This document shows positions 1-47,466 of a DNA stretch of 47,466 nt, in pieces (within the stretch, counting starts at the first letter, position 1; each line of letters starts with the position of its first letter). The notes beneath the pieces are model-generated. The model had not been told where the DNA came from and searched no databases. It worked only from the letters and a program-made list of their open reading frames with translations. The position numbers and the translations under genes are program-made. Source of the DNA: Actinomycetes bacterium (GTDB lineage: Bacteria > Actinomycetota > Humimicrobiia > JAHJRV01); assembly GCA_030612085.1 (NCBI GenBank), contig JAUWOM010000001.1, forward strand, positions 1-47,466, read 5' to 3'.

Positions 1-318
1 CAACATCTTCAAAAATTGGAGAAACGTGGTTGGAGTCGTTCACGAGCAAGAGATTACTATGATATCTGGATGATATTTAATCATTATCCAGGTCAATTGA
101 GAATAGAAATTTTACCAAATCTCTTTTTACAGAAATGTAAAATTCGGAATATTGATTTTAGAGGACCAGAGGATTTTTTTAATAAAACTTTATTGGATTA
201 TCTTGCAAAAACTTGGGAGCAATGGTTAGGTCCTTTAGTTCTAGAGTTACCATCTTTTAATCTAGTAATAGATAATCTTAAACAGAATCTTTTTAATATA
301 TTCAAAAGTGCTAAGTAA
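1..318 (+). CDS. C-terminal fragment of an AbiEii/AbiGii-type nucleotidyltransferase toxin family protein (5' end lies outside the window)
   Basis: Frame 1 is open from base 1 (QHLQKLEKRGWSRSRARDYYDIWMI...). The RARDxYDIW segment and the tail length resemble the C-terminal part of DUF1814/AbiEii proteins. The track ORF 16..318 begins at an internal TTG. Confidence 0.45.
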   Translation, partial: QHLQKLEKRGWSRSRARDYYDIWMIFNHYPGQLRIEILPNLFLQKCKIRNIDFRGPEDFFNKTLLDYLAKTWEQWLGPLVLELPSFNLVIDNLKQNLFNIFKSAK

Positions 319-344
319 ATCTTCAAACACAAAATATAAAAATT

Positions 345-1496
345 CTATTTATTTTTTTCTTTTACGAAAAATAGCATTATTATAGCTAAAACAGTTAAAA
401 TAAATGAGAAGATAAATGGAGTAGACATACTAATTTTATCCCACAATATTCCAGCGATAAAAGATGCTGGTAAAGCAGAAAGTCCAATTACCATCTGGTA
501 AGTTCCTAAGATACTAGCTCGGTATTTCTCAGGTGAAAGTTCAGAAACCAAGGTTCTTTGTACTGGTTCTAAAGACCCTTTATGTAGACCATATAAAACA
601 AAGACTACAAATATTACCCAATAGCTTTTAATAAAAGCAAAACAAATACATAATAAAATCCAAAAAATGTAGGAGAGAACAAGTATTGGTTTTCTTCCTA
701 ATTTGTCTGATAACTTGCCAAAGGGAAGAGCAGTTAAGGTTGCTACAACCGAAAATACTAAATAAAGTACTGGAATAAATCTGACTTGAAATCCAAGTTC
801 TTTTGCAAATATTAATAAAAATGAATAGCTAAAAGCACCAAGTGCAAAGATTGCACTTAAAATAAGAAACAATATAAGATTCTTATTAAAATCTTTTAGA
901 GTTAATGATTTGAATACCTTTGTTATTCCTGCTCGTCTTTCTTTTGTAAGCATTAAGATGAGAATTGCTCCAACAAAAGAAGGTATGGCAGCAATTAGGA
1001 AAAGGTTTCTATATCCAAGTTCATTAAAAAGAAGAAGGCATAGCAAAATTCCACATACTGCTCCTAAATTATCCATTGTTCTTAGAAAGCCAAAGTTTTT
1101 CCCACGATTTTCGTCCGTAGAAAGGTCAGCAATCTCAGCATCTCGCGGTGCTCCTCTTATCTTGCCTGCTCTATCTAAAATTTTAAATGGTATAAGATGC
1201 TGCCATATTGATGATATAGCATAGCCTATTCTTGAAAGGGAAGCAGCTAAATAACCTGGCCAGATAAAAATCTTTCTTCGCCCTATCCTGTCAGAGATAT
1301 AACCAGATATAACTTGTGATAATGAAACAATAGCTTCACCTAAACCATCAATAAACCCTAAAGCTGACATATTTGCTTTTAAAACATTTGTTACAAACAA
1401 TGGCCAGATTGGATATATCATATCTGAACCCATATCATTCAAGAATGAAGCTAAACTAAACGTCCAGATTACTCTTTTTGTTTCTCTTTCATCCAT
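345..1496 (-). CDS. MFS transporter
   Basis: 383 aa, about 12 hydrophobic helices, and an MFS loop 2-3 type motif (SDRIGRRK). Confidence 0.75.
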   Translation of the reverse strand: MDERETKRVIWTFSLASFLNDMGSDMIYPIWPLFVTNVLKANMSALGFIDGLGEAIVSLSQVISGYISDRIGRRKIFIWPGYLAASLSRIGYAISSIWQHLIPFKILDRAGKIRGAPRDAEIADLSTDENRGKNFGFLRTMDNLGAVCGILLCLLLFNELGYRNLFLIAAIPSFVGAILILMLTKERRAGITKVFKSLTLKDFNKNLILFLILSAIFALGAFSYSFLLIFAKELGFQVRFIPVLYLVFSVVATLTALPFGKLSDKLGRKPILVLSYIFWILLCICFAFIKSYWVIFVVFVLYGLHKGSLEPVQRTLVSELSPEKYRASILGTYQMVIGLSALPASFIAGILWDKISMSTPFIFSFILTVLAIIMLFFVKEKNK

Positions 1497-1616
1497 TCTT
1501 AGTTTCCTCTCTTATATTTTCTAAAATTAATAATGTTCTCATTTTCTATATAATTTTTTAATTAAAAGATTATTAATACTTTACCATAATTAATGTCTAA
1601 TAAATATTTTTTATGT

Positions 1617-1646
1617 TTGACATAGTTTTTGAGTCTTTGCTATATT
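1617..1646 (+). promoter_or_regulatory. Candidate sigma70-type promoter facing nth
   Basis: TTGACA (1617-1622), 18-nt spacer, TATATT (1641-1646). AT-rich background makes chance matches likely. Confidence 0.3.
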
Positions 1647-1816
1647 ATTGCTGATATACGTATATATAATTAACATATATTGTATATTCTAAAACCAATT
1701 TATTGATAAAATATGTATATATGAAACTTTATTTATGTTTGAGAATGTTTTTTGCAATACTCAGACTTATTAATTCTATAAAAAGTCATTAAAAAAGTAA
1801 GTGAAATTCTATTAGT

Positions 1817-2467
1817 ATGAAGTCAAAAGAGGATAAAAAAAGAGTAATTGAAATTTTAAGAATATTGTATAAAAATTATCCTGAAGCTAAGACAGCTTTA
1901 AAATGTAGTAATGCATTTGAGCTTTTAATTGCTACAATACTTTCTGCTCAATGTACAGATAAGCAGGTAAATAAGGTAATGAAAAATCTTGTTAAAAAAT
2001 ATCCTTCACCTTATGAATATGCTTATGTAAATCCAATAGATTTAGAAGAAGATATAAGAACGACAGGATTTTTTAGAAATAAAGCAAAAAACATTATTGC
2101 GTGTTGCAAAAAATTAATAGAAGATTTCGAAGGAAAGGTACCTGATAATATGGAAGATTTAGTTTCTCTTCCTGGGGTGGGTAGAAAGACTGCAAGCGTT
2201 GTCTTGGGGAACTATTTCAATATACCATCAATTGCTGTTGATACACATGTAAATAGAGTTTCAAGACGTTTAGGACTTACTTCAGAAGAAAAAGTAGAAA
2301 AAATTGAACTTGACTTAATGAAGATTATTCCAAAGGATGAGTGGATATTTTTTTCAAATGCTTTAATACTTCATGGTCGTAATGTTTGTAAATCTAAAAA
2401 ACCTGATTGTTTAAATTGTGATTTAAATGAGCATTGTTCCTCCAGAGACCTTTTCATACTTCAATGA
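1817..2467 (+). CDS. nth: Endonuclease III (DNA glycosylase/AP lyase)
   Basis: HhH-GPD core (LIATILSAQCTD, LPGVGRKTA) and a C-terminal 4Fe-4S ligand pattern C-X6-C-X2-C-X5-C (CKSKKPDCLNCDLNEHC). Confidence 0.9.
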   Translation: MKSKEDKKRVIEILRILYKNYPEAKTALKCSNAFELLIATILSAQCTDKQVNKVMKNLVKKYPSPYEYAYVNPIDLEEDIRTTGFFRNKAKNIIACCKKLIEDFEGKVPDNMEDLVSLPGVGRKTASVVLGNYFNIPSIAVDTHVNRVSRRLGLTSEEKVEKIELDLMKIIPKDEWIFFSNALILHGRNVCKSKKPDCLNCDLNEHCSSRDLFILQ

Positions 2468-2555
2468 GATTGGTTTCGTCGCTAATGCTCCTTGTAATGA
2501 CAGACAGAACTACATTTGCAATGATAAACGAGAATCCTGCTCCTCGCAATGACAC
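2465..2555 (-). repeat. Two copies (2465-2501 full, 2517-2555 partial) of GC-rich REP-like repeat family A (core GTCATTGCGAGGAGC...GCAATCTCA on the opposite strand)
   Basis: The reverse complement of 2465-2501 (gtcattacaaggagcattagcgacgaaaccaatctca) aligns with 33021-33056 (gtcattgcgaggagcattagcgacgtggcaatctca). 2541-2555 repeats ctcctcgcaatgaca. The first copy contains the nth TGA stop. Confidence 0.7.
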
Positions 2556-2637
2556 AGTATTAAACTTGTTTTAAATTATTATTGGAAATGAAGATCCTTA
2601 TATTTTGTTATTTGAAATTAAGATTTTTAGACTATAA

Positions 2638-3975
2638 CTACTCAAGTTTTTCCATTTTTATTTTATGAAGCTTCTCTAAACTGGCTTTAATTTCTGTAAG
2701 ATTCTTTCCGTATAGTGGATAGAATGATATTGAGATGAAGGCCAAAGCCAGAGAAATAATAGGAATGATAGATATTAAAGAACGAATTCCTAATTCTACT
2801 GATGAGGGTTGCACTTTAAGTTCTGCATTATATCCAGTTGAAGTGAGAACAGATGAAATCATTATTGCTTGAATTGAAAGTGATATTCTTACTATAAATC
2901 CTTGCATTCCAAAATACATCCCTTCTCTTCTAACACCGGTTTTAAGTTCATCCTCATCAATAACGTCTGAAAGTAAGACATCAAAAAGAAAATTTAAACC
3001 AGCTAAACCTATACCAAGAAATGCAGAAACAATCATTCCAATTTTTATATTGTTTATAAAAAATAGAGGAATAATTGCTATAGAAAAAATTATTATTGCT
3101 ATCCTGAATGCTTTTTTAGCTCCGAATTTATCAGTTATTTTTTTCCATATAAGTATTGTGGCAAAAGCAACTAAGAATATAGGTAATAACATTTTTGTAT
3201 TGTCCTGATCTGTACCTTTTAAGACATATTTTGTGTAGAAGGGTAAGCAAGCTATAAGCATTGTAAAACTAAGTTGAACTAAAAAACTGGCTAAAACATA
3301 GGTTATAAAAGAACGATTTTTAAGGGAACATTTTAATGCTTGAGTGAAAGGAAGTGCTTTTTCTACACTGAATTCTTTTTTCTCTTTACTTCCCCATAAA
3401 GATATACTCATAATAATGATAAAAATTGTTCCATATAGAATTCCCATACCACTCCAACCAATTCTTGTATAAATAAGAGGTGAGAGGGCTGATCCTGTTA
3501 TTAATCCAATAAATAGTAGGAAATTCCTGTATCCAGCAACCTCAGTTCTTTCTTTTAAATTAGTAAACATTTCTGGAAAAAGTGCTGATGTGTTTAGAAA
3601 TATTAGAGTATAAAATGTGTCGAAGAGAAAAACGAAAATTAAATAATAAATGAAAAGTTGAGTTGTTTGACCGCGCCCTACTCTAAAAGGAGGGGACCAA
3701 ATAAGTGCAAAGCAGATTGCTAATGGAATTATGCTGAATGCAATATAAGGAATTCTTCTACCCCACTTAGTTCTTGTTTTATCAGAAAAATGTCCAAATA
3801 GTGGGTCATTAATTGCATTCCATATACTATATAAAATCCATCCATTACGGAAGAGTTGTGGGCTCAGTTTCATTAAATCTATATAAAAATAATTTACATA
3901 AGTTCCAAATGTATTAGAAACAAATTGAGAAGCAAATGAGCAAAAACTGTATGCAATCTTTTTTGTTCTCTTCAC
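2638..3975 (-). CDS. GPH-family (glycoside-pentoside-hexuronide:cation symporter-like) MFS transporter
   Basis: 445 aa polytopic protein. The N-terminal pattern (NAINDPLFGHFSDKTRTKWGRRIPY) is typical of MelB/GPH transporters. A GTG start overlaps the upstream stop by 4 nt (GTGA). Confidence 0.7.
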   Translation of the reverse strand: MKRTKKIAYSFCSFASQFVSNTFGTYVNYFYIDLMKLSPQLFRNGWILYSIWNAINDPLFGHFSDKTRTKWGRRIPYIAFSIIPLAICFALIWSPPFRVGRGQTTQLFIYYLIFVFLFDTFYTLIFLNTSALFPEMFTNLKERTEVAGYRNFLLFIGLITGSALSPLIYTRIGWSGMGILYGTIFIIIMSISLWGSKEKKEFSVEKALPFTQALKCSLKNRSFITYVLASFLVQLSFTMLIACLPFYTKYVLKGTDQDNTKMLLPIFLVAFATILIWKKITDKFGAKKAFRIAIIIFSIAIIPLFFINNIKIGMIVSAFLGIGLAGLNFLFDVLLSDVIDEDELKTGVRREGMYFGMQGFIVRISLSIQAIMISSVLTSTGYNAELKVQPSSVELGIRSLISIIPIISLALAFISISFYPLYGKNLTEIKASLEKLHKIKMEKLE

Positions 3976-4985
3976 AATCCTACTCCATCGATTTCGTAAC
4001 TACAGTACTGGCATATTCCATCTTTTATATCTTTTTTTATAATCTGGTATCCCAATCTTTGAATTACTAAATTTTTACAATTGGGACAATATGTATTTTC
4101 ACCTGTGCTACCTGGAACATTTCCCTCATATACATATTTAAGACCTTCATTTAAACCAATCTCTCTTGCCTTGTGAATGGTATCAATAGGTGTTGGTGGT
4201 TTGTCTTTTAAATTATATGAAGGATAAAATCTGCTTATATGCCAAGGAGTATTGTCACCTAATTCATTAACTATAAATTTTGCTATTTTTCTTAACTCAT
4301 CAGGTGAATCATTAAGTGTAGGTATGATAAGTGTAGTTACTTCAACCCAAATTCCTAATTTTTTCATCAGTTTTAATGTATCTAAAACTGGTTGTAATTT
4401 AGCACCACATAACTTTCTATAGAAATCATCACTAAATGATTTTATATCTATGTTAGCAGCATCAAGATAAGGCTCAAATTTTTTTATTGCTTCTTCTGTC
4501 ATATAACCATTTGTTACAAATACATTTTTAATATCAACTTCATGAGCCAATTTAGCTGTATCATAAGCATATTCGAAAAATATAGTGGGTTCTGTATAAG
4601 TATATGCAATGCTTTTACCCCCGTATTTTTTTGCATTTTCAACTATTGACTTTGGTGAAGCCTCATTACCCATTATTAGATGTTCGTCTCTTACCATCTG
4701 TGAAATTTCCCAATTTTGACAAAATTGGCATTTGAAATTGCATCCTACAGTAGATATAGAATAAGCAGTAGTTCCTGGGTAGAAATGAAATAATGGCTTC
4801 TTTTCTATTGGATCAACATGTTGGGAAATTGTTCTGCCATATACTAATGTATATAAAGTTCCATCTTTATTTTCCCTGACAAGACATATTCCTTTTTTTC
4901 CTTCATTTATTTTGCATCTATGCGCACATAAATTACATTGAACCTTTTTATCACCAATTTTTTCATATAGCATAGCTTCTTTCAC
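3972..4985 (-). CDS. amrS: AmmeMemoRadiSam system radical SAM enzyme
   Basis: N-terminal Cys cluster (CNLCAHRC...GICLVREN), HVDPIEKKPLFHF, and the radical-SAM motif GCNFKCQFCQNWEISQ, all characteristic of this family. Confidence 0.8.
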   Translation of the reverse strand: MKEAMLYEKIGDKKVQCNLCAHRCKINEGKKGICLVRENKDGTLYTLVYGRTISQHVDPIEKKPLFHFYPGTTAYSISTVGCNFKCQFCQNWEISQMVRDEHLIMGNEASPKSIVENAKKYGGKSIAYTYTEPTIFFEYAYDTAKLAHEVDIKNVFVTNGYMTEEAIKKFEPYLDAANIDIKSFSDDFYRKLCGAKLQPVLDTLKLMKKLGIWVEVTTLIIPTLNDSPDELRKIAKFIVNELGDNTPWHISRFYPSYNLKDKPPTPIDTIHKAREIGLNEGLKYVYEGNVPGSTGENTYCPNCKNLVIQRLGYQIIKKDIKDGICQYCSYEIDGVGL

Positions 4986-5170
4986 TAAAATTCACCTCAA
5001 TATAGGATTTTTTATAATTTATATTATTTTTATATACTTTCTTCTCTCTTTAAAAAATATTTTAAAGTATCAATATATTACTTAAAAATTGTCATATAAA
5101 TTATATCTAAAAAAACAAAGAATATAAAAGCATAGAGAAATATCTGTTAATGTTACTAATTTGATTAAAA

Positions 5171-5926
5171 TTAAGAAAATTGTTTATTGAAGGTTTCTCT
5201 GGTGATGATTTGTGTTCTTTGTTTATTTTGTGGCTTTCTACCTCTTTTGAATCGAAAATCACATTTTTCAAAGCCTTCTGCAAGTGTCATTGTTCTAACA
5301 AGTCCTGTACCTGTCATTTTGCTAGAGTAATAATCATAAAGACAAATATAAGGTGATATTTCTTCAACACCCTGTTCACGCCAAAATTTAGATATTGGGC
5401 ATGCAGTATAATCAATTCCAAAATCAAATTCTTTCCCATCACCCTCAATAAAATAAAGCATAAAATTGTCAGAATATATACCCATTTGTGATTTTTTTGC
5501 AAATCTCTTTATAATCTTTCTATGAAGTATATTAAAAGGAAATGTAAGAAGAATAAACATTAAAGAACGTATCAAAAATTTCTTTACTTTTGGGATTGAG
5601 TTAAACGTTTCTTTCATAATCTCAAATAAAAAAACAGCTATCTCTTCTGTTGGATAATTATATCTTTTCATCACTTTGCTAAAAGCAAGTGCAATTGTTG
5701 TATCAATAAGATTCTTGGTCAATCTGTTCTTATCACCTCCAATAAATGGTATATTAGGTAATAAGGATTCATATTCCTGTCGAACTTCTTTTTCAATTTT
5801 ATTAGTGAGCCTATCATCTAACTGTGTTGATAAAACTTTCCTAAAGAGATTGATATTCTTATCGAAGTTTTTTATGATTATTGACTTTTTCTGAAGATAA
5901 TAGTTATGTGTTAATTTTGTATCCAA
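5171..5926 (-). CDS. L-2-amino-thiazoline-4-carboxylic acid hydrolase (ATC hydrolase) family protein
   Basis: The C-terminal segment YTACPISKFWREQGVEEISPYICLYDYYSSK...LAEGFEKCDFRF resembles the conserved end of the ATC_hydrolase family. Confidence 0.5.
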   Translation of the reverse strand: MDTKLTHNYYLQKKSIIIKNFDKNINLFRKVLSTQLDDRLTNKIEKEVRQEYESLLPNIPFIGGDKNRLTKNLIDTTIALAFSKVMKRYNYPTEEIAVFLFEIMKETFNSIPKVKKFLIRSLMFILLTFPFNILHRKIIKRFAKKSQMGIYSDNFMLYFIEGDGKEFDFGIDYTACPISKFWREQGVEEISPYICLYDYYSSKMTGTGLVRTMTLAEGFEKCDFRFKRGRKPQNKQRTQIITRETFNKQFS

Positions 5927-6094
5927 ATCTTTATCATTCTTATAATAAAATTTATTTATTTTATTTTATATTATTTTAATAGAGGAAAACTTATTATTTA
6001 TAAAATTTAAATTTTGGAATGTTTATTTTTATTAAAGAATTAAGTTTGTAATATAATTACTTAAAATAATGGTTTTAAAATATTGGAGGTTTTA

Positions 6095-6955
6095 ATGGCA
6101 GAAAAAAAGGTTACTATAAATGATCTTCTTGATATGAAAAAAAAGGGAGAAAAAATTGCTATGGTAACAGCTTATGATTATCATACAGCTGTTTTAGCTG
6201 ATAGAGCTGGTATGGACGTTGTTTTAATAGGAGATAGTTTAGGAATGACAATGCTTGGTTATGAAAATACTCTTCCAGTTACAATGAATGAGATGATAAT
6301 ATTTTCAAAAGCAGTGACAAGAGGATGTAAAAAACCTTTAGTTGTTGGCGATATGCCATATATGACATATCAGGTTTCAATTGAGGATGCAATGAGAAAT
6401 GCTGGAAGATTCATGAGTGAAGCAGGTACTGATGCAATTAAATTAGAAGGCGGTAAACATATGGCAAAGACAGTAGAAGCTTTAGTAGAAGTTGGAATTC
6501 CTGTTATGGGACATATAGGTCTTACCCCACAAAGTATGGCAACGTTAGGAGGATTTAAAGTTCAAGGTAAAACTGCTCAGGCAGCAGTAGACCTTTTAGA
6601 TGATGCAATTGCATTGGAAAATGCAGGATCATTCTTTATACTTTTAGAATTAGTTCCCTCAGCAATAAGTAAGGTTATATCTGAGAGATTAACTATTCCT
6701 ACTGTGAGTATAGGAAGTGGACCAGATTGTGATGGTCAATTATTGATATTTCATGACCTTGTTGGTTTATTTGAAGCTTTTACACCAAAACATGTTAAAA
6801 AGTATGCAAATCTATCAGGAGAAATAGAAAATGCTTTTAAAAACTATATAAAAGATGTAAAAGAAGTTAATTTCCCAACAACTAAACAATCTTTTACTAT
6901 ATCAGAAGAGGAAAAGAAGATATTTTTTGAATTATTGAGCAAGAGAGAAAAATAA
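6095..6955 (+). CDS. panB: 3-methyl-2-oxobutanoate hydroxymethyltransferase (ketopantoate hydroxymethyltransferase)
   Basis: VTAYDY...LIGDSLGMTMLGY...VVGDMPYMTY...IKLEGG motifs. I prefer ATG 6095 (GGAGG 5 nt upstream) over the track TTG at 6083, which lies inside the RBS. Confidence 0.9.
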   Translation: MAEKKVTINDLLDMKKKGEKIAMVTAYDYHTAVLADRAGMDVVLIGDSLGMTMLGYENTLPVTMNEMIIFSKAVTRGCKKPLVVGDMPYMTYQVSIEDAMRNAGRFMSEAGTDAIKLEGGKHMAKTVEALVEVGIPVMGHIGLTPQSMATLGGFKVQGKTAQAAVDLLDDAIALENAGSFFILLELVPSAISKVISERLTIPTVSIGSGPDCDGQLLIFHDLVGLFEAFTPKHVKKYANLSGEIENAFKNYIKDVKEVNFPTTKQSFTISEEEKKIFFELLSKREK

Positions 6956-6968
6956 TTTCTAAATGAAC

Positions 6969-7002
6969 CCCCCTCCCTTGATGGGAGGGGGTAGTGGGAG
7001 GG
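6969..7002 (+). repeat. GC-rich REP-like repeat family B: C-rich arm / loop / G-rich arm plus a second G-block
   Basis: ccccctccc (6969-6977) pairs with gggaggggg (6983-6991) across the loop ttgat, followed by gggaggg (6996-7002). The same architecture occurs at 45246-45281. Confidence 0.65.
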
Positions 7003-7115
7003 TGATTTAAACAATTTTCACATATTACTTTTGAATATAGCTATAAAAAAAAAGAAGATTTAATACTAGATTTATTTTTATAAAAACAAATGAAAAAATA
7101 ATTAAAGGAGGATTG

Positions 7116-8048
7116 ATGGAAAAAGTTAAAAAGGTAATAGAAAAAACAGGTATTCCTGGAAGAGATGTATATGAGATTCCCGATTCTAATAAAGTCTTTC
7201 CTGATGGGGCACATTATAGAATGGAAATATCTGGTGTTGAAAGACCATCTACTCTAAAGGCATTAATTGATGAGGTTAATAAAAGAAAAATACCTGTTCA
7301 TCGTCTTATTTCCACAGTAATGGGCTCAACTCTGTTGGATAAAAAAGAACTTAGAGATTTTGCTAAAATGGCTTCTGATGCCAGAATGGAAGTTATTATT
7401 ACTCCAGGACCACGAGGATTCTGGGATTTAGGAAAGCAGATAGCTACACCAGAAGGAGCACTTTCAGGTTTACGAGTAAGAGGTTCAGATAACCTAAATT
7501 TACTTGTTTCTGACATTATGAGATGTATTGACATAGGATTTAGAGGTTTTTTGGTCTGGGATGAAGGGGTTCTATATCTTCTTAGTAAGATGAGAGAAAA
7601 TGGAGATATTCCTTCTGATGTTGTATTTAAAGTCTCTATATTTGCTGGTCATGCTAATGCAGCGGGAGCAAAGGTTTTGGAGAATTTAGGAGCAGATACA
7701 TTTAATCCAGTTGGTGACTTAACACTTCCCATGCTTGCTTCAATAAGAAAAGCAGTAGATATTCCAATGGATATTCATGTGCTTCTTTTTGATTCTATGG
7801 GAGGCTTTAATAGAATGTGGGAGACACCAGAGTTAGCAAGGATTGCTTCTCCATGTTATTTCAAGATAGAACCAGGTGCATCAATTGGTAGTTTATATAA
7901 ACCATGGGTATCAGAGGATCTTTTAGCGAATATAGTTCGTGAAAAGGTTAAATATGCTCAGATAATGAAGGAAATGATAGATGAAAATCAACCACGATTA
8001 AAGCTCTCAGAAATAGGTTCTGAAGATTTAGCTATACCAAAAATCTAA
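7116..8048 (+). CDS. Conserved-looking hypothetical protein, function not recognised
   Basis: Long ORF with good coding character. The RBS AAAGGAGG ends 4 nt before ATG 7116 (the track TTG 7113 is too close to the RBS). I could not assign a diagnostic motif. Confidence 0.6.
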   Translation: MEKVKKVIEKTGIPGRDVYEIPDSNKVFPDGAHYRMEISGVERPSTLKALIDEVNKRKIPVHRLISTVMGSTLLDKKELRDFAKMASDARMEVIITPGPRGFWDLGKQIATPEGALSGLRVRGSDNLNLLVSDIMRCIDIGFRGFLVWDEGVLYLLSKMRENGDIPSDVVFKVSIFAGHANAAGAKVLENLGADTFNPVGDLTLPMLASIRKAVDIPMDIHVLLFDSMGGFNRMWETPELARIASPCYFKIEPGASIGSLYKPWVSEDLLANIVREKVKYAQIMKEMIDENQPRLKLSEIGSEDLAIPKI

Positions 8049-8072
8049 TTAATTAATTTAATAGAGTTTCAC

Positions 8073-10415
8073 ATGATGTTATTGCTTATTAGAAATTTTT
8101 ATAAAAAAATATCAAAGTCAATCAGATTTTTGCTTATTTCATTTATCTGCATTTTCCTTTTAAATTCTTCATTTTTTCCATATTTTATATCTGACAACAA
8201 TATTTTTCTAAACAGCACTAATAGTTTTTCAAAAAACAATAGTATTTTCTTTAAAAATATACTTTTTTTAAATAAGGCTTATGCAGATAATATGATAAGT
8301 AAATCATTTCAACAAAATTATCTAAAATCCAATCCCATTGATAGGTCTATTTCTCCTATTGATGTTGATAAGAATTTGATATATAAAAAACTTTATCTTT
8401 CAGGTCAAAATTATTTTAATTCAGGGAACTATTTAAGAGCTGATAGTTGTTTTTCACGAATTGTTGATAGCTCTTATATATTAGCTGATTATGCATTATA
8501 CTATCTTGCTCAAAGTAATCAGAAAATGGGTGATTATTCATTAGCAATTAAATATTATGAACAATATAGGGATAAATATTCTGAGGGATATTGGAATGAA
8601 AAAGTTGAACTTGAAAAGGTGAACTGCTTTTATAAATTAGGTGAGCTTTACAAAGTAGAGGAGGCCCTGAGAGATTTTTTAAAGAATTATTCTGATTCTG
8701 AGTTAATTCCTGAGGTTATGTTTCAACTTTCAAGTTGTTTAGAGGAACAAGAAAAATTGGAAGATGCAGTAAAAAATTACTATCAAATCTGGTTGGACTG
8801 GCCAATATCAGAACAAGCAAGTAAAGCTAAGGCAAGATTTATACAAATATCTGAAACTCATGATATTGAAATAAAACCTGCTAACTTAACATCATTACAT
8901 CAAAGAGCCAAGAAATTAATGAAAGCATATCTTTTTGATTCTGCTTTATCAGACCTTTTAAAGTTGAAAGAAAGAGCTAATCTTGAACAGGAAGCTGAAT
9001 TTGTATCAAAGGTGAAATTGGATATTGCTATCTGTAATTATAGACTAAGGAAATATGAAGAAGCTGCCTTTATTTTATCTGAATTACTTAATAGTGATAT
9101 TTCATCTGCTTTGAAAAAAAATGTATTGTTTTGGTTAGCTAAAAGTAATACATATTTAGGAAATACTCAATATGCCATAGAGTACTATTCATTACTAGTT
9201 GAAAAATATCCATATAGTGATCTTGCGCCTGAAAGTTTAGAAAATATTGCAAAAATACGGGAAAACAAAAATCAGACTGAAGAAGCAATGAATATTTATG
9301 AAAGAATTATCACAGAATATCCATACTCAGTATTTGCACAGAGGACATTATGGAATACTGGATGGATTTTTTACAAAGAAGGGCAATTTTCTGAAGCGTT
9401 AAAAAAATTTGACAGATTAGTAAAAACTGGGCGCAACTCATCTCTTTACTCAAAATCATTATACTGGAAATCTAAAGTCCTGGAGAAATTAGGTGAGAAT
9501 GATTCAGCAATACAAACTTACAAAGATCTTTTAGATAATAATTCTTATGATTTTTATAAGATAATGGCAATTGCAAAATTAGAAGAAATTGATCCAAACT
9601 ATATTGAAAACTTAAAAGAGAATTCTGATTATAATAAGATAGAACTAATATCATTAGGAGAAATTAAATCCGAACATTATAAAAAAGCTAAAGAACTTTT
9701 TATGTTAGGTTTTAATTATGATGCTATAAATGAATTGGAAATAGTGAAAAATAAGGAAAACAATGATAAAAAATTAATGGTTGAGGTTGGTAAGTTATTT
9801 TTTAAAACGGGTGATTATTTCAGAGCAATAAGAGTTGCAGTTAATTATTTGAATGAGTTTTTAAGTAATACACCAAGGGGAAAGGCAAAGGATATCTGGA
9901 AATCTTTTTATCCAAAGGGATACTATGGTACTGTTGAGAAGTGGGCAGATACTGAAAATGTTAATCCATTTTTAATTTACTCTATAATGAGAGAAGAAAG
10001 TCATTTTAATCCTCTTGCTCTCTCAGTATCTAACGCTCGAGGTTTAATGCAGATAATTCCTCCAACTGGTGAATGGATTGCTGAAAAAATCAATTCTCGA
10101 AATTTTGATGTTGAAAAAATGTGGGATACAGAAACTAATATTAGAATGGGGTCGTGGTATTTAAGATTTCTACTTGATTATTTCGATGGAGTAGAGATGT
10201 TAGCTACAGCAGGTTATAATGCTGGACAGGGAGCAGTTGGAAAATGGGTTAATAAGTATGATAAAAAAGAGGCAGATTTCTTTATTGAAAATATTCCATA
10301 TGAGCAGACAAGAGAATATGTTAAAAAGGTTTTAAGAGACTATGTTATCTATCATCAGATATATGAAAAAGATGATTTAAGCATTTCTTTATTAGTTGAT
10401 AACTTTTTAAAATAA
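8073..10415 (+). CDS. Soluble lytic murein transglycosylase (Slt70-like) with N-terminal membrane/signal segment and a TPR-like superhelical region
   Basis: C-terminal SLT catalytic motif ESHFNPLALSVSNARGLMQI...AGYNAG, a long TPR-like repeat region, and a hydrophobic N-terminus. Confidence 0.8.
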   Translation: MMLLLIRNFYKKISKSIRFLLISFICIFLLNSSFFPYFISDNNIFLNSTNSFSKNNSIFFKNILFLNKAYADNMISKSFQQNYLKSNPIDRSISPIDVDKNLIYKKLYLSGQNYFNSGNYLRADSCFSRIVDSSYILADYALYYLAQSNQKMGDYSLAIKYYEQYRDKYSEGYWNEKVELEKVNCFYKLGELYKVEEALRDFLKNYSDSELIPEVMFQLSSCLEEQEKLEDAVKNYYQIWLDWPISEQASKAKARFIQISETHDIEIKPANLTSLHQRAKKLMKAYLFDSALSDLLKLKERANLEQEAEFVSKVKLDIAICNYRLRKYEEAAFILSELLNSDISSALKKNVLFWLAKSNTYLGNTQYAIEYYSLLVEKYPYSDLAPESLENIAKIRENKNQTEEAMNIYERIITEYPYSVFAQRTLWNTGWIFYKEGQFSEALKKFDRLVKTGRNSSLYSKSLYWKSKVLEKLGENDSAIQTYKDLLDNNSYDFYKIMAIAKLEEIDPNYIENLKENSDYNKIELISLGEIKSEHYKKAKELFMLGFNYDAINELEIVKNKENNDKKLMVEVGKLFFKTGDYFRAIRVAVNYLNEFLSNTPRGKAKDIWKSFYPKGYYGTVEKWADTENVNPFLIYSIMREESHFNPLALSVSNARGLMQIIPPTGEWIAEKINSRNFDVEKMWDTETNIRMGSWYLRFLLDYFDGVEMLATAGYNAGQGAVGKWVNKYDKKEADFFIENIPYEQTREYVKKVLRDYVIYHQIYEKDDLSISLLVDNFLK

Positions 10416-10440
10416 AAAAAGATTTTAATTCTAATTAAAA

Positions 10441-10484
10441 AATGTTGAAAACTTCATTAAACAATGTTGAAAAATTCGTTAAAG
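10441..10484 (+). repeat. Exact-phase tandem 22-nt direct repeat (2 copies)
   Basis: aatgttgaaaacttcattaaac / aatgttgaaaaattcgttaaag, 19 of 22 positions identical, each containing GAA-N3-TTC. Confidence 0.6.
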
Positions 10485-10518
10485 GATTTTAAATACTTCA
10501 GATATACTTATTTTTAAA

Positions 10519-10581
10519 ATGTAGGGCAAGGCTTTAGCCTTGCTTGCAATTATAATGCAACCCTAAAGGGTTGCCCTACAT
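10519..10581. repeat. Nested GC-rich palindromic element (possible bidirectional terminator or REP-like element)
   Basis: Outer inverted repeat atgtagggcaa / ttgccctacat. Inner hairpins gcaaggc-ttta-gccttgc (10526-10543) and gcaaccc-taaa-gggttgc (10557-10574). Central ttgca-N7-tgcaa. Confidence 0.6.
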
Positions 10582-10601
10582 AAAACTTTTATAAAAATAA
10601 T

Positions 10602-12317
10602 ATGATAAGCATTAAAATTGCAAAGATTTTTGAAGATTTAGCAGATATGCTGGAGATAAAAGGAGAAAACCCTTTTAGAATACGGGCATATAGAAAAGCT
10701 GCTCGAAATATCAGGACCTTAACAAATGAGCTTGAAAAATTTGCTGATGAGGGTAGATTAGACCAGATTCCTGGCATTGGAGAAGGAATGAAGGAGAAAA
10801 TATATGAGATTTTGGATACTGGTCGTCTTCAATTTTATGAAGAATTAAAGAGTGAGATTCCACCAAGTTTGGTAAAGTTACTTTCTGTACCCGGTATTGG
10901 ACCTAAATTGGCTAAGAAGTTCTATGATGAATTAAATATTAGGGATATAGAGCAATTAGAAAAGATGGCTAAAGAACATCATTTAGCTGGATTACCAGGA
11001 ATAAAAGAAAAAACTGAGCAAAATATTCTAAAAGGAATTGAAATGCTGAAGAAGGGGTTAGAGAGGATGAATTTGGGTATAGCTTTACCAATTGCAAATG
11101 AAATTGTAGATCAATTAAGTAAACTTCCTGAAGTTAAAAGAATAAGCACAGCAGGAAGTCTTAGACGAAGAAAAGAAACTATTGGTGATATAGATATTTT
11201 AACTACTTCCTCTAATTCTAAGAAAGTAATGGATACTTTTATAAACTTACAACTTGTTGAGAGGGTTTTAGTTTGTGGTGATACCAAAAGCTCCATAATA
11301 ACTTATGATGGTATACATGTAGATTTAAGAGTTGTTGAGCCTGAAAGTTATGGATCAGCATTAGCTTATTTTACGGGTTCTAAAGCACATAATATTCGAA
11401 TCAGGGAAATAGCCATGAAAAATAATCTCAAAATAAATGAATATGGAGTATTTGATGAAAAAACTGGTATGAAAATCGCTGGTGAAAATGAGGAAGAAAT
11501 TTATCAAATTCTTAACCTGCCATTTATAGCGTCTGAACTTCGTGAGGATATGGGAGAAATAGAAGCTGCAAAGGAAAACAGATTGCCCACTTTAGTTAAA
11601 CTCTCTCAAATAAAAGGTGATCTACATGTACACACAACTTGGAGTGACGGGGGAAATAGTATTGAGGAAATGCTAAAAACTTCACAAGAAATGGGATATA
11701 AATATCTTGCTATATGTGACCATTCCCAAAGTTTAAAAGTTGCTGGTGGTCTATCTGAAGATAAATTATTAGAGCAAATAGAAAAGATAAAAGAATTAAA
11801 TAGTAAATATAAAGATTTTGATATTTTAGCAGGAAGTGAAGTTGATATAAAAGCAGATGGCTCTTTGGATTATCCAGATGAGTTAATGAAAAAATTAGAT
11901 ATAGTAGTAGCAGCGATACATACTCGATTTAGAAGGTCAAGATATGAGATGACTAAAAGGATAATAAAAGCTATCCAGAATCCACATGTAAATATACTAG
12001 CGCATCCTACCGGAAGATTGTTAGGAGTAAGAGATGCATATGAGGTTGATCTTGATGAAATATTAAAAGTTGCTAAAATAAATAAAATTGCATTAGAAAT
12101 TAATGCTTTCCCCGAAAGATTAGACTTAAATGATATAAATTGTAGGAAAGCAAAAGAATATGGGGTAATGATATCTATAAATACTGATAGTCATATAACT
12201 AATCAATTGGATTATATGGCTTTAGGGGTATCAGTAGCAAGAAGGGGTTGGTTAGAACCTAAAAATATAATTAACACCAAACCTATAGAACAAATTATCA
12301 AATTTTTAAAAAGTTAA
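10602..12317 (+). CDS. polX: Family X DNA polymerase with C-terminal PHP (3'-5' exonuclease/phosphoesterase) domain
   Basis: HhH motifs (GIGPKLAKK), the polymerase-beta-like nucleotidyltransferase motif GSLRRRKETIGDIDIL, and the PHP motif DLHVHTTWSDG...CDHS. Confidence 0.85.
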   Translation: MISIKIAKIFEDLADMLEIKGENPFRIRAYRKAARNIRTLTNELEKFADEGRLDQIPGIGEGMKEKIYEILDTGRLQFYEELKSEIPPSLVKLLSVPGIGPKLAKKFYDELNIRDIEQLEKMAKEHHLAGLPGIKEKTEQNILKGIEMLKKGLERMNLGIALPIANEIVDQLSKLPEVKRISTAGSLRRRKETIGDIDILTTSSNSKKVMDTFINLQLVERVLVCGDTKSSIITYDGIHVDLRVVEPESYGSALAYFTGSKAHNIRIREIAMKNNLKINEYGVFDEKTGMKIAGENEEEIYQILNLPFIASELREDMGEIEAAKENRLPTLVKLSQIKGDLHVHTTWSDGGNSIEEMLKTSQEMGYKYLAICDHSQSLKVAGGLSEDKLLEQIEKIKELNSKYKDFDILAGSEVDIKADGSLDYPDELMKKLDIVVAAIHTRFRRSRYEMTKRIIKAIQNPHVNILAHPTGRLLGVRDAYEVDLDEILKVAKINKIALEINAFPERLDLNDINCRKAKEYGVMISINTDSHITNQLDYMALGVSVARRGWLEPKNIINTKPIEQIIKFLKS

Positions 12318-12333
12318 TTTGAGGTGATTTTCA

Positions 12334-13542
12334 GTGAGAAAAACTTTAGCGTTTATAATGGCAGGTGGTAAGGGAGAAAGGCTTTACCCTCTTACCAAAG
12401 ATAGAGCAAAACCATCAGTCCCTTTTGGTGGTAAGTACAGAATTATTGATTTCACACTCAGTAATTGTTTAAATTCAAATTTGAGAAAAATAAATGTACT
12501 AACACAGTATAAATCTTTTTCACTATATATGCATATAAAATTGGGTTGGAATTTCTTCAAAAGTGAACTTGGTGAATATATAAATGTAATTCCTGCTCAA
12601 AAGATAGGTAGGGAGGAGTGGTACCTTGGCACTGCAGATGCTATATATCAAAGTATATATTTTATAGATAAAGAAGAACCTGAAAGAGTAATTATCCTTT
12701 CAGGAGATCATATTTATAAAATGGATTATCAGGATATGATTATATTTCATAAGATAAAGAGAGCTGATCTAACAATAGCAACTTTAGAAATGGAGAGGGA
12801 TAAGGCATCGCAGTTTGGAGTAATACAAATTGATGAGGATAAAAAGGTTATGGGATTTGAAGAAAAGCCAAAAGAGCCTGAACCAATTCCGGGAAAACCT
12901 GAGTCCATTCTTATATCTATGGGAGTATATGTCTTTAATACTGATTTTTTAAAGAAGAAATTAATAGAAGATGCTAAAAGGATAGATTCAACTCACGATT
13001 TTGGAAAAGATATAATTCCAGGTATGATAAAAAATGCAAATGTTTATGCTTTTATCTTTCAAGATAGAGAAACCGGTAAACCAAAATATTGGAGAGATGT
13101 AGGTACAATTGATACATACTTTGAAGCTAATATGGATTTAGTTGGAATTAATCCCAAAATAAATCTCTATGAAAAAGAGTGGCCTATATTTACATTGCAA
13201 ACTCAATGCCCTCCAACTAAGACAATTGGAATTGAAGGTAAAGATAAAGGATTAGCAATTTCATCTCTACTTGCTGATGGGTGTTTGATTAAAGGTGGCA
13301 AAGTTTTTAATTCTATAATATCTAATGATGTTATAGTAAATGATTATTCTGATATTTCACATTCCATTATTTATGAAGGAGTTGATGTGGGAGAAGGGTG
13401 TAAGATTAAAAAAGCAATAATAGATAAAAATAACAAAATACCTCCTGATACAAGTATAGGCTACAAATTAGAGGATGATAAAAAGAAATTCACTGTTAGT
13501 GAAGGTGGAGTAGTAGTAGTTCCAAAAGAATATTTTAAATAA
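12334..13542 (+). CDS. glgC: Glucose-1-phosphate adenylyltransferase
   Basis: N-terminal GGKGERLYPLTKDRAKPSVPFGGKYRIIDF, and a left-handed beta-helix type C-terminus. GTG start with GAGGTGA RBS. Confidence 0.85.
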   Translation: MRKTLAFIMAGGKGERLYPLTKDRAKPSVPFGGKYRIIDFTLSNCLNSNLRKINVLTQYKSFSLYMHIKLGWNFFKSELGEYINVIPAQKIGREEWYLGTADAIYQSIYFIDKEEPERVIILSGDHIYKMDYQDMIIFHKIKRADLTIATLEMERDKASQFGVIQIDEDKKVMGFEEKPKEPEPIPGKPESILISMGVYVFNTDFLKKKLIEDAKRIDSTHDFGKDIIPGMIKNANVYAFIFQDRETGKPKYWRDVGTIDTYFEANMDLVGINPKINLYEKEWPIFTLQTQCPPTKTIGIEGKDKGLAISSLLADGCLIKGGKVFNSIISNDVIVNDYSDISHSIIYEGVDVGEGCKIKKAIIDKNNKIPPDTSIGYKLEDDKKKFTVSEGGVVVVPKEYFK

Positions 13543-13560
13543 TAAATATCAAATCATATA

Positions 13561-14457
13561 TCATTCTTGTTTTAAAATTATGGCTTTTTTGGGATAAGGT
13601 ATTTTTAAATCTAATTGACCTGCCTTTTCAATAAGTCTTTTTCTAAACTCTCTACTAATTGGGAAATTCTTTCCAGGTTTTACTTTTCCCCAGACTCTTA
13701 TAATTGCAGATGATTCTCCAAATTCTGTAATCCCTAACACTCTAATAGGTGTAATTATGTAACTTTTATAATTTTTGTCTTCAGAGATTTCTTTGCTTAT
13801 TTCATTTAAGAGGTCAAAAGCTTTCTTAAGATCTTCATTATAAGGTACTCCAACATCAAGTATCATACGAGACCATTGCCTGCTACGATTGCTAACTGTT
13901 TTAACTTCACCATTTGGGATAAAGTGAAGACTACCTTCAATATCCCTGATTGTTGTAACTCTTAAGGTAACATTTTCAACTTTTCCTGTAACATCCCCAA
14001 TTTTTATAGAATCACCAATGCCATATGGATTTTCAAATATTATAAAAATTCCATTAATTATATCTTTAATTAAAGTTTGAGCTCCAAGACCAAGAATTAC
14101 TCCAATTATTCCAGCACTTGCCAATATTGTTGTAAGACTTTTAGGTTCTAAAATAGTATCAAAAATTAAAAAAACAGCAATTAATAATATTAAAGCTGTT
14201 ATAGTATTTTTTATAATTGATGTTAATGTCAATAGTCTTCTTTTTGGTCTGGTCTTTTTAAATAATTCCTGGTAAATCTTTGATTTTGTGAATTGATTAA
14301 TAATAAATCTCATTACAAAGGATAATAAAATAGCTCCTATAATTATTAATAAAATTCTTATTGTTTTTTCACCAAATACTAAACTTGCTTTTTGTAATAT
14401 TGCTTGCAATTTTTTTTCTCCTCGTCTGTTAAAATGGTCTAAGTAATTTAAGTACAA
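13561..14457 (-). CDS. Small-conductance mechanosensitive channel (MscS family)
   Basis: Three N-terminal TM helices followed by the MscS beta-domain signature (GDSIKIGDVTGKVENVTLRVTTIRDIEGSLHFIPNG). Confidence 0.8.
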   Translation of the reverse strand: MYLNYLDHFNRRGEKKLQAILQKASLVFGEKTIRILLIIIGAILLSFVMRFIINQFTKSKIYQELFKKTRPKRRLLTLTSIIKNTITALILLIAVFLIFDTILEPKSLTTILASAGIIGVILGLGAQTLIKDIINGIFIIFENPYGIGDSIKIGDVTGKVENVTLRVTTIRDIEGSLHFIPNGEVKTVSNRSRQWSRMILDVGVPYNEDLKKAFDLLNEISKEISEDKNYKSYIITPIRVLGITEFGESSAIIRVWGKVKPGKNFPISREFRKRLIEKAGQLDLKIPYPKKAIILKQE

Positions 14458-14737
14458 TTAAACATGATTAATAATACATAAAATTATAAATCTTTTATCT
14501 TATTAAACTGTAGCAGGATTTATGATTTAATAATATTTATCTTTATAAAAATATTATTAAAAAATACAGACTTATATATTATACGATATAAATATAAGAT
14601 TATTTTTTTACATTGACTTTTTTGAGCTTTAAACATAGTGCCACCGATGTATCTCATCTTATACACAAAATAATAGGGAATTAAATATATATTAGAAATT
14701 ATGATTGGAGGATTTAATCTTAAATACCAAGTTTAGA

Positions 14738-14811
14738 TAGTGCATATTATATATAAAAACCCCCGGACATTTCTAAATTGGTAGTACATTTATATATAAA
14801 AACTATGGACA
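14738..14811 (+). repeat. Two copies of a roughly 30-nt motif, 44 nt apart, upstream of radC
   Basis: tagtgcatattatatataaaaacccccggaca (14738-14769) versus tagtacatttatatataaaaactatggaca (14782-14811). Confidence 0.4.
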
Positions 14812-14935
14812 AATTAGTTTAAATGATGTATAATAATTACACATTTGTATATATATGCAATTTTATATTATTAATATAAATATCATTCTAATATAGAAAA
14901 ATATCATTTTATTATTTTAATTAAGTATATAAGAT

Positions 14936-15619
14936 ATGAAATCAATAAAAGATTGGCCAGAAGATGAGAGACCTAGAGAGAGACTCTTTAAATATGGTGA
15001 AGATAATCTATCAGACGCTCAGCTTATTGCTATTTTAATTAATTCTGGAAATAGAAAAAGTAAAGAGAATGCAGTTGATCTTGGAAGGAACTTACTTAAA
15101 AAATTTAATGGGATCTCTGGCATAGATGAAGCACATATAAATGAATTGATAGAACTCCCCGGTATAGGTAGTTCCAAGGCTTCAAGATTGAAAGCAGCAT
15201 TTGAGTTGGGAAAAAGACTCATTTCAAAATCAAACGGTTCTCTTAAAAGGTTTAAATGTAGTGAAGATGTTGCAAAAATTTTTTATCCTAAAATGAAAAA
15301 TATAAAGAAGGAAAACTTTTTATGTTTACTTCTTGATGGTAAAAATAGAATAATAAATAAATTCAAAATTTCAGAAGGTTCTTTAAATTCTTCCATAGTA
15401 CATCCAAGAGAAGCTTTAAGACCTGCAATCCGTGAAGCAGCTGCATCTATAATTTTTATTCATAATCATCCTACCGGAGACCCCACACCAAGTAGTGATG
15501 ATCTGGCTATAACTAAAAGGTTGGTAGAATCAAGTAAAATAGTGGGAATTAAAGTATTAGATCACATAATAATTGGAGATAATAGACATTTCAGTTTTTC
15601 AGAAGAAAACCTGCTGTAA
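14936..15619 (+). CDS. radC: RadC-family JAB/MPN domain protein
   Basis: N-terminal RPRERL...LSDAQLIAILI, an HhH segment (LPGIGSSKA), and the JAMM motif HNHPTGDPTPSSDD. Confidence 0.85.
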   Translation: MKSIKDWPEDERPRERLFKYGEDNLSDAQLIAILINSGNRKSKENAVDLGRNLLKKFNGISGIDEAHINELIELPGIGSSKASRLKAAFELGKRLISKSNGSLKRFKCSEDVAKIFYPKMKNIKKENFLCLLLDGKNRIINKFKISEGSLNSSIVHPREALRPAIREAAASIIFIHNHPTGDPTPSSDDLAITKRLVESSKIVGIKVLDHIIIGDNRHFSFSEENLL

Positions 15620-15620
15620 A

Positions 15621-15968
15621 TTAACAGGTGAGATGTAAAGCAAGTACTACGTTTTTATCTTTTGACATACTATTATATGTTTTACAGGCTCTTTCGGTTT
15701 TTTGAACTATAAGTTTAATATTATTCTCTTTTATAATCTTTTTTGTTTCATCTGAAACAATCATAAGTCCAAAAGCACCTGTTCCTACAATTAATATTTC
15801 TGGTTTTTCTACTAATATTTCTTGTATATCTTCATAAATTAATTGATGACCGACCTTTCTCCACCAATTAATTTTGATTTTATCTGGATATAAAATCAAA
15901 TCAGAATTATATGTTTTTCCATCTATTACAATTTTGCCAAATTTATAAGAATCAATTATTTTTCTCAT
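15621..15968 (-). CDS. Mth938-like (DUF498) domain protein
   Basis: 115 aa with the ILIVGTGAFG core and the typical C-terminal ALHLTC ending of the family. Confidence 0.65.
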   Translation of the reverse strand: MRKIIDSYKFGKIVIDGKTYNSDLILYPDKIKINWWRKVGHQLIYEDIQEILVEKPEILIVGTGAFGLMIVSDETKKIIKENNIKLIVQKTERACKTYNSMSKDKNVVLALHLTC

Positions 15969-16086
15969 TTATCTTTCATTTAAAGTATAAAAATTTAATA
16001 GAATTAATAAAATTCTATTATTTTTATAATAACTTTAATATAATTGCTTTATTCCAATTCAATATTCACAATTTTAGTTAATAAAA

Positions 16087-17208
16087 TTATTTCAAATTTA
16101 ATACTCTATTTATCCATTTATCAGGATTTTTAATTTCATCAATAGTTGGGATATTTTTTTCATTCTCATAAAGTAAATTTAATCCAATCATATTCATTTT
16201 TTTATGTATATAATTAGCAAATTTCTGTCCCATCTCATACTGTTTAAGCTTTAATTCAATACCGATGATTTTTCGGAAAATCTTTTCAACCGGATTTATA
16301 ATTTTTCTCCTATTTTCAAATCTATTCTTTAAAACTTGAAAATTTGATATCATTCTACTTCCAATTTTATCCATAATAAAATTACTGTATCCTTCCAGAA
16401 TCGTCATTAATGCTTGAATTCTATATAATATTTCTCTTTGCCCTGGAGTAACCAAAGAAAAAAGAAAATCTTCACTCTGGAATTTGTTTATTACCTCATT
16501 AATATTTTTTACATCCAATTTCTGGATTCTTTCAGCAGCAGATTCTAAATTTAAAGTTGCACTTTCTATAAATTCTTTTAGTAGACTTTTATAATAATCA
16601 GTAATCCAATTATTAGAGTTGAATTCAAGAGCATGTGTAACTTCATGAAGAGCTATCCAGAACCTAAAATCCTTTGATGGTATTTTTAGCATTTTTTCCA
16701 ATTTAAGTAAATTTGGTGCAACAAAATAGATATTACCTCTTTCACCATACGGAAGACATAGATCATATTGCCCTAAAACATTCTTAGCCATGTAACCCAA
16801 AACTAACCCAATTTCCAGAGTGATTATAAATGGACTAATTTTATTAAGTAGTTTACTTATTGGATCAGTTGCTTTCGGTTTTTTGTACTCTTCTACTACT
16901 TTTTGAGTCAATGGTTCCATTAATGCTTTAAATCCTTTTATATTAGCTTCGATCCAATCCTGTCTACTAATAACCTTTGCTGAAGCAAATTGAAAGAATT
17001 GTAAATTTGTGAAATTTGAAGTTAAAATCTCACTTGCTCTAACTAATTCCTCAAATTGCTTTTGCATATCTAAAGATGGCATTTCATCAGTTTCACCTGA
17101 GTTGGCAACTCTAATAGCTAACATTTTAACAAGTTCCCAATTAATGGTATCTTTTTTACCTTTAGATAATTCTTCGACTTCTCTAATTATTGGATGATAA
17201 ATATCCAT
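16087..17208 (-). CDS. Zinc-dependent metalloprotease family protein (DUF2342-like)
   Basis: HEVTHALEF (HExxH) zinc motif in a 373-aa soluble protein. The family assignment is by overall resemblance only. Confidence 0.55.
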   Translation of the reverse strand: MDIYHPIIREVEELSKGKKDTINWELVKMLAIRVANSGETDEMPSLDMQKQFEELVRASEILTSNFTNLQFFQFASAKVISRQDWIEANIKGFKALMEPLTQKVVEEYKKPKATDPISKLLNKISPFIITLEIGLVLGYMAKNVLGQYDLCLPYGERGNIYFVAPNLLKLEKMLKIPSKDFRFWIALHEVTHALEFNSNNWITDYYKSLLKEFIESATLNLESAAERIQKLDVKNINEVINKFQSEDFLFSLVTPGQREILYRIQALMTILEGYSNFIMDKIGSRMISNFQVLKNRFENRRKIINPVEKIFRKIIGIELKLKQYEMGQKFANYIHKKMNMIGLNLLYENEKNIPTIDEIKNPDKWINRVLNLK

Positions 17209-17519
17209 TTTCCTGAATTAAAAAATATCCTTTCCTTATAAAAATCTATTAAAAGTATTATTAATACTTAGAATTTATTATTTTACTCAATCTAATTATA
17301 AACGTAAAATACAGTAAAGATTAAAAAATTTTAAGTCTAAGTAAATTCTAATAGTTCTACTAAATTATTAAGATATTTACAAATATATTAATAATATATT
17401 GATATGTTAAAATATATATATTAGAATCTTATTCGATATAATTTTTTTATATTTTGTTATGAATTTACCTAAAAAGATAACAAATTATTAAAAACTAATC
17501 ATTTTAAAAATAGCTTTTT

Positions 17520-17596
17520 GGGCCCATAGCTCAGTTGGTTAGAGCAGCGCACTCATAATGCGGAGGTCCCAGGTTCGAGTCCTGGTGGGCCCACCA
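17520..17596 (+). tRNA. tRNA with CAU anticodon: elongator tRNA-Met, or tRNA-Ile2 if C34 is lysidinylated. CCA is encoded.
   Basis: The cloverleaf folds by hand: acceptor GGGCCCA/TGGGCCC, D arm GCTC-AGTTGGTTA-GAGC, anticodon loop CTCATAA, T arm CCAGG-TTCGAGT-CCTGG, discriminator A, CCA. The 1:72 pair is G-C, so it is not an initiator. Confidence 0.88.
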
Positions 17597-17732
17597 TTCT
17601 TTTACAAATTTCCATTTACTTTCGAAAAAATATATATCAAATATATAACTCTTACTAAACTGAGAGCCATATTGTTAAATAGCCAGGAGTAAAGAAAGCT
17701 AAAGTTGTAATTGTTCCAACAGGGAAATTTAT

Positions 17733-18629
17733 ATGAAAATTGAAAAAGCATATAAGACCTACATAGCTGATATAGGATTGTTTTATGCTGCTGCAATTTG
17801 GGGTTCAACATTTTTTATTGTTAGAAATAGTCTGCAATACATTAACCCAGTAATATTGGTGGGTTATCGTTTCTTTCTTGCAGCCTTAATTCTTGCAGGT
17901 ATCTTAATTTATCAGCGCAAACCTTTGTTTTCAAACTTAAAAGCAGGTTTTATCCTGAGTCTATTTCTTTGCTTTCTTTATATACCACAAACTATTGGTC
18001 TTGGGATTACTACAGCATCAAATTCTGGTTTTATAACTGGACTTTTTGTTGCTTTTGTACCATTTTTTCATCTTATTATTTTTCGAAAACCACCTTCATT
18101 TCCAAGACTGGTTGCGGTGTTCATCTCTCTAACTGGATTATGGTTCTTGACTGGAGGGTTAAAAGATATTAATAAAGGAGATCTACTTACTGTTATAACA
18201 GCAATGGCTTATGCAATCCATCTTTTATTTACAGATAAGTATGTTAAAAATAATATTGATCCTTATATACTCAGTTTCCAACAATTTCTATTTGTTGGTA
18301 TTATAAGTTTTATCTTTGGAGAAATTTTTAAAATTCCATTTTCTATCTCATCAAAAAAAGTTATCTGGGTAATTTTATTTTTGACCCTTTTTCCAACAAT
18401 ATCAGCTTTTATTATTCAATTAGTTGCTCAAAAATTTACATCACCAATAAAAGTTTCTCTTATATTTGCACTGGAACCTGTTTTTGCTGCATTGTTTGCA
18501 TGGACTTTGGGTGGTGAAACTTTTATTCTGCATAGGGCATTTGGAGGTTTGTTAATATTTTTAGCTATATTAATTTCTGAAATACCTATAAAAAAAATAG
18601 ACTTTTTTAAAATTCTTAAAAGAGAATAA
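17733..18629 (+). CDS. DMT superfamily (EamA-like) transporter
   Basis: 298 aa, about 10 TM helices arranged as two EamA-like halves. Confidence 0.75.
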   Translation: MKIEKAYKTYIADIGLFYAAAIWGSTFFIVRNSLQYINPVILVGYRFFLAALILAGILIYQRKPLFSNLKAGFILSLFLCFLYIPQTIGLGITTASNSGFITGLFVAFVPFFHLIIFRKPPSFPRLVAVFISLTGLWFLTGGLKDINKGDLLTVITAMAYAIHLLFTDKYVKNNIDPYILSFQQFLFVGIISFIFGEIFKIPFSISSKKVIWVILFLTLFPTISAFIIQLVAQKFTSPIKVSLIFALEPVFAALFAWTLGGETFILHRAFGGLLIFLAILISEIPIKKIDFFKILKRE

Positions 18630-18781
18630 AAGAATTTATCACAAAAATTAAGTAAGGATTCATTTAAAAAAAATAATCATTGTTATAAAATTTGAAAAGA
18701 TACAGATATTTATTAATATATAAATTTAATATTACTTTTTATTAGTATGTTAATTAAGATTAGAAACTTAACTTTAATGAT

Positions 18782-19942
18782 ATGAAATTAGCTTTAAGTG
18801 GTGGAAAGATAATAACACCTTTTGAAATTATTCAAGAAGGAGTTATTTTAATTGAAAAATCAATTATTAAAAGTGTTGGAAGATTAGATGAAATTTCTAT
18901 TCCTAAAGATTTTGAAATAATTGATGTTAAGAGTAAGATAGTTTGTCCTGGATTTATTGACATTCATTGTCATGGAGGAAATGGTGTATCTTTTAATAAG
19001 GATTTACCTGAAAAATTTTTAAATTACTCTCAATGGGTAACATCAACAGGAGTTACATCATTTCTTATAACTATTGTTCCTACAATATTTGAAGAAACAA
19101 TTAAGAAATTAAAAAATATTATTAAAATATTTGAATTTTCAAATTATATAGCAGAACCTCTGGGTATTCACTTAGAAGGTCCATTTTTAAATCCTAAAAA
19201 ACATGGCGCAATTGATTCTGAATGGATAAGAAATCCAGATTTAAATGAAATGTCATCTTATATATCTGCTTCAAATAATAAAATTAAAATGGTAACTATG
19301 GCATCTGAACTTGAAGGATCTAAAGAAATTGTAAATTTACTTAAGCAAAATGACATAATTATAAGCTTAGGTCATACAGATGCTACATATAAACAAACTG
19401 TAAAGGCTTTTAAAAATGGATACAATCATGTAAATCATTGTTTTAATGCTATGAGAGGTTTTGATCATAATGAATCTGGAGTTGTTGGAGCTATTTTTCA
19501 ATCAAAAGGAATATATACTGAGATAATTTGTGATGGTATTCATGTTTGTCCCTCAAGAATAAAAATGCTTATAGATAATATAGGAGTAGAAAATGTAGTT
19601 TTAATCACAGATGCTAATAAAGCAGCAGGTTTAGGTGATGGTAAATATAATTTCCTTAATAAAGAAATATTAGTTGAAAATAGAAAAGCAACACTTAAAG
19701 ATGGTACAATAGCTGGAAGTGTTATAAATATGAATGAAGCTTTTAAAAATATGGTAAAAATGGTCGGTACTTCAATTCAGGATGCAATAAAAATGGCAAC
19801 TATAAATCCAGCAAAATCAATTAAATTTGATAAAATTTTAGGAAGTTTAGAAGAAGGAAAGAAGGCTGACATAGTTGTAATGGATGAAGATTTAAATTTG
19901 TTATTTACTATTAAGAATGGAAAGACTATTAAACATGAGTAA
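18782..19942 (+). CDS. nagA: N-acetylglucosamine-6-phosphate deacetylase
   Basis: PGFIDIHCHGGNG, LEGPFLNPKKHGA and HCFNAM motifs of NagA-type amidohydrolases. Confidence 0.8.
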   Translation: MKLALSGGKIITPFEIIQEGVILIEKSIIKSVGRLDEISIPKDFEIIDVKSKIVCPGFIDIHCHGGNGVSFNKDLPEKFLNYSQWVTSTGVTSFLITIVPTIFEETIKKLKNIIKIFEFSNYIAEPLGIHLEGPFLNPKKHGAIDSEWIRNPDLNEMSSYISASNNKIKMVTMASELEGSKEIVNLLKQNDIIISLGHTDATYKQTVKAFKNGYNHVNHCFNAMRGFDHNESGVVGAIFQSKGIYTEIICDGIHVCPSRIKMLIDNIGVENVVLITDANKAAGLGDGKYNFLNKEILVENRKATLKDGTIAGSVINMNEAFKNMVKMVGTSIQDAIKMATINPAKSIKFDKILGSLEEGKKADIVVMDEDLNLLFTIKNGKTIKHE

Positions 19943-20654
19943 TAGATCTGGCCCCACAATTTTACTTGATTTGCAAAAGGCAGATTTAAGGGTTGATGAA
20001 CTTACTTCAATTAGAGAGAATCTAATTGAAAGAGAGGAAATAAAAAAGTTAAACAAAAGAATTAAAGAATTAAGAAAGGAAATTGAAAATCTTTACCAAG
20101 AAAAACACTCCACAGAATTAGATCAGAAAAGGATAAATGATGAGGTATCCATTCTAACAGGGAAAATTAAAAGGGAGGAAGAAAAACTCTATAGTGGTAG
20201 AATTACAATTCCTAAAGAGCTTGAGGGTATTAATAAGGAAGTAATTTTTCTAAAATCAAAAATGGATAAAAAAGAAACAAAAATATTAGAACTGATGGAA
20301 GAAATAGATGAAAATCTTAAAGTAATACAGTTAAAAGAAAAAGAGTTGGACAGTGATTTATCTGAAATTAAAACTAAAGAATTAAATCTAACTCAGAGGG
20401 AAAAAGAAATTGATGAAGAGATGTCTGAATTAACTGATAGAAGGAATAATTTAATAAGCCATTTAGATCCAGAGATTTTAAAAGAGTATGAATCTTTAAG
20501 GGAGGAAAAAGGGGGAAGAGTGGTAGCTGTTTTAGAAGATGGTATATGTAGTTGCTGTAATATGCAACTACCATCAATAAAAGTTGATTCTATGAGAGAT
20601 CCTAATATTTTTTATCATTGCAATTTTTGTGAGAGAATATTAATATTAACATAA
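19935..20654 (+). CDS. Coiled-coil C4-type zinc-ribbon protein (COG1579-like)
   Basis: Long E/K-rich coiled coil ending in CSCCNMQLP...YHCNFCERIL. ATG 19935 overlaps the nagA stop by 8 nt; the track start 19917 is an alternative. Confidence 0.65.
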   Translation: MSNRSGPTILLDLQKADLRVDELTSIRENLIEREEIKKLNKRIKELRKEIENLYQEKHSTELDQKRINDEVSILTGKIKREEEKLYSGRITIPKELEGINKEVIFLKSKMDKKETKILELMEEIDENLKVIQLKEKELDSDLSEIKTKELNLTQREKEIDEEMSELTDRRNNLISHLDPEILKEYESLREEKGGRVVAVLEDGICSCCNMQLPSIKVDSMRDPNIFYHCNFCERILILT

Positions 20655-20662
20655 GGTGAAAT

Positions 20663-21145
20663 ATGAATGAAAAGAAGACTAAAGAATATAAGAAGCTAAT
20701 TTTATTTACTGATGGAGGGTCAAAAGGAAATCCAGGACCAGCTGGAATCGGAATTCTAATTTTTAATAAAGAAGGAAAACTAATAAAGGAAGTTAGTGAA
20801 TTTATTGGAAAAACTACTAATAATGTAGCAGAGTATATTGCTTTACTAAGAGCATTAGAAATATCGAAGGAATTTGGTGCAGATGAAATAGAGATAAAAT
20901 GTGATAGCAAACTAATGGTAAATCAATTAAAGAAGAGATGGAAAGTTAAGAGTCCAAATCTAAAAATTCTTCATCAAAAAGTGAGATTATTACTTAGTGC
21001 TTATAGAAAAGTTAGTCTTTTAAATGTCCCAAGAAGTGTAATTAAAGCTGCTGATAAACTTGTAAATAAAGCAATTAATTCATCTCTTGATAAAGATGTT
21101 GAAGTTCGTTTTGTAGAAAATGAAACTGAATCCACCCTTTTTTAA
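20663..21145 (+). CDS. rnhA: Ribonuclease HI family protein
   Basis: TDGGSKGNPGPAGIG, NNVAEYIALL and IKCDSKLMVNQL correspond to the D-E-D catalytic segments of type 1 RNase H. Confidence 0.8.
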   Translation: MNEKKTKEYKKLILFTDGGSKGNPGPAGIGILIFNKEGKLIKEVSEFIGKTTNNVAEYIALLRALEISKEFGADEIEIKCDSKLMVNQLKKRWKVKSPNLKILHQKVRLLLSAYRKVSLLNVPRSVIKAADKLVNKAINSSLDKDVEVRFVENETESTLF

Positions 21146-21469
21146 TAAGAATTTTAAAATTTATATTTAATATTCTTACTTCTTTTATACTATAATCCGC
21201 ATTTATAATCAGTTTAACAACATTTCTTAGATTAGTTTTGTATGTAATTTTAAACATAATTTTATAGAAGCATGCCATTAGAAATATTAGAAGAAGTAGT
21301 AGATAATTACATCGCAACTAAATTAAATCAATAAAATTATGTAATGAAAGTATATAAACTAAAAACATTATATTGCAAAACCTAATCCCTTTTCTTTGTC
21401 TTCATCCTTAGATATTTTATAAATTATTCCATATTTTTTTATTTTATAGTTTATTAGATTTTCTAAAAA

Positions 21470-21478
21470 TGGTATAAT
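21470..21478 (+). promoter_or_regulatory. Extended -10 promoter element (TGgTATAAT) for rnpB
   Basis: TG at 21470-21471 and TATAAT at 21473-21478, ending 7 nt before the first nucleotide of the P1 helix (21486). Confidence 0.55.
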
Positions 21479-21485
21479 CTTATAT

Positions 21486-21998
21486 GAGTCAATTGGGTGA
21501 TCGCAGAAGTTTTACTTCTGAGGAAAGTCCGGGCTCCATAGGGCAAGATGCTGGGTAACACCCAGTGGAGGTGACTTCAAGGATAGTGCCACAGAAAATA
21601 TACCGCCCTATTAGATCTTTAAAATTAAATATAGATTCTAACAATTGGATAAGATAGTAATTTTAGAATTATTTTAAAAAATTACTATCACTATTTATTG
21701 TCAATATTGCTATTTGTTAATTTTTAGGCTTGAGAAGTTTCTTTTATAAATTGATCTAATAGGGTAAGGGTGAAAAGGTGAGGTAAGAGCTTCACCAGCA
21801 ATCAGGTGACTGATTGGCTTGGAAAACCCCGTCTGGAGCAAGGCCAAATAGGAGAGTATTAGGGGTTGCTCGCTCTACTCTCGGGTAGGCTGCTTGAGGT
21901 GATAGGTAACTGTCATCCTAGATAGATGATCACTACTTATTTAATTTTTATGTTTTTAAAAGTTAGATAGGAACAGAACTCGGCTTATAGATTGACTC
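21486..21998 (+). ncRNA. rnpB: RNase P RNA, bacterial type A, with an unusually long P12
   Basis: P1 gagtcaat (21486-21493) pairs with attgactc (21991-21998). CR-I GAGGAAAGTCCGGGCTCC. ACAGAAAATATACCGCC; GTAAGGGTGAAAAGGTGAGGTAAGAGC; AGCAAGGCCAAATAGG; GGGTAGGCTGCTTGAGG. CR-V ACAGAACTCGGCTTATAG. Confidence 0.92.
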
Positions 21999-22003
21999 TT
22001 TAA

Positions 22004-22036
22004 ATACCCGTCTGTTTATGATAGATGGGTATTTTT
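22004..22036 (+). terminator. Rho-independent terminator after rnpB
   Basis: 10-bp stem atacccgtct / agatgggtat (one G-T pair), 9-nt loop, then a TTTTT run. Confidence 0.7.
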
Positions 22037-22240
22037 ATATAAATAAAATTAATAGAATTTTGTAAATCAACCTTTCTTTAATATCATTAGGAGTTTAAGG
22101 TATAAATTTTATTTTGAAAAATTTTAATGAATTACCTATATTTGTTAGAATATAATAAGTTTAAATTAGAATATAATTATTAAACAAGTTTATATTTCAA
22201 ATAGATTTTTAAAAAAATACAAAAGGTAGATATTTTAAAG

Positions 22241-23302
22241 ATGAAGATACTTCATACTGCAGATATACATTTAAGAGAATATGACGATGAAAGATGGGTG
22301 ACTCTTAAGGAGCTCATTGAAATTGGAAAGAAGGAAAAAATTGAACTCTTTATAATAAGTGGTGATCTCTTCGATAAAGGCATTAATGCTGAAAACCTCA
22401 AACCTAAAATACGAGATATTTTCTCCAATTCTGGTTTTAAAATTATCCTTATTCCTGGAAATCATGACAAAGATTCATATAAAAGTGGTATGTATTTTGG
22501 AGAAGTAAAAATTTTAAGTGACTTAAACAGCCCTTTTGATGAATTTAAAGACGTAAGAATATGGGGATTACCCTTTGAACCTATAAAGGGAGAAGACATT
22601 TTTAATAAACTACAACTATTAAAGGACAACATAAGTCCTGATAAGAAAAATATCTTACTTTATCACGGTGAACTGCTTGATGCCTTCTTTTCTAGAAAAG
22701 ATTTTGGAGATGAGGGTGAGGAAAGATATATGCCTGTTAAACTTTCTTATTTTAAGGATTTGAATATTGATTATATACTTGCAGGACATTTTCATAAGAA
22801 TTTTAATGTGTGGGTATTAAAAAATGGAGGATTCTTTGTTTATCCTGGGTCTCCTGTATCAATAACTAAAAGAGAAGTAGGGCAGAGGAAAATAAATATC
22901 TTTGAACTTGGGAAGTCGCCTAAGGAATATGTTCTTGATACCCCTCATTATGAAGGAGTTGATATAAAATTTGATCCATTTACAGATAAAGAGCCTTTAG
23001 AGATTGTGAAAGAATGTTTTATTAATCTTCAAAAAAATGCTAAGGCTATTCTAACAGTTAGAGGTTTTGTAAATAGTGAAGATATTGGAATAAGTGAGGA
23101 AGAACTTGTAAAACAAATAAAAAAGATTTCTTCAGGGAAAAGCGATGAGGAACACTACGAATTTAGAGATATACGAATAATACTTAAGGATGATTTATTT
23201 AAAAACTTCATAGAGAAACTTAAGTATACCGATTATGAAGAAGAAAAGAAAAAGCAAATGCGTGAAATAGCAATTAAAGCAATGATGGAGACTAAGTTAT
23301 GA
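22241..23302 (+). CDS. Mre11/SbcD-like metallophosphoesterase (DNA repair exonuclease)
   Basis: Calcineurin-like motifs in order: ILHTADIHL, ISGDLFD, IPGNHD, LYHG, AGHFH. The stop overlaps the next start (ATGA). Confidence 0.75.
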   Translation: MKILHTADIHLREYDDERWVTLKELIEIGKKEKIELFIISGDLFDKGINAENLKPKIRDIFSNSGFKIILIPGNHDKDSYKSGMYFGEVKILSDLNSPFDEFKDVRIWGLPFEPIKGEDIFNKLQLLKDNISPDKKNILLYHGELLDAFFSRKDFGDEGEERYMPVKLSYFKDLNIDYILAGHFHKNFNVWVLKNGGFFVYPGSPVSITKREVGQRKINIFELGKSPKEYVLDTPHYEGVDIKFDPFTDKEPLEIVKECFINLQKNAKAILTVRGFVNSEDIGISEEELVKQIKKISSGKSDEEHYEFRDIRIILKDDLFKNFIEKLKYTDYEEEKKKQMREIAIKAMMETKL

Positions 23303-25374
23303 AAATAAATGAGTTTCTAATAACAAGGTATGGTCCTTTAAAGAATAAAAATCCTTTTCAACTGGCTGATTTCAATTTATTTTGGGGTAATAATGAGGAT
23401 GGAAAAACTCTAACAATAGACGCTCTTATAAAACTATTATTAGGGGGAAATATCAGAGATTTTAAACGTAGTATAGATCGAGTAGATGAATATCCAGAGG
23501 GCTATGTAATTATAGAAGATTATAAGTATAAAGAAATTAAACTACCAGAAAAGGGGGATTTAACAGAAGTAGCAGATTTAACTCCATCTGAATGTCGCAA
23601 TATTTTTATAATAAGAAATAGTGATCTCTCTATTACTCGGGAAAGTGAATTTTATACTAATGTAACAGATCAACTTACAGGCTTAAGGACTGAAGATATT
23701 TCCCAAATAAAACAAACTCTTGAAGAAATAGGTAAAATAACACCAAGTGGCAAATTCCGTGACATTGGAGATGAAAAATTGAAGTCAAGAATAGAAAATG
23801 TAGGAACACTAGTTGGAGAAATTGCGAGTTTAATCGAAGAAATTAAGGAAGAAGAATTTGATAAAGTAGAGAAAGAATTGGTAGAAAACAGAATAAAAAA
23901 AGAACAAATAATAGAAGAGATTAAAAAATTCGAACATGCTCAAAAAAGAGAGAAATACGAAAAAGGGAGGGAAGCTCTTAAAAAACTTAAGAAAAAAGAT
24001 TTTCCAGAAGTTAAAGAATTGGAAAAAAAAGAACGATATCTTGAAGTTTTTAGAGACAAACTGAGAAAGATAAATGAAGAAATTAGACCAAAGATAACTA
24101 ATTATCAATCAAATAAAGAAAAAATAGCAGGGGAAAAAACTAAAAATAATTTTTTCGCTTCTTTAGCAAAAATTTCTCAAATAATACTCACTATATCTTT
24201 GCTTGGAAGTATTATTACACTCCTATTATCATCATCTTCATCATTGTCATCATTATTCTCATCACCATTATTATTATTTATTTTAATAATAGGAGTATTA
24301 TCTTTAATTTCTACCATAATCTCATATATGTTTAAGTGGAAATTTGCAAGAAATAAGTCTCAGCTTGCAAAGGAATTTGAAATGATTAAGTTTGATATTT
24401 CGAAGTTCAATTTAAGTGGAGGAACTATTGGAAACATTAGTTCAAATATCCAAAAGTTTGAAGATGAATGTTTAAATGAAGATAAAAAAGAAAAAAAGAT
24501 GAGGGAAGAATTAAGTGGATTAATTGGAACACAACAGGGTATTTTAATAAACCTTTTTGGAGAGAAGGGTAAAATACTAAAAGAAAATATTCCCTATTGG
24601 GATGAAGAAATCAAAGAGCTTGAAGTGTATAAAGACAGAGCTAAGAATATAAAATACGATGAAAAAATTGTTCTAAAATTAAAAGAAGAAAAAGAGTCAT
24701 ATAAGGGTAGATTAGACTATTTAGAAGGAATGATGACTAATTTTCAAGAGGATTTAGGAAAGATAGAAAGAAAGTCAAATGATATTCTGCAATCAGAAGA
24801 AGATTATTTATATTGTAAAACATCAGTAGATTTAAAGGCAGTTAGCGAGAAGTTGCAGAAGTTTATAAACGAAAATGAAAGTAATAGAGATTCAGTCTTG
24901 AAAGTTATGGGAATTTTTAAAGAAATAGAAATAGAAGAAAAAGAAAAAATTTCTAAACTTTTTGGTAAAGAAAGTCCTATTTCTAAGTATTTTAATGAGA
25001 TAACAAATGGTCTTTATGAGGAAGTACTCTTCAACCAAGAGATTGGACAAATTGAGGTTAAGCGTAAGGATGGAGCTATATTAGAAGCTGAGAAATTATC
25101 AGGAGGTACTTACGACCAATTATACCTTTCTATTCGACTTTCGCTTGGCGAAAAGCTCTTAAAAGGTAAAAAAGGATTTTTTATCATGGATGACCCATTT
25201 ATAAAAGCTGACCCTGATAGATTGCAAAGACAGATTCAAACACTAAAGAAAATTTCTGAATCAGGGTGGCAGATTCTATACTTCTCCGCAAAGGGAGAAG
25301 TTAAGAATGCTTTAAAAAAAGAAATTGAAGATGGATCTATTAATTATATTGAAATTAAAAGTATATTTATCTAA
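23299..25374 (+). CDS. Rad50/SbcC-like (YhaN-type) SMC-family ATPase with a central transmembrane hairpin
   Basis: Walker A GNNEDGKT at the N-terminus. ABC signature LSGGTYDQL and Walker B FFIMDDPF at the C-terminus. E/K-rich coiled-coil arms. Hydrophobic block FFASLAKISQIILTISLLGSIITLLL...LLLFILIIGVLSLISTIISYMF encoded at 24151-24336. Confidence 0.7.
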   Translation: MKINEFLITRYGPLKNKNPFQLADFNLFWGNNEDGKTLTIDALIKLLLGGNIRDFKRSIDRVDEYPEGYVIIEDYKYKEIKLPEKGDLTEVADLTPSECRNIFIIRNSDLSITRESEFYTNVTDQLTGLRTEDISQIKQTLEEIGKITPSGKFRDIGDEKLKSRIENVGTLVGEIASLIEEIKEEEFDKVEKELVENRIKKEQIIEEIKKFEHAQKREKYEKGREALKKLKKKDFPEVKELEKKERYLEVFRDKLRKINEEIRPKITNYQSNKEKIAGEKTKNNFFASLAKISQIILTISLLGSIITLLLSSSSSLSSLFSSPLLLFILIIGVLSLISTIISYMFKWKFARNKSQLAKEFEMIKFDISKFNLSGGTIGNISSNIQKFEDECLNEDKKEKKMREELSGLIGTQQGILINLFGEKGKILKENIPYWDEEIKELEVYKDRAKNIKYDEKIVLKLKEEKESYKGRLDYLEGMMTNFQEDLGKIERKSNDILQSEEDYLYCKTSVDLKAVSEKLQKFINENESNRDSVLKVMGIFKEIEIEEKEKISKLFGKESPISKYFNEITNGLYEEVLFNQEIGQIEVKRKDGAILEAEKLSGGTYDQLYLSIRLSLGEKLLKGKKGFFIMDDPFIKADPDRLQRQIQTLKKISESGWQILYFSAKGEVKNALKKEIEDGSINYIEIKSIFI

Positions 25375-25391
25375 AAATATTTGGATATTTT

Positions 25392-25445
25392 GTTGCATTT
25401 AATGAGAATCTTGATTTTTTGTTGAGCTATTCTTAAAGCTTTCTC
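25392..25445 (-). repeat. Degenerate duplicate of the 3' terminal 54 nt of the adjacent dehydrogenase gene
   Basis: Hand alignment of 25392-25445 with 25458-25511 gives 46 of 54 identical positions without gaps. Confidence 0.75.
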
Positions 25446-25454
25446 TATAAATTA

Positions 25455-26483
25455 TTAGTTGCATTTAATGAGAATTTTGGGTTCTTGTTGAGCTAGTTTT
25501 AAAGCTTCTTCTGTTTCATCAAGGGGAAAAATTTCTGAAATTAAGGGTTTTACATCTATCTTGTTACTACTTAAAAAATAAATAGCTTTAGAGAATGGTC
25601 CACATCTTGAGCCCTGAATTTTTATCTCATCTACCACAATCTTTGTTTGGTCAACATTATTAATTAAAATCCCGTGAGTTGATTTTAAGGCTACTGTTCC
25701 TTTTGGTCTGACAAGGTTTACAGCGAGATTAAATCCATTTTCTGATCCCGTTGATTCCACCACTATATCTGCTCCAAGACCATTAGTTAAATCTTTTACT
25801 TTTGAGATTAAATTTAAGTCATTTACATCTATTACTTCTAATGCACCATAAATCTTAGCTCTTTCCAGTTTTTCCTTTGAGCGGGATATTGCAATTACAT
25901 CTGCTCCCAATGAATTTGCAACAGAGCAGATTAGAATCCCTAATCTTCCAATTCCAATTACAGCAACTTTATCTCCAATTTTGAATTTTGAGAGTTCGAA
26001 AGTTTGAATAGCAGCTGCTAATGGTTCTATGAAAACTCCCTCTTCGTCTGATATATTATCAGGTAATATATGAATATTTTTTGCTGGAACTTTTACAAAT
26101 TGTGCAAATGCTCCATCAGCATTTATTATTCCCAGAACCGTTCTTTTAAGGCAATGAGTGGATAATCCTTTTTTACATGCAGAACACTTTGTCTTTTTAG
26201 GGTAAGAAAGACAAGTATTATTTATTTCTACTGTAATTCTTTTTCCTATAAGTTTATTGCTCACATCTTCACCAACTTCAATAACCTCTCCAGTAAATTC
26301 ATGTCCCAATATCAATGGTAATGGAACTTTGTAATCACCATTATAAATTGCAATATCTGTACCACAGATTCCAGCATAATTTACTTTAATAAGCGCCTCA
26401 TCAGATTTTATTTCAGGTTTTTTTAATTCTTCAATAACAATCTTTTTAGGCTTAATTAAATTCGCTACTTTATAAAATTCCAA
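25455..26483 (-). CDS. Zinc-dependent alcohol dehydrogenase family (MDR; sorbitol/threonine dehydrogenase-like)
   Basis: Catalytic zinc segment GHEFTGEV, structural zinc Cys cluster (CLSYPKKTKCSACKKGLSTHC), and Rossmann VIGIGRLG. Confidence 0.8.
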   Translation of the reverse strand: MEFYKVANLIKPKKIVIEELKKPEIKSDEALIKVNYAGICGTDIAIYNGDYKVPLPLILGHEFTGEVIEVGEDVSNKLIGKRITVEINNTCLSYPKKTKCSACKKGLSTHCLKRTVLGIINADGAFAQFVKVPAKNIHILPDNISDEEGVFIEPLAAAIQTFELSKFKIGDKVAVIGIGRLGILICSVANSLGADVIAISRSKEKLERAKIYGALEVIDVNDLNLISKVKDLTNGLGADIVVESTGSENGFNLAVNLVRPKGTVALKSTHGILINNVDQTKIVVDEIKIQGSRCGPFSKAIYFLSSNKIDVKPLISEIFPLDETEEALKLAQQEPKILIKCN

Positions 26484-26702
26484 TATATTCTCCTATATTT
26501 AAATATTTTTTAAATTTTACATCAATATTTTTTAAAGTTGACATTTTATAATACAATTCAGACTTAGAATTGTATAATATTTCAAGCTTTATATTATATA
26601 ATATTAATTATAAAGATATAAATGATTAATTTCCTCACATTTTTTGATTAAAATTATAAAAATTTATGGTAATTAATTTACTTATGTATTTTGGTGGTAT
26701 AA

Positions 26703-28463
26703 ATGAAGAAAGATTTAGTTTTATTTAATGGAAATATCTATACTATGAATTTTTTAAAGCCAAAGGTAGAAGCTTTACTTATTAGAAAAGGGAAAATTAT
26801 TGATATAGGTAATAATGCTGAAATTAAATCAAAGGCTAATAGCAAATATGAGTCTATTGACTTAAATGGAAAAGTAGTTCTTCCTAGTTTTATTGATAGT
26901 CATGTTCATCTTTTAGGCTATGCTAAAAGTTTGATTGGAATTGATTTAAGTAATACAAAATCAAAAGAAGAGGTGATAGAGAAAGTTAAGACAAGAGTAG
27001 AAAATACTGAACCAAATGTATGGATTCTGGGTTATGGATGGAATGAAAATGATTGGAAAGAGATCAAGCTTCCTTCAAAAGCTGACCTTGATAAAGTTTG
27101 CAACAAAAATCCTTTAGTTCTATTTAAAAAGGATGGGCATAGTATATGGGTAAATTCAGTTGCATTAAAAAAAGCTGACATTAATGAGCATACTTTAGAT
27201 CCTTCAGGAGGGAAGATTGTAAGAGAATATATTAGCAAAACTCCAACTGGAATATTAAAAGAGAATGCAATTTATTTAGTTTTGAAAAAGATAAAAAAGG
27301 AAAATATCGAAGATATCCTTCCAACACCAGTTTTGAATTCATCAACTACTTCAAAAGAGATAAAGATAAAGAGTAAGAGAAATATTTATGGTGCAGTTAA
27401 AACTGCATCTAAAAATTTCAATAAAGTAGGAATTACAAGTGTACATAACATGGAAAGTATGAATAGACAAAAAATTCTATTTGATTTAAATAGTGAAGGG
27501 GAGTTGAATCTGAGAATATACTCATTCTTTGAACAAATTGAGCCAGAAGATTTATATGATTTCAAAAGAAATACTAAACTTGATGATAGGTGGACGAAAA
27601 TTGGAGGAATTAAACTTTTTTATGATGGGAGTTTGGGTTCAAGAACTGCTTATATGATTGAGCCATATAAAGATGATGAAAATAACTATGGAATAAAAGT
27701 GATGGAAAAGGAAGAAGTAGAAAGACTGATAAGAAGTGCAAATCAACTTGGACTTAACTTTGCAATGCATGCAATTGGAGATAGAGCTAATAAGGAAGTT
27801 TTAGATATTTATGAAAGGGTATTAAAAAATTATGAAAATGAAACAGTATTAAGAAACTGTGTATATAATTATAAGAATGATTATAAAAATAATTGTATAA
27901 AAAATACGAGTAAAAGTATGAAAATAAGAAAAAGTGAAAGGAAAAAATTAAGAAATAGAATTGAACATGTCCAGATTCTGAGAAAAGAGGATTTTATTAG
28001 ATTCAAAAATCTAAATTTGATAGCATCAATGCAACCCTATCATCTCGCTTCTGATATGAAGATGGCTGAAAAAGGATGGGGTGAAAGATGTAAGTGGTCT
28101 TATGCCTGGGATAAATTGGTAAAAAATGGTGTTCATATGACTTTTGGTTCTGATTGTCCCGTAGAAACTATTAACCCCATTAGGGATCTTTATGTATCGA
28201 TCACAAGACAAAGAGAAGATGGCTATCCAGATGGGAGTTGGTACCCAGAACATAAGTTAACACTAAGAAGAGCCATATATTCCTATACTTTAGAAGGAGC
28301 TTATGCATCAGGGGATGAGGATATAAAGGGTTCTATTAATGTTGGAAAGTTAGCTGATTTAGTTGTTTTATCTGAGAATATTTTTAAAATTTCACCAAAA
28401 GATATATTAAATATAGATGTTTGTTATACAATTTTAAATGGAAATATTGTATATAGTAAGTAA
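26703..28463 (+). CDS. Amidohydrolase-family metal-dependent hydrolase (Amidohydro_3 / YtcJ-like)
   Basis: FIDSHVHL metal motif, a HAIGDRA segment, RIEHVQ, and a C-terminal GSINVGKLADLVVL. It contains an N/K/Y-rich low-complexity stretch just before RIEHVQ. Confidence 0.75.
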   Translation: MKKDLVLFNGNIYTMNFLKPKVEALLIRKGKIIDIGNNAEIKSKANSKYESIDLNGKVVLPSFIDSHVHLLGYAKSLIGIDLSNTKSKEEVIEKVKTRVENTEPNVWILGYGWNENDWKEIKLPSKADLDKVCNKNPLVLFKKDGHSIWVNSVALKKADINEHTLDPSGGKIVREYISKTPTGILKENAIYLVLKKIKKENIEDILPTPVLNSSTTSKEIKIKSKRNIYGAVKTASKNFNKVGITSVHNMESMNRQKILFDLNSEGELNLRIYSFFEQIEPEDLYDFKRNTKLDDRWTKIGGIKLFYDGSLGSRTAYMIEPYKDDENNYGIKVMEKEEVERLIRSANQLGLNFAMHAIGDRANKEVLDIYERVLKNYENETVLRNCVYNYKNDYKNNCIKNTSKSMKIRKSERKKLRNRIEHVQILRKEDFIRFKNLNLIASMQPYHLASDMKMAEKGWGERCKWSYAWDKLVKNGVHMTFGSDCPVETINPIRDLYVSITRQREDGYPDGSWYPEHKLTLRRAIYSYTLEGAYASGDEDIKGSINVGKLADLVVLSENIFKISPKDILNIDVCYTILNGNIVYSK

Positions 28464-28537
28464 CTTCTAAATACTATTTTAAAATTTAGATAAAATTAAT
28501 GGTTCATTATATTAATCTTTAATAAGGGAGATATATT

Positions 28538-29686
28538 TTGAAGATTGCGATTATAACTGAAGGATATAAGCCATTTATAAATGGAGTTATAGTTTCCATT
28601 GATCTATTTGCAAAACAGTTTAGAAAATTGGGACATGAAGTCTATATATTTGCTCCTTCATACCCTGATTATGAAGAAGATGAGGAATATATTTTCAGGT
28701 TAAGATCTGTCCCTTCAATAATACAAAAGAGCATAAGAATCCCTGTACCCACATATATAAAAATGGATAAATTATTTTCCAAGATAGGGTTTGACATAAT
28801 ACATATACAGCATCCAATAATTTTTGGACAGGTTGTGAAGAGATTGATAAAGAAATATAATATACCACTTGTTTTTACTCACCACTCCTTTTATGAAAAT
28901 TATTCTCATTACATTCCATTACCTCAAAAATTTATAAAGAAAATGGCAATAAAATTAAGTGTAGATTTTTCTAATAATTGTGATTTGGTAGTAACTCCTT
29001 CAGAAACAGTAAAGGAAGTATTAAGAACCCGTGGTGTAATAGCTCCTATTGAGGTTATTCCTACTGGAATCAATTTTAAAATGTTTAATAAAGCTTCAGG
29101 AGATTTTGTTAGAGAAAAATATCAAATTAGCAAAGAAAGTAAAATTTTACTTTTTGTGGGAAGGATGTCTAAAGAAAAAAACTTAGATATTTTATTGGAT
29201 AGTTTTCCCATGGTTATTTCAGATTTTCCTGATACTTATTTAATGTTAGTTGGGGAAGGTCCAGAAAGAAAAAAAATGGAGAAAAAGGTTAAAGAAATTG
29301 GCATTAACGATAAAGTCTTATTTATAGATTCAAAACCGTATAATGAAATACCTAATTATTATAAAGAATCTGATTTGTTTCTTTTCCCATCAAAAAAAGA
29401 TACGCAAGGATTAGTAGTTCTGGAGGCTATGACATGTGCCTTACCCATAGTAGCAGTTAGGTCAATGTGTGTAGAGGAACTAAATATTGATAAAAGAGCT
29501 GGGTTCTTAACAAGAAACTCTCCTATTGAATTTTCAAAGAAAATCAGGAAATTATTAGCTGATAAAAATATATATAATGAATTTTCAAAAAATTCTGTAG
29601 AAATTGCAAAGAAATACTCTTATGAAGATTCAGCATCTTTACTTATTGATAAATTTAAGTATCTAATTTCTCAAAAGAAAGATTAA
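28538..29686 (+). CDS. Glycosyltransferase family 4
   Basis: GT-B layout with N-terminal KIAIITEGYKPFINGV and the C-terminal GT4 E-x7-E region (QGLVVLEAMTCALPIVA). TTG start with AAGGGAGA RBS. Confidence 0.8.
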   Translation: MKIAIITEGYKPFINGVIVSIDLFAKQFRKLGHEVYIFAPSYPDYEEDEEYIFRLRSVPSIIQKSIRIPVPTYIKMDKLFSKIGFDIIHIQHPIIFGQVVKRLIKKYNIPLVFTHHSFYENYSHYIPLPQKFIKKMAIKLSVDFSNNCDLVVTPSETVKEVLRTRGVIAPIEVIPTGINFKMFNKASGDFVREKYQISKESKILLFVGRMSKEKNLDILLDSFPMVISDFPDTYLMLVGEGPERKKMEKKVKEIGINDKVLFIDSKPYNEIPNYYKESDLFLFPSKKDTQGLVVLEAMTCALPIVAVRSMCVEELNIDKRAGFLTRNSPIEFSKKIRKLLADKNIYNEFSKNSVEIAKKYSYEDSASLLIDKFKYLISQKKD

Positions 29687-29807
29687 ATTTATTTAAAACT
29701 CTTATAAGGTTATGTATTATATATAATGAGATTTGGTATAATTTCATATAAACTAAAAGCTCATAATTTTAAATGAAAAAAAGAGAAACTTCTAAGGAGT
29801 TTTTTTG

Positions 29808-30842
29808 ATGAATAAAATAGTTAAATATATTTCTGCTTTTGTAATATTTACGTTTTTTGTAGTTGGCTTAGCTTCATCGTTTAGCTGTAAAGGTGAGAAA
29901 GCACCTGGTGAAATCGATTGGAACAAAGTTATTGAATTTGTACCTTTAGAAGAAAGGGGAGGTGTTGGTGAAAAGGAGCAAATATTTGAGCCAATACAAA
30001 TTACATTGCTTCATACTAATGACACAAGAGGTAATATTCAACCATGCGGTTGAAACCCAAGACAGGGTGGAGTTGCCCGGAGGGCGACAGTAATTAGAGA
30101 AATAGAGAGTCAAAAAGAAAATGTCATTATTTTGGATGCTGGAAGTGCTTTATCAGGACATTATGATACTGAATATAGCAAAGGTGAAATAATGATTAAA
30201 TTTATGAATCTCTTGGGGTATGATGCGATATCACTAGGTTCAATGGACCTTAAATATAAAATGGATGAATTATTAGATTTAAATGATAAAGCTGAGTTTC
30301 CTATTTTAAGTGCGAACTTAGTATCCAGGCAAGATAAAAGTTTAGTTTTTGATGCATATACTATTATTGAAACATCAGGAAGAAATATAGCTATAATAGG
30401 AATAAGTCCATATCCATTAGAAGAAAGCTCTGAAAGTGATAACATAGAGAAATATGAAACTATAGATCCAATAGAAGCTATTAACAAAATTATTGATGAT
30501 TTAAGGTTAAAAGCAAATATAATAATAGTCTTATCATCAGCTGGAAGAGAGATAGATGAGAAAATAGCTAAATCTATAGATGCTGTTGATATCATTGTTG
30601 CAGGTTCTTCAAATCAAATAACAATGGAACCTGTTGTTATAAAAAGGGAAGAAAAATCAGATGCATTGATAGTTGAAAGTCAGGTGTTGGGAAAGAAATT
30701 AGGAAAGCTGATTGTAAAATTTAGCTCTGTTGGAAAGATTAAAGAATTTGAAGGAGAACTGCTTAAATTGGATCCAGAAGTAGAAGATGATCCAGAAATT
30801 GCAAAAATTTTAAATGAATATTTAGAACAGATGAAAAAGTAG
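29808..30842 (+). CDS. Secreted 5'-nucleotidase/calcineurin-like domain protein interrupted by one in-frame TGA (30051-30053): candidate selenoprotein, otherwise a pseudogene
   Basis: Track ORFs 29805..30053 and 30132..30842 are in the same frame. Reading through the TGA gives LLHTNDTRGNIQPCG-U-NPRQGGVARRATVIREIESQKENVIILDAGSALSG, a continuous match to the N-terminal metallophosphatase domain layout. N-terminal signal peptide with Cys (FFVVGLASSFSC). AAGGAG RBS 8 nt before ATG 29808. Confidence 0.55.
30054..30090 (+). promoter_or_regulatory. Candidate SECIS-like hairpin region downstream of the in-frame TGA
   Basis: gttgccc-gga-gggcgac (30072-30088) forms 7 bp including one G-T pair, with the G-starting apical loop 25 nt after the TGA. 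A minor hairpin accc-aagaca-gggt lies at 30055-30068. The segment uses GC-rich codons (gcc cgg agg gcg) that look unusual for this AT-rich sequence. Confidence 0.4.
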
Positions 30843-30929
30843 AATGTAAGCAATAAAGTATAAAAAATTTTAAAAAAGTAAAAAAATAAAATATAAATTT
30901 TTATTACTTAAATTCAACTTAATGAAATC

Positions 30930-30958
30930 TTGACAATTGAATTAAATTGAGTTATATT
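30930..30958 (+). promoter_or_regulatory. Sigma70-type promoter upstream of the FmdB-family gene
   Basis: TTGACA (30930-30935), 17-nt spacer, TATATT (30953-30958). Confidence 0.5.
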
Positions 30959-30984
30959 ATCTCGAAACTGTGAGGTGATAAAAA

Positions 30985-31230
30985 GTGCCAATATATCAAT
31001 ATAAATGTGATTTTTGTGGAAATGAATTTGAATTATTTAAAAAATTAAATGGGACTGATATAGTTTTATGTCCAATTTGTGGAGAAGAGGCTACAAGAAT
31101 TTTTTCTTCAGTTGGAATAATTTTTAAAGGTCCCGGATTCTATACCACAGATTCCAGGAAATTTAATGATAAACCAAAGGATTTTAAATATCCTAAAAAG
31201 TCCTCAAAGAAAAATGATAATGAGAACTAA
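30985..31230 (+). CDS. FmdB-family zinc-ribbon protein
   Basis: MPIYQYKCDFCGNEFE...CPICGEEATRIFS, the CxxC-N-CxxC pattern of the family. GTG start with GAGGTGA RBS. Confidence 0.75.
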   Translation: MPIYQYKCDFCGNEFELFKKLNGTDIVLCPICGEEATRIFSSVGIIFKGPGFYTTDSRKFNDKPKDFKYPKKSSKKNDNEN

Positions 31231-31449
31231 TTAATTTGATTTTTTCCTTCCTAAAAATCTCTATCTTATAAATAACTACGATATAGTTTTTAAAATTTGT
31301 GATATATTTAGTCTAATCAATGATAGATTTTTTATCTAAAAAAAATTCATAAGATTATAAAAATATTTAAAAATTTTATTAGCAATTTAAAGAAAAGTAG
31401 AAATTCAATTCAGGTAAAAATATTAAAATTATATATGGAGGGAAAATAG

Positions 31450-32634
31450 TTGGAAGATTTTAATGAAATTAATAGGTTAGAGGGAAAAATTTATAAAGTA
31501 AGTGAACTTAATTTTGAATTGAAAAAACTGTTGGAAGGAAATTATCCGGATATATGGGTTGAGGGAGAGATCAGCAATTTTCATCATCACAGTTCAGGTC
31601 ATATGTATTTTGATTTAAAAGATGAGAATTCAAAAATTAGGTCAGTTATGTTTTCAGGTGATAATCGTAATCTTAAGTTTATGCCAGAGGATGGTATGAA
31701 GGTTTTGGCCAGAGGAGGAGTGACTCTGTATTTGAGAAAAGGAGAATACCAGATAGTTGTTAGATACATAGAGCCAAAAGGAAAAGGAGCTTTACTAATT
31801 GCATTTGAGCAGCTTAAGAAGAAGCTGAAAGCTGAAGGTCTTTTTGATATTAAATATAAAAAGCCAATACCTTTTTTACCTTCAAGAATTGGGGTTGTTA
31901 CTTCTTTAGGTGGTGCAGTCCTTCATGATATAAAAAATGTATTGAATAGAAGATTCGAAAATCATCACTTAGTTATTAGTCCTTCCAGTGTAGAAGGAGA
32001 ATCTGCTTCTTCTGAGATTTGTAGAGCTATTGATAATTTAAATCAATATGGGAAGGTTGATGTAATAATTTTAGCTCGAGGTGGAGGTTCTCTTGAGGCT
32101 TTATGGGCATTTAATACAGAAGAGGTTGCAAGGACAGTCTTTTCTTCAGAAATTCCAATTATAAGTGCAGTTGGCCATGAAACTGATTTTACAATATCAG
32201 ATTTTGTTGCTGATCTAAGAGCACCAACTCCATCTGCAGCTGCTGAAATGGTAATGCCAGAGAAATCTGAACTTTTGAATCAAATCTATAGTTATATAAC
32301 CAGACTAAAAACAAGTTTGCCAAGGGTTACTACAAATCTTAAAAACCAAGCAAATTACCTTTATGGAGACTTACAAAAGGCAATATCTGTCATAATTAAT
32401 GAAAGAAAGAGTTCTTTTAAGAATTTATCTGAAAAGCTGAATACCCTGAGTCCACTTGCCATACTATCAAGAGGGTATAGTGTTTGTTGTATGGTCCCAG
32501 AAAAGACAATTGTAAGAAGTTCAGATGATATAAAAATAGGTCAGCAGGTCGATATACTTCTTTACAAGGGAAATATTGTATGTGAAGTTTTAGAAAAGGA
32601 TGCTTATGAAAAAGTTACTGATATTTGCAAATAA
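31450..32634 (+). CDS. xseA: Exodeoxyribonuclease VII large subunit
   Basis: N-terminal OB-fold segment (IWVEGEISNF...SGHMYFDLKD), and catalytic region RIGVVTS...ARGGGSLEALWAFN...GHETDFT. TTG start with GGAGGG RBS. Confidence 0.9.
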   Translation: MEDFNEINRLEGKIYKVSELNFELKKLLEGNYPDIWVEGEISNFHHHSSGHMYFDLKDENSKIRSVMFSGDNRNLKFMPEDGMKVLARGGVTLYLRKGEYQIVVRYIEPKGKGALLIAFEQLKKKLKAEGLFDIKYKKPIPFLPSRIGVVTSLGGAVLHDIKNVLNRRFENHHLVISPSSVEGESASSEICRAIDNLNQYGKVDVIILARGGGSLEALWAFNTEEVARTVFSSEIPIISAVGHETDFTISDFVADLRAPTPSAAAEMVMPEKSELLNQIYSYITRLKTSLPRVTTNLKNQANYLYGDLQKAISVIINERKSSFKNLSEKLNTLSPLAILSRGYSVCCMVPEKTIVRSSDDIKIGQQVDILLYKGNIVCEVLEKDAYEKVTDICK

Positions 32635-32668
32635 AAATTAAGATATTTAGATTATAAAAGGAGGAATA

Positions 32669-32920
32669 ATGAATAAGGAAAATTTAGAACAGAGAGATTT
32701 TGATGAAGTCTTAAAAGAGCTTGAGGGAATTGTTTCAACTTTAGAAAAAGGTGATTTGAATTTAGAGGAATCCTTAAAAAATTTTGAGAAAGGAATAAAA
32801 CTTTCCACCTACTGCTTAAAAAAATTGAATGAAGCTGAAAAGAAGATAGAGATACTTGTAGAGAAAATGGGAGGAGAAACTGAAGTTGTTCCTTACGAAG
32901 AAGAGGAAGAGGAAGAATAA
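32669..32920 (+). CDS. xseB: Exodeoxyribonuclease VII small subunit
   Basis: 83 aa. [35 protein letters not shown] is the canonical XseB helix-hairpin. It lies immediately downstream of xseA. Confidence 0.85.
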
Positions 32921-32955
32921 TTTTTTCTTCTATTTACCACACTATCCTTATAAGA

Positions 32956-33002
32956 GAGACATATCTATATACCCAAAGCTGATATGTCTCATATCAAGAC
33001 CT
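32956..33002 (+). repeat. 10-bp inverted repeat (gagacatatc / gatatgtctc) whose right arm begins copy 1 of a TGATRTGTCTYATRTCAAGAYCT repeat
   Basis: Stem 32956-32965 pairs with 32981-32990 across a 15-nt loop. 32981-33002 matches the cores of 33151-33187 and 33233-33269. Confidence 0.6.
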
Positions 33003-33020
33003 AACCCCTTATATACACTT

Positions 33021-33120
33021 GTCATTGCGAGGAGCATTAGCGACGTGGCAATCTCAATTATATAACTTGATGAGTTTACACTAAATGAGATTGCTTCAGG
33101 ACTTTGTCCTTCGCAATGAC
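33021..33120. repeat. Inverted pair of family A REP-like repeats (33021-33056 plus strand, 33086-33120 minus strand) with a 29-nt spacer
   Basis: The arms share gtcattgcga...gcaatctca termini in inverted orientation. The right arm has an internal hairpin aggac-aaa-gtcct. Related to 2465-2555. Confidence 0.7.
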
Positions 33121-33150
33121 ACTTGAATATATTCTTCTATATTGCAATAT

Positions 33151-33269
33151 CTGACACTGTTTTTGATGTGTCTTATATCAAGATCTGGTACTTAACTTAC
33201 CATTAATTAAAAAAATCTTATAGTGTCAAAACCTGACACTGTTTTTGATATGTCTTATGTCAAGACCTG
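33151..33269 (+). repeat. Two 37-nt direct repeats 82 nt apart (33151-33187 and 33233-33269)
   Basis: ctgacactgtttttgatgtgtcttatatcaagatctg versus ctgacactgtttttgatatgtcttatgtcaagacctg (34 of 37 identical). Confidence 0.7.
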
Positions 33270-33388
33270 AATCCTTTTTATGATCCCTTTTTATAATTAA
33301 AATTTCTTTGTTTACGTTATTAAAAGTAGAAAAAAAAGTTAACTCAAAATATTATTTTAAAAATTTTTAAAAATTTTTAAAAAATTTA

Positions 33389-33433
33389 TAGACATTCAGA
33401 GGGGCATTGTGGTATATTGTGGATGAAAATGGA
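33389..33433 (+). promoter_or_regulatory. Candidate dcw (Pmra) promoter with overlapping MraZ-box-like direct repeats
   Basis: TAGACA (33389-33394), 18-nt gap to the hexamer, extended -10 TGgTATATT (33410-33418). GTGG / GTGG / ATGG occur at 33409, 33419 and 33429, exactly 10 nt apart. Confidence 0.45.
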
Positions 33434-33506
33434 GGATTTATAGATTCTATATAGAAATATAGAATACACAACTTGTAAAATTTACTGAAATAGAACGGGG
33501 ATTAGA

Positions 33507-33941
33507 GTGTTTCTTGGTACTTTTTTTCACAACTTAGATAAAAAAGGTAGATTATTTATTCCTTCTAAATTTAGACCCCAATTGGAGCATGGTTTTGTTA
33601 TAGCAAAAGGCATTAATGAAAAATGCCTATTTTTATTTACATTTGATGAATTTGCATCACTTGAAAATAAAATTAAAGCTCTACCAATATCAAGGAAAAA
33701 AGTACAGGAATATGTTCGATGGATTTCATCATCTGCAAGCGAGGAATTCATAGATCAGCAGGGAAGGGTAACTATTCCCTCAGCTCTTAGAGAATATGCA
33801 GAACTTGAAAAAGAGATTGCTTGTGTTGGGGTTTGGGGAAGAATTGAGATATGGTCAAAGAAAAATTGGGATAAATTTTTTAAGAAAGCAGATAAAGAAT
33901 TTTTAGAAATATCAAAAGATATAGAGGATCTTGGATTTTAA
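33507..33941 (+). CDS. mraZ: Transcriptional regulator MraZ
   Basis: Two SpoVT/AbrB-like halves, each with a DxxGR motif (LDKKGRLFIPSKFR; IDQQGRVTIPSALR). GTG start. First gene of the dcw cluster. Confidence 0.9.
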   Translation: MFLGTFFHNLDKKGRLFIPSKFRPQLEHGFVIAKGINEKCLFLFTFDEFASLENKIKALPISRKKVQEYVRWISSSASEEFIDQQGRVTIPSALREYAELEKEIACVGVWGRIEIWSKKNWDKFFKKADKEFLEISKDIEDLGF

Positions 33942-34893
33942 TAAACAACATTTAACACCGTGGCATGTGCCTGTGATGTTAGATGAAGTTATAAATATAT
34001 TAAGACCTAAAAATGGGTCAATAATAATCGACAATACAGTAGGCGGCGCAGGTCACGCTGAAGAAATAATTAAAGCAATTGCCCCCGAAGGCATATTAAT
34101 AGGTATAGATAGAGACAAACAGGCCTTATGCGCCGCCAGAAATAGATTATCTAAATACAAGACAAGTTTTAAATTAATACACGGAAATTTTAAAGATGTT
34201 CTTTACATAGCAAAGGAGTTGGATCTTTCTACTATATCGGGAGCACTCTATGATTTAGGGATTTCTTGGGCTCATGTTGATTATCCTGAAAGGGGATTTA
34301 GCTACATTAAAGAAGGTCCTTTAGATATGAGGATGGATTCTTCTCAAAAATTGACTGCATATGAAGTTATTAACTCTTATTCAGAAGAAAAGTTAAATGA
34401 GATATTTAAAAAGTATGGTGAGGAACGATATTCATATCAAATTGCAAGGGTTATAGTTGATCACAGAAAGAAAAAAAAGATAGAGACAACATTAGAATTA
34501 ACAAAGATTATTAATAATGCAGTTAGTGGTAAAGCAAGAAGAAAAGGCCATCCATCAAAGAGGATCTTTCAGGCGATAAGGATAGAAGTAAATGATGAGC
34601 TAAATTCTCTTAAACAAGGACTTGAGGATATATTCAAGTTACTTGAGGTTGGTGGAAGAATTGTAGTTCTTTCTTATCATTCATTAGAAGACAGGCTGGT
34701 TAAAAATACTTTTCTAAAACTGATTGATGGCTGCATTTGCCCTGAGTGGTTTCCTGTCTGTACTTGTGACAGGAAAGATAAGGCAAAAGTAATTTCTAAG
34801 GGTGCCTTGATGCCAACAAGTAAAGAGGTGATGAAAAATCCAAGGGCATCAAGTGCTAAACTCAGAGCAATTGAAAAGGTCCAACCCCTTTGA
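33931..34893 (+). CDS. rsmH: 16S rRNA (cytosine1402-N4)-methyltransferase
   Basis: HVPVMLDEV, SAM-binding DNTVGGAGHA, and DLGISWAHVD motifs. The exact start is uncertain (TTG 33931 overlaps the mraZ end). Confidence 0.9.
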   Translation: MDFNKQHLTPWHVPVMLDEVINILRPKNGSIIIDNTVGGAGHAEEIIKAIAPEGILIGIDRDKQALCAARNRLSKYKTSFKLIHGNFKDVLYIAKELDLSTISGALYDLGISWAHVDYPERGFSYIKEGPLDMRMDSSQKLTAYEVINSYSEEKLNEIFKKYGEERYSYQIARVIVDHRKKKKIETTLELTKIINNAVSGKARRKGHPSKRIFQAIRIEVNDELNSLKQGLEDIFKLLEVGGRIVVLSYHSLEDRLVKNTFLKLIDGCICPEWFPVCTCDRKDKAKVISKGALMPTSKEVMKNPRASSAKLRAIEKVQPL

Positions 34894-34917
34894 TTTAAAA
34901 ATATTTAAGGAGATACG

Positions 34918-35418
34918 GTGATTAATACAAGAGCTGAAATTTTATTAAGAAAAAGGTCAAAAAGGAAAACTAAGTCTTACTTAGTTGAACAGGAGAGAGT
35001 AAAAACAAGAAGAAGTATAATATCCTTAACATTCTTTATTACTTCAATTGTTTTGATAGGGTTATTATCTTTCTCAATTATTTTGCTCAATTTTCAGGCT
35101 GCTCAAAGTCAATTGACAATTAATGAGATAAGAAAAGAAATCAATTATCAAAGTGAAATTAAGGAAAGACTAAATTTCAAAATAGCTCAATTACAATCAC
35201 CTCAGAGAATTTATGAAGAAGCAATAGTTAATTTAAGTATGTCTAACCCTGATGAAATAAATTATATAAATATTGATACATACCAATTAGTCAAGCAGCA
35301 AAAATCATTAGAAGAGGACCAAGATACTCAAGTAGGATCTTCAGGGTATGAAAGCTTTTTTAATCCTGAATTTAAAGAAGATATATATAAAACAATTCTA
35401 ACTCTTCTATTTCCATAA
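34918..35418 (+). CDS. ftsL: FtsL-like cell division protein
   Basis: Position between rsmH and ftsI, a single TM helix (IISLTFFITSIVLIGLLSFSIILL) followed by a coiled-coil-like segment. GTG start with AAGGAGA RBS. No sequence motif is diagnostic. Confidence 0.55.
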   Translation: MINTRAEILLRKRSKRKTKSYLVEQERVKTRRSIISLTFFITSIVLIGLLSFSIILLNFQAAQSQLTINEIRKEINYQSEIKERLNFKIAQLQSPQRIYEEAIVNLSMSNPDEINYINIDTYQLVKQQKSLEEDQDTQVGSSGYESFFNPEFKEDIYKTILTLLFP

Positions 35419-35439
35419 TCTTTAAGGAAAGGGTATAAA

Positions 35440-37167
35440 ATGGGAATCATCAGAAGAGCTAAGGATAAATTTAGACCTATATTTATTTTCCTAATCATCA
35501 TCTTATCCTTTCTAATTTTATCTTATCGTTTGATTAACCTACAAGTTTTAGAGGCTCAAGAATATGATGATTTTGCAACTAATCAACACGATAGAGATTA
35601 TAACCTATTTGCTCAACGTGGTAAGATCTACGATAAAAATGGAAAGGAGTTAGCTCTCAGTTTACATCAGGTTACATTATTCGCTAATCCTTATTTTGTG
35701 AAGGATCCATTGAATGATGCCATCAAACTAAGTGAAATATTAAATATGGATGTAGAAAGTTTGAAAGAGAAACTTTCAAGATCCAATAGTGGGTTTGAAT
35801 ATATTACTCGTAAAATCAGCCCTGAGTTAGCAAACAGAGTTATGGAATTAAATTTAGATGGGATCTACAGTGCCAGGGAAGATAAAAGATTTTATCCAAA
35901 GGATTCTCAGGCTTGTCATTTAATTGGTTTTGTGGGATTAGATAATAAAGGTCTTGCAGGACTTGAGTTGGAATATGAAAAGCAGCTTCATGGAGTCGAT
36001 GGAAAGATGACTGCGAAACAGGATGGTTTAGGAAGGATTATTCCTGGAACATATAAACTAAAATCAGACCCTGAAGATGGCTATGATGTACATTTAACAA
36101 TTGATGAAAATATTCAATTTTACACTGAGTCCAGATTGAAAAAAGGTATTGAAGAAACTGTAGCTAAGAGAGGAACTATAATAATAATGCAACCAAAAAC
36201 TGGGGAGATTTTTGCTATGGCTAATTATCCCGATTTTGATTCAAACGGGTTCAATCAGTCAAATTCCGATAGTTTAAAAAATCTTGCAATATCTTATAAT
36301 TTTGAACCAGGTTCAATTTTGAAATTTGTAACAGCTTCATCTGCTATAGACTCTGGTTCTATATCAAAAGAAATGGTTTTTCATCTCCCACCTACAATAA
36401 AAGTTGGAGGAAGAGTAATAAGTGAACCTTTTAGACAAGTAGCAAAAGACTATTCAGTTGCTGATATCTTAATTAATTCTGCAAATGTTGGAGCTGTGAT
36501 TTTAGCACAGCAAATGAGTGATGAAGTTTATTATAATTATCTTTCTAAGTTTGGATTTGGACAATCTACAGGAATTGACTTACCCGGAGAGGAAATTGGA
36601 GTATTTAATCACTATAGTCAATGGTCAGGTTCAAGCAAAGCTACAATAAGTTTTGGTCAGGGAATATCAGTAACTCCAATTCAACTACTTCGAGCCTTAT
36701 GCACTATTTTAAATGACGGAGTTGCACCAAACCCTTATATAGTTAAAAAAATCTATGGAAAGAATGGAGATATAGATTATTTTCCAAAACCAGAGATTGC
36801 TGAAAAAAGAGTAATTTCTTCTGAAACTGCTGAGGCTATAAAATCTATATTGATAAGAGTCGTGGAGGAGGGAACCGGGAAGAATGCTAAAATTGAAGGT
36901 TATAAAGTTGGTGGAAAAACAGGTACTGCTCAAAAGCCTATAGAGGGTGGAAGAGGATATCATAGTGGTATAAGTATAACCTCCTTTATGGGATTTGCTC
37001 CAGGGGATGATCCAGCTTTAGCTTGTATTGTTATGATAGATGAGCCCTCTACTGCAAAAGGACCTGTATGGGGTAGTACTGTTGCAGCACCTATATTTAA
37101 AGATGTAATGAGTTTTACCCTGGAATATCTTCGAATTCCCCCTTTAACTACCGATATTGAACAATAA
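35440..37167 (+). CDS. ftsI: Peptidoglycan D,D-transpeptidase (class B PBP, FtsI-like)
   Basis: N-terminal TM anchor and dimerisation domain. Transpeptidase motifs SILK (SxxK), SAN (SxN) and KTGT. Confidence 0.85.
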   Translation: MGIIRRAKDKFRPIFIFLIIILSFLILSYRLINLQVLEAQEYDDFATNQHDRDYNLFAQRGKIYDKNGKELALSLHQVTLFANPYFVKDPLNDAIKLSEILNMDVESLKEKLSRSNSGFEYITRKISPELANRVMELNLDGIYSAREDKRFYPKDSQACHLIGFVGLDNKGLAGLELEYEKQLHGVDGKMTAKQDGLGRIIPGTYKLKSDPEDGYDVHLTIDENIQFYTESRLKKGIEETVAKRGTIIIMQPKTGEIFAMANYPDFDSNGFNQSNSDSLKNLAISYNFEPGSILKFVTASSAIDSGSISKEMVFHLPPTIKVGGRVISEPFRQVAKDYSVADILINSANVGAVILAQQMSDEVYYNYLSKFGFGQSTGIDLPGEEIGVFNHYSQWSGSSKATISFGQGISVTPIQLLRALCTILNDGVAPNPYIVKKIYGKNGDIDYFPKPEIAEKRVISSETAEAIKSILIRVVEEGTGKNAKIEGYKVGGKTGTAQKPIEGGRGYHSGISITSFMGFAPGDDPALACIVMIDEPSTAKGPVWGSTVAAPIFKDVMSFTLEYLRIPPLTTDIEQ

Positions 37168-37319
37168 ATTTTGTGCTAAAATTTTAAATAAATCTTGAAG
37201 CCATTTTTTTTGTTTTTTAATCTAAATGGGTTAAAATGATAAAATATTTTTAAATATTATTCTGAAAAAGTCATGGTATCAAGAATTTTACTTTTGAATT
37301 TTAAAATTGATTTAAGAGA

Positions 37320-38801
37320 ATGTTATTAAAAGAGCTGATAAAAGAAATAAAAACAATTAAAACCAGTGGTAATTTAGATACCTTAATAAGTGGAATTTCA
37401 TATGATTCCAGAAAAATCTTAAAAAGTAACCTGTTTGTATCTATAAAAGGGATAAAAACTGATGGTCATCTATATATCAAGGAAGCTTTAAAGAGGGGGG
37501 CAAAAGCCTTTGTAGTAGAAAAATGGCAGGAAGATATTAAGAAACATCCCCAAATTCTTGTGAAAAATTCAAGAGTTGCTTTAGCACAATTTACAAATAT
37601 ATTTTATAAGAATCCATCATCAGATATTAAATTGATAGGAGTTACAGGTACAAACGGGAAGACAACTACAACATTTTTAATTGAATCAATTCTGAATCAA
37701 TCTGGCAGCAAAACTGGTTTAATAGGAACAATTGAATATAGGATTGGAGAAGACAGGATTGTTGGAGAAAGAACTACACCAGAATCCTCTGATTTATGCA
37801 TTATTTTAAGAAAGATGATAAGTAAGGGTGTAAAAAATTGTGTTATGGAAGTTTCTTCACATGCTTTAGATCTGCACAGAGTTGATTTTTTTAACTTTTA
37901 TGGAGTTGTTTTTACCAATCTAAGTCATGAACACCTGGATTATCACTGTGATATAAGAAACTATTTTGAAGCAAAGAAGAAACTATTTACAGGTGAAAAT
38001 AATATAAGTGCTAAATTTGCAATTATAAACTGTGATGATAAATGGGGATTTGAGATATCAAAATTAACAAGATTTAAGCAGATAAAATACTCTATAAAGA
38101 GGAAAGCTGATATTTATGCGAAAGACATTGCCTTCTCGCTAAATGGAACTAAATTTTCAGTAGTAACTCCTATAGGTAGTTTTAGGATTAATACAGAATT
38201 AGTTGGTGAGTTTAATGTATACAACATTTTAGCTGCTATCTCTACAGCTGTCAGCATGAGAATAGATGTCAAAGACATCCAAAAGGGAATTGAACTAATA
38301 AAGAATATACCTGGAAGATTCGAAAAAATAGATGAAGGTCAACCGTTTTCTGTAATTGTGGACTATGCCCATACTCCTGCTGGTATAAAGAGTATGATAA
38401 AGACTATCAGGAAGCTTTCCAAAGGGAAAATAATTTCACTTTTTGGATGTGGTGGAGATAGGGATAAAGCAAAAAGACCAATAATGGGAGAGATATCAGG
38501 AAGATTAAGTGATTTTGTAATTATTACTTCAGACAATCCACGCTCAGAAAAAGAAGAAGTGATTTCATCTGAGATTAAAAAAGGTATATTAAAAACAAAA
38601 GCTGAACATTCTTATTTAATTGAATTAGATCGTAAAAAAGCTATAGAGATTGCATTAAAAAAGGCAAATATGGGGGATACTGTTCTTATTTTAGGTAAAG
38701 GACATGAAAATTATCAACAGTTTTCAAATTACTCTATTGAATTTGATGATAGAGAGATTTCCAGAGAAATGTTAAGGGAGATGAAATCAGAATGGAATTA
38801 A
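37320..38801 (+). CDS. murE: UDP-N-acetylmuramoyl-L-alanyl-D-glutamate--2,6-diaminopimelate ligase
   Basis: P-loop GVTGTNGKTTT. The DNPR motif (TSDNPRSE) is typical of meso-DAP-adding MurE. Confidence 0.9.
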   Translation: MLLKELIKEIKTIKTSGNLDTLISGISYDSRKILKSNLFVSIKGIKTDGHLYIKEALKRGAKAFVVEKWQEDIKKHPQILVKNSRVALAQFTNIFYKNPSSDIKLIGVTGTNGKTTTTFLIESILNQSGSKTGLIGTIEYRIGEDRIVGERTTPESSDLCIILRKMISKGVKNCVMEVSSHALDLHRVDFFNFYGVVFTNLSHEHLDYHCDIRNYFEAKKKLFTGENNISAKFAIINCDDKWGFEISKLTRFKQIKYSIKRKADIYAKDIAFSLNGTKFSVVTPIGSFRINTELVGEFNVYNILAAISTAVSMRIDVKDIQKGIELIKNIPGRFEKIDEGQPFSVIVDYAHTPAGIKSMIKTIRKLSKGKIISLFGCGGDRDKAKRPIMGEISGRLSDFVIITSDNPRSEKEEVISSEIKKGILKTKAEHSYLIELDRKKAIEIALKKANMGDTVLILGKGHENYQQFSNYSIEFDDREISREMLREMKSEWN

Positions 38802-40198
38802 GTTTAAAAGAATTAACAAAAGTAGTAAAAGGAAAGATTATTTCTGGGAATCCTGGATCTATTATAAAGAGTATTTCTATTGATAGTAGAACTCTAGGTA
38901 AAGGAGATTTTTTTATACCACTTTTGGGTGAAAAATGCGATGGTCATCAGTTTATTAATAAAGCTCTATCAAAAGGAGCTATTGGTTTTTTAACATCAAT
39001 GGATGAAAATAAGATTAATTTCAAAAGAGAAATATATTTAAATAAGATAATTATACTCGTTGAGAATACTCAAGAAGCATTGGAAGAGATGGCTAAATAT
39101 GTAAGAAAAATAAGTAGATATGAAGTTGTTGCAATAACTGGTAGTGTTGGAAAAACTGTTACCAAGGAAATAATTAAATCAGTGTTAAAACAAAAATTCA
39201 AAGTGGGATGTGCTCCTGAAAATTATAATACTGAAATTGGAGTACCGCTTACCATTCTTTCATATAATAACGATATTCAGATTTTAATATTAGAATTAGC
39301 AATGAGGGGATTAAATCAAATTACTCGTTTAGCTAAAATTTGCAAACCAAAAATAGGAGTAATGACTTTGATTAATAATACTCACATTGAACTTTTAGGA
39401 ACAGTTGAAAACATTATTAAAGCAAAAAGTGAATTGATTAAAGCAATTCCAAAAGATGGTGTTACTATCCTTTGCAGGGATGATAAATGGTATACATTAT
39501 TCTCATCAATCAGCAATTCAAAAGTAGTTAATTATGGATTAAGTAATGATAGTCAAGTTTCAGCCAAAGATATTACGTTAAATGAAATGGCTAAACCAAG
39601 ATTTAAACTATGTTTTAATGATAAGCAGGTAGATATAAATCTTCCAATAACCGGGGATCAGTATGTTTTAAATTCCCTGGCTGCTGCAGCAGTTGGTATA
39701 TGTTATGGAATGGATCTTAATCAAATTAAGAAGGGATTAGAATCTGTTAAACCATTTAAAATGAGGATGCAGATTGAGGAGGGTAAGAAGAATATTTTGT
39801 TAATTAATGATTCTTATAATGCCAATCCAACATCAATGAAGGCAGCGATTAAAGTACTTTCATATTTAAAACAGAAAAGAAAAAGAAGATCTGTTGCAAT
39901 TTTAGGTGATATGTTAGAGTTGGGAAAATTTAGCGAGATTTCTCATATGAATATTGGTAAATTTATTGTTAGACAAAATGTTGATTTATTACTAACAAGA
40001 GGAGAAAATGCAAAAATGATTTCACAAACTGCCTTATCAAATGGTATGTCTAAAGATCAAGTTTATCAATTCTCTTCGAATGATGAGATAAAAGAAAATA
40101 TTTTAAACTTAATAAAATCTAAAGATATAGTTTTGGTTAAGGCTTCAAGAGCAATGGCTTTTGATGAAATTGCAGATTTTCTAACTGTTCATAATTAA
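38792..40198 (+). CDS. murF: UDP-N-acetylmuramoyl-tripeptide--D-alanyl-D-alanine ligase
   Basis: P-loop ITGSVGKT, Mur ligase middle and C-terminal domains (INDSYNANPTSM), and the position after murE (10-nt overlap). Confidence 0.9.
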   Translation: MELSLKELTKVVKGKIISGNPGSIIKSISIDSRTLGKGDFFIPLLGEKCDGHQFINKALSKGAIGFLTSMDENKINFKREIYLNKIIILVENTQEALEEMAKYVRKISRYEVVAITGSVGKTVTKEIIKSVLKQKFKVGCAPENYNTEIGVPLTILSYNNDIQILILELAMRGLNQITRLAKICKPKIGVMTLINNTHIELLGTVENIIKAKSELIKAIPKDGVTILCRDDKWYTLFSSISNSKVVNYGLSNDSQVSAKDITLNEMAKPRFKLCFNDKQVDINLPITGDQYVLNSLAAAAVGICYGMDLNQIKKGLESVKPFKMRMQIEEGKKNILLINDSYNANPTSMKAAIKVLSYLKQKRKRRSVAILGDMLELGKFSEISHMNIGKFIVRQNVDLLLTRGENAKMISQTALSNGMSKDQVYQFSSNDEIKENILNLIKSKDIVLVKASRAMAFDEIADFLTVHN

Positions 40199-40318
40199 AA
40201 TTTATATTATATCTTTAATTGATAATTGTAAAATTAGTTTCTATCTAAAATACAAAAAATAAAATAAAATAAGATAAAAAATGAAGAATATAAAATTTAA
40301 ACTTATAGGAAGGTTTAA

Positions 40319-41338
40319 TTGAGCTATATAATTGTCGCTGCTACAATAGCTGGAATTTTATCAATAATCGCTGCACCTTTTTGGGTAAAATTTCAAAGGT
40401 CAAGAAAAATAGGGCAGAAAATCAGAGTTGATGGTCCTCAAACTCATATGGTAAAAACTGGAACTCCTACAATGGGTGGGTTCATTATATTAATTACTGC
40501 AACAATCGGTTATTTAGTTGCCATTTTTGCTCATTATTTAAAACATCCAGAAGAACCAATATCTTTTGAAGGCATTTTAGCTCTAATTGTTTTTATATTG
40601 TGTGGATTAGTTGGACTTGCTGATGATTATCTATCAATTAAAAAGGATAGATCATTAGGATTAACTGCAAGATATAAACTTCTTTTCCAGTTACTTATTT
40701 CTATTTTTTTTATATTCCTTTTAATAGTATTTTGTGATGTTGATACTAAATTGGAAATTCCGCTAATTAATCGCTCAATAGAACTGGGATTTGGATATTA
40801 TATTTTGATTCCTATAATGATTTTATCTGCAACTAATGCTGTAAATTTAACAGATGGATTAGATGGATTAGTAGCGGGAACAACAGCTGCTGTTTTAGCA
40901 GTTTTCACATTAATAGCATATGTTCTTTGGAACACTAATACATATCAATATGGATTAGATTTGGCTGTCTTATCAGCAGCAATAATGGCAGCATCAATTG
41001 GACTGCTCTGGTGGAATGCAGCACCAGCAGACATTTTTTTAGGAGATACAGGCTCATTAAGTCTGGGTGCTATAATTGCAACACTTGCAATACTTTTAAA
41101 GGTTGAGTTCTACTTAATTATAATTGGAGGATTATTTGTAATAGAAACAGTTTCAGTAATAATCCAGGTTTTATATTTCAAATTTACGAAAAAAAGAGTT
41201 TTTCTGATGGCTCCGATACATCACCATTTTGAATTATTAGGTTGGCCAGAAATAAAGATTATTATTAGATTTTGGTTAATATCATTGATTTTTGCTCTTA
41301 TAGGATACTTACTCTTTTATATTAAATTTATAGACTAA
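40319..41338 (+). CDS. mraY: Phospho-N-acetylmuramoyl-pentapeptide transferase
   Basis: Polytopic protein with NAVNLTDGLDGL, GDTGSLSLG and MAPIHHHFE motifs. TTG start. Confidence 0.9.
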   Translation: MSYIIVAATIAGILSIIAAPFWVKFQRSRKIGQKIRVDGPQTHMVKTGTPTMGGFIILITATIGYLVAIFAHYLKHPEEPISFEGILALIVFILCGLVGLADDYLSIKKDRSLGLTARYKLLFQLLISIFFIFLLIVFCDVDTKLEIPLINRSIELGFGYYILIPIMILSATNAVNLTDGLDGLVAGTTAAVLAVFTLIAYVLWNTNTYQYGLDLAVLSAAIMAASIGLLWWNAAPADIFLGDTGSLSLGAIIATLAILLKVEFYLIIIGGLFVIETVSVIIQVLYFKFTKKRVFLMAPIHHHFELLGWPEIKIIIRFWLISLIFALIGYLLFYIKFID

Positions 41339-41364
41339 TTACATTTAATTTTTTATTCTCTATT

Positions 41365-42729
41365 ATGAAAGATATTACAAAAGAATTAGTTGGTAAAAAG
41401 CTTCTTATAATAGGTTTAGGAAGAAGTGGGATAAGTACTACACTATTCTTGAATAAGATTGGAGCAAAGGTTCTTACAAACGATATAAAAGATAAGGATG
41501 AGCTAACAAGCGTAGTTAGAATGCTAAACTGTTTAGGAATAGATTTTGTGGGTGGACATCATAAAAATTGGTTACTGGATGAGGTTGAGTTAATTATAGT
41601 AAGTCCAGGAGTTCCCGCAGATTTACCTTTGTTAAAAATTGCCAATAAAAAAGGTATTGATGTATGGAGTGAAGTTGAGTTAGCTGCAAAATTTATATCT
41701 GCTCCAATAATAGGGGTAACTGGTACTAATGGAAAAACATTAGCTGTTTCTCTGATTGGTGATATATATAGGTCTGCTAAAAAGGAAAGTTTAGTTGCAG
41801 GAAATATTGGGAATCCTTTAATTGATATAGTGGATAAAATTTCAAAAAATGGAAGAGTAATTGCTGAAATAAGCAGTTTTCAATTAGAGTGGATTGAGCA
41901 ATTTAAACCGTATATAGGAGTTCTTTTAAACATTTCTTCAAACCATCTGGATAGACATTATAATCTAAATGAATATACTAAATTAAAATTAAGAATTTTT
42001 TCAAACCAAACAGAAAAAGATTTTGCAATTTTAAATTATGATGACCCTTTAATAAAATCACATGAAAAGAATTTAATGTCTCAACCAATATTTTTTAGTA
42101 ATAAGGGAGTTCCTAAAAATGGAATAGGAATAGAAGATAATACAATAGTTTCTAATATATCTAATAGGAAAATAATATGTAAAATATCAGAACTTCCATT
42201 TCCACATCACCATTTAACAAGTGTACTTTCAGCAATAGCAGTTTCAATTTTAGATGATATAGATATAGATGTTATTGTGGATGTTCTTAAAGATTATAAA
42301 GGCCTTCCACATAGGATGGAGTATGTTGGAAGGATAAAGGGAGTATTTATTTATAATGATTCTAAAGCAACAAATCCACAATCAACCATAGCAGCCTTAA
42401 GATCCTTTAAAAAACCAGTAATTTTAATAGCAGGTGGAAGGGATAAAAAAATGGACTTTTCTGAGTTGGGAAAAGAGATTGATGTAAATGTAAAGACATT
42501 AATACTCATAGGGGAGACATCGGATATAATAGCCTCAACTTTGAGTAAAGATAGGGAAAATAAATTGTTTTTTGCTAAAGATATTAAAGATGCTGTAAAA
42601 ATAGCTTTTAAGCAATGTAATGAGAAGGACATTATTTTATTATCCCCAGCATGTGCAAGTTTTGACATGTTTAGAGATTACAAAGAAAGAGGAGAAGTAT
42701 TCAAGAGAGAGGTTCTTAAGATAAGTTAA
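41365..42729 (+). CDS. murD: UDP-N-acetylmuramoylalanine--D-glutamate ligase
   Basis: N-terminal Rossmann GLGRSG, P-loop GVTGTNGKT, and the dcw position. Confidence 0.9.
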   Translation: MKDITKELVGKKLLIIGLGRSGISTTLFLNKIGAKVLTNDIKDKDELTSVVRMLNCLGIDFVGGHHKNWLLDEVELIIVSPGVPADLPLLKIANKKGIDVWSEVELAAKFISAPIIGVTGTNGKTLAVSLIGDIYRSAKKESLVAGNIGNPLIDIVDKISKNGRVIAEISSFQLEWIEQFKPYIGVLLNISSNHLDRHYNLNEYTKLKLRIFSNQTEKDFAILNYDDPLIKSHEKNLMSQPIFFSNKGVPKNGIGIEDNTIVSNISNRKIICKISELPFPHHHLTSVLSAIAVSILDDIDIDVIVDVLKDYKGLPHRMEYVGRIKGVFIYNDSKATNPQSTIAALRSFKKPVILIAGGRDKKMDFSELGKEIDVNVKTLILIGETSDIIASTLSKDRENKLFFAKDIKDAVKIAFKQCNEKDIILLSPACASFDMFRDYKERGEVFKREVLKIS

Positions 42730-42757
42730 TAAGTAAGTAAGTAAGGGATGCACTTTT

Positions 42758-43897
42758 ATGGAAAGAATTAAATTTTCGAAAGAATATTTCACCATATTAA
42801 TATCAACTATTCTTCTATTTACAATTGGGATAATTATGATATCCAGTTCTTCTACGGAGTATTCAAGAAGATATTTTGATGATTCATTTTATCTTTTGAA
42901 AAAGCATCTTCTTCATGCCATGGCTGGAATAGTGGTTTTAGCTTTTGTGATGAATATCCCATTTAATAAATATCGTTATCTATCATATCTTTTGATATTT
43001 GTAAATGTAATATTGTTGATATTGGTATTAATTCCGGAAATAGGTATCAGTGCAGGGGGCTCTCGAAGTTGGATAGATCTGGGAATTTTTTCCCTACAAC
43101 CCTCAGAATTTGCAAAAATAAGTTTAATTATTTTTGCTTCGGACATTTTGGTTAGGAAGAAGAAGTCCATTAATAGATTTATACACTTAGTAATTCCACT
43201 ACTTTTAATTTCAGCTATAATTACGTATTTAATTTTTTTACAACCTGATTTGGGTACAGCGGTAATAATATGGTTATCTCTTTTTGTCATCCTTTTCACT
43301 GGTAAAGTTAAATTTCGACACTTACTATTGATTTTGATAATCTGGCTTTTAATTGTTGGTGTCTATATTACAAAGGCAGAATACAGAATGGAAAGAATTA
43401 CCAGTTTTTTATCTGAATATTCAAGTGAAGATACTGATACAAATAGTGATAATTATCAATTAAAACAAGCTCTTATAGCTTTGGGATCTGGAGGTATTTT
43501 TGGTAAAGGCCTTGGTAAGAGTATACAAAAATTGGCTTATTTACCTAATCCTCATACTGATTTTATATTTGCAATAATAGGCGAAGAGTTAGGTTTAATA
43601 GGCTCTCTTTTTGTGGTTGTTTTGTATTTAGTATTTGCTATTGCTGGAATGTCTTTATGTCTTCGTACTAAAAATCAACTTGGCAAATTATTAGCAGTTG
43701 GAATTACAATATATATAGTTGGACAGGCATTAATAAATATAGGTGTTGTAAGTGGATTGCTACCTGTAACTGGTGTACCTCTTCCACTTATAAGTACTGG
43801 AGGTTCGTCATTAATTACATCTTTAGTATCAATTGGAATATTATTAAATATTGCAAAGGGAGAAAAGAGTGAGTTAGATTATGAAGATAATGATTAG
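42758..43897 (+). CDS. ftsW: SEDS-family peptidoglycan glycosyltransferase FtsW
   Basis: About 10 TM helices, with HTDFIFAIIGEELG and GLLPVTGVPLPLISTGGSS motifs. Located between murD and murG. Confidence 0.85.
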   Translation: MERIKFSKEYFTILISTILLFTIGIIMISSSSTEYSRRYFDDSFYLLKKHLLHAMAGIVVLAFVMNIPFNKYRYLSYLLIFVNVILLILVLIPEIGISAGGSRSWIDLGIFSLQPSEFAKISLIIFASDILVRKKKSINRFIHLVIPLLLISAIITYLIFLQPDLGTAVIIWLSLFVILFTGKVKFRHLLLILIIWLLIVGVYITKAEYRMERITSFLSEYSSEDTDTNSDNYQLKQALIALGSGGIFGKGLGKSIQKLAYLPNPHTDFIFAIIGEELGLIGSLFVVVLYLVFAIAGMSLCLRTKNQLGKLLAVGITIYIVGQALINIGVVSGLLPVTGVPLPLISTGGSSLITSLVSIGILLNIAKGEKSELDYEDND

Positions 43898-44990
43898 CGG
43901 TGGGGGTACGGGTGGTCATATTTATCCCGCAATAGCATTAGCAAAAAAAATTAGAAATATTAAAGATAACATTAAAATTGTATGGGTAGGTACAGAGAGG
44001 AAGTTAGAGAGAAAGTTAATTGCAAAGACAGATTTTCAATTTGAAATAATAAAATCAAGAGGATTCAGAAATAATAATCTTTTTGATAGATTTTATAGCT
44101 TATTACTTTTATCAATTGGTTTTTTTCAGTCAATCTTTTTAATATTGAAATATAAACCTGATGTCATTTTGGGGATGGGTGGATATGCTTGTGCTCCAAC
44201 AGTTCTTGCCGGATCAATTTTAAGGAAAAAGACTGCTTTATTTGAGCCTAATGTAATAATGGGTAGAGCAAATAGATTTTTAAAAAAATGGGTTGATATG
44301 ATTTTTGTCAGTCACAAAAAAACATTAGAAGAGATACCTGATAAAAAGTATAATTTTGTTGGAAATATAGTTAGAGAGGATTTATATAATATTCCCTCAA
44401 AAGAATGGGCTCGAGAATATTTTGGTTTAGATCCAAATAAAAAAACCGTTCTAATTTCTGGTGGAAGTCAAGGGTCACTTGCAATAAATAGATTTATGTT
44501 GGATGTTATCTTATATCTTGACAAAATAAAAGACATTCAATTTTTACACATCACCGGGATAAAAAATTATGAAGGGTTTAAAAAAAGGTTTTTGAGAACT
44601 TTTAAGAATGAAGAGGTTAAAAATTATAAATTTTTACCATATGTTCATGATATGCATTTTGCTTACGCAGCATCAGATTTAGTTATTTGTCGGGCGGGAG
44701 CAAATACCATATCCGAGATCATCTGTCTGGGTATTTCTTCTATATTAATACCATTTCCATATGCAATTGATGATCATCAAATAATAAATGCAAAAATTTT
44801 AAAAGATATAGATGCAGCAATAGTTATACCAGAAAATAAATTAAGTGCAACAGATTTATCAGACATTATTTATACGCTAATCAAGGATAAAAAAAGATTG
44901 TGTGAAATGGGAGATCTTGCAAAAACATTACATCAACCAAAGGCAGTTGAGAAAATGTCAAGAGGTTTAATCAAATTAGCAGAAAAATAA
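43881..44990 (+). CDS. murG: Undecaprenyldiphospho-muramoylpentapeptide beta-N-acetylglucosaminyltransferase
   Basis: GGTGGHIYPA G-loop, GGSQGS, and the ICRAGANTISE segment. Overlaps ftsW by 17 nt. Confidence 0.9.
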   Translation: MKIMISGGGTGGHIYPAIALAKKIRNIKDNIKIVWVGTERKLERKLIAKTDFQFEIIKSRGFRNNNLFDRFYSLLLLSIGFFQSIFLILKYKPDVILGMGGYACAPTVLAGSILRKKTALFEPNVIMGRANRFLKKWVDMIFVSHKKTLEEIPDKKYNFVGNIVREDLYNIPSKEWAREYFGLDPNKKTVLISGGSQGSLAINRFMLDVILYLDKIKDIQFLHITGIKNYEGFKKRFLRTFKNEEVKNYKFLPYVHDMHFAYAASDLVICRAGANTISEIICLGISSILIPFPYAIDDHQIINAKILKDIDAAIVIPENKLSATDLSDIIYTLIKDKKRLCEMGDLAKTLHQPKAVEKMSRGLIKLAEK

Positions 44991-45240
44991 AATAAATTAA
45001 GTAATCTTTGAAAGCTTTGGGTATAGTTTCTCGACTAAATGTCTTCGAAACCATACCACAAAGCTCTAATAAAAAATAAATTTAAAAAATAAATTAAATA
45101 ATCTTTAGAAGCTTTGGGCATAGTTTCTTGACTAAAATGTCTTCGAAACCATGCCACAAAGCTCTAATAAAAAATAAATATCTCATTAAAAAAAATAAAT
45201 TAAATAAGCTTTGAAAACTTTGGGCATAATCTCTTGACTG
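44991..45240 (+). repeat. Tandem repeat: two full units (44991-45087, 45088-45193) plus a truncated third (45194-45240). Each full unit carries a 17-bp imperfect hairpin.
   Basis: Hairpins gctttgggtatagtttc...gaaaccataccacaaagc (45014-45064) and gctttgggcatagtttc...gaaaccatgccacaaagc (45111-45162). The units differ by about 6 substitutions and 1 indel. The third unit keeps only the left arm. Confidence 0.85.
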
Positions 45241-45245
45241 TTTAT

Positions 45246-45281
45246 CCTCTCCCCTGGTGGGAGAGGGAAAGGGAGAGGGGG
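45246..45281 (+). repeat. Family B GC-rich REP-like hairpin with a second G-block, in the murC leader
   Basis: cctctccc (45246-45253) pairs with gggagagg (45259-45266) across the loop ctggt. A second gggagaggggg lies at 45271-45281. Same architecture as 6969-7002. Confidence 0.7.
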
Positions 45282-45302
45282 AAGATAAGAATCAATAATA
45301 GA

Positions 45303-46673
45303 TTGAGAAATAGTGAAAAATTTAAAAAAGTACACTTTGTTGGAATTGGTGGTGCAGGATTGAGTGGAATGGCAAGAGTTCTTTATGAAATGGGTTATGA
45401 GGTGTCAGGTTCAGATATAAAGAAATCTCATAATACAGAGAGGTTAAAGATATTTGGTATAGATGTTAAAATTGGTCATTTGAGTAAGAATGTGATTGGT
45501 AAAGATATCCTGGTAATATCAACTGCAATTCCAGAAAATAATTGCGAAGTAAAGGCAGCAAATGAGTTAAAAATTGATATATGGAGTAGAGCTAAAATGC
45601 TGGAATGGATATTATCACATGGGAAAGCTATTGCTATTTCTGGAACACATGGTAAAACTACAACAACATCCATGATAGCTCTTCTGTTGGAATGGGAAAA
45701 TTTTAAACCTACAATTCTCGTTGGTGGTGAATTGAATGATATTGGAAGTAATGCAAAATTTGGTGAAGGTGAATATTTTGTTGTTGAAGCTGATGAAAGT
45801 GATGGAACATTTATTCAAATCACACCTGAGATTGCAGTTGTTACAAATGTTGAAGATGACCACTTAGATTATTATAAAAGCAAGAAAGAGATAGAGAAAG
45901 CTTTTAATAAGTTTATTAACGGAGTTACCCCCACTGGATTAGCAGTAATTAATGGTGATGATCCATGTTTAATAAATATGATGAATAAAATTAATAGCAG
46001 ATATATTACATATGGATTGGATGAAAGAAATGATGTAAGAGCTAAAGATATTAAAATAGATGAGCTAAAAAGTGAATTTTTAGTTCAATTAAGAGACGAA
46101 CAATTCCGAGTTCAGTTAAAAATTCCTGGTGAACATAATATTTATAATGCATTAGCTACAATTTCAGTTGGTAAATATTTAGGTATTTCTTCAGATAGAA
46201 TCTCCTTTACACTCAGTCAATTTGTCGGAGCACAGAGAAGATTTGATGTGTTGGGAAACCCTCAAGGTGTAACAATAGTAGATGACTATGCGCATCATCC
46301 AACTGAGATTTCAGCTACCTTGAAAGCAGCTAATGCAAAAAAACATAATAGGATAATAAGCGTTTTTCAGCCTCATAGATACACGCGTACTGATTTACTG
46401 TATGAAAAGTTTGGCAACTGCTTTGGATATGCTGATTTGTGTTTAATTACGGAAATTTTTCCAGCTGGTGAGAATCCTATACCCGGAGTTACTTCAAAAT
46501 TAATTGTGAAATCAATACTAAAGAAAAATAATAGAAAACAGGTTGTCTATTTACCACAAAAAAAGGATTTAACTTATTATCTTCTTAAAAATGTCGAATC
46601 CAATGATGTTGTAGTAGTAATGGGTGCTGGTGATATAAATACAATAGCATATGATTTATTAGAAAAGTTATGA
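45303..46673 (+). CDS. murC: UDP-N-acetylmuramate--L-alanine ligase
   Basis: HFVGIGGAGLSGMA N-terminal Rossmann and P-loop GTHGKTTTTSM. I place the start at the in-frame TTG 45303 (MRNSEKFKKVHFVGIGG) because the track extension from 45234 translates the repeat element. The exact start is uncertain. Confidence 0.88.
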   Translation: MRNSEKFKKVHFVGIGGAGLSGMARVLYEMGYEVSGSDIKKSHNTERLKIFGIDVKIGHLSKNVIGKDILVISTAIPENNCEVKAANELKIDIWSRAKMLEWILSHGKAIAISGTHGKTTTTSMIALLLEWENFKPTILVGGELNDIGSNAKFGEGEYFVVEADESDGTFIQITPEIAVVTNVEDDHLDYYKSKKEIEKAFNKFINGVTPTGLAVINGDDPCLINMMNKINSRYITYGLDERNDVRAKDIKIDELKSEFLVQLRDEQFRVQLKIPGEHNIYNALATISVGKYLGISSDRISFTLSQFVGAQRRFDVLGNPQGVTIVDDYAHHPTEISATLKAANAKKHNRIISVFQPHRYTRTDLLYEKFGNCFGYADLCLITEIFPAGENPIPGVTSKLIVKSILKKNNRKQVVYLPQKKDLTYYLLKNVESNDVVVVMGAGDINTIAYDLLEKL

Positions 46674-46694
46674 TAATAATTCACTAGAAAAATT

Positions 46695-47466
46695 ATGAAT
46701 ATAAAAAATTTACAGTTTAATAACACTAATATATTAGAAAATCTTAAATCCATAGAAAATTTGATTTTGATAACTGATGAACCTCTAAGCAAGCATACAT
46801 CGTATAAAGTTGGTGGAAATGCTGATTATTTCTGTATTGTTAAAAAGCTGGAGCAATTAAGAAAGATTTTTGATGTCTGTTATCCAAAACATAATATCTT
46901 TATTTTGGGTAATGGAACTAATGTACTCTTTTCAGATGAAGGTTATAGAGGTGTTGTAATTAAGTTATCCGGTGAGCTCAATAAGTTAAAGATTTCAGGG
47001 AATTTAATTAAAGCTGGTTCTCCTGTTTCTTTATCAAGTATCATAAAAAAAGCATTAGAAAGTGAGCTGAGTGGATTGGAATTTGCCTGGGGTATTCCAG
47101 GTACATTGGGAGGTTCAATCAATGGGAATTCAGGAGCATTCGGTTTAGAGATATGTGATCTTATAAAAAATGTGAAAGTCTGTGACTATAATGGGAAAAT
47201 TCACAATTTTTCATCAAATCAACTTGATTATGGTTATAGATATTGTAAATTTCCTATTAATGGAGTGATATTGGAAGCAGATTTAAAGTTTAAGCAAAGC
47301 TCAAGAAAGGAAATTGAAAAAACATTGAAGAAAAATATGAAATGGAGAAGAAAATATCAACCAATTGAATCAAAAACTGCTGGGAGTGTTTTTAAGAATC
47401 CTGAGGGAATGTCAGTTGCAAAACTTTTAGAATCTATTGACTTAAAAGGGAAAGCTATAAATGGAG
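46695..47466 (+). CDS. murB: UDP-N-acetylenolpyruvoylglucosamine reductase (3' end outside the window)
   Basis: Not in the ORF track because no stop falls inside the window. ATG 46695 opens a frame with no stop to base 47466: MNIKNLQF...LSKHTSYKVGGNADYF...ILGNGTNVLF...GIPGTLGGSINGNSGAFG...TAGSVFKNP, i.e. the FAD-binding MurB motifs. Confidence 0.85.
   Translation, partial: MNIKNLQFNNTNILENLKSIENLILITDEPLSKHTSYKVGGNADYFCIVKKLEQLRKIFDVCYPKHNIFILGNGTNVLFSDEGYRGVVIKLSGELNKLKISGNLIKAGSPVSLSSIIKKALESELSGLEFAWGIPGTLGGSINGNSGAFGLEICDLIKNVKVCDYNGKIHNFSSNQLDYGYRYCKFPINGVILEADLKFKQSSRKEIEKTLKKNMKWRRKYQPIESKTAGSVFKNPEGMSVAKLLESIDLKGKAING

Follow-up and report, generated by a model that had tools for sequence, protein, structure and literature searches.

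A genus-specific, hairpin-forming interspersed repeat probably accounts for the tandem array between murG and murC in a Candidatus Humimicrobiia genome

The window, the whole stretch of 47,466 nucleotides that was analysed, belongs to a Ca. Humimicrobiia MAG (hereafter, G000; 1.04 Mb in 117 contigs, 30.4% GC, 85% complete) from a reduced (about 1.0–1.6 Mb), 30% GC, uncultured lineage of Actinomycetota. In its dcw cluster, murG and murC are separated by a tandem array, detected by TRF at 44989–45239 (2.5 copies, 86% matches, score 361). The hairpin repeat of this spacer is here named family A (Table 1). A previous inspection of the DNA letters (hereafter, the sequence-only reading) had described a spacer of roughly 310 nt with two 97-nt units and a truncated third. 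The spacer is 312 nt long if murC starts at TTG 45303, and equivalent bases of units 1 and 2 are indeed offset by 97 nt. The third unit is not simply truncated, but is joined in its loop to a second repeat, family B, and matches only positions 3–48 of the family-A model (nhmmer). The oversized murG-murC spacer is accounted for by these repeats.

The murC start is probably TTG 45303, as this codon is conserved in a congener (G003) that has no repeat at the site. The start of the listed murC ORF (TTG 45234) falls within repeat DNA and is separated from TTG 45303 by positions 45234–45302; the start annotation is corrected here, the called N-terminus being repeat DNA. No plus-strand ORF of at least 40 aa was found within the tandem units (44991–45233); their period of 97 nt is not divisible by three, and TAA occurs in two frames of the 5' flank (TAAATTAAATAA). 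Four congeneric genomes (G001–G004, of which G001 is the most distant) were used for comparison; the C-terminal 99 aa of murG are 94–97% identical in three of them and 71% in the fourth.

Table 1 Genes and repeats at the murG-murC spacer and upstream of mraZ in the window.
Feature	Position	Strand	Description	Source
murG	43881..44990	+	369 aa ORF; stop codon 44988-44990 immediately 5' of the array	ORF list
Family-A unit 1	44991..45087	+	A-rich 5' flank, hairpin 45014-45066, A-rich tail; locus-specific variant with T45023-A45056	
Family-A unit 2	45088..45184	+	near family consensus; hairpin 45105-45167 including outer helix, core 45111-45163; C45120-G45153	
Family-A unit 3	45185..45240	+	5' flank and left arm only; stops within the loop, past TTGACTG	
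Family-B GC-rich palindromic repeat (TTTATCCTCTCCCCTGGTGGGAGAGGGAAAGGGAGAGGGGGAA)	45241..45283	+	fused to unit 3 in its loop; unit 3 has no right arm	
murC	45303..46673	+	inferred start TTG 45303	ORF list and frame reading
Minor-subfamily family-A fragment	32968..33010	-	upstream motif ggtcttgatatgagacatatc and left-arm stump AGCTTTGGGTATA	comparison with full copies, e.g. G000:C1:9552, with the same upstream motif

Each full unit folds into a hairpin of 17 core pairs with one bulged A and one A·C mismatch, in which 45014–45031 pairs with 45048–45066 (unit 1) and 45111–45128 with 45145–45163 (unit 2). The bulge and the mismatch had been recognised by hand pairing, whose limits were 1–2 nt off and which counted one pair fewer. 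The fold of unit 2 reaches -28.3 kcal/mol (z = -8.1) and that of unit 1 -22.7 kcal/mol (z = -5.6), and none of 200 dinucleotide shuffles was as good in either case. The arms form a palindrome of ~22 bp, and the opposite strand folds better than the sense strand (-32.8 vs -28.3 kcal/mol). The replacement of a T-A pair in unit 1 by a C-G pair in unit 2, on which the sequence-only reading had built its case for a selected fold, is real, with three of the four coordinates off by one (corrected in Table 1).

Neither strand of 44600–45600 contains a terminator-like site and there is no T-run after the stems, confirming that these are not classical terminators; in this respect family A differs from intrinsic terminators, and its tails are A-rich on the sense strand. 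A terminator acting in the antisense orientation was also rejected, as the consensus scan was negative on both strands and only 3–4 U are found in the first 9 nt past the antisense stem. Promoter-like sites were likewise absent from both strands of 44600–45600, where shuffled sequences average 5.1. Scanning with Rfam 15 returned nothing at the gathering threshold and all matches were far below it. Over the hairpins, the best match reached 20.5 bits against a gathering score of 80 (E = 2.8); that for the scanned region as a whole (E = 0.09) overlapped unit 3 and the family-B repeat.

The hairpin is not confined to this spacer. BLAST and iterated nhmmer searches revealed about 55 family-A copies in the 1.04-Mb G000 assembly (58 nhmmer hits on dozens of contigs), with the core consensus AGATTTGGGCATAGTTTCTTGACTAAAATGTCTTCGAAACCATGCCACAAATCT, and unit 2 of the array is the best nhmmer match in this genome. 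A typical unit of ~80–120 nt comprises an A-rich flank, an imperfect hairpin of 52–63 nt and an A-rich tail, and contains no ORF. According to a crude ORF call, family A is almost exclusively intergenic, with the same unit in about 50 unrelated spacers; the copies begin 0–25 nt past stop codons, inside operons. Two contigs of G000 (C40:1-131 and C31:1-131) start alike, with an identical EF-Tu C-terminus and then a family-A copy that is almost the same in both, and their downstream sequence differs by two bases only; these are either two tuf loci or an assembly duplication at the repeat.

Family A was detected in all four congeners and was not found in 36 genomes belonging to other families of this class. 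An exact 25-nt right-arm pattern, sought in 185,579 species genomes (one each), was matched in only three MAGs, labelled Candidatus Humimicrobiia or 'Actinomycetes bacterium'. The pattern had no match in viral contigs, and carriage of family A by phages was discarded on this basis. In a search of 8.4 million full-text papers and preprints, those listed for this class included, by their titles and the start of their abstracts, no work on repeats in this lineage.

The number of copies between murG and murC varies from zero to three among genomes whose flanking genes are 97–99% identical. G003 has no copy in a spacer of ~38 nt (...gaaaaataaAAAATAAATTtaggggtagattgag...), G002 has one copy corresponding to unit 1, G004 has two (unit 1 and half unit 3), and G000 has all three units. 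In the most distant congener, whose murG and murC share 78% nucleotide identity with those of G000, the spacer is unrelated and has no copy. The spacers of G002 and G003 differ by a 118-nt segment that contains the single copy and is flanked by a direct repeat (AAAATAAATT). The T-A variant of unit 1 is identical at the same site in G002 and G004. Unit 2 is missing from this spacer in all four congeners. By a hand comparison of the 5' halves, unit 2 is roughly 86–90% identical to units 1 and 3. It is 95% identical to a copy on another contig (G000:C38:4682) and is no nearer to units 1 and 3 than to copies elsewhere, and thus looks like a separate arrival of a consensus-type copy rather than a local duplication. 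In a local tree of murG and murC the empty G003 is sister to G004 within the filled clade, a placement that would require either that the copies were cleanly lost, that an empty allele was brought in by recombination, or that the tree is misled by very few differences.

To determine the extent of this variation across the genome, we examined the most complete congener, G003 (1.57 Mb, 18 contigs), as a whole. It has 23 family-A hits, against 58 in G000, and at least 18 other loci are filled in G000 and empty in the G003 ortholog, with flanks about 90–99% identical. In the distant congener, 13 copies were mapped by both flanks, and 11 of them lie in spacers without a copy in G000, indicating that the positions are not conserved. 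Turnover between genomes that are about 95–98% identical is fast enough that strains could be told apart by their arrays, as is done with MIRU arrays.

The borders of the filled and empty pairs are not uniform. Perfect direct repeats of 10, 8 and 8 nt were found at three junctions (AAAATAAATT at murG-murC, and AAAAATAT and AAAATATT at one other site each), and repeats of 0–2 nt at the nine others. The inserted segments are 93 to 123 nt long for single units, and their flanks are AT-rich and fast-evolving. The direct repeats could stem from a target-site duplication as well as from a deletion between microhomologies. A uniform target-site duplication was not supported, with perfect 8–10-nt repeats at three of the twelve pairs. 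As the junctions are non-uniform, classical transposition is not demonstrated and some of the 'empty' sites could be deletions; our claim is limited to dispersal and turnover, without a defined transposition chemistry.

To evaluate conservation of the stem, we aligned 59 distinct copies, taken from G000 and G003 and from loci in the other congeners, and counted their pairs. Paired cells made up 88.2% (83.6 ± 0.5% in shuffles) and 81 cells were changed on both sides (35.8 ± 4.2 in shuffles). The covariation score was 0.165 against 0.085 in shuffles, none of 500 shuffles reached it, and sliding the partners by 1–3 columns reduced it to 0.058 or less; these counts are of sequences rather than events, and inherited subfamily structure supplies much of the signal. 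Within the core stems, double-changed cells (n = 61) outnumbered unpaired ones (n = 47). The covarying columns were 9–59 (A-U 29, C-G 22), 20–47 (G-C 43, C-G 13, U-A 2) and 16–51 (C-G 42, U-A 15), the last being the pair singled out in the sequence-only reading, with rarer double changes in the apical stem and elsewhere. The hairpin is clearly maintained across family-A copies. At columns 16–51, T-A is the norm in a minor subfamily of family A, and the contrast between units 1 and 2 would be that of an old, locus-specific copy with a consensus copy.

The accompanying suggestion that the fold is selected rather than the primary sequence was borne out only as regards covariation. Unpaired apical bases are as conserved (94%) as paired bases (92%), and core-stem mismatches comprise 12 G·T and 17 A·C, i.e., there is no preference for G·U on the sense strand. 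The fixed A·C mismatch, which equals a G·U pair on the opposite strand, is present in 41 of the 59 copies. Conservation of the bulge, the mismatch and the loop is what might be expected of a hairpin recognised by a protein. The family-A core is nearly identical between genomes whose genes differ by 22%, and such a core at unconserved positions would fit a repeat constrained by its spreading machinery rather than a set of locus-specific regulators.

Three roles had been put forward from the DNA alone, i.e., a miniature mobile palindromic element, an intra-operon RNA device and a small RNA gene, and it is the first that is supported, by the dispersed copies and the filled and empty sites. We consider it probable (about 80%) that the array represents three insertions of family A, a genus-specific, non-autonomous, hairpin-forming interspersed repeat of the kind that includes REP/BIME, MITE and MIRU. 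Family A is accordingly new, but the type of selfish or semi-selfish repeat that it represents is known, and it is not a dedicated cell-division regulator. Its copies would be read through within the dcw operon transcript, as nothing promoter-like or terminator-like is present. The hairpin and the conserved bulge, mismatch and loop in it may be kept since the spread of copies depends on recognition of the hairpin by a trans-acting protein, which would explain the conservation of both stem and loop across species whose genes are so diverged. Unit 1, present in three species, would be old. Unit 3 may have come with the nested family-B element or picked it up later; the right arm of unit 3 would then have disappeared, apparently when the sequence between GGGG runs was deleted. 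The consensus-like unit 2 would be a later arrival. Any effect on murG or murC expression would be a side effect, given that 3'-to-5' exonucleases can be stalled by stable RNA hairpins, those of REP among them.

Alternatively, the hairpins could be a dedicated cis-acting RNA element of the dcw cluster, i.e., intercistronic stabiliser or processing hairpins selected to set the murG:murC expression ratio. Their high stability, their sense orientation in a presumably co-transcribed spacer and the stem covariation would all suit such a role, and REP hairpins are described as stabilising upstream mRNA (Stern et al. 1988, as cited in PMC3184786). However, two of the congeners (G003 and G001) have no copy and two others have one (G002) and two (G004), and the tolerance of zero to three copies among close genomes argues against an indispensable role in dcw expression. 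The recurrence of the same unit in about 50 unrelated spacers, its unconserved positions in the distant congener, the lack of a sense-strand wobble preference and the better fold of the opposite strand also count against this alternative, which we regard as very unlikely; a false lead, that of a dcw-specific riboregulator, is thereby removed. A small RNA gene in its own right, or several such genes in tandem, would be in line with the compact and stable structure. It is hard to reconcile with the lack of any promoter-like site (against a shuffle mean of 5.1) or terminator-like site in 44600–45600, the lack of an Rfam match above threshold, and copies that start so close behind stop codons within operons, and we consider it exceedingly improbable.

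The interspersed-repeat reading leaves one feature to be accounted for, as a purely selfish model does not predict an orientation bias. Of the 58 hits, 52 agree with all determinable flanking genes, four oppose both neighbours and two are mixed; ~93% of copies are co-oriented with their flanking genes (roughly 13:1), with genes taken from a crude longest-ORF caller and copies that are not all independent. Co-directional genes flank 82% of spacers. Only a single antisense copy is intact; two nested repeats split another, and the others are degenerate. Possible causes of the bias include selection against antisense copies, a sense-specific role and transcription-coupled insertion. An asymmetry of target motifs was rejected as the cause, as candidate A-rich motifs occur at about the same frequency on either strand of the spacers. 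GC skew in this lineage tracks the coding strand and therefore cannot separate replication from transcription. When the local gene direction was compared with the majority direction (±30 kb, G003 coordinates), the two disagreed at 2–3 loci, where the element follows the local gene and never the region against it; a replication-coupled orientation (lagging-strand model) was disfavoured by this test, for which only these 2–3 loci are informative. In four contigs of G003 (C16, C7, C10 and C2, each taken whole), long stretches have 90–100% of their genes on one strand, with a GC skew of about ±0.2 that tracks the coding strand, and in C16 the gene direction flips at about 180 kb, resembling a terminus-type convergence.

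A genome-wide function or mode of spread that depends on orientation would take up this bias directly, with family A either a sense-strand module (a site at gene ends for an RNA- or ssDNA-binding protein) or the product of transcription-coupled insertion. The excess of co-oriented hits, the behaviour at the 2–3 conflicting loci, the strand symmetry of target-like motifs, the single intact antisense copy and the strong conservation of loop bases are all in its favour. We nevertheless judge it distinctly unlikely, as the informative loci are few, positions turn over rapidly, close relatives manage without copies, and no partner protein was found. It is unlikely, too, that the bias goes beyond selfish spread in the form of a genus-wide domesticated gene-end module, strand-specific protein recognition or transcription-coupled hairpin insertion; the gene-end module would be marked by the conserved loop, bulge and mismatch, and by a fold that is better on the template-strand complement. 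Of all the features of family A, the orientation bias alone might merit experimental work.

Family A as an interspersed repeat shares features with several known repeat systems. Like the REP/BIME elements of Enterobacteria and Pseudomonas, it consists of short imperfect palindromes in tens to hundreds of extragenic copies, which in family A are presumably transcribed with operons. REP sequences are single or clustered and are targets for the nested insertion of other elements (PMC1525189); family A too is found single or clustered and is a target for nested insertion. REP elements are also able to act as mRNA 3' protectors, a trait that by analogy family A may share. In contrast to REP, the family-A consensus (AGATTTGGGCATAG...CCATGCCACAAATCT) has no GTAG-type head, is AT-rich rather than GC-rich and longer (52–63 nt), and shows a strong sense bias. 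Its clusters are direct tandems instead of the inverted doublets of REP/REPIN, and no RAYT gene flanked by the repeat was found, unlike in REPIN-RAYT systems.

The closest resemblance in layout is to the MIRU elements, in units of 40–100 bp with about 40–50 intercistronic copies whose tandem number varies between strains (Supply et al. 1997, as summarised in PMC3184786). Both systems belong to the phylum Actinomycetota and have tandem units in operon spacers, on polycistronic mRNA that is predicted in the case of family A, copy numbers that vary between relatives, and empty and filled sites between species. The likeness is one of layout, and a sequence relationship is not expected. MIRUs contain short ORFs extending over the stop and start codons of the adjoining genes, whereas family A has no such ORFs and a 97-nt period that is not a multiple of 3; MIRUs also differ in having tetranucleotide direct repeats. 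Supply and colleagues are said to have found MIRUs co-oriented with their flanking genes, as most family-A copies are.

With MITEs (Correia/NEMIS, RUP, ERIC/IRU), family A shares its non-autonomous nature, a length below 200 bp, inverted-repeat halves that can fold into one long hairpin, an intergenic and presumably co-transcribed location, and presence/absence polymorphism. It differs from them in insert lengths and flanks that change from site to site and in having no parent insertion sequence with matching ends in G000 or G003, and its junctions give no support for a uniform target-site duplication. The Rickettsia palindromic elements (RPEs) are, like family A, palindromic repeats (100–150 nt) spread in a small AT-rich genome, but are often in frame within protein-coding genes, whereas family A is essentially always intergenic. 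Integron attC sites, considered for their extrahelical bases and co-orientation, were rejected on account of the housekeeping neighbours, the tandem units without cassettes and the lack of an R-box consensus.

We searched for a gene that could mobilise family A. A Y1 transposase (PF01797) was detected in all five genomes, and its intact copy is the tnpA of an ordinary 1.7-kb tnpA-tnpB IS200/IS605 insertion sequence, whose flanks have no family-A copy and whose end hairpins are unrelated to family A. A RAYT or IS200/IS605 element was thus rejected as a demonstrated mobiliser, as the Y1 gene sits in a standard insertion sequence with ends unlike family A. No autonomous parent was found either, in that no left-arm–ORF–right-arm structure, in which family-A arms would bracket a gene, was detected in G000 (85% complete) or G003. 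The IS200/IS605-type insertion sequence (132-aa Y1 TnpA and TnpB) is located at G000:C88:1-1100 and G003:C7:123700-125420. It is single-copy in G003 and found at several contig ends of G000 (C88, C87, C21 and C115), suggesting more than one copy there, and a decayed second tnpA-tnpB pair lies at G000:C106:10826-12500.

Family B was found in 17 copies in G000, 12 of which are in or at family-A loops, in the orientation of the host and after TTGACT(A/G). Three copies, including the one at 45241–45283, consist of a family-A left arm and B without a right arm. At the murG-murC site of G004, the B element abuts ...GGGGG|tagattgag, and the flank in G002 and G003 reads aGGGGtagattgag, which suggests that the right arm of unit 3 may have been lost via a deletion between G-runs. 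The element is a GC-rich palindrome (CCTCTCCCCTGGTGGGAGAGG then GAAAGGGAGAGGGGG) in a 30% GC genome, and is almost always situated in a family-A hairpin loop or beside another palindromic repeat, in the same orientation as its host. Besides 45241–45283 of the window, its sites include G000:C40:15927, C40:16895, C63:12704, C94:3663, C92:11337, C92:11939, C84, C76 and C66. Some loops contain two such elements, and inside one family-A copy (C66:8764) family B is polymorphic between G000 and G003.

Repeats of at least three families are piled up 5' of mraZ. A 13-nt core reported there in reverse orientation was verified as the reverse complement of agctttgggtata at 32968–32980, and it is the left-arm stump of the minor family-A subfamily (Table 1). 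Family C (tgtcattgcgagg...cgaagcaatctca(tt)aaaaa) is present at 33020–33056 (+) and, inverted, at 33088–33122. It is also found immediately 5' of many family-A copies (e.g., G000:C76:27095-27140, C63, C37 and C74). A composite of C and A (143 nt) at G000:C76:27143 is nearly identical at C63:6692, is bounded by the direct repeat AAAAATAT and has no counterpart in the G003 ortholog. A further repeat, (a)cctgacactgtttttgatatgtcttatgtcaagacctg, is located at 33150–33190, 33225–33270 and 32981–33010 (-), and a part of it (ggtcttgacatgagacatatc) sits 5' of minor-subfamily family-A copies elsewhere. The genome contains at least four families of small palindromic repeats in a layered community, with one nesting in the loop of another. 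An AT-rich 'F' motif (ATATTAAATTCTAATTAAA) was rejected as a terminus of the element, as its 179 hits at 4 mismatches, compared with 182 in the reversed sequence, amount to noise. A handful of near-perfect copies of the motif (G000:C30:10478-10515, C54:19105, C58:6221, C92:5956 and 6056) are often ~20 nt 3' of, or directly 5' of, a family-A hairpin, and 10–45 nt before the next gene start.
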